40,164 nt of DNA from Chiloscyllium plagiosum (Eukaryota), in assembly GCF_004010195.1 (NCBI RefSeq), contig NC_057751.1:16678724-16718887 (forward strand), read 5' to 3'. The position numbers were made by a program, and so were the translations under genes. Shown piece after piece: positions 1 to 40,164 of this stretch. Positions within the stretch are counted from its first letter, which is position 1; every line of letters starts with the position of its first letter. The notes below the pieces were generated by a model that saw only the letters and a list, made by a program, of their open reading frames with translations, did not search any database and was not told the DNA's origin.

Positions 1-310
1 GGGTGGGGGAGTCCAGAACTAGAAGGCATAGGTTTAAGGTGAGAGGGGAAAGATATAAAAGAGACCTAAGGGGCAACTTTTTCACACAGAGGGTGGTACA
101 TGTATGGAATGAGCTGCCAGAGGAAGTGGTGGAGGATGGTACAATTGCAATATTTAAAAGGCATTTGGATGGGTATATGAATAGGAAGGGTTTGGAGGGA
201 TATGGACCGGGTGCTGGCAGGTGGGACTAGACTGGGTTGGGATATCTGGTCGGCATGGACGGGTTGGACCGAAGGGTCTGTTTCCGTGCTGTACATCTCT
301 ATGACTCTAT
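1..310 (+). mobile_element. CR1/HER1-type LINE 3' fragment
   Basis: C-terminal ORF2 motif [21 protein letters not shown]...FKRHLD and a (CTATGACT)-type tail. Confidence 0.9.
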
Positions 311-805
311 AACAGCCGTCCTCCAACTTCCGCCCAGCAACAACTCTGAATCTTTCGTGTGCTGTGAAAGCGCCACAGGTTAGGAATGTGGTTCTGTCAG
401 AAGAAAATATTCACCGTCCCCTCTGCCTTGCCAACTTCCCAGTCAGAAAGAGCAGAAACTGGAACAAGAGCTTGCATTCGCATAGTTTCTTGAGCATGGG
501 GAATTTCCCAAGGGAAAGAGGAACACTCGACGTGTTTCCCTCTGGGTTTGATTGTGTCGGTCTGATAACTGATCCACGCTCACCGCACTCGACTCGTTAC
601 ACCTGGGCGTTGACCCAGAAGGAAGTGAAGAGGCTGGGAGGTGGTAAGCTGGAAGCATGGGAGTCGTCACTTTGACCCAGAACTCTATAAATAACGTTTC
701 TGCATATTTGGAAATGGCATCATCTTCTGCGTTTCTCCAGGCAAAATCAAAGCAAGACAAAATAAAAAGGACTGAGGAACAACCAAAGCAGAGGTTTTTT
801 TTTCA

Positions 806-1113
806 GATTTGATTACTTACAGTGTGAAAACAGGCCCTTCAGCCCAACAAGCCCACACTGACCCTCTGAAGAGCAACCCACCCAGACCCAATCCCCTACA
901 CCTAACACGACGGGCAATTCAGCCCATGGCCAATTCACCCGAACCTGCACATATTTTGGACTGCGGGAGGAAACGGGAGCACCCGGAGGAAACCCACGCA
1001 GACACGGGGAGAATGTGCAAACTCCACACAGACAGTCGCCTGAGGCGGGAATTGAACCCGCGTCTCTGGCGCTGTGAGGCAGCAGTGCTAACCACTGAGC
1101 CACCGTGCTGCCC
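806..1113 (-). mobile_element. HE1-type tRNA-derived V-SINE
   Basis: Head GGCAGCACGGTGGCTCAGTGGTTAGC...GGTTCAATTCC (A and B boxes), V-domain CGTGTCTGCGTGGGTTTCCTCCGGG, CR1-like tail. Confidence 0.9.
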
Positions 1114-1550
1114 ATATTGTGCTAGTCAAATCTGAAATAGGGGCAGCCAATGCCGTCTGTGAATCCTCATGTTGTTGGTGGGGGGGGTTGCCACTTTCCA
1201 CACAGCAAGATCCCACGAATGGCAACAAGACAAACTACTCTGGCGTTTTCTTTCAAGGTGGGAGAGGGGGGGGGGCTTTGTTGGCCGAGACACAGAGAGA
1301 GAGAGAGGAAGGGCAGAACCCCCCCACCCTCCCTTACCACCTCCGAATAGCCCGAATACTTTCCACCCACAGAATAATACAGCAGTTTAAAGCAGATGAT
1401 AGGCCATCCTCTGCCCTGAGCACCCAGAGGTTAGCCAAAGATGGAGAACTGGTTTGGCAGGATGGTTGGTTTCTGTTTATTCCCGGTGATATTACCTCAC
1501 TGATGTTCAAAGATTACCGTAAGATTTCAACCTTTCCGCTTGCTTCCTTT

Positions 1551-2290
1551 ATAGAGTCATAGAGATGTACAGCACAGAAAGAGACCCTTCGGCCCAACCG
1601 GTCCATGCCGACCAAATATCCCCACCCAATCTAGTCCCATTTGTCAGCTCCCTCCAAACCCTTCCTATTCATGTACCCATCCAGATGCCTTTTAAATGCT
1701 GTCATTGTACCAGCCTCCACCACTTCCTCTGGCAGCACATTCCATACACGTACCACCCTCTGCGTGACAAAGTTGCCCCTTAGGTCTCTTTTATAGCTTT
1801 CCTCTCTCACCCTAAACCAGTAGTTCTGGACTCCCCCACCCCAGGGGGAAAAGACCGTGTCTATTTACACTATCCATGCCCCCTCATGATTTTATAAACC
1901 TCTATAAGGTCACCCCTCAGCCTCCGATGCTCCAGGGAAAACAACCCCAGCCTGTTCAGCCTCTCCCTGTAGCTCAAATCCTCCAACGTCCTTGTAAATC
2001 TTTTCTGAACCCTTTCAAGTTTCACAACATCTTTCCGATAGGAAGGAGAACTCTGACCAATAAAGGAAAGCATACCAAACGCCTTCTTCACTAGGTAAAA
2101 GCAATGACTGCAGATGCTGGAAACCAGATTCTGGATTAGTGGTGCTGGAAGAGCACAGCAATTCAGGCAGCATCCGAGAACAGGCAAAATCGACGTTTTG
2201 GGCAAAAGCCCTTCGCCTTCTTCACTATCCTATCTGCCTGCGACTCCACTTTCAAGGAGCTATGAACCTGCACTCCAAGGTCCCTTTGTG
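1551..2290 (-). mobile_element. CR1 3' fragment interrupted by a Penelope-derived insert
   Basis: Minus strand reads KKAFGMLSFIGQS...LERVQKRFTR...RRLRGDLIEVYK. Tail near 1551-1565. Confidence 0.9.
2094..2213 (-). mobile_element. Short Penelope-derived (pLTR) insert with 14-bp TSD
   Basis: CGCCTTCTTCACTA is duplicated at 2080-2093 and 2214-2227. The body matches the inserts at 22432 and 32436. Confidence 0.8.
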
Positions 2291-2401
2291 GATTTCTTTC
2301 TGAAATAGAGTTGCACACAGTCTTCTAAGTGCTCAATATAGTTTGACATAACTTTACCTTTCAACTCTAGCCCGCTACAGGTATCACTGCTCACTTTGTA
2401 G

Positions 2402-3050
2402 AGACAAAACAATTGCAGAAGCTGGAGACCAGAATACACAGGAGGGAGCCTGGAAGAACACAGCAAGTCCAGGCTGCATCAGGAGGTGGAGACGTCTTGG
2501 GTGTAACCCTTCTTCTGGGGTCAGTGTATGGGGGAGCTGCAGATAAAGGGGGAGGCAGGGGCACAGCGATGAAGTGGGGAGTAGGTGGAGACAGATAGAG
2601 AGTACGACCTGGTTGGTCAATGGGAGGAATGAATCCCGATTGGTGGCAGGGAGCGGTGGAAGGGAGGGGGAGGGGCTGGGAAGGGAGTTGGGGGATGGGG
2701 AGGAGGGAGGTGATTTGAAACTGGAGAGCTCAATGTTGAGTCCTCCCGGGCCGTTGGCCGCCCAGGCGGAAGATGAGGTGTTGTTCCTCCAATTTGCGCC
2801 GTGGTTCACTGTGGCAATGGAGGAGGCCAAGAATGGTCATGTCGGAAAGGGGAATTGAAATGGGCGGGGACTGGGAGGATGGTAATGTCGGAAAGGAGAA
2901 TTGAAACGGACCCGGCTGAGATGCCCGGTGAACTGTTCCCTACGCATACGTTCGGTCACCCCCGATGTAGAGAAGACCAGACCTGATGCAGTAAACTAGG
3001 TTGGAGGAGAGGCAGGTGAACCGCTGTCTCAACTGGAAGGACCGTTTGGG
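2402..3050 (-). mobile_element. Penelope-like element 3' part (GIY-YIG endonuclease remnant plus pLTR)
   Basis: Minus strand reads NLVYCIRSGLLYIGVTERMRREQFTGHL and ...LIFRLG...GLNIELSSF. Degenerate hammerhead-like core near 2490-2518. Confidence 0.8.
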
Positions 3051-3080
3051 ACGCTTTGTACTTTTTACAGCCCTTATATC

Positions 3081-3429
3081 AGATTAGATTCCGTACAGCG
3101 TGGAAATAGGCCCTTCGGCTCAACCAGTCCACACCGACCCTCCGAAGAGTAACCCACCCAGACCCATTATCCCTCTGACTAATGCACCCAACACTCTGAG
3201 TAATTTAGCATAGCCAATCCACCCTAACCTGCACATCCCTGAGCACTATGGGTAATTTAGCACGGCCAATCCACCCTGACCTGTACATCTTTGGACTGTG
3301 GGAGGAAACCAGAACACACTGAGGAAACCCACGCAAACTGCACACAGACAGTCACCCGAGGCTGGAATCGAACCTGGGACCCTGGTGCTGTGAGGCAGTG
3401 GTGCTAACCACTGAGCCACCGTGCCGCCC
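3081..3429 (-). mobile_element. HE1-type SINE (2 internal 52-bp units)
   Basis: tRNA-like head at 3429 and (AATCT) tail at 3081. Confidence 0.9.
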
Positions 3430-3896
3430 ATCACTAGTTTTCCTGATTTCTTTAGCTGCTCTCTCAGCTCTGATTTCATTCCCCCACTCAAATCTTATTC
3501 CCAAGCAGATTTACATCCCAATTCTGTCCTGGGGTTCAATTCCCCATTTGTTTTGCGTCAAAACATGATTTGTGCGCCCGGTCTGAGGATCTGTTAGTCC
3601 TCAGTGCCGTCTGTCACCCCTCGGTTTGCAAATTTCCAGTTTAGGGATCTGATTCCAAAGCCTAAACCCTCCATGCAAGTTGTGAACGATCTGTGGGAGA
3701 TTGTGGCTTTCACTGGGCACCATCGATTCAGAGACGCGGACTCATGATTTTGGGGGAGCTTTGTGGATTTACGTCTCAGCCTGGCTGCCTGTAGAATTTA
3801 AAAGCCAATTCATAAATCTGACATGGAAAGTCAACGTCAGTCACGGTGCCCATGAGAACCGCAATTGTCACAAAAAACCCGTCTGACTTACCTATG

Positions 3897-4720
3897 TCAG
3901 AGAGAGTCACACTGCACGGAAACAGACCCTTCTCTCCAACCAGACCCTTATCCCAAACTAAACTAGTCCCACTTGCCTGCTCCTGGCCCACATCCCTCCT
4001 AACCTTTCCTATCCATGGACTTTTCCAAGTTTTAAACGTTGTAACTGTACCTGCATCCACCACTTCCTCTAAATGTTCATTCCACACGTGAACCACCCTC
4101 TGTGTAAAAGAAATTTGCCCCTCATGTCTTTTTAAAATCTCCCTCCTCTCACCTTAAAAACGTGCTCCCCAGCCTTGAAATCCCCCATCCTAGGGGGAAA
4201 TGGATCTCCCGTTAATCCTATCTATACCCCTCATGATTTTACAAACCTCCATAAAATCACCCCTCAACCTTCTACGCTCCAGTGAAAAAATTCCCAGCCT
4301 CTCTTTATAACTCAAGCCTTCTATACCTGGCAACACGAAGGTAACTCTCTTCTGAAGCTTAATAATATCCTTCCTATAATCGGGCGACCAGAACTGGACA
4401 CAGTATTCCAGACGAGGCCTCACCAATGTCCTGTACAACCCCAATCTGACGTCCCGACTCCTGTACTCAAAGAACTGAGCCAATGAAGGCAGGTGTGCCA
4501 AGCACCTTCCTAACCCTGTCTACCTGTGACAGAAACTTCAAAGCATGATGTACCTGAACCCACAATGCTACCCGACACCCTAGCGTTAATTGTATAAGCC
4601 CTAGCCCTATTTTGTTGTACTGAAACACGTTTACCCAGGTTGAACTCCATCTGCCATTTTTCAACCCGGTGACCGAGATCCCGTTGTAACCTTAGAAAGC
4701 CTTCTTCGCTGTCCACTATA
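3897..4720 (-). mobile_element. CR1 fragment inserted into an older tRNA-SINE
   Basis: ORF2 remnant LYRTLVRPRLEYCVQFWSP...RRRLRGD. It splits a SINE core into about 3780-3898 and 4721-4898. Confidence 0.85.
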
Positions 4721-5080
4721 CCTTTCGGATAGGAAACCTGCTGCACAAGTCTGGCACCTGTGCGGCTCCAGACCCACGGCAAACCTGGCAGACTCAAGTG
4801 CCCTCTGAAATGGCTGGGCGCGCCAGCCAGTTCAATGATAATTGGGGATGGGCATCCAGTATTAGCCTCACCAATGACGTCCACATGCCAGGAGTGAACA
4901 CGACAAAAACAACTGGCACCAGGCGCCAGTGATGTAAGTGCGACTGGCCAGTGGCGTGACCGTTCACCACGGGGATCAGGCGATGCCCACTGCAGTCGGC
5001 CAGCCTGCCGCCTCTCACTTTCCGGCCCCACTCTTCGACAGGGTGCCACCCAGGATGAGGAGGGTGTGGGTTAGCATGAG

Positions 5081-5276
5081 TGATTTAGCACGGCCAATCC
5101 TCCCGCATCTCTGGATTGTGGGAGGAAACCGGAGCAAGTCCACGGCAGGTATGGGGAGGGGGGATTGGAGGAGAGAGGAGAAGGTGTAAATGTCACACAG
5201 ACAGCTGCCCGAGGGTGGAACTCAACCCTGGGCACTGTGAGGCAGCAGTGCTAACCTGCTGAGCCACTGTACTGCT
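5081..5276 (-). mobile_element. Degenerate HE1-type SINE
   Basis: gtgggaggaaaccggagc...gaggcagcagtgctaacc...gagccac matches other HE1 copies. Confidence 0.7.
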
Positions 5277-5474
5277 GCGTCATGGGTGTACGGTTAAGAC
5301 AGTGACCTTAGCCGGGTAGAGGAACTGAACCCACAGGAAGAGCCTTCCCACACGGTGTGCAGGATCGAGAAAATAATGCCCATGACTGTGGTGGAGGCAG
5401 TGGTTTGCAAATGGGAACTGGCTAATGATCCAAACTAATAACTCTGGTTGGAGGGGTGCACAGGGTTGGAGAGA

Positions 5475-6372
5475 GTGTATGTGAGTCTGTACGGGGGAAG
5501 GGTGTGTGTGTGTGTGTCTCTGTGTGGGAATGTGTGTGTGTCTGTGTGCAGGTGTGTCTGGNNNNNNNNNNNNNNNNNNNNNNNNNNNNNNNNNNNNNNN
5601 NNNNNNNNNNNNNNNNNNNNNNNNNNNNNNNNNNNNNNNNNNNNNNNNNNNNNNNNNNNNNNNNNNNNNNNNNNNNNNNNNNNNNNNNNNNNNNNNNNNN
5701 NNNNNNNNNNNNNNNNNNNNNNNNNNNNNNNNNNNNNNNNNNNNNNNNNNNNNNNNNNNNNNNNNNNNNNNNNNNNNNNNNNNNNNNNNNNNNNNNNNNN
5801 NNNNNNNNNNNNNNNNNNNNNNNNNNNNNNNNNNNNNNNNNNNNNNNNNNNNNNNNNNNNNNNNNNNNNNNNNNNNNNNNNNNNNNNNNNNNNNNNNNNN
5901 NNNNNNNNNNNNNNNNNNNNNNNNNNNNNNNNNNNNNNNNNNNNNNNNNNNNNNNNNNNNNNNNNNNNNNNNNNNNNNNNNNNNNNNNNNNNNNNNNNNN
6001 NNNNNNNNNNNNNNNNNNNNNNNNNNNNNNNNNNNNNNNNNNNNNNNNNNNNNNNNNNTGTGTGTCTGTATGTGAGAGTGTGTGTATGTGTGTGTGTGTC
6101 TGTCTGTGTGTCTCTATGTGAGAGTGTGTGTCTATGTGTGCGTGCGTGTGTGTCTCTATGTGAGAGTGTGTATGTGTGTCTGTCTGTGTCTATGTGAGAG
6201 TGTGTGTGTGTGCTTGTGCCTACCTGTCTCTATGTGAGAGTGTGTGTATGTGTGTGTGTGTGCTTGTACCTCCCTTTCTCTATGTGAGCGTGTGTGTGTC
6301 TCTATATGAGAGTGTGTGTGTATGTGTGTGTCTCTATGTGAGAATGTGCGTGTGTGTCTCTATGTGAGAGTG
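5475..6372. repeat. Compound (TG)n/(TC) microsatellite spanning an assembly gap (N 5562-6058)
   Basis: Seen directly; includes recurring tctctatgtgagagtgtgtg units. Confidence 0.95.
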
Positions 6373-6456
6373 AAGAAGGTCTAATGCCCGAAACGTCGAT
6401 TCTCCTGTTCCCTAGATGCTGCCTGACCTGCTGCGCTTTTCCAGCAACACATTTCC
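6372..6456 (+). mobile_element. Penelope pLTR fragment with a degenerate hammerhead core
   Basis: TGAAGA-aggtctaatgccc-GAAACGTC followed by gatgctgcctgacctgctg...ttccagc. Confidence 0.7.
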
Positions 6457-6469
6457 ATCCTTAATACAC

Positions 6470-6732
6470 ACACCCAGGTAAGGTCCGGGGAATCTGGGTT
6501 CAAATCCCACCGTGGGTGGATGCCAGAATTTGTGTTGGATTAAAAAATAAATCTGAAGTTAAGAGTCCAATGCTGACCATGAATCCGTCGTTGGGAAAAA
6601 AAAACCCATCTGGTTCACTAATGTCTGTTAGGGAAGGATACTGCCATTTTTACCTGGTCTGGGCCTACGCGTGACTCCAGACCCATAGCCATTGACTCTT
6701 AACTGCCCTCTGGGCAATAAATGCTGGCCTGA
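6470..6732 (+). mobile_element. tRNA-derived SINE, second family
   Basis: B-box GGTTCAAATCC; core AAACCCATCTGGTTCACTAATGTC...GGGAAGGA...GTGACTCCAGACCC; tail GGGCAATAAATGCTGGCC. Confidence 0.8.
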
Positions 6733-6974
6733 ATTTCAAATTTTAAAAAAGCTACCAAAAATCTCTCAAAGTGGGGTAGGGACGAGAGGAAATTTCTCCT
6801 CTCAGAATGTTGGGAATATCTCGAACATAGTTTGCACTCACTTTCGAACTGGTGAGGAATGTAACCCCAGCTCCAGCGAGGGGTAAAGTTAAACATAAAC
6901 TTGAAGTTTCGCGGTAAACATCAGCCGGTTGCAGGAAACGAACCCACTCCACACCTCACCAAGTTGCCATCCGT

Positions 6975-7465
6975 CCCACCGTGTTAAAGGAAGGATATTA
7001 TTAAAGCTGGCGAGGGGTCAGAAGAGATTTACCAGGACGTTGCAGGGTACGGGAGGTTCGGGTTATTAAGAGAGGCCGGGGTGTTTTTTTTATCACTGGA
7101 GCGTAGGAGGTTGAGAGATGACCTTATAGAGTTTTACAAAATCACGAGGGGCATACATCGAGTTAATGGTCTTTTCCCTCGGATGGGGGAATTTCAAGAC
7201 ACATTTTTGAGGTGAGAGGGGAAAGATTTAGAAAAGGCGTGAGGGGCAATTTTTTGTTTACACCCAGCGGGTGGGTTCGTGTGTGGAGTGAACTTCCTGA
7301 GGAAGTGGTGGATGCGGGTCCAGTTGCCGTGTTTCAAAGACGTTCGGATAAGGCCACGATTAGGAAAGGTTTGGAGGGAGAGGGGTCAGGTGGCGGGCAG
7401 GCGGGATGAGTTTAGTTTGGGTTTACGGAGCGAAGGGTCTGTCTCCGAGCGGTGTGACGCCGTGA
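6975..7465 (+). mobile_element. Diverged, CpG-rich CR1 3' fragment
   Basis: RGNF...VRVWSELPEEVVDAG motif. Confidence 0.8.
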
Positions 7466-8701
7466 CTAATGAGACCAGGATGCGCAGGAAGGCGAAAGCT
7501 GAGGTAAAAGGAGGAGGATCCCGGCCGAATGGCAGAGCAGGCTGGATGGGCTGAACGGCCCACCCCAACCCCCACCCCTCCATTTCTTAATCCGTCTCCA
7601 AACCAGCACTCCGAGGGAGACCACCAGGTAGGTGCGGTGGTACACGCCGAGAGTTGGGATGCTTTCAGGTTAACAAGCATTGGCACTCCAATCTGGTCAC
7701 TCCTCTCTCTCAACACAGCGAGCATTGTACATCATGGGTAACCTTATCCATCGCGGACGTCACCCTGTCTGTTTTGGGTGTTTGGCCAGGTCATAATGTC
7801 GGGGAGAATTGCCTTTGTCCCCTGGATTTCAGACACATTTCGTGCCACACAGAGGGAAGCTAAATTCAGAGTTTGAGATACCAGCATCTGCCCACCTCCT
7901 GCTGGCTAAATCGGAGTGCTAAGACAAGAGGCCAATTTTCATTTTAATTACTCTCGCACAAAGAAGTGACTTCAACCTACACGAACCGAGGGTGTGACAA
8001 GATTCTTTTGTACAGAGAACCAACATTAACAAGCCCACTCTCGGAGAAGTAGGAAACACAGAGCTGACCTAACCAGGAACTTTAATTTTATTCCCCCCCC
8101 CCCCCCCCCCCTAACATTTAAGGGGTAAATTAAACCCATTCGCCTGCTAACAGAAGATTCGAGAAACTGTACGAACCAGCTAGCCAGCTGTAGGAGACGC
8201 AGGGATTAACTGGCCAGGATCACTGACTTAAATAACCCAAAACAATTGCCCCGGGGCTCCCCCATTCCAGCACAAACTAACTCGAGCAAACTTCTTGGTA
8301 CGCAGACGAGTTCAAATCCCAGCTCTACTTACAGCGGCTGCTGCCATGATTCCCTCCCTCAGGAATGTCAATCCTTCTTCGGCACCCACTTGCAGGAGGG
8401 CTTTGCTGTCCAAGGGAGTCAGGCGAAAAGTTTCCCGGAGCACTTCCTGCTTCTTCAAATGTCATCATTTGCTCGCATGACTTCCTGCTTACTTGTGATT
8501 AGCATTCAGAGACCTGCCCTTGTACACTCGCTGCAGTATAGGAATGCGTGTGTGTGTGACTCGTTCACCCTGGTATCCAACCCTCACTCCAACCGGAATG
8601 CTTCACATAGCTTACTTTCCCCTCCCCCCCCCCCCCCCCCCCCCACCGCCCGAGAGGATAGAAAGACAGACGGAAAGAAAATAAGGAAACACGAGCATTC
8701 G

Positions 8702-9813
8702 TCATAGAGATGTACAGCACGGAAACACACCCTTCGGCCCAACCCGTCCATGCTGACCCAGATATCCCAACCCAATCTAGTCCCACCTGCCAGCACCCGG
8801 CCTATATCCCTCCAAACCCTTCCTATTCATATGCAAGGGTGTTGCCAGGGTTAGAGGGTTTGAGCTACAGGGAGAGGCTGAATAGGCTGGGCCTGTTTTC
8901 CCTGGAAGGTTGATGGGTGACCTGAAAGAGGTTTATAAAATCATGAGGGGGCATGGATAGGGTAAATAGACAAGGTCTTTTCCTTGGGGTGAGGGAGTCT
9001 AGAACTAGAGGGGCATAGATTTAGGGTGAGAGGGGAAAGATATAAAAGGGACCTGAGGGACAGCTTTTTCACGCAGAGGGTGGTACGTGTGTGGAATGAG
9101 CTGCCAGAGGAAGTGGTGGAGGCTGGTACAATTATAGCATTTAAAAGGCATTTGGATGGGTATATGAATAGGAAGGGTTTGGAGGGATATGAGCCAAGTG
9201 CTGGCAGGTGGGACTAGATTGGGTTGGGATATCTGGGTCGGCATGGACGGGATGGGCCGAAGGGTCTGTTTCCATGCTGTATATCTCCATGACTATTTAT
9301 ACCCATCCAGATGCCTTTTAAATGCTGCAATTGTACCAGCCTCCACCACTTCCTCTGGCAGCTCATTCCATACATGTACCACCATCTGTGTGAAAAAGTT
9401 GCTCCTTAGGTCCCTTTTATATCTTTCCCCACTCACCCTAAATCTACACCCCTCTAGTTCTGGACTCCCCCACCCCAGGGAAAAGACTTTGCCTATTTAC
9501 CCTATCCATGGTCCCTCATGATTTTATAAACCTTTATAACGTCACCCCTCAGCCGCTGACGCTCCAGGGAAAACAGTCCCAGCCTGTTCAGCCTCTCCCT
9601 GTCGCTCAAACCCTCCAACATCCTTGTAAACCTTTTCTGAACCCTTTCAAGTTTCACAACGTCCTTCCAGTAGGAAGGAGACCAGAATTGCACACTATAT
9701 TCCAACTGTGGCCTAACCAATGTCCTGTACAGCCGCAACATGACCTCCCAACTCCTGTACTCAATACTCTGACCAATAAAGGAAAGCATACCAAACGCCT
9801 TCTTCACTATCCT
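8702..9813. mobile_element. Minus-strand CR1 (8702-8832 and 9293-9813) with a plus-strand CR1 (8833-9292) nested inside
   Basis: Both copies carry ORF2 C-terminal motifs. The minus copy breaks at cctattcatat| and resumes at |acccatccag. Confidence 0.88.
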
Positions 9814-9974
9814 ATTCTATGACTAGGAACATTTCACTTTACGAATAGGATAGAGTAGAAATTTGTTGTCACATGGAAGTTTCCATGAAAAATATATCAA
9901 TGTCAGATGTCATACATCACAATTTTTAAAAATTAAGACGAAAGGTCATCACAATTCGGTTAATGAATCCTGGG

Positions 9975-10160
9975 ATCGGGAAAGTCAAGTCGCCATAGTA
10001 TCACTCAACCATAAGGGCTGCTCTGTCATCACAGAGACACAGGAGAGAGAGAGAGAGAGAGAGAGAGGACTGGTGGTGTTTTAGCTTTGAGGGTCACCAG
10101 GCCTCAGGCCAGGGGAGAGGTTGGGAAGGAGAGTCCTTCACGGTAGCCTCAGCTGGTTGG
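9975..10160 (-). mobile_element. Probable SINE fragment (third family) with (GA)n, nested in copy A
   Basis: gtcaagtcgccatag...gagggtcacca..cctcagg..aggggagaggttg...cctcagc; a degenerate related copy lies near 24845-24970. Confidence 0.5.
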
Positions 10161-10416
10161 GCTCACCGATTAAGGACTGCAGTCATAGCCGAGATGAGAC
10201 AGCCATGATGAGTTGCTAGATACTAGGCCAGAAGCCTCTGTTGAAGACGACCAACATGCTGCGCCAAGACCGCCACCCTTCGATGAGACCAGCTGCCGGG
10301 TCGCTGGAATACTTGGATACCGAAGAAGACCTCTGCACTGGGTCGAGACCACCAAGCCGGGAGACTGCCATACTGGGCCAAGGCCACTTTTCTCCTCCTT
10401 CAAGTGGCTGGGCCTA

Positions 10417-11215
10417 GCCTGCAGACCTGGAGCCTTGGCCTAGTTAGGGACCTGGAGTCTCGGCCTAGATGGGGACCTGGAGCATCAGCTTAGCCTGCGA
10501 ACCTGGAGCCTCAGCCTAGCCGTGGACCTGGAGCCTCAGCCCAGCCTGTAAGTCTGGAGCCTCGGCCTAGCCTGGGGACATGGAGCCTCAGCCCAGCCTG
10601 TAAGTCTGGAGCTTTGGCCTAGCCTGGGGACATGGAGCCTCAGCCCAGCCTGTAAGTCTGGAGCCTCGGCCTAGCCTGGGGACATGGGGCCTCAGCCTAG
10701 CCTGTAAGTCTGGAGCCTCAGCCTAGCTGAGGATCTGCAGCCTCAGCCTAGCCTGTAAGTCTGGAGCCTCGGCCTAGCCTGGGGACATGGGGCCTCAGCC
10801 CAGCCTCTAAGTCTGGAGCTTTGGCCTAGCTGGGGACCTGCAGCCTCAGCCTAGCCTGTAAGTCTGGAGCCTCGGCCTAGCCTGGGGACATGGAGCCTCA
10901 GCCCAGCCTGTAAGTCTAGAGTCTCGGCCTAGCTGAGGATCTGCAGCCTCAGCCTAGCCTGCAGACCTGGAGCCTCGGCCTAGCTTGTGGATCTGCTGCC
11001 TTGGCATAGCCAGCAGACCTGGAGCCTCGGCCGAGTTCTGTACAGTGTCGGTCTAGCTTGGGACCTGGACCCTCGGCCAATCTTACGGACCTGAAGCCTC
11101 GGCCTAGCCTACGTAGCTGGAATCTCAGCCTAGCTAGGGACCTAGAGCCTCGGCCTAGGCTGGAGATCTGGAACCTCGGCCTAGGCTGGGGAACCTGGAG
11201 CCTCGGCCTAGCCTG
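10417..11215. repeat. Minisatellite, ~26-bp unit, about 30 copies
   Basis: Alternating GGAGCCTCAGCCCAGCCTGTAAGTCT and GGAGCCTCGGCCTAGCCTGGGGACAT units. Confidence 0.95.
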
Positions 11216-11639
11216 CGGGTGTGGGCCAGGGGCTTCAGCCCGGGGCCTGTTCCTAGCTCGCCAGGAGACCCCAGGCTGGGATGGCGTTGCCACCAGCCTC
11301 TCCTTTACCCACCAGCCTCCAGGTTTAAAAGAAAGAGAAAGGGAAAAAAAACAAGAAGGAGAACAAAAGTGAAAAGAAGAAAACAAAGAGAAAGAAAGCC
11401 AACGTGCCCGGGGCTCAGCCTTTCTACTTCACCGCCATCTTGAAAAATGCAGCGCTCCGTAATTTACAGAGTAGAAATGAGAGCTCTACTGCACCCCAGT
11501 GTGTTGTCAGGTTGGATCTATTGACTTTGGATCCCTACAATGCATTAAGTGGCCATTTGGGTCATTGAGTTTGCACCAAAGAGCATTCCACCCAGATCTA
11601 CCCTACCTCTGTAACGCTGCATATCCCCTGGCCAACCTA

Positions 11640-12950
11640 GTTCAGGATTCTCTTCAGGCTAACATGCAGGTTCAGTTGGCAGTTAGAAAGGTAAACCCAT
11701 TCATTTCCAGAGGACTAGGATACAAGAGCAGGGATGTACTGCTGAGACTATATTTGGAATATTGTGAGCGGTTTTGGGCCCCATATCTAAGGAAGGATGT
11801 GCTGGCCTTGGAGGAGGGTCCAGACGAGGTTTACAAGAATGATCCCGGGGATGAAGGGCTTGTCATGGAGTACAATGTGAATGAATGTGGAGTCATCCAT
11901 CTTGGGAGGAGTAACAGTAACATGAACAGTAGGAACTTGCGGCACGCCGCTGTGCAGAGGGACCTGGGTGTCCTTGTGCATGAATCTCGGAAGGCTGGTC
12001 ATAGAGATATACGGCCTGCAGGTACGGCAGGTAATGAGGAAGGCAGATGGAGCCCTGTCCTCCATTGCTAGTGGGATGGAGTTTAAAAGCAGGGAGGTTA
12101 TGGTACAGGGAGCTGGTGAGGCCACACCTGGAGAACTGTGTGCAGTTTTGGTCTCCTCACTTGAGAAGAGATGGACGGGCACTGGAGGGGGTGCAGAGGA
12201 GGTTGATTCCGGAGTTGAGGGGGTTCGGTTTATGAGGACAGACTGAGTACACTGGGACTGTACTCATTGGAATTCAGAAGAATGGGGGGGGGGGGTGGGA
12301 TCAAACAGAAACAAATAAAATTTTAAAGGGAATAGAGAACATAGAGGTAGAGAGGATGTTTCCACTGGCCGGTGAAACTAGGATAAGAGGGCGTAGTCTC
12401 AAAATGAGAGGGGGGGGGGGGAGCAGATTGAGGACGGATTGAGGAGGAACCTCTTCACCCAGAGGGTTGGGAATCGGTGGAATTCCTGGCCCAGCGAAGT
12501 GGTTGGCGCTACTTCGGTAAATATTTTTACAGTTAAGATAGATTTTGAAGGAATTAAGGGACACGGTGAGCGGGAGGGTCAGGGGGCCTGAGTCCTCGAG
12601 AAAGATCAGCCATGATCGTATTGAAGGGCGGGGCGGGCTCGAAGGGGGTCAGACGGCCTACTCCTGCTCCTGGTCCTTACGTTCATTATCAGGATCGGGT
12701 GAGGACTCGGGGTCGGCACTCGATGGAGATTAGAAGGATGAGGAGGGATCTGATTGAGACTCGCAAAACATCAAGAGGCCTGCAGAGCGTGGATGTGGAG
12801 TCGATGTTTCCACACGTAGGAGAGGTGAGGACCTCAGGGTCACACCCTCAGAGTGAAGAGACGTCCCTCTAGAACTGAGATGGGGAGGAATTTCTTCAGC
12901 CGGAGGGTGTGGAGGCCAGTTATTGAGCATATTTAAGACAAAGATAGATA
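11640..12950 (+). mobile_element. Cluster of degraded CR1 ORF2/3' fragments
   Basis: SRGLGYKSRDVLLRLY, RPHLENCVQFWSP, RRMRRDLIET motifs. Confidence 0.85.
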
Positions 12951-12954
12951 GGTT

Positions 12955-13369
12955 TAGATTAGATTTTTTAGATTCCCTACAGTGTAGAAAGAGGCCCAAC
13001 CAGTCCACACCGACCCTCTGAAGAGTAACCCACCGAGACCCATTCCTCTCTGACTAATGCACCTCACACTATGGGTAATTTAGCACGGCCAATCCACCCG
13101 AACCTGCACATCCCTGAGCACTATGGGTAATTTAGCACGGCCAATCCACCCCAAACTGCACATCCCTGAGCACTATGGGTAATTTAACATGGCCAATCCA
13201 CCCTAACCTGCACATCTTTGGACTGTGGGAGGAAACTGGAACACCCGGAGGAAACCCACACAGACACTGGGAGAATGTGCAAACTCCACGCACAGCCAAT
13301 CGCCCGAGGCTGGAATCGAACCTGGGACCCTGGTGCTGTGAGGCAGCAGTGCTAACCACTGAGCCACCA
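12955..13369 (-). mobile_element. HE1-type SINE (3 internal 52-bp units) inserted into CR1
   Basis: Head near 13369 and (AATCT)n tail at 12955. A second SINE tail follows at 13374-13460 and CR1 resumes near 13462. Confidence 0.9.
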
Positions 13370-13734
13370 TTAGCTTAGATTCCCTACACTGTGGAAACGG
13401 GCCCTTCAACCCAACAAGTCCACACCGACCATCCGAAGAACAACTCACCCCGACCCATTCACCTACATCCCTTGATGAGCAAGGGGATTAAGGGTCACGG
13501 GGAGAGTGGGGTTGAGAGACATATCAGCCATGATGGGATAGTGGAGCAGACTCGATGGGCCGTATGTCCTTACTCTGCTTCTCTATCTTACAGTCTTATT
13601 TGCAAAAGGCTGTCCTTCCTCCTTAGTTCCTTACATGTGGCTGTGCTAAGAGCTGGCAGGTGAGACCTACCAGACCTCCAGCAAAGTCCAGGCAGAGTGT
13701 TATTTTTTTACTGGAAGGGGACACATAGGCAGTT

Positions 13735-14000
13735 GTTTGATTTTGTCACTGGATTTGATACCAAAGGTCAGTTTCAGCGTTCCTTTCGAAACAGCATCCA
13801 TCTCGTTCACATGCTCTTTGGCAAGTCCAGCATTCCAAACCGGATTTCACAATGCACCTTATTCCACTGGTAAACGCAGTGTGTTTCAGATCGATTATTG
13901 ATCCTTCAAAAGAAGTTGTATGACTTCCAAATACTCTCGTAAGAGTTTCATGCGCTTGGTAATTCACTTTGACGTCTCCTTGAACATGAATTCCTCATTT
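13735..14000 (-). mobile_element. Ancient L2/Crack-like LINE ORF2 remnant
   Basis: Minus frames give GIHVQGDVKVN...DLK..AFTSGIRCIV then, after a frameshift, PVWNAGLAKEHVNEMDAVSKGTLKLTFG. This resembles the post-RT motif LGV.I..DLKW...RP..EY..PVW..GL......LE.VQKRALRII. Confidence 0.5.
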
Positions 14001-14074
14001 TCAATGTGAAGGGTTGGACGATCACCGCTTTTGTCCCAGAGGACAAGATCACAAAAGTGCAATCCTCTTAACAA

Positions 14075-14585
14075 TTCCGGTCTCCCGGCTGTAGGAAAGA
14101 TGTGAAACTTGAAAGGATGCAGAAAAGATTTACAAGGATGTTGGAGAGTTTGAGCTATAGGGATACGCTGAACAGGCTGGGGGATGTTTTCCCTGGAACA
14201 TCGGAGGCTGAGGGGGTGACCTTATAGAGGTTTATAAAATCATGAGGGGGCATGGATAGGGTAAATAGACAAGGTCTTTTCTCTGGAGTGGGGGAGTCCA
14301 GAATGAGAGGGGCATAGGTTTAGGGTGAGAGGGGAAAGATATAAAAGGGATCCAAGGGGCTACATTTTCACACAGAGGGTGGTAGGTGTATGGAATGAGC
14401 TGCCAGAGGAAGTGGTGGAGGCTGGTACAATTACAACATCTAAAAGGCATTTGGATGGGTATATGAATAGGAAGGGTTTAGAGGGATATGGGCCGGGTGC
14501 TGGCAGGTGGGACTAGATTGGGTTGGGATATCATGGAAGAGTTGGACCGAAGGGTCCGCTTCTGTGCTGTACAAATCTATGACTC
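14075..14585 (+). mobile_element. CR1 3' fragment
   Basis: Same motifs and tail as 1-310. Confidence 0.9.
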
Positions 14586-14943
14586 GATGCTAAGTATGTT
14601 GGCACGCGCCAAGCGGAGGTGGTCTCTCTGGTTTGGGGAACATTTACAGAATGGGAATTGGCTGCATCGCTCCCTGCACCTCACTGGCCGTGAAAGGCTT
14701 TGGGTTCCTTCAAGGCACCCTCGTCCGTGAAATACCTGCTTCTCAGCAACCCAACAATCCTGTTTCATACACGGTAGTGAGGGTTGATGAGTTCACTAGG
14801 CATGGGTAAACGCTTGAGAAAGGGATTCGTTTAATTCAATGTGTCGTTGTGATCCACCTGACGGCCATTCAGCCCATTAAGTCCACGTCGGCCTTCTGTC
14901 CGGCAATGCAGTCAGTCCCTTTACCCCCGCCCCGCCCCTTTCT

Positions 14944-15800
14944 AGTCATAGAGTCATACAGCATGGAAACAGACCCTTTACCAACCCATACCAACAATAA
15001 TCCTCAAACTAAACTAGTCCCAGCTACCTGTGCTTGGCCTATATCCCTCCAAACCCTTCTTATTCATATACTTACCCAAACGTCATTTAAATGTTGTGAC
15101 TGTGCATCCACCACTTCTCTAGAAATTCATCCCATACACAAACTCTCTGTGTAAAAGATTTGTTCCCCCCACCCCCACTGTCCTTTTTAAATGTTTCTTT
15201 CCTCACCTTGAAGATATGCCTGCCCCCAACTGAACCATTGCCTGTGGAAAAGACACCTGCCATTCACCTTACCTATGCCCCTCATGATCTTATAAAACAA
15301 TAAGGTCACCCCCTCAACCTCCTACACTTCAGTGAAAAAAGTCACAGTCACAGTCATAGAGTCATAGAGATGTACAGCACGGAAACAGACCCTTCGGTCC
15401 AACCCGTCCATGCTGACTCAGATATCCCAACCCAACCCAGTCCCACCTGCCAGCACCCGGCCCATATCCTTCCAAACCCTTCCTATTCATATACCCATCC
15501 AAATGCCTCTTAAATGTTGCAGTTGTACCAGCCTCCACCACTTCCTCTGGCAGTTCATTCCATACACGTACCACCCTCTGCGTGAAAAAGTTGCCCCTTA
15601 GGTCTCTCTTATATCTTTCCCCTTTCACCCCTTCAAGTTTATTTTTATATCTCAGATCCTCCATCCTGGTAAATCGTTTCTGAGCCCTCTTCAGCTTTAA
15701 TAATATCCTTCCTATAACGGGGTGACCAGAACTGGACACAGTGCACCAGACGAGGCCTCACCAATGTCCTGTACAACCCCAACATGATGTCCCGACTCCT
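14944..15800 (-). mobile_element. Nested minus-strand CR1 fragments
   Basis: Tails at 14944 and 15353; ORF2 C-terminal motifs. Confidence 0.85.
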
Positions 15801-15999
15801 CATCCTGGACGTTTCTTCGCCTCAATTCCCTCGTAAATTGCCTCCGCCTTCACCGCTCTATATTCGGACAAATGCAACATGGTGATGAGAAGGGAGGTCC
15901 CACAACAGGGTGATCCATGAAGGAATTCGTTTGATGGCTTTTCCACATCGTGTTGTGTTGGTATTTTCCAAAACGTGAGGCAATGTAAGATTTGGGAAA

Positions 16000-16623
16000 A
16001 ATGATGGCAGAAATAGAATGGGCAGCATCGGGGTTCGTGGGCTCAGATCTCATCCATTCAGCCCGTGTTTCCTTTTATTCTTCCCTTCTTTTTCTCTTTT
16101 TTCAGTGTTTTTTTTATACTTTTCAGTATTTATTACTTAACTCTTGGAGGGTGCAGAGGTAGCGAGAGGGGGTGACAGGGAGCCTAGCAGCGAGAGCCAA
16201 GATGGCGGCATTGGCGAGATGGCAAAAGATGGTAGCCATGGTGAGGTGGTGGTGCGTGGGGGCTGAAGTCTTGGGAGTGGCGGAGAGACCTGGCATGCCT
16301 GGGCGGGTCAGAGCCCAGCACAGGGGAAAGCATGCCCAGATTGGAGTGGGGGAGCGACCCCTCTTGGGGAAGGCCTAGCTGGAGGCCTGTGGCTTCATAA
16401 CAGACTGCAACGTTTGACATTTCCACCTTATTTCTTCAGTTTCCTACTTTTGCAGACTGTAGTGCTGAACTTTTAAAGCTATTTCTTTATTTTTCAATAT
16501 CTATAAATAAGGTTTTGTAACGAGGTGCTTCTTTATTACCTGAGATGGCGCAGTGTGTGGTGACATCATCCACTTGTCAGTGTACTTCTGTACGAGAGTA
16601 CATGCGACAATAAAATCAAAATC
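16000..16623 (+). mobile_element. Composite retroposon, related copy D
   Basis: Pyrimidine tract 16068-16140, AAGATGGCGG at 16199, tail GAGATGGCG...GTACATGCGACAATAAAATCAAAATC. Confidence 0.55.
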
Positions 16624-16656
16624 TCTGGTACAGTATTACTGATACCCCACGCCCAT

Positions 16657-17270
16657 GGAATGGAAGGGAACGGAATGGAATAGAATGGAATAGAATGGAA
16701 TGGAATAAAATGGAAAGGAATAGAATAAAATGGAATAGAATAGAATGGAATAGAATGGAATGGAATGGAATAGAATGGAATGGAATGGAATAAAATGGAA
16801 AGGAATAGAATAAAATGGAATGGAATAGAATGGAATGGAATGGAATGGAATAGAATGGAATGGAATGGAATGGAATGGAATAGAATGGAATGGAATGGAA
16901 TAGAACGGAATGGAATAGAATGGAATAGAATGGAATGGAATAGAATGGAATAGAATTGAATAGAATAGAACGAAATGGAATGGAATAGAATGGAATGGAA
17001 AGGAATGGAATGGAATGGAATGGAATGGAATAGAATGGAATAGAATGGAATGGAAAGGAATGGAATGGAATGGAATGGAATGGAATGGAATAGTATGGAA
17101 TAGAATGGAATAAAATGGAATGGAATAGAACGGAACGGAATGGAATGCAATAGAATGGAATGGAATAGAATAGAATGGAATAGAATGGAATGGAATGGAA
17201 TGGAATGGCATAGAATGGAATGGAATGGAATGGAGTGGAATAGAATGGAATGGAATGGAATAGAATAGAA
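16657..17270. repeat. (GGAAT/AGAAT)n pentamer array, ~610 bp
   Basis: Seen directly. Confidence 0.98.
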
Positions 17271-17530
17271 CACACTTTATTGTCATGTGCACTCAAGCAT
17301 AGGAATACAGTGAAAAGTTTCACAATATTGCTTCTGATGGTGCCAACTGATATATAAGTCCCTAGATAGAAATCTTAGATTCAAAAAGAGGTATAAAAAA
17401 TAAGTAGTTGCATTACTTTACAGACATAAAACATACTTAAAAGGACAGACATTACAGTCATGTAAACGAACTACAAATAAACAATACATTGGAGTAAGTC
17501 AGCCCAAGGACTTCCCTATGTGCATGTGAC
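17271..17530 (-). mobile_element. 3' tail of a composite retroposon or LINE
   Basis: Minus strand AAACTTTTCACTGTA...GTGCACATGACAATAAA runs directly into (TTCTA/TTCCA)n. Confidence 0.6.
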
Positions 17531-17649
17531 TACCCACACCAGATTCCAGTCCAACAACTGTCCCCACTCCACTCCACACCCCCTGTCCGCTCTGTACCAG
17601 CTCTCAGCTTCTCCAAGGGAGGTTTTCTCCAGGACTCAGTTCCCCTCAC

Positions 17650-17877
17650 TGGCCTGTGCTCCCCGTGCCAGTTTTGATGAAAAGACGGTGAAGACATGAG
17701 CCAGTATTGACGATCCCCGGTGTAGGATTCCTCAGCTGTGGGCAACAGCGGACCTTTCCAAGAAAAGTGCAGTGGAAAAGTGACCTGCAGTTTCTATAGA
17801 GAAGCCTTGGTCTGTCAAATGCTGAAAGAACATGGACTTTATGTAATAGAATATTTGTGCTCTTGTGCAATTTGCTT
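17650..17877 (-). other. Second candidate exon of the divergent transcript (228 nt)
   Basis: Acceptor gttgtttttcctttcaccgatattccctttgtag| and donor CA|GTGAGG. Open in the phase-2 frame that continues MPFPGLYQV. No homolog recognised. Confidence 0.25.
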
Positions 17878-18364
17878 CTACAAAGGGAATATCGGTGAAA
17901 GGAAAAACAACATGATGGCGAAATGTCTGTTTGCCGTTGTTCACTCTGCGACCCGATCGATTTCCCACTTCCCCAGCCAGTCACGAGTGACTCCACGCTG
18001 TTCCTTTTACTGTGGCGGGGGGGGGTGGGGAGCGAGTTAATGTTTATTCGACTGGGCAGAGAACCTATTTGCCAGGCTAGATCACGCCAGTGTTTCCAAG
18101 CACGGAACCGATTTTGTAATAACTGCAGGTTGAAATCAGAACTGTCCGTTGGAAAAGGGGGAAGAGTATTGGCTGGGGCCAGGGCGGGGTAGGATTTAGT
18201 CCTGTAAAGAGCCTCTACTGATCTTTTCCAGTAATCTTGCAAGTATTTCAAGTTTTTTTCTGAGTCTGCTGTACCACTGAGTTAAATGGCCAAACTGTAT
18301 CTCACCCACACATTCCTGCCTTTGTTCCATACCATTCGACCCATGAGCTCTGAGCTGGTTTGCC

Positions 18365-18793
18365 AGCGATACCTGTGCCATCATCGCCTGTGCCATACAT
18401 AGGAGTTGCCGCTCTTCAGGCGCCATATTTTCACCACCGGGCCCACTTTGCCCGTGTGGTACCCATACTCTGCCCCGCAACCAGGAGTCCCCGGCTCTGC
18501 GGCGCCGATTTCCAGGCGTTTCCGGTTTTGGGCCTGCCACAACCCAGGAGCTGCCGCCAATGCCTCATCGACAGCCAGGAGTGCCCGTCTCCGGGCCTAC
18601 CCCAAGCTGGGGCCCCTGGCTCCATTACTAGGCCAGGCCCTCCTCCGCGACATCGCCTTGGCAACGCTGACGACAGGAAGGAGAAAAGAAGCAAAAGAGA
18701 AACAGAAAAGGATAAGGAAAAAGGAAGGAAGCAGCTGGTCTGGAGCAGGCTGAGGAGCCCAGACGCGGCCTACCTTGCTATCACCGCCATCTT
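18365..18793 (-). mobile_element. Composite retroposon 5' part, copy C
   Basis: AAAGATGGCGGTGA head, pyrimidine tract, GC-rich body. Confidence 0.5.
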
Positions 18794-19151
18794 TATCCAT
18801 CTCAACAGCACTGTTGCCCTGGAGTCTTTACCGGGGGCTGAGAAATCAGGGTTGTTTTTCACTACCATTTGTCTGATATGGTACAAACGTAATGGCCGGT
18901 CCTTTCATCAAATTGTCCTAATTCATTCACCCTACTCTCGCACCTCGATAAGAGTTGCTTGGTCAGGTATTTTTTTAAGAAAGAAGCTTGCACTTCTCAG
19001 GAGCGTTCCCAAGAGTGCCAAACAGCCAGGCTGGCAAGGGGGGTGCTGATTGGTTGGCAAGTGGATAGCGCGGTGCTGCCAATCCGTTGCCACCCTCCTT
19101 TCAGACATCCTTTCATTCGTTTCCTTCCTGCAGACGGATCCAACGTTTTGG

Positions 19152-19475
19152 GCATGGCCTAGTGGTATTACCCCCTGGACTGCTAATCCAGGGACCTGGG
19201 GAGCCTTCCGGGGGCCTGGGTTCGACTCCCACCACGGCAGATGGTGGAATTTGAATTCAATCAAAATCTGGAATTAGGAATCTAATTGTGAACTCATTGT
19301 CGACTGTCAGAAAAACAAAAACCCATCTGGTTCACTAATGTCCTTACCTGGTCTGGACGACATGTGACTCCAGACGCACAGCAATATGGTTGAGTCTTAA
19401 ACTGCCCTCTGGGCAATTAGGGATGGGCAATATATGAATAATACTTCAGTGATGCCGTCACTAAATAAATAAAAA
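19152..19475 (+). mobile_element. tRNA-derived SINE, second family (near full length)
   Basis: A-box TGGCCTAGTGG, B-box GGTTCGACTCCC, shared core, tail GGGCAATTAGGGATGGGCAATA. Confidence 0.85.
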
Positions 19476-19618
19476 GAAAATTGTCCGGATAAGTCCAATG
19501 TTTTGGCTAACTTTTTTGTTTTCAGAAATATCCCCCATAACATGCGCAGTGGCCAATATCTCCCTTTTAGGCCTTGCTTAACCATTTTGTAAAACACAGT
19601 CTCGCAGGAAAGACGTAC

Positions 19619-19750
19619 CTCACTTGGTATAGTCCAGGAAAGGGCATGACTTCACCGAGTTCGATATCTAACTGCCCAGTTCGAGGAAGCTGGCATTTTT
19701 TTAAAATCTCGTGCTAAAACGGGAGCTTGCAACAGTAAATTGTGGACCAA
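19619..19750 (-). other. Candidate exon of a transcript divergent from GGCX
   Basis: Strong acceptor (tttgacatgcaatttctgctttttcag|) and donor (GAG|GTACGT) in non-repeat sequence. An ATG at 19647 opens MPFPGLYQV. No homolog recognised. Confidence 0.35.
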
Positions 19751-19929
19751 CTGAAAAAGCAGAAATTGCATGTCAAAAGCGAGCAAGAGAGCGTTACAAC
19801 AATTGAGTTACATAAGCCATGCATTATATAACTTCAGATAGAGTGACTCTCGCACATAGAGGAAATAAAAGCATCTCTACAGACAAAGGGTTAACATTGA
19901 TGATTCTGATGAAGATATCATTCGTCGAG

Positions 19930-21430
19930 AGTCATAGAGATGTACAGCACGGAAACAGACCCCTTGGTCCAACTCGTCCACGTCCACCAGATATCCTAAC
20001 CTAATTGAGTTCCATTTGCTAGCGTTCGGCCCATATCCCTCCAAACCCTTCCTATTCACGTATCCATCCAGATGCCTTTTAAATGCTGCAATGGACCCAG
20101 CCTCAACCATAGAGTCATAGAGGTGTACAGCATGGAAACAGACCCTTCGGTCCAACCCGTCCATGCCGACAAGATATCCCAACCCAATCTAGTCCCACCT
20201 GCCAGCACCCGGCCCATATCCCTCCAAACCCTTCCTATTCATGTACCCATCCAGATGCCTCTTAAATGTTGCAATTGTACCAGCCTCCACCACTTCCTCT
20301 GGCAGCTCATTCCATACACGTACCACCCTCTGCGTGAAAAAGTTGCCCCTTTAAGACCCTTTTATATCTTTCCCCTCTCACCCTAAACCTGTGCCCCTCT
20401 AGTTCTGAACTCCACCACCCCAGGGGAAAAGACCTTGTCTAGTTACCCTATCCATGCCCCCTCATGATTTTATAAACCTCTATAAGGTCACCCCTCANNN
20501 NNNNNNNNNNNNNNNNNNNNNNNNNNNNNNNNNNNNNNNNNNNNNNNNNNNNNNNNNNNNNNNNNNNNNNNNNNNNNNNNNNNNNNNNNNNNNNNNNNNN
20601 NNNNNNNNNNNNNNNNNNNNNNNNNNNNNNNNNNNNNNNNNNNNNNNNNNNNNNNNNNNNNNNNNNNNNNNNNNNNNNNNNNNNNNNNNNNNNNNNNNNN
20701 NNNNNNNNNNNNNNNNNNNNNNNNNNNNNNNNNNNNNNNNNNNNNNNNNNNNNNNNNNNNNNNNNNNNNNNNNNNNNNNNNNNNNNNNNNNNNNNNNNNN
20801 NNNNNNNNNNNNNNNNNNNNNNNNNNNNNNNNNNNNNNNNNNNTGTTGTAATCTGAAGTAACCCTCTTCGCTGTCCACGACACCTCCAATTTTGGTGTCA
20901 TCTGCAAACTTACTAACTGTACCTCTTATGCTCGCATCCAAATCATTTATGTAAATGACAAAAAGTAGTGGACCCAGCATCGATCCTTGTGGCATTCCAT
21001 TGGTCACCACTTCCTCTGGCAGCTCATTCTATACACGTACCACCCTCTATGTGAAAAAGTTGCCCCTTCGTTCCCTTTTATATCTTTCCCCTCTCACCCT
21101 AAACCTACGCCCCTCTAGTTCTGGACTCCCCCATCCTAGGGAAAAGACCTTGTCCATTTACCCTATTCATAAGACGTAGGAGTGGAAGTAAAGCCATATG
21201 ACCCATCGAGTCCACTTGGCCATTTAATCATGGCTGATGGGCATTTCAGTTCCACTTATCCGCACTCTCCCCACCCCCCCCCCCTCATGATTTTGTTAAC
21301 CACTATGAGGTCACCCCTCAGCCTCCGACGCTCCAGGGAAAGCAGCTCTCGGCCTATTCAGCCTCTTCCTGTAGCTCAAACTCTCCAACCCTGGCGAATT
21401 GTTTCTGAACCCTTTCAAGTTTCACAACAA
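19930..21430 (-). mobile_element. Cluster of minus-strand CR1 fragments spanning the gap N 20498-20843
   Basis: RT motifs [20 protein letters not shown]...KFADDTK and 3' tails. Confidence 0.9.
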
Positions 21431-21589
21431 CCAGTTTATTCCTGTCAGCCAGTACTGCTGAGATTTTGAAAACACCGCTAACTACAAGTGTGTGCACAAT
21501 CTAATTACAGACTCACTATCTTGACAACTACCTCACTGCAAAGTTAATCTCTCCAATTTATATCAGTCTCAACTCGAGTTACCAATGAG

Positions 21590-21700
21590 AAGTCACGTAG
21601 CTTGTGGGACTGGCCTTTATTCCTAGATAACTGCATAACTGTTTTGCTCATCCAGGATTGAATATAACAGTGAACGGGAATGGTGGTTGAGAGAGAGGGT
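21590..21700 (-). mobile_element. Ancient L2 RT remnant
   Basis: LSTT...IQSWMSKTVMQLS...HKLR resembles the L2 motif DIQSWM..NFLQLN..KT......HKL. Confidence 0.45.
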
Positions 21701-22431
21701 ACTAGCGATCTCTGCATTTTCTTCAGACGGGCTGAAGGTAGCTGAGAACTTCGTAGGGCTGCTTCTGCAATTGTCTTTCCCAGTTCCAGGGTCAATACCA
21801 GGTCATTTCTTTGTTGAGACTTTGTAGTGATTGATATAACTTTGCAGACGACACCAAAATCGGAGGTGTAGTGGACAGCGAAGAGGGTTACCTCAGATTA
21901 CAACAGGATCTGGACCAGATGGGCCAATGGGCTAAGGAGTGGCAGATGGAGTTTAACTCAGATAAATGCGAGGTGCTGCATTTTGGGAAAGCAAATCAGG
22001 GGAGGACTTATACACTTAACGGTAAGGTCCTGGGGAGTGTTGCTGAACAAAGAGACCTTAGAGTGCAGGTTCATAGCTCCTTGAAAGTGGAGTCGCAGGT
22101 AGATAGGATAGTGAAGAAGGCGTTTGGTATGCTTTCCTTTATTGGTCAGAGTATTGAGTACAGGAGTTGGGAGGTCATGTTGTGGCTGTACAGGACATTG
22201 GTTCGGCCATTGTTGGAATACTGCGTGCAATTCTGGTCTCCTTCCTATCAGAAAGATGTTGTGAAACTTGAAAGGGTTCAGAAAAGATTTACCAGGATGT
22301 TGGAGGGTTTGAGCTACAGGGAGAGGCTGAATGGGCTGGGGCTGTTTTCACTGGAGTGTCGGAGGCTGAGGGGTGACCTTATAGAGGTTTATAAAATCAC
22401 GAGGGGGCGTTGGTAGGATAAATAGGCAAAG

Positions 22432-22567
22432 TAGGCGAAAGTCAAGATGAGAGTGGTGGTGGAAAAGCACAGCAGGTCAGGCAGCATCCGAGGAGCAGGA
22501 AAATCGACGTTTCGGGCAGGAGCCCTTCATCAGGAATGACGCTGGGAGCCTTGGGGGTGGAGAGATA
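22432..22567 (-). mobile_element. Short Penelope-derived insert with approximate TSD
   Basis: Flanked by AAATAGGCAAAG (22420-22431) and AAATAGACAAAG (22568-22579). Confidence 0.75.
22501..22537 (-). ncRNA. Minimal type I hammerhead ribozyme motif (Penelope-associated)
   Basis: Minus strand AUUC-CUGAUGA-A-GGGC-UCCU-GCCC-GAAA-CG-UC-GAUU: both core boxes intact, 4-bp stem II, palindromic ACGU in place of stem III, GUC cleavage triplet. Confidence 0.65.
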
Positions 22568-22920
22568 AAATAGACAAAGCCTCTTCCCTGAGTCCAGAAC
22601 TAGAGGGGCATAGGTTTAGAGTGAGAGGGGAAAGATATAAAAGAGACCTAAGGGGCAACATTTTCACACAGAGGGTGGTACGTGTATGGAATGTGCTGCC
22701 AGAGGAAGTGGTGGAGGCTGGTACAATTGCAACATTTAAAAGGCATCTGGATGGGTATATGAATAGGAAGGGTTTAGAGGGATATGGGCCGGGTGCTGGC
22801 AAATGGGACTGGATTAGGTTAGGATATCCGGGTCGGCATGGACGGGTTGGACCGAAGGGTCTGCCCGACCTCTATGACATAGTTATTTTTGATCTCGACC
22901 TTGTTACCTGTCAGTAAAGC

Positions 22921-23155
22921 CCTGACGAAAGGCTTTTGCCCGAAACGTCAATGTTTCCTGCTCCTGGGGTGTTGCCTGACCTGCTGTGCTTTTCCAGCCC
23001 CGCTCTCACCTAGACTCTGATCTGCAGCCCTCGCTTTCGCCTAGTTAAAAACCTCATTCCCTGATGAAGGGCTTTTGCCCCAAACTTCTATATCCCCTGC
23101 TCCCTGGGATGCTGCCTGACCTGCTGTGCTTTTCCAGCACCACACTCTCTAATCT
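22921..23155 (+). mobile_element. Two tandem Penelope pLTR fragments with hammerhead-like cores
   Basis: CTGACGA..GGCTTTTGCCCGAAACGTC at 22922 and CTGATGAAGGGCTTTTGCCC-CAAAC (mutated) at 23061. Confidence 0.75.
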
Positions 23156-23820
23156 TAGACAATAGACAATAGGTGCAGGAGTAGGCCATTCTGCCCTTCG
23201 AGCCTGCACCGCCATTCAATATGATCATGGCTGATCATTCCTAATCAGTATCCTGTTCCTGCCTTATCTCCATAACCCTTGATTCCACTATCTTTGAGAG
23301 CTCTATACAACTCTTTCTTAAATGAATCCAGAGACTGGGCCTCCACTGCCCTCTGGGGCAGAGCATTCCACACAGCCACCACTCTCTGGGTGAACAAGTT
23401 TCTCCTCATCTCTGTCCTAAATGATCTACCCCGTATTTTTAAGCTGTGTCCTCAGGTTCGGTACTCACCCATCAGCGGAAACATGTTTCCTGCCTCCAGA
23501 ATGTCCAACCCTTTAATAATCTTATATGTCTCAATCAGATCCCCTCTCAAGTCTTCTAAACTCAAGGGTATACAAGCCCAGATGCTTCAGTCTTTCAGTG
23601 TAAGGTAATCCCGCCATTCCAAGAATTGACCTCGTGAATCTACGCTGCACTCCCTCAATAGCCAGAATGTCTTTTCTCAAATTTGGAGACCAGAACTGCA
23701 CACAGTACTCCAGGTGTGGTCTCACCAGGGCCCTGTGCGGCTGCAGAAGCACCTCTTTGCTTCTGTACTCAATTCCTCTTGTTATGAAGGCCAGCATGCC
23801 ATTAGCTTTCTTCACTGCCT
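23156..23820 (-). mobile_element. CR1 subfamily with (CTATTGT)n tail
   Basis: KKANGMLAFITRGIEYRSKEVLLQ..RALVRPHLEYCVQFWSP. Confidence 0.92.
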
Positions 23821-24289
23821 TGAGTAAAATCGGTTAAGAAAGGGTTAAGTCATCCAGAGCTGACGGGGTTAATCACTAACATGAGTCAAAACAGGTCGCT
23901 GGGAGACACATTTTAAATCACTTTGATGTCTAAGAGTGTGTAATTCTAGTGCACAGCCAGAGACTGCAGACTAAAGGGATCTGTCTTGGCGGGGGGACAC
24001 ACTTACTCCTTACAGAGCCACCTGAAGCTACAGTTTTACTGAGGTTGGTGGTGGAGGAAGGGACGTGCGTTTGTCTAGCGCCTGGGGAGGGGGGGAATGA
24101 CACTACCTTAAAGGGGAGCACCGTCAAAAGTGTCAGCTAAGAAAGACAGAGTGCACCCTCTTCCCCTAGATCTGGGAGCAATAAATCCTGTCTGTGTTTA
24201 CACCAGAGCCCTGCTGTTCTGTAACACAGAGGCTCCACTCAGCTTTTGGGAGGAGCTTAAGGAAACGTTTATGCAACGTTTGGCTCTCT

Positions 24290-24532
24290 CTATATATATA
24301 TATATAAAGGGGGAGGGCAGGGAGACTTTGCGACTCGAGCTCTGTGGATCTGATGTGACTGTGTGGCCTATTCTCTCTGACAGAGAGTGTGGGGACGTGG
24401 GTGCACTGCAGCCATGAAGCGAGAGAGAGAGGACAGACTGAAACTGACGGGTGAGTGTTTGGGCTGAGACTGACGGGGGTGAATGTGTGTTTGTTGAGGG
24501 AGGGGGGGGGGTGGGAACTACAAAACCCCAGC
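24290..24532 (+). promoter_or_regulatory. Putative GGCX promoter region
   Basis: (TA)n ending in TATATAAAG at about 24301-24309, roughly 105 nt before the ATG. GGGAACTACAAAACCCCAGC at 24513-24532 resembles the ZNF143/THAP11 ACTACAnnTCCCAG motif. Confidence 0.4.
24414..24450 (+). CDS. GGCX: Probable GGCX coding exon 1 (MKREREDRLKLT + phase-1 G)
   Basis: GCAGCC-ATG start context and a consensus donor G|GTGAGT at 24451. The phase-1 end matches the phase-1 start of exon 2, 1.7 kb downstream. The peptide is not conserved, so the call rests on position and phase. Confidence 0.7.
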
Positions 24533-25089
24533 CAAAACAAAATGAAAAGCCTTACCCCCTCACCACACAACTTGAGCAAGAAAAAATGCCACCTCAGAAC
24601 AAGGGTCCACATTAGCATTCCTGCCAAAATAAATAATGGGGAATGATTTATAACTGGGGGAGGAGGGGTTATAAATGGGAAGGGTCTGCAATCTCTAAAC
24701 CCTTTGGAATTAAACATGCCTTGCCCAGCCCTCATATTGAAAGGGGCTCAAAAAAACATTTACCGGCTGGTGGCAGTCGAAGTATTTTAAGGCAACCCCC
24801 ACCAGATGAATTTTTTTGTTTTTGAAAGGACGGATCCCTAATAGAGTCACCAGGAAAGCTGTCTCCCAAAGCGGGGTTTTAACCTGAGGGTGACCGGTAT
24901 GAGTAGGGGTGGGGGAATTGGTCATCTCAGTGGGGTGACAGGAATCAAACCTGCGTTGCCAGCTAACTGGCCTGTGGTGCGAGCTGCACTGTACATTTCA
25001 GGAGGAAAAATAGAATCCTACGTCCACGCTGACAGCTTTTGAACAGCGTCCCACCTATCCAACCCCTCCCCCCATGACTTTGCATTTTC

Positions 25090-25290
25090 CAGGGTCAATC
25101 CACCCTCATCTGCACTGGCCCTGGGGTAATTTAGCATGGCATTCTTCCCCCCCCCCCACCAACCTGCACATCTTTCTGGGAAACTCAGGGGAGTGCGCAA
25201 ACTCCACACGGTCGCCTGAGGGTGGAATCGAACCCAAGACCCTGGCGCTGTGAGGCAGCAGCGCTAACCACTGTGCCACAATGCTACCCA
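25090..25290 (-). mobile_element. Degenerate HE1-type SINE
   Basis: tRNA-like head and a partial 52-bp unit. Confidence 0.75.
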
Positions 25291-25292
25291 TT

Positions 25293-25600
25293 GAGGAGGT
25301 AATGGCCTATCAGCATTATCGCTGGCCTGTTAAACCAGATAATGTTCTGGGCACACAAGTTTGAATCCCACCATGGTGGAATTTTCAATTCAGTCAAGAA
25401 TTAAGAGTCTCAAGGTGAGACTCCTTGTCGGAAAACCCCATCTGGTTCACTCATGTCTTTGAGGGAAGGAAACTGTCATGCTTACCTGGTCTGGGCCTAC
25501 ATGTGACCCAGACCCAGCTCTTAACTGCCAATTGGGGATGGGCAATAAATAATGGCCTAGCCAGCGATGCTGTCATCCCGCGAATGAATAAAGAGGGAAA
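25293..25600 (+). mobile_element. tRNA-derived SINE, second family
   Basis: Same core and tail as 19152-19475. Confidence 0.8.
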
Positions 25601-25695
25601 AAAACTCTCACGTACGTGTGATATTATGCAAAATTATTTTCGGGTGGAGGGGGGGAAGGGGATGTTCCAAAAGTAGACAGCAACAAAGGGCAATT

Positions 25696-26106
25696 GGGGT
25701 GGCACGGTGGCTCAGTGGTTAGTACTGCTGCCTCACAGCGCTAGGGACCTAGGTTCGATTCCAGTCTCGGGCGACTGTCTGTGTAGAATTTGCATATTCT
25801 CCCTGTGTTTGTGTGGGTTTGCTCCGGTTTCCTCCCACAATCCAAAGATGTGCAGGTTAGGGTGGATTGGCCATGCTAAGTTACCCATAGTGCTCAGGGA
25901 TGTGCAGGTTAGGGTGGATTGGCCGTGCTAAATTACCCATAGTGTTCAGGGATGTGCAGGTTAGGGTGGATTGGCTATGCTAAATTGCCCATAATATTAG
26001 GTGCATTAGTCAGAGGGAAATGGGTTGTGGTGGGTTACTCTTCGGAGGGTCGGTGTGGACTGGTTGGACCGAAGGGTCTATTTCCACACTGTAGGGAATC
26101 TAATCT
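25696..26106 (+). mobile_element. HE1-type SINE (3 internal 52-bp units), ending ~77 nt before GGCX exon 2
   Basis: GGCACGGTGGCTCAGTGG...GGTTCGATTCC head and GGGAATCTAATCT tail. Confidence 0.92.
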
Positions 26107-26183
26107 TAAAAACATGAAAATGAATTATGTTTTCTTTCTTGGGGGGTGGTGTTGGGTTGGGGTTTGTGAAGACTCATCATTAG

Positions 26184-26369
26184 GTTCCCATCCTCCGAAT
26201 GTGCCTGAGAGGAGTGTCCCGCAGGACGAAGGGGTGGAGGGGCGGGTCAGCAGAACGAAGAGGATCTTTGGGTTCGAGCTGTCGGATTTCCGAAACTGGC
26301 GTCGATTTGTTAGCCTTCTGAACCGGCCCACGGACCCGGCCTGTCTCGGCGTCTTCAGGTTTCTCTTCG
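26184..26369 (+). CDS. GGCX: GGCX exon 2
   Basis: Encodes ...[36 protein letters not shown](G), matching human [36 protein letters not shown]. Donor G|GTGAGT at 26370. The acceptor cattag|GT is the likely one; tgaag at 26171 is an in-phase alternative. Confidence 0.95.
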
Positions 26370-26689
26370 GTGAGTACGGCCCCACCCTCGTTCTCTTCAA
26401 ACGTCGACGCGCTCAGCGGCTGAAGTGTCGCCTCTCGGGCCACCTGTCCCAGTGAGAGGTCGGAGCACAAGGCTGCTACCCCAATGCAGTCCTGAGAGAG
26501 CCGCAGGTCCTGTTGTGAAGTCCGGCTGGGAATAGCGTAAGCAATCCACAGGCGATTTGAGGGACGGGATTGGTGAGTGGGCCAAAATGTGGCCGATGGA
26601 ATGTAATGTGAAGTGACTGGAAGAACAGAGGAGCTGAATATCGTTTTTTTTTCCTGGTGGGGTCAGGCTGCAGAGAGCTTTCGAGGAGT

Positions 26690-27620
26690 TGGAATGGAAA
26701 TTTATTGTCGTGTGTACTTCCATGTGGAAAGTTGCCCCCACCACAGTTCCAACATCAATGACAGAAATCGTGCCTGATGATGTTTAACAAAAGTAAAATT
26801 AAGTCAAATTTCATGACAGTTCAGGGAATGGTTTGAGGAAAGTCGAGTTAGGAACGATGTAGCTGGGCTGAGACCACCATTCCGGGCCATCGGATTCTAG
26901 GCCTGGATGTAGGTTTGCCCTATTAGGTAATCTCTTCAGTGGGCCTCAGGCGAAGCACTGCTCATAATCCCCGCTTTCTATTTATATGTTTGGGTTGGTG
27001 ATGTCATTTCCTGTGGTGATGTTATTTCCTGTTATGAGGCCACTTGCTGGTTTTTTTCAGGGGGTGGTAGATGGGGTCGAATTCGATGTGTTTGTTAATA
27101 GAATTCCAGTTGGAATGCCATGCTTCTAGGAATTCTTGTGCGTGTCTGTTTGGCTTGTCCATGGCTGGATGTGTTGTCCCAGTCGAAGTGGTGTCCCTCC
27201 TTATCTGTATGTAAGGATACAAGTGAGAGAGGGTTATGCTGTTTTGTGGCTAGGCCGGAAGCTTCCGCCAGCGAAGAATGCCACACCAGGCCGAGACCAT
27301 CTTTCTCTTCGTTCAGGCGCCTCGGCCTGGCCTGTGGGTGTGGAGCCTCGGCCTAGCCTGAGAATCCAGGCCGGGGGAGTCAGGCCACGATCTGCTCCTC
27401 GCTCGCCGGCTGGGAGAACCCGGGCTGGAGTAGAGCCATGTCTGGTTCATCCCGGCGTTGCTGCCAACAGAGATCTCCACCTTCACCCGCCACTCTCTAA
27501 GGCTTCATAGAAAAGAAAACAAAGGGAGAAAAAGAGCAAAAGTAAAAAAAAGGAGGGAAAAAGAAAGAGAAAGAAAGGTGACGAGCCTTAGATTCAGCTT
27601 CCTACTCTGCCGCCATCTTG
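26690..27620 (-). mobile_element. Composite retroposon, copy B (about 2 VNTR units), interrupted by Penelope
   Basis: Head CAAGATGGCGGCAGAGTAGGAAG; tail GTACACACGACAATAAATTTCCATTCC. Confidence 0.65.
26904..27249 (-). mobile_element. Penelope-like element 3' fragment (GIY-YIG C-terminus)
   Basis: SLVSLHTDKEGHHFDWDNTS...QAKQ / EFLEAWHSNWNSINKHIEFDPIY. Flanked by CTAGGCC at 26897-26903 and 27250-27256. Confidence 0.85.
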
Positions 27621-28071
27621 GAAAAAAAAAGTTGGATGCAATGCTTGGGTCTAAAGGGATTGGAGGATAATGGGGAAACTTTCTGTCTTGCATTTGAGCG
27701 GGACCAATGGCAAATTTCTTTGGCAAAGACAATTTGTATCGCGTGAGCTAAAGGCTGATGGTCAAGCAAGTTGACTTTGTTTGAGCTGTCGTTCTGGAGA
27801 GTGCGCCAAATAACAACAGACCCGAAACATTTTTCGCTCAGTTGAAAAGTACGTTGTGCCTGGACATGTTCCTTTTGTTTGCAAAGGATGGTGCCATGGA
27901 CACATTAAGCTTCCAACTTGCCTCTATTAAATTTGAGAAAAACGAGGCACTGAATAATTCGAGCAAGAGATGGTTGGGGGGGGGGCGGGGATCGTGAGAA
28001 AGAGTTTCTTTTTTTTTAAAATCCCCGCAGTGAGTGGGAATGAATCCTTTGCCAACGAAAGCAGCAGAAGC

Positions 28072-29640
28072 AGAGTCATACACCACAAAAACAGACCCTT
28101 CGGCCCAACTAGTCCGTGCCAACCATATTCCCAAACTGAACCAGACACACCTGCCTGTGCTTGGCCTATATTCTGTCAAACCTTTCCCTATTCACATACT
28201 TTTTCAAATGTCTGTACCTGCATCCATCACTTCCTCTGGATGTCCATTCCACGCTCTGTGTTTTTTAAAAAAAATTTGCCCCTCATGTCCTTTTTTTTTA
28301 AAAATATCTTTCCCCTCTCACTTTAAAAATATTCCCCCTAGTCTTGAACTCTCCCACCCTAGGGAAAAGAGCTTTGCCAGTCACCTTATCCATGCTCCCT
28401 CATGATTTTATAAACCTCTATAAGATCACCCCTCAGCCTCCGACACTCCAGTGATAAAAGTCCCAGCTTCTCGTAATAACTCAAACCCTCCATTAGCATC
28501 CAGCTAAATCTTTTCAGAACCCTCTCCAGTTTAATAATATCCTTCCTATATAACAGGGTGACCAGAACTGGGCACAGTGCACCAGAAGAGGTCTCACCAA
28601 TGTCCTGTACAACCCCAACGTGACGTCTCAAATCTTGTACTCCCAAGATGTGAGCCATGAAGGCAAGCGTACCAAATATCTCCCTCTCCACCTGATCAGA
28701 TTAGATTCTCTACGGTGTGGAAACAGGCCCTTTGGCCCAACCAGTCCACACCAACCCTCTGAAGAGTAACCCACCCAGACCCATTTCCCTCTGGCTAATG
28801 CACCTAACACTATGGGCAATTTAGCACAGCCAATCCACCCTAACCTGAACATCCCTGAGCACTATGGGTAATTTAGCATGGCCAATCCACCCTAACCTGC
28901 ACATCCCTGAGCACTATGGGTAATTTAGCATGGCCAATCCACCCTAACCTGCACATCCCTGAGCACTATGGGTAATTTAGCATGGCCAATCCACCCTAAC
29001 CTGCACATCTTTGGATTGTGGGAGGAAACTGGAGCACCTGGAGGAAACCCACGCAGACACGGGGAGAATGTGCAAACTCCACACAGATGGTCGCCCGAGG
29101 CTGGAATCGAACCTGAGACGCTGGTGCTGTGAGGCAGCAGTGCTAACCACAGAGCCACCGTGCCGCCCCATATGCAAATTTCAAAGAATTATGTACCTGA
29201 ACCCCTAGGTCTCTCTGTTCTACCCAGGGCCTTCCCATTACTTGTATAGGTCTTGTCTTTGTTACCTTTTGCCAAAATGCAATATCCAAATTAAACGCCA
29301 TCTGCCCGTTGACCAAGATCTCTTTGCAATCTCAGATAGCCTGTCCACTATACCACCAATTTTGGTGTCATTCACAAATGTACAAACTGTGTTTATGTAA
29401 ATGACCAGCAAGAGAGGACCCAGCACCAATCCCTGTGGAACACCGCTGGTCACAGGCCTCCAGTCTGAAAAACAATCCTCCACCACCAACCACCACTACC
29501 CTCTGTCCCCTACTGTCAGGCCAAGTTTGCATCCTATTGGCCAGCCCACCCTGAATCCCACGTGATCCAACATTTTAACTGATTGGTTTACCCATGCAGA
29601 ACCTCATTGAAGACTTTGCGCAAGTCCATGGAAACAATAT
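28072..29640 (-). mobile_element. CR1 fragment split by an HE1 SINE
   Basis: SDWRPVTSGVPQGLVLGPLL on the 5' side and RRLRGDLIEVYK on the 3' side. Confidence 0.88.
28698..29168 (-). mobile_element. HE1-type SINE (4 internal 52-bp units)
   Basis: Units start near 28809, 28861, 28913 and 28965. Confidence 0.92.
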
Positions 29641-29904
29641 GGTGTGGAAAGGATGGTGTGGAGGGCACTGACTAGATTGCTTTACAGAGAGATGATGTCG
29701 ACTTGATGGACCGAATGGTCACCTTCTGTATTTTCATGATCTCTTTTTGTTCCGAAGGAGTGTCCCCGGCAATCCCTAGTCCCCGTTAGACGGATTCCTC
29801 CCATTCCTCTTGAAGGATTGACACTCATACCTAGAGGAGGGGAGTCACAGAGGAGCTGATACAGCCAAACCAAACTCTATTCCTGACCTCCCATCACCTG
29901 TCGC

Positions 29905-31210
29905 TTTTTTTTAACATAAATACTTTTATTAGAAACCTTTTTAAAATCTTTTATGAAACATCTATATACAAAAAAAATCAAACAAAGGAAAAATAGAGAC
30001 AGTACACAAAGTCATAATACAATTCGTAATGACAGGGTTGTTAAGAAAGAATATGGTGTTTTGGCTTTCATTAACAGGGGTATTGAGTTTAAGAGTCGTG
30101 AGATCTTGTTGCAGCTCTATAAAACTTCGGTTAGACCGCACTTGGAATACTGCGTCCAGTTCTGGTGGCCCTATTATAAGAAAGATGTGGATGCTTTGGA
30201 GAGGGTTCAGAGGAGGTTTACCAGGATGCTGCCTGGACTGGAGGGCTTATCTTATGAGGAGAGGTTGACTGAGCTCGGACTTTTTTTTTCATTGGAGAAA
30301 GGGAGGAGGAGAGGGGACCCAATTGAGGTATACAAGATAGTGACAGGCATAGATAGTCTCTGGCTATCGACTCTATTTCCCAGGGCAGAAATGACTAACA
30401 CGAGGGGGTCATAGTTTTAAGCTGGTTGGAGGAAAGTATAGAGGGGATGTCAGAGGCGGGTTCTTTACACAGAGGGTTGTGAGAGCGTGGAATGCGTTGC
30501 CAGCAGCAGTTTTGGAGGCAGGGTCATTGGGGACATTTAAGAGACTCCTGGACACGCATATGGTCACAGAAATTTGAGGGTGCAGACATGAGGACCAGTG
30601 GTCGGCACAACATCGTGGGCTGAAGGGCCTGTTCTGTGCTGTACTGTTCTATGTTCTATGAACTACCTACTATTCTACCAAAACAAACGTATATACTTAA
30701 CTTTTATTTAATTTGTTTGTAGTTTAGTTTCAGTTAAATTAAACTGAATTCAAATTAACTTAAATTATATCGCACTACGTTGTTCTACCTCACTCATCCC
30801 ACCAGGCTGCCATCCCTGGGAATACCAGTCATTGTTCTTTCCCCCCCCCCAGTCTCGCCCTCCCAGGACCCCACGGGCGTCCATACTGATTCCCACGGCT
30901 ATACCTAATTAATATTGCTGGTAAGTCTGCCTCAATATAATTTAGAAAGGGCCGCCATGTCTCGTAAAACCGCTCCGTTTTGTGGTGCGCCATGTTTGTG
31001 AGGTAGTCTTGGGGGAGATGCTCCATCACCAGCCTACGCCACCCCTGGTGATTTTTCTAATTCATTAAAATATTCGTCCCCGCACGACCGGTAAGAGTGT
31101 TACACAATCTCTTCCCGTGTTGTCCCCTCCCCAGAGAGGGCAAATTTGGCAACCCCAGAAGAAGAGATTTCGGACCCACCTTAACTTCAATCCCCCCCTG
31201 CCACCTCTTT
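29905..31210 (-). mobile_element. Fish-type L1-clade LINE 3' fragment, interrupted by CR1
   Basis: Minus strand ...NILMN...GWRRLVMEHLPQDYLTNMAHHKTERFYETWRPFLNYI (W.PFL end motif), then AATAAA and a short poly(A) ending at 29905. Confidence 0.75.
30029..30660 (+). mobile_element. CR1 subfamily with (TTCTATG)n tail inserted in the L1 3' UTR
   Basis: LAFINRGIEFKSREILLQLYK..VRPHLEYCVQFW; tail gttctatgttctatg. Confidence 0.92.
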
Positions 31211-31477
31211 AACATTGCAGTTTCAACTCCAAACCTCACGCGACTGAATTACATTTGCTCAAGAAACCTCGACGTTTTTTTTTTTAAAAAATGCGGTTGT
31301 CTGTCACGATAAATGATTCTGAGCGCCTCATTAGAGACCTTATTTGCAAATCGATCGCTGAAAATTGTCTGAATTCTGTGCATCCTTAAATCTTGTTTTA
31401 TATGTGGCTTGACTTTCAAAACTTCTCTTTAGAAATGAGCGATCGTTTTTTTTTTTGATCTCAGTTTGTTTTCGTGG

Positions 31478-32690
31478 TTGGAATACTGCATTCAGTCCCA
31501 GGCTCCCTGCTGTAGGAAATATGTCGTTAAACTTGAAAGGGTTTGGAAAAGATTTACAAGGCTGTCGGAGCGAGAGGCTGAATAGGCCGGGGCTGTTTTC
31601 CCTGAAACATCAGATGCCTTATCGAGGTTTGTAAAATCATGAGAGAGGCTAACAACTTTTCCCCAGGGTAAGGGAGTCTAAAGCTCGAGAGTATAGGTGA
31701 GAAGGGAAAGATTTAAAAGGGACCTAAGGGGCAACGTTTTCTCGCAGAGGGTGGTATGTGTGTGGAATGAGTTGCCAGAAGAAGTGGTGGAGGCTGGTAC
31801 AATGACCGCATTTAAAAGGCGTCTGGATGGGTACATGAATAGGAAGGGATATGGGCCAAGTGCTGGCGAATGGAAGGAGATTAATTTAGCATATCGGGTC
31901 AGCACGGATGGATTGGACCGAACGGCCTGCTCCTTGCTATCGGAAAAATGTTGCGAAAGTTGAAAGGGTTCAGGAAAGATTTAAAAGGATGCTGCCTGGG
32001 TTGGAGGATTTGAGGTACAGGGAGAGGCTGAACAGGCTGGGGCTGTTTTCCTTGGAGCGTCGGAGGCTGAGGGGGTGACCTTATAGAGGTCTATAACTCA
32101 TGAGGGGCATGGTTAGGGTAAATAGGCAAAGTCTTTTCCCTGGGGTGGGGGAGTCTAGAGCTGGAGGGGCATAGGTTTAGGGTGAGAGGGCAAAGATATA
32201 AAAGAGACCTAAGGGGCAACTTTTTCATGCAGAGGGTGGTACGTGTATGGAATGAGCTGCCAGAGGAAGTGGTGGAGGCTGGTACAACATTTAAGAGGCA
32301 TTTGGATGGGTATATGAATAGGAAGGGTTTGGAGGGATATGGGCCGGGTGCTGGCAGGTGGGACTAGATGGGGTTGGGATATCTGGGTCAGCATGGACGG
32401 GTTGGACCGAAGGGTCTGTTTCCATTGCTGTACATAGGTTAAAAACAAGGACTGCAGATGCTGGAAACCAGAGTCTCGATGAGAGTGGTGCTGGAAAAGC
32501 ACAGCAGGTCAGGCAGCATCCGAGGGGCAGGGAAATCGACATTTTGGGCAAAAGCCCTTCATCAGGAATGCCTGAAGGGCTTTTGCCCGAAACATCGATT
32601 TTCCTGCTCCTCGGATGCTGCCTGACCTGCTGTGCTTTTCCGGCACCACTGTCATCCAGACCCCCGTTGCTGTACATCTCTATGGCTCCC
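31478..32690 (+). mobile_element. Two tandem CR1 3' fragments
   Basis: ORF2 C-terminal motifs occur twice. The second tail is split by a Penelope insert. Confidence 0.88.
32436..32666. mobile_element. Penelope-derived insert with inverted pLTRs and 11-bp TSD
   Basis: TTGCTGTACAT at 32425-32435 and 32667-32677. Internal palindrome about 32484-32650. Confidence 0.85.
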
Positions 32691-33159
32691 GATTCCAAGG
32701 AGCTGCGGGCACTTGTCTTCATGCTGCGACGTGACGCAATAAAGAGCAGGCCGTTCAGCCCGTCAGTGTCCGTGCTGACTCCGTTAGCCCCACTCCGTTG
32801 CCCAGCTTGCTTGTGCCATTTTCCCGATGCCTCCACCAAACCTCTGGTAGGTCCATCGTTCGATCTCCAAGAGAAACGTCAGCAACAGCTTGTTCTTTCC
32901 ATTTCTAATCTTTCCCAGATTTCTCGTGAAATTCAAAGCGTCCGGAGCTTGTTACGTGGGGGCGAGATAATTGGGCCCATGTGGACAGCCACAGTTCATG
33001 AGCTCTGTACCTGCGTGTATTTTTAACAGAAGAGACGGTTTTCTCTCCTGGTTTTGGTTACGTGGTGCTGGCATGTGGTTTCCGAGCTGGTCCGAATGTT
33101 CTTTTCCATTTGCGCAATTTTAATACCAGCCTGATGGCCAGGGCTACCTCTGAATGTTT

Positions 33160-34205
33160 TCTCAAACACCCTGAGGGTGGGAGCCCCAGGATTCTGACTC
33201 ATTGACACTGTAGGAACGGCCGATATATTCCCGAGTCGGGACGGTGAGGGGCTCGGAGGGGAACTTGCAGGGGGTGGTGTTCCCATGTACCTGCTGCCCC
33301 TTGTCCTTCCCGATGGAAGTGGCCGTGGGGTTTGGAAGGTGCTGCCTGAGGAGCCTGGGGGAGTTGCTGCAGTGCGTCTTGTAGATGGTACCCACTGCTG
33401 CTACTGAGCCTCAGTTACAGCAAGTCAACTCTCTTTTGGACAGACATTACACCGAGAGACCCCTTTCAGATGGCTGGTCAGCGAGGGTTAACAATTAGTC
33501 AGTGAAGTCTTAAAAATCAGACATCCTCAATTATATGGGGCTGGTCCAGTTCAGTTTCTGGTCAATGGTAACCCCCAGGATGTTGATAGTGGGGGGGGAT
33601 TCAGTGATGGTAACACCATTGAATGTCAAGGGGGTGATGGTTAGATTCTCTCTTGTTGGAGACGGTAACCCCCAGGATGTTGATAGTGGGGGGATTCAGT
33701 GATGGTAACACCATTGAATCTCAAGGGATGATGGTTAGATTCTCTCTTGTTGGAGATGGTCACCCCCAGGATGTTGATAGTGGGGGGATTCAGTGATGGT
33801 AACACCATTGAATGTCAAGGGACAATGGTTAGATGGTCTCGTATTGGTGATGGTTATAGTCTGGCATTTGTGTGGCATGAATATTACTTGTCACTTATCA
33901 GCACAAGCCTGGATATTGCCCAGATCTTGTCGCAGACTGCTTCAGTCGCGAATGGTGCTGAACATCGTGCAATCATTGGTGCACATCCCCACGTCTGACC
34001 TTGTGATGGAGGGAAGGTCATTGAGGAAGCAGCTGAAGGTGGTTGGGCCTAGGGTCCTACCCTGAGGGACTCCTGCAGGGGATGTCCTGGGGCTGAGATG
34101 ACTGACCCTCCAACAACCACCACCACCTTCCTGTGGTGCCAGGTACGACTCCAACCAGGGGAGAGTTTGCCCCCCCCCCCCCCCGGGTGCCCACTGATTG
34201 CTGGA
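33160..34205 (-). mobile_element. Distinct CR1/L2-group LINE ORF2 remnant
   Basis: AGVPQGRTLGPTTFSCFLNDLPSITRSDVGMCTNDCTMFSTIRD (degenerate FADD) and C-terminal TIYKTHCSNSPRLLRQHLPNP. Confidence 0.85.
33568..33850. repeat. Tandem triplication of a ~95-bp LINE segment
   Basis: GGTAACCCCCAGGATGTTGATAGTGGGGGGATTCAGTGATGG... starts at 33568, 33664 and about 33758. Confidence 0.9.
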
Positions 34206-34577
34206 ATCCCGAGGAATTTCCGGGAAGGCCCGATCTTTCCAAAACGGAAGAATTTCATCCGTTCTCTTTGGTATCCCAAAGCGTTTCCTGGCGTGGTTTG
34301 GCTGAGGGGAGGGGAGTGTTTGATGCAAAAGACTATGTCATGCACCTCCCCTCCCACTACCACCTCCCGAGTGGTCACTCTTCAAGTGTGCACCACCAGT
34401 GCGGGCAGTTCAGCTGCGGGGGGGGACTCACAAAACAGTCCGTCGCTGATTGAGAAATGTTTTTATTTTGTTGTTGGAGAGGGTGCTGTTTCAAAGAGGC
34501 GTCGCAGGAACGTCTGAATCTGCGATTTAAAAAAAAAAGTTTTCCTCTCCAAAGCCTCTGTGTTGTTCCTCCTGCAG

Positions 34578-34736
34578 GTTTTCTGATGGCCCTGGATATC
34601 CCCCAGGAGCGAGGCCTGAGCTCGTTGGATTTCAGGTACTTTGACGGACTGGTGGTCTGTCGCTTCCCATTGTTCAACTCCCTGGACCCGCTCCCTTTGG
34701 ATTGGATGTATGTCGTCTTTGTGGTTATGTGGCTGG
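34578..34736 (+). CDS. GGCX: GGCX exon 3 (159 nt)
   Basis: Acceptor cctcctgcag| and donor G|GTAAGT. Encodes [53 protein letters not shown], including the conserved CRFP cysteine. Phase 1-1. Confidence 0.97.
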
Positions 34737-35166
34737 GTAAGTCCCCGTCTCCCTCTCTCTCTCTCGCCCTCTTTTTTTTTTTTCTCTAGGGAGCATTCCC
34801 CCACCCCTCACCCACCACCCGACGAGGCTCAAGGGGAGACATCGCCAGGGACAGTGTAGAGAGGGAGAGTTGTCGCCGTTACGGAAGGGGGTCAGGTATG
34901 AGAGGCTGTGGATGGAAGGCAAGCGGGGGGTGGGGGGGGGGTGGGCTTAAGGGTTTGAGGTACCCTGCCCCTGACCACAGGCACATTGGAGTGCAGCTGT
35001 GGCCCCCTACAAGATTGGGGGGACCGGCTGAAGGTGAAAGGGTCACACAAGCTCACTGGGAGCGGGCAGGGGTCGGGGGAAACGGGATGGGCGTTAGTGT
35101 CTCTCTGAGAGCTGGGCCGGATATGATGGGTCTCGTTCAGGGCTGTGTGTGTCCATAATAATGGAG

Positions 35167-35690
35167 TTTTCTCTCTGCCTCTCTCTGTTTCATTGTGTCT
35201 CTCTGCCTCTCTGCCTTCCTGTCTCTCTCTGTCTCTCTGTCTCTCTGTCTCTCTGTCTCTCTGTCTCTCTGTCTCTCTGTCTCTCTGTCTCTCTGTCTCT
35301 CTGTCTCTCTGTCTCTCTGTCTCTCTGTCTCTCTGTCTCTCTGTCTCTCTGTCTCTCTGTCTCTCTGTCTCTCTGTCTCTCTGTCTCTCTGTCTCTCTGT
35401 CTCTCTGTCTCTCTGTCTCTCTGTCTCTCTGTCTCTCTGTCTCTCTGTCTCTCTGTCTCTCTGTCTCTCTGTCTCTCTGTCTCTCTGTCTCTCTGTCTCT
35501 CTGTCTCTCTGTCTCTCTGTCTCTCTGTCTCTCTGTCTCTCTGTCTCTCTGTCTCTCTGTCTCTCTGTCTCTCTGTCTCTCTGTCTCTCTGTCTCTCTGT
35601 CTCTCTGTCTCTCTGTCTCTCTGTCTCTCTGTCTCTCTGTCTCTCTGTCTCTCTGTCTCTCTGTCTCTCTGTCTCTCTGTCTCTCTGTCT

Positions 35691-35731
<41 letters not shown>
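35167..35731 (+). repeat. (CTCTCTGT)n plus (CT)n microsatellite forming the pyrimidine tract of GGCX intron 3
   Basis: About 59 perfect 8-mers from 35221 to 35690, then (CT)n up to the acceptor. Confidence 0.98.
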
Positions 35732-35735
<4 letters not shown>

Positions 35736-35741
35736 TTGCAG

Positions 35742-35907
35742 GGGCCCTGGGCATTATGCTGGGCTGTTTCTACCGGCTGTCGTGCCTTATGTTCCTCATC
35801 CCCTACTGGTACAATTTCTTCCTCGATAAGACGGCCTGGAACAACCACTCCTACCTGTACGGCCTCATTGGCTTCCAGCTCACCCTGATGGACGCCAACC
35901 GATACTG
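35742..35907 (+). CDS. GGCX: GGCX exon 4 (166 nt)
   Basis: Acceptor tctttgcag| and donor TG|GTAAGG. Encodes [55 protein letters not shown] with the HTTM-domain WNNHSYL motif. Confidence 0.97.
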
Positions 35908-36079
35908 GTAAGGGAGCTGGGGACCCTGGCTCCGATGGGGAGCTGCCTATCCCCTCCTCCTTATCTATGAAGACTCTTTTCTGAGCGATCGCTGACCTGT
36001 GCAACTCGCAAAGATGTTTTCTGAATAAAACGTGAAGTGAAATTTGGTTAACGCAAACATGGTACTAAGCTCCCTGATT

Positions 36080-36789
36080 TAGAGTTATTACAGCACAGAA
36101 ACCGACCCTTTGGCCTAACTCGCCGACCAGTTATCCTAACCGAATCGAGTCCCATTTAGTCATAGAGTCGGACAGCACGGAAACAGACCCTTCGGTCCAA
36201 CCCGTCCATGCTGACCCAGATATCCCAATCCAACCTAGTCCCACCTGCCAGCACCCGGCCCATATCCCTCCAAACCCTTCCTATTCATATACCCATCCAG
36301 ATGCCTTTTAAATGCTGTCATTGTACCAGCCTCCACCACATCCTCTGGCAGCTCATTCCATACACGTACCACCCTCTGTGTGAAAAAGTTACCCCTTAGC
36401 TCCCTTTTATATCTTTCCCCTCTCATCCTAAACCTATGCCCCTCTAGTTCTGGACTCCCCCACCCCAGGGGAAAAGACCTTGTTTATTTACCCTATCCAT
36501 ACCCCCTCATGATTTTATAAACCTCGATAAGGTCACCCCTCAGCCTCCGACGCTCCAGGGAAAACAGCCCCAGCCTCTTTCAATGCTCAAACCCTCCAAA
36601 GTCCTTGTAAATGTTTTCCACACCCTTTCAAGTTTAATGAAATCTTTCTTTCACAATATTCCAACAGTGGCCTAACCAATGTCCTGTACAGCCGCAACAT
36701 GACCTCCCAACTCCTGTACTCAATACTCTGACCAATAAAGGAAAGCATACCAAACGCCTTCTTCACTATCCTATCTACCTGCAACTCCA
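36080..36789 (-). mobile_element. CR1 3' fragments ending at a gap
   Basis: Standard ORF2 C-terminal motifs; two tails at 36080 and 36158. Confidence 0.9.
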
Positions 36790-37290
36790 NNNNNNNNNNN
36801 NNNNNNNNNNNNNNNNNNNNNNNNNNNNNNNNNNNNNNNNNNNNNNNNNNNNNNNNNNNNNNNNNNNNNNNNNNNNNNNNNNNNNNNNNNNNNNNNNNNN
36901 NNNNNNNNNNNNNNNNNNNNNNNNNNNNNNNNNNNNNNNNNNNNNNNNNNNNNNNNNNNNNNNNNNNNNNNNNNNNNNNNNNNNNNNNNNNNNNNNNNNN
37001 NNNNNNNNNNNNNNNNNNNNNNNNNNNNNNNNNNNNNNNNNNNNNNNNNNNNNNNNNNNNNNNNNNNNNNNNNNNNNNNNNNNNNNNNNNNNNNNNNNNN
37101 NNNNNNNNNNNNNNNNNNNNNNNNNNNNNNNNNNNNNNNNNNNNNNNNNNNNNNNNNNNNNNNNNNNNNNNNNNNNNNNNNNNNNNNNNNNNNNNNNNNN
37201 NNNNNNNNNNNNNNNNNNNNNNNNNNNNNNNNNNNNNNNNNNNNNNNNNNNNNNNNNNNNNNNNNNNNNNNNNNNNNNNNNNNNNNNNNC
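36790..37290. other. Assembly gap (~500 N)
   Basis: Run of N. Confidence 1.
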
Positions 37291-37784
37291 ATAGGGTCAA
37301 TGTGGACTCTACCAGTTTTTTCAATTCCTTTTCCCCCACCTTATCCCCGATCCAACCTTCCAACTCGGTCCCTAAAAAGCAACGGACTCCGTGCTGACTG
37401 CAGCTTTCAGAAGCGAACTGGCCGCGGAATACTGGTTGGTAAGGATCAGGCCGAATCGAACAGAGTAGCAGAACGTGCTCAAGGGGCTGCATAACCCTGA
37501 TGTTCACTGCCCGACATTGTATCGGTCTGATCCTCCGAGCAGCCTGGCCTGCTGTACCAGCGAGCCTCTGCACCTACTTTCACAGCCATCCCCACAGACT
37601 GACAGATGGGGAGCCCCGCAGTCTGGACAGCGGAGTGATTTTCATCCAGCCCAATCAAATCAAGAGAGGGAAGGGATGTGCATTCCTACGACCCAGCATA
37701 TTTACCGAATCTTCCAGCTGGGAAGAACACTCTCTGTTTTATACAAGACACGTTAAACCCCCCCAAACGTTGGGTCACGCTCAC

Positions 37785-37866
37785 CGATTGATCGTGTCCA
37801 GATAGGGACAGTGCCTGCTTCGGTCATCCTCCTCTTCCTGAGGGTGTAATCTCGCGATCTTGGAGG
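37785..37866 (-). CDS. USP39: USP39 (U4/U6.U5 tri-snRNP-associated protein 2) exon 2, start of the ZnF-UBP domain
   Basis: Minus strand: cctttgcctttctgtgttgtag|CC TCC AAG...ATC AAT CG|GTGAGC. Translates SKIARLHPQEEEDDRSRHCPYLDTINR, matching human DSEDRRSRHCPYLDTINR. Phase 1 to phase 2. Too short to appear in the ORF track. Confidence 0.93.
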
Positions 37867-38329
37867 CTACAACACAGAAAGGCAAAGGACGGACACTGTT
37901 AATATGCACCTCCTTGGGACACTGTCTCGCAGCCCACTGCTAAATCGAGCGAAGTCGAACGGGGCAGGCAATTAGCGCAAGGGACAACAAGGTGAGTTGA
38001 TGTGTGGGAGACCCATCGAACGATGCCACGGGATCACAGAAACCAGGAGGGGGAGTAGGCCGTTCAACTCTCCGAGTCTGCTTCCTGCCCACGTCGGCAA
38101 CTTTCAGAATAACTTTAAGCGTCAAAATTAAGTGATTCACTCACTTGGGGGAGGTTAAGGGATGCGCAGGGAGCAGACCGGGCCTGAACGAGACGTAGAC
38201 CGAGTGTCCGGTAGGCGCAAGAACGAAAATGGGTTCTGAAACTTGGGTCGCTTGTTTCCGGCCCAACTTGGCTATCGTTAATAGCAGGTTTTATTAATTG
38301 TAAAAATTAAATCATTAGTGGTTAATCAC

Positions 38330-38960
38330 GATGGGCAGGGCAGCTGCAGTAGGCAGGAGGCGGTTGATGCCAGTACAATCAGTCACTGCAGCCTGAGGAT
38401 TTTCAGCTTCGAGTCGATGAGCTGGAGGCTGAGCTACAGATACAGCAGGGTTGGTGTAAGCTCCTTACAGAAGGCAGGCATAACCCCGTGGGGTTGACTC
38501 ACCGGATTTAACAAAACCGGAAAAATGTGAGCAGGTAAGGTGGCATTGTGATACAGGGAGCCATTCAAGTCTGCCGGACGTAAATAGGAATGCTGGGGCA
38601 GTACAGTCAGGGTAGTCTGCAATTAGAGTCCAGAAGACTGCACTGCATTGCCTATTGCCAGGGTCAGGACGCCTGATCAGAGCTGGAGAGGCATTTGTAA
38701 TGGTAGGAGCAGGGATCCAATTGGTGTGACTCACACGGGTAACAAGACAGTAGCATGACTAGGGAAGGGGACGACGACCAGCTAGGGACTCGATTAGAAA
38801 TCAGAACCTCAAAAGTATTAAGTCGAGGTTACCTGAGCCATGAGCAAATTGGCATAGGGCTAAGATTAGTGTGATAAAGGTGTGGCTTCAAGATCTACGT
38901 AGGAGAAGCAGGTTATTAGAGGGGTAAGGTGACAAGCAGGGTAGCTATTTGGGTAATGAT
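38330..38960 (+). mobile_element. Degraded CR1 ORF1 (coiled coil plus SGNH esterase domain)
   Basis: Frames give EDFQLRVDELEAELQ, ESRRLHC, LPIARVR, DPIGVTHTGN, QLGTRLEIRTSKV and PEP*ANWHR...VWLQD, which follow the CR1 ORF1 esterase pattern. Confidence 0.7.
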
Positions 38961-38989
38961 GATCAGCGTGTGGTAAGAAGGCAGAACAT

Positions 38990-39261
38990 GGGTGGCACCG
39001 CTGCCTCACAGCACCAGGGACCCCGGTTCGATTCCAGCCTCGGGGTGACTGTCTGTGTGAAGTTTGCACGTTCTCCCCGTGTCTGCGTGGGTTTCCTCCC
39101 ACAGTCCAACAATGTGCAAGCCAGGTGAATTGGCTAAAGTGCTTTAGTCAGGGGTAAATATAGGGTAGGGGAATGGGTCTGGGTGGGTTACTCTGCGGAG
39201 GGTCAGAGTGGACCCGTTGGGCCAAATGGCCTGTTTCTGGACTGTAGTAAATCTAATCTAA
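38990..39261 (+). mobile_element. HE1-type SINE with internal deletions
   Basis: B-box GGTTCGATTCC, V-domain and AATCTAATCT tail. Confidence 0.85.
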
Positions 39262-39817
39262 TATGAAGCTCAAAGTGCACCAAGCAACGGTACACCAAAT
39301 AACAGCGTATGTAATGACTAATGAAGCCAAGCGAAGCATCACTCTGAATGTACCAACACCACCACCATTAGTCACTCTCTGCAAGCCAACAGCCCTACAC
39401 CTGATACAACCTCTACCCGCCTCACCCCCTCCACCCCTCGACTGTGCCAGGTGGCACCATGGTACTGCAAATACATCAAATGCACTGCCCCACCAACTCA
39501 GGTGGCATCCTGACATGTGCCAACAACCCTCCCTGAGCTGGACGGCACCATGAACTGCGCCTACCACCCTCCCCCAAGCGAGGGGGCACTGCGACCTGTG
39601 CCAACAATCTCTCACAAGCCAGTTGGCACTGCAAGCGGTGCTAACAACTCTTCCCATGCTAGATGGCATGGCAATCTGTGTCAGGTGGTACTGCGACGTG
39701 CCCCTAAAGCTCTCCATGAGCTGGATGACACTGAAAGCTGCACTATCTACACTTCCTGAGTCAGGAAGGCATTGCAAACTTTGCCAAAAAACCTCCCTGA
39801 GTCAGGGAGGGCACCGC

Positions 39818-40164
39818 AAGCTGTACCAACAAACCCTGACAAGCTGGAAGGGGTGGGAGGGGGGGGCACCGTGAGCTGTGCTAACAAATACTGCTTAGCC
39901 ATTGGGTGGGGGGGGCAACATGAGCTGTGCCAACAAACCCTGCTTAGCCAATAGGGAGGCAACTTGAGCTGTGCCAACAAACCCTGCTTAGCCAATGGGG
40001 GTGCACCACGTGTTGTGCCAACAAACCCTGCAGAGCCAATGTGGGGGAGGGGGTGCAACGTGAGCCGTGCCACCAACTCCTGCTGAGCCAATGTGGGAGG
40101 GGGAGCTGTGGCCAACAAACCCAGCCGAGCCAATGTGGGAGGGGGAGTTGTGCCAACAAACCCT
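39818..40164 (+). repeat. Minisatellite with a ~30-bp core and G-rich linkers (period 42-55 bp)
   Basis: GAGCTGTGCCAACAAACCCTGCTTAGCCAAT core, about 8 copies, running off the window edge. Confidence 0.9.

Follow-up and report, generated by a model that had tools for sequence, protein, structure and literature searches.

An adenosine-free microsatellite before exon 4 of GGCX in Chiloscyllium plagiosum and its candidate distant branch points

Background

The branch point of an intron is usually an adenosine lying some 18 to 40 nt upstream of the acceptor AG. In the genome assembly of Chiloscyllium plagiosum, the intron that precedes exon 4 of GGCX ends in several hundred nucleotides of CT-rich repeat devoid of adenosine, which raises the question of where the branch point of this intron lies. 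We addressed it in a window, i.e. the whole stretch of DNA that was analysed, of 40,164 nt (contig NC_057751.1, positions 16,678,724 to 16,718,887), and all coordinates below are positions on the forward strand of that window.

Exons served by distant branch points constitute a known class. The branch site of PTB has been verified at -351 and that of Fugu PTB is predicted at -566, AG-free zones of up to 1126 nt are known, and zones of at least 150 nt precede 165 of 67,334 human exons (Gooding 2006, PMC1431707). The branch site and its pyrimidine tract occupy the 5' end of the zone, AGs less than 12-15 nt past the branch being bypassed (PMC1431707), and some sites are predicted upstream of the bounding AG, at distances of up to 7-8 nt (Corvelo 2010, PMC2991248). 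Nearly all of the long-zone exons that were mapped had distant sites (PMC2991248), and in the HTR4 exons the tracts extend over almost the entire zone (PMC1431707, PMC2991248). In the portions of the distant-branch-point literature consulted, verified branch distances reach ~400 nt. Branches at bases other than adenosine have also been mapped, so that the two possible mechanisms at an acceptor of this kind, a distant A or a proximal U, are each already known from precedents. Literature listings included no published work in which the branch was mapped at an A-free acceptor created by a microsatellite and, in a search dominated by papers on subjects other than GGCX, none on GGCX intron 3.

Results

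The GGCX gene and the use of the exon 4 acceptor

Exon 3 (34578..34736, 159 nt) and exon 4 (35742..35907, 166 nt), which spliced contigs join, encode positions 18-69 and 70-123 of the Pfam domain HTTM (PF05090) in unbroken succession. The 54-residue peptide of exon 4 shares 100% identity with the GGCX protein of Hemiscyllium ocellatum and 98% with that of Cetorhinus. Exons 1 to 4 were all located inside the window by tblastn, exon 1 weakly: its coding part, from the ATG to a GTGAGT donor, lies at approximately 24415..24451 (residues 1-19 of P0003, 63% identity, E 0.15), and exon 2 lies at 26172..26370, with an approximate 5' edge and a 3' end that is joined to exon 3 in contigs of three sequencing runs (X2, X10 and X15). 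The domain, the Hemiscyllium match and the tblastn results agree with the identity and number that the initial annotation had assigned to exon 4. This exon ends at the donor TG/GTAAGG and, since 166 leaves a remainder of 1 when divided by 3, its skipping would shift the reading frame, as had been anticipated. The exon 1 peptide is also the start of P0003, a GGCX isoform of Hemiscyllium in which it is directly joined to exon 3 sequence, i.e. an annotated form that skips exon 2. Upstream of exon 2, the segment 26120-26172 is rich in G and T and lacks a clear pyrimidine tract, the acceptor of that exon being approximate.

Intron 3 (34737..35741, 1005 nt, GT-AG, phase 1) is defined by the junction 34736/35742, found in 3/3 contig runs. 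Four of 24 candidate sequencing runs, none of the 24 being recorded as RNA and their word share being at most 0.47, were aligned over the interval 34400-35222, with the repeat array and the acceptor outside it; they comprise the contig runs X2 and X10 (organism A) and X15 (organism B), and X21, a raw single-cell run. In each contig run one high-depth contig (depth 187, 173 and 1168) spans exon 3 with zero mismatches, and its loose ends are the end of exon 2 upstream and the initial 30 nt of exon 4 downstream. Exon 3 is therefore joined to exon 4 at the predicted acceptor in all three, in agreement with the proposed use of that acceptor. These contigs extend unbranched for 244, 1704 and 207 nt, and neither exon 4 skipping nor an alternative exon 3 junction was present among the matches listed for the three contig runs, a type of data in which rare forms are lost and a skipped product could be concealed by NMD. 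Lariat reads or joints were absent among the matches listed for the four runs, a weak test given just 11 raw reads on the stretch, namely those of X21, in which exon 3 has a depth of 1-2.

An intron piece of 151 nt from organism B shows no substitution with respect to the window, and the organism A pieces are ~2-3% different. The apparent variants 'A35192>T' and 'G35195>C' were rejected because the pieces that show them are 35-40 nt long, carry 4-5 mismatches and have unrelated loose ends, made of CT repeats that belong to other places. Record 15 of X2 (35008-35169, depth 3.8), which covers A35161, was likewise discarded as evidence of conservation because two of its three differences could not be placed. 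Close to the other end of the intron, a further A-free CT/T tract (34741-34789) ends in TAG only 53 nt past the exon 3 donor; one organism B piece reads through this tract unspliced, and a donor-like CAG/GTATGA is found at 34896.

An interval without adenosine and without AG

Between A35192 and A35740, the A of the acceptor, the assembly sequence holds 547 nt composed of 0 A, 209 C, 65 G and 273 T, i.e. positions -3 to -549 of intron 3 are free of A and the usual branch window of -18 to -40 contains none. The final AG upstream of the acceptor is found at 35165..35166, leaving a zone of 573 nt (35167-35739) without AG, with a pyrimidine content of 88%. Both absences had been described in the initial annotation and were confirmed by the base count of the assembly, as was the yUnAy context of A35192 (TTCAT). 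The 547-nt run is far above the local background, the next-longest A-free run in the rest of the window, N gaps excluded, being 47 nt. Because it consists of one repeat, and hence of a single event, it cannot count as independent support for selection against A or AG.

The tract is composed of a degenerate 5' portion of 57 nt (35167..35223), a perfect (TCTCTCTG)n array with an assembly length of 471 nt and 58.9 copies (35224..35694), and a final 47 nt comprising a (TC)18T run, GTCTTTG and the CAG acceptor (35695..35741). The period-8 array, which is 100% pure, makes up 471 of the 547 A-free nt, the (TC)18T run accounts for 37 nt, and ~39 nt of other sequence remain. Set against the zone length of at least 150 nt by which distant-branch-point exons are recognized, the AG-free zone measures 573 nt in the assembly and ~100 nt without the 8-mer array.

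Candidate distant branch sites

Two candidate branch sites with an adjoining pyrimidine tract are present at the 5' end of the zone. They were ranked by a simple count of pairs with the U2 hexamer rather than by a trained predictor. A35161, in TAATA[A]T (35156..35162), lies 580 nt before the last base of the intron; its putative 5/6 pairs are the highest count among the 20 intron adenosines listed, and the following 30 nt are 80% pyrimidine. A35192, in GTTTC[A]T (35187..35193), lies 549 nt before the last base and may form 3/6 pairs. Judged from these contexts, A35161 appears to be no weaker a candidate than A35192. The final AG before the acceptor follows A35161 by 5 nt, close enough to be bypassed under the rules cited above. 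The proposal of a distant branch at A35192 thus stands as regards the lack of any A at -18 to -40, but its weak U2 pairing makes A35161 the better candidate.

Removal of the array and of the TC run brings A35192 to ~-40, a normal branch position, consistent with slippage having lengthened an acceptor that was originally normal. We consider that there is about an even chance that a lineage-specific CT-type microsatellite grew within the polypyrimidine tract of intron 3 and left a distant branch point behind it (candidate A35161, else A35192). Such an expansion would have left no A near the exon 4 acceptor; U2AF would bind the tract where it begins with U-rich sequence, U2 would pair at TAATA[A]T with branching at A35161, or else at A35192, the AG 5 nt past A35161 would be too close for use, and the spliceosome would then reach the first usable AG, that of exon 4, across the AG-free repeat.

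Other ways of bringing branch and acceptor together were tried and rejected. A hairpin bridging the distance was discarded given that the array is unpaired in both predicted folds, as was pairing between the repeats at the two ends of intron 3, both of which are pyrimidine-rich. Recursive splicing at the AG of 35165-66 was rejected as well, the next letters being TTTT and not GT. A weak AU/GU hairpin predicted between 35154-35166 and 35183-35197 takes in both candidate adenosines and the bounding AG and was given no weight; likewise, the fold z-score of -3.84, to which a single small hairpin at the 5' edge gives rise, deserves little weight.

Orthologous acceptors

A metagenome scan yielded 19 loci, of which 17 were kept after dropping two (L018 and L019) that start within the exon. 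An AG occupies the same phase-1 position in 15 of the 17, down to 64% identity, the remaining two (L004 and L010) having no intron there. All 15 other-animal loci with the intron, 14 of them distant (64-72%) and several near-duplicates, carry an A no more than 20 nt from the end of the intron. In the sole vertebrate-like locus, L001, whose exon is 91% identical, the AG-free zone is 20 nt. A long A-free zone was thus absent from 15/15 loci examined, a sample with one vertebrate-like member and no close shark intron end. The position of the intron is ancient and the long A-free tract is not common to the loci examined, judging from these sequences; the conventional acceptors of all 15 fit a local expansion, the comparison being thin.

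Discussion

The distance separating the candidate branch sites from exon 4 depends on how far the assembly can be trusted. Three N gaps (497, 346 and 500 nt) split the window into pieces of 5.6, 14.4, 15.9 and 2.9 kb, a gap and piece pattern (3-16 kb pieces) that suggests a short-read scaffold, the assembly method being deduced from this pattern alone. De Bruijn assembly resolves repeats only if they are shorter than k, and short reads are below 250 nt (Torresen 2019, PMC6868369). Since repeats of at least k are left unresolved in such graphs, a pure 471-nt array would correspond to a walk through the graph, and its length and purity would be estimates. The array could accordingly be an assembly product, in which the local assembler walked a repeat loop where the true tract is shorter or interrupted, the interruption holding an ordinary or moderately distant branch A. 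In favour of this, the exact tandem match within the array is 463 nt, compared with 109 nt (period 52) for the longest elsewhere in the window; the other arrays of the window are 60-97% pure, barring one 25-nt GA run; and the size of the array is near that of the N gaps. Young microsatellites can nevertheless combine a pure core with degenerate edges, which is the form of this array. Moreover, reads can connect the first 57 and last 47 nt of the tract with the unique flanks that anchor them, which makes an ordinary A at -18 to -40 unlikely in any case, and deleting every copy of the 8-mer still leaves A35192 at 78 nt and A35161 at 109 nt from the intron end. We regard an assembly product as rather unlikely, while recognizing that the array could hide an A, which would count against a distant branch. 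The suggestion that microsatellite expansion had moved the branch by ~550 nt is consistent with the return of A35192 to ~-40 once the repeats are removed, but the figure itself is weakened by its dependence on a pure array within a gapped scaffold: the branch-acceptor distance would be roughly 550-580 nt with a correct assembly, and would come down to roughly 80-200 nt were the array much shorter. Should the array prove to be a gap-fill product, it would caution against trusting long zones without A or AG in gapped assemblies unless reads support them.

The branch could instead lie near the acceptor at a base other than A, the likeliest being the U of CTCTG[U]C (e.g. 35688, at -54) or else one of the U residues of the TC run. 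The usual window has no suitable A, and a U2-pairing context surrounds a U: CTCTGTC, with 4/6 putative U2 pairs, occurs 59 times in the zone, its nearest copies, alike in sequence to known U branches, placing the T at 35688 (-54) and 35733 (-9). Table 2 of Gao 2008 (PMC2367711) includes CTCTGTT (-22) and TGCTCTC (-36) in GH1 intron 1 and TACTGTC (-23) in CALCA intron 3, so that the GGCX unit is one base apart from the GH1 site CTCTG[T]T as tabulated there and has the CTG[T]C core in common with CALCA, all three acceptors being CU-rich. Branches, C branches included, are expected 10-60 nt from the acceptor, those more than 60 nt out amounting to 8%, and the contribution of distal sites was only modest when a proximal one was also present (Taggart 2017, PMC5378181). 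Against these parallels, the GH1 and CALCA branches, which were mapped in vitro, lie between -22 and -36, whereas the similar GGCX sites, recognized by sequence alone, fall at -54 or -9, and -10 to -53 holds only the plain TC run. A U branch also requires the least used nucleotide, with 2.8% U versus 92.3% A among 181 mapped clones (PMC2367711), when good adenosines with an adjoining tract are present upstream. A proximal U is, in our judgement, an unlikely solution.

The preferred reading, a distant adenosine left behind by a grown microsatellite, would make exon 4 behave like a distant-branch-point exon, as a candidate member of the class, the conservation that supports such membership being absent from the orthologues examined. 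It resembles PTB exon 11, GABBR1 exon 23, HTR4 exons 3-5 and Fugu PTB exon 11 in its long AG-free zone with a candidate site and tract at the 5' end; as in HTR4, the tract fills almost the entire zone, and the distance is similar to the -566 predicted for Fugu PTB. It differs from distant-branch-point exons in that its zone is a simple repeat with no A at all and is not conserved among the orthologues examined, that no skipping was seen, and that its branch sites are candidates. The 369-nt zone that Gooding attributed to a repeat retained a normal candidate at -17, and the GGCX zone has none.

The initial annotation had further suggested that repeat length might tune GGCX expression. One form of this idea is that PTBP1 coats the CU array and represses exon 4 in some cells, the frameshifted product being degraded, so that the length of the repeat sets the level of GGCX. 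CFTR (TG)mTn is a repeat-length-tuned acceptor. So is PMEL in merle dogs, in which poly(T) length tunes splicing, and both repeats are, like that of GGCX, slippage-prone and situated between branch site and acceptor (PMC7349775 for PMEL). PTBP1 tolerates interspersed G in pyrimidine tracts (PMC3907290), skipping affects 43% of distant-branch-point exons versus 28.6% (PMC2991248), and NMD long masked the skipping of PTB exon 11 (PMC1431707), a precedent of interest for an exon whose skipping would cause a frameshift. Merle PMEL, however, requires a competing cryptic AG (PMC7349775), which the GGCX tract does not have, and for GGCX neither length variation of the repeat nor altered splicing was observed. 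With only exon 3-exon 4 junctions among the matches listed for the contig runs and a zone of just 20 nt in the vertebrate-like orthologue, tuning by repeat length was not supported by the loci and runs examined, and we consider a PTBP1-controlled switch highly improbable. A stronger version, in which the array is real, pure and polymorphic, the branch of a core GGCX exon is pushed ~580 nt, beyond the distances mapped in the literature consulted, and allele lengths shift the balance between distant A and proximal U, setting GGCX output via PTBP1 and NMD, is also very doubtful. We read the layout as a tolerated by-product rather than a regulatory switch. A real array would imply that distant branch points can arise neutrally through slippage, and would offer, in a tract without A whose exon is still included, a clean way to measure the distance that the spliceosome will span to find an A before it accepts a U.

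Other repeats were observed in the window. A degenerate (ATGGA)n array of 616 nt with 84% matches occupies 16655-17270, and a minisatellite with nested periods of 26, 52 and 103 lies at 10411-11216, a similar motif being present near 27320-27370. In addition, a 52-bp tandem unit occurs in ~3-4 copies within each of three SINE-like repeat copies, at 13067-13216, 25847-25993 and 28808-29009.
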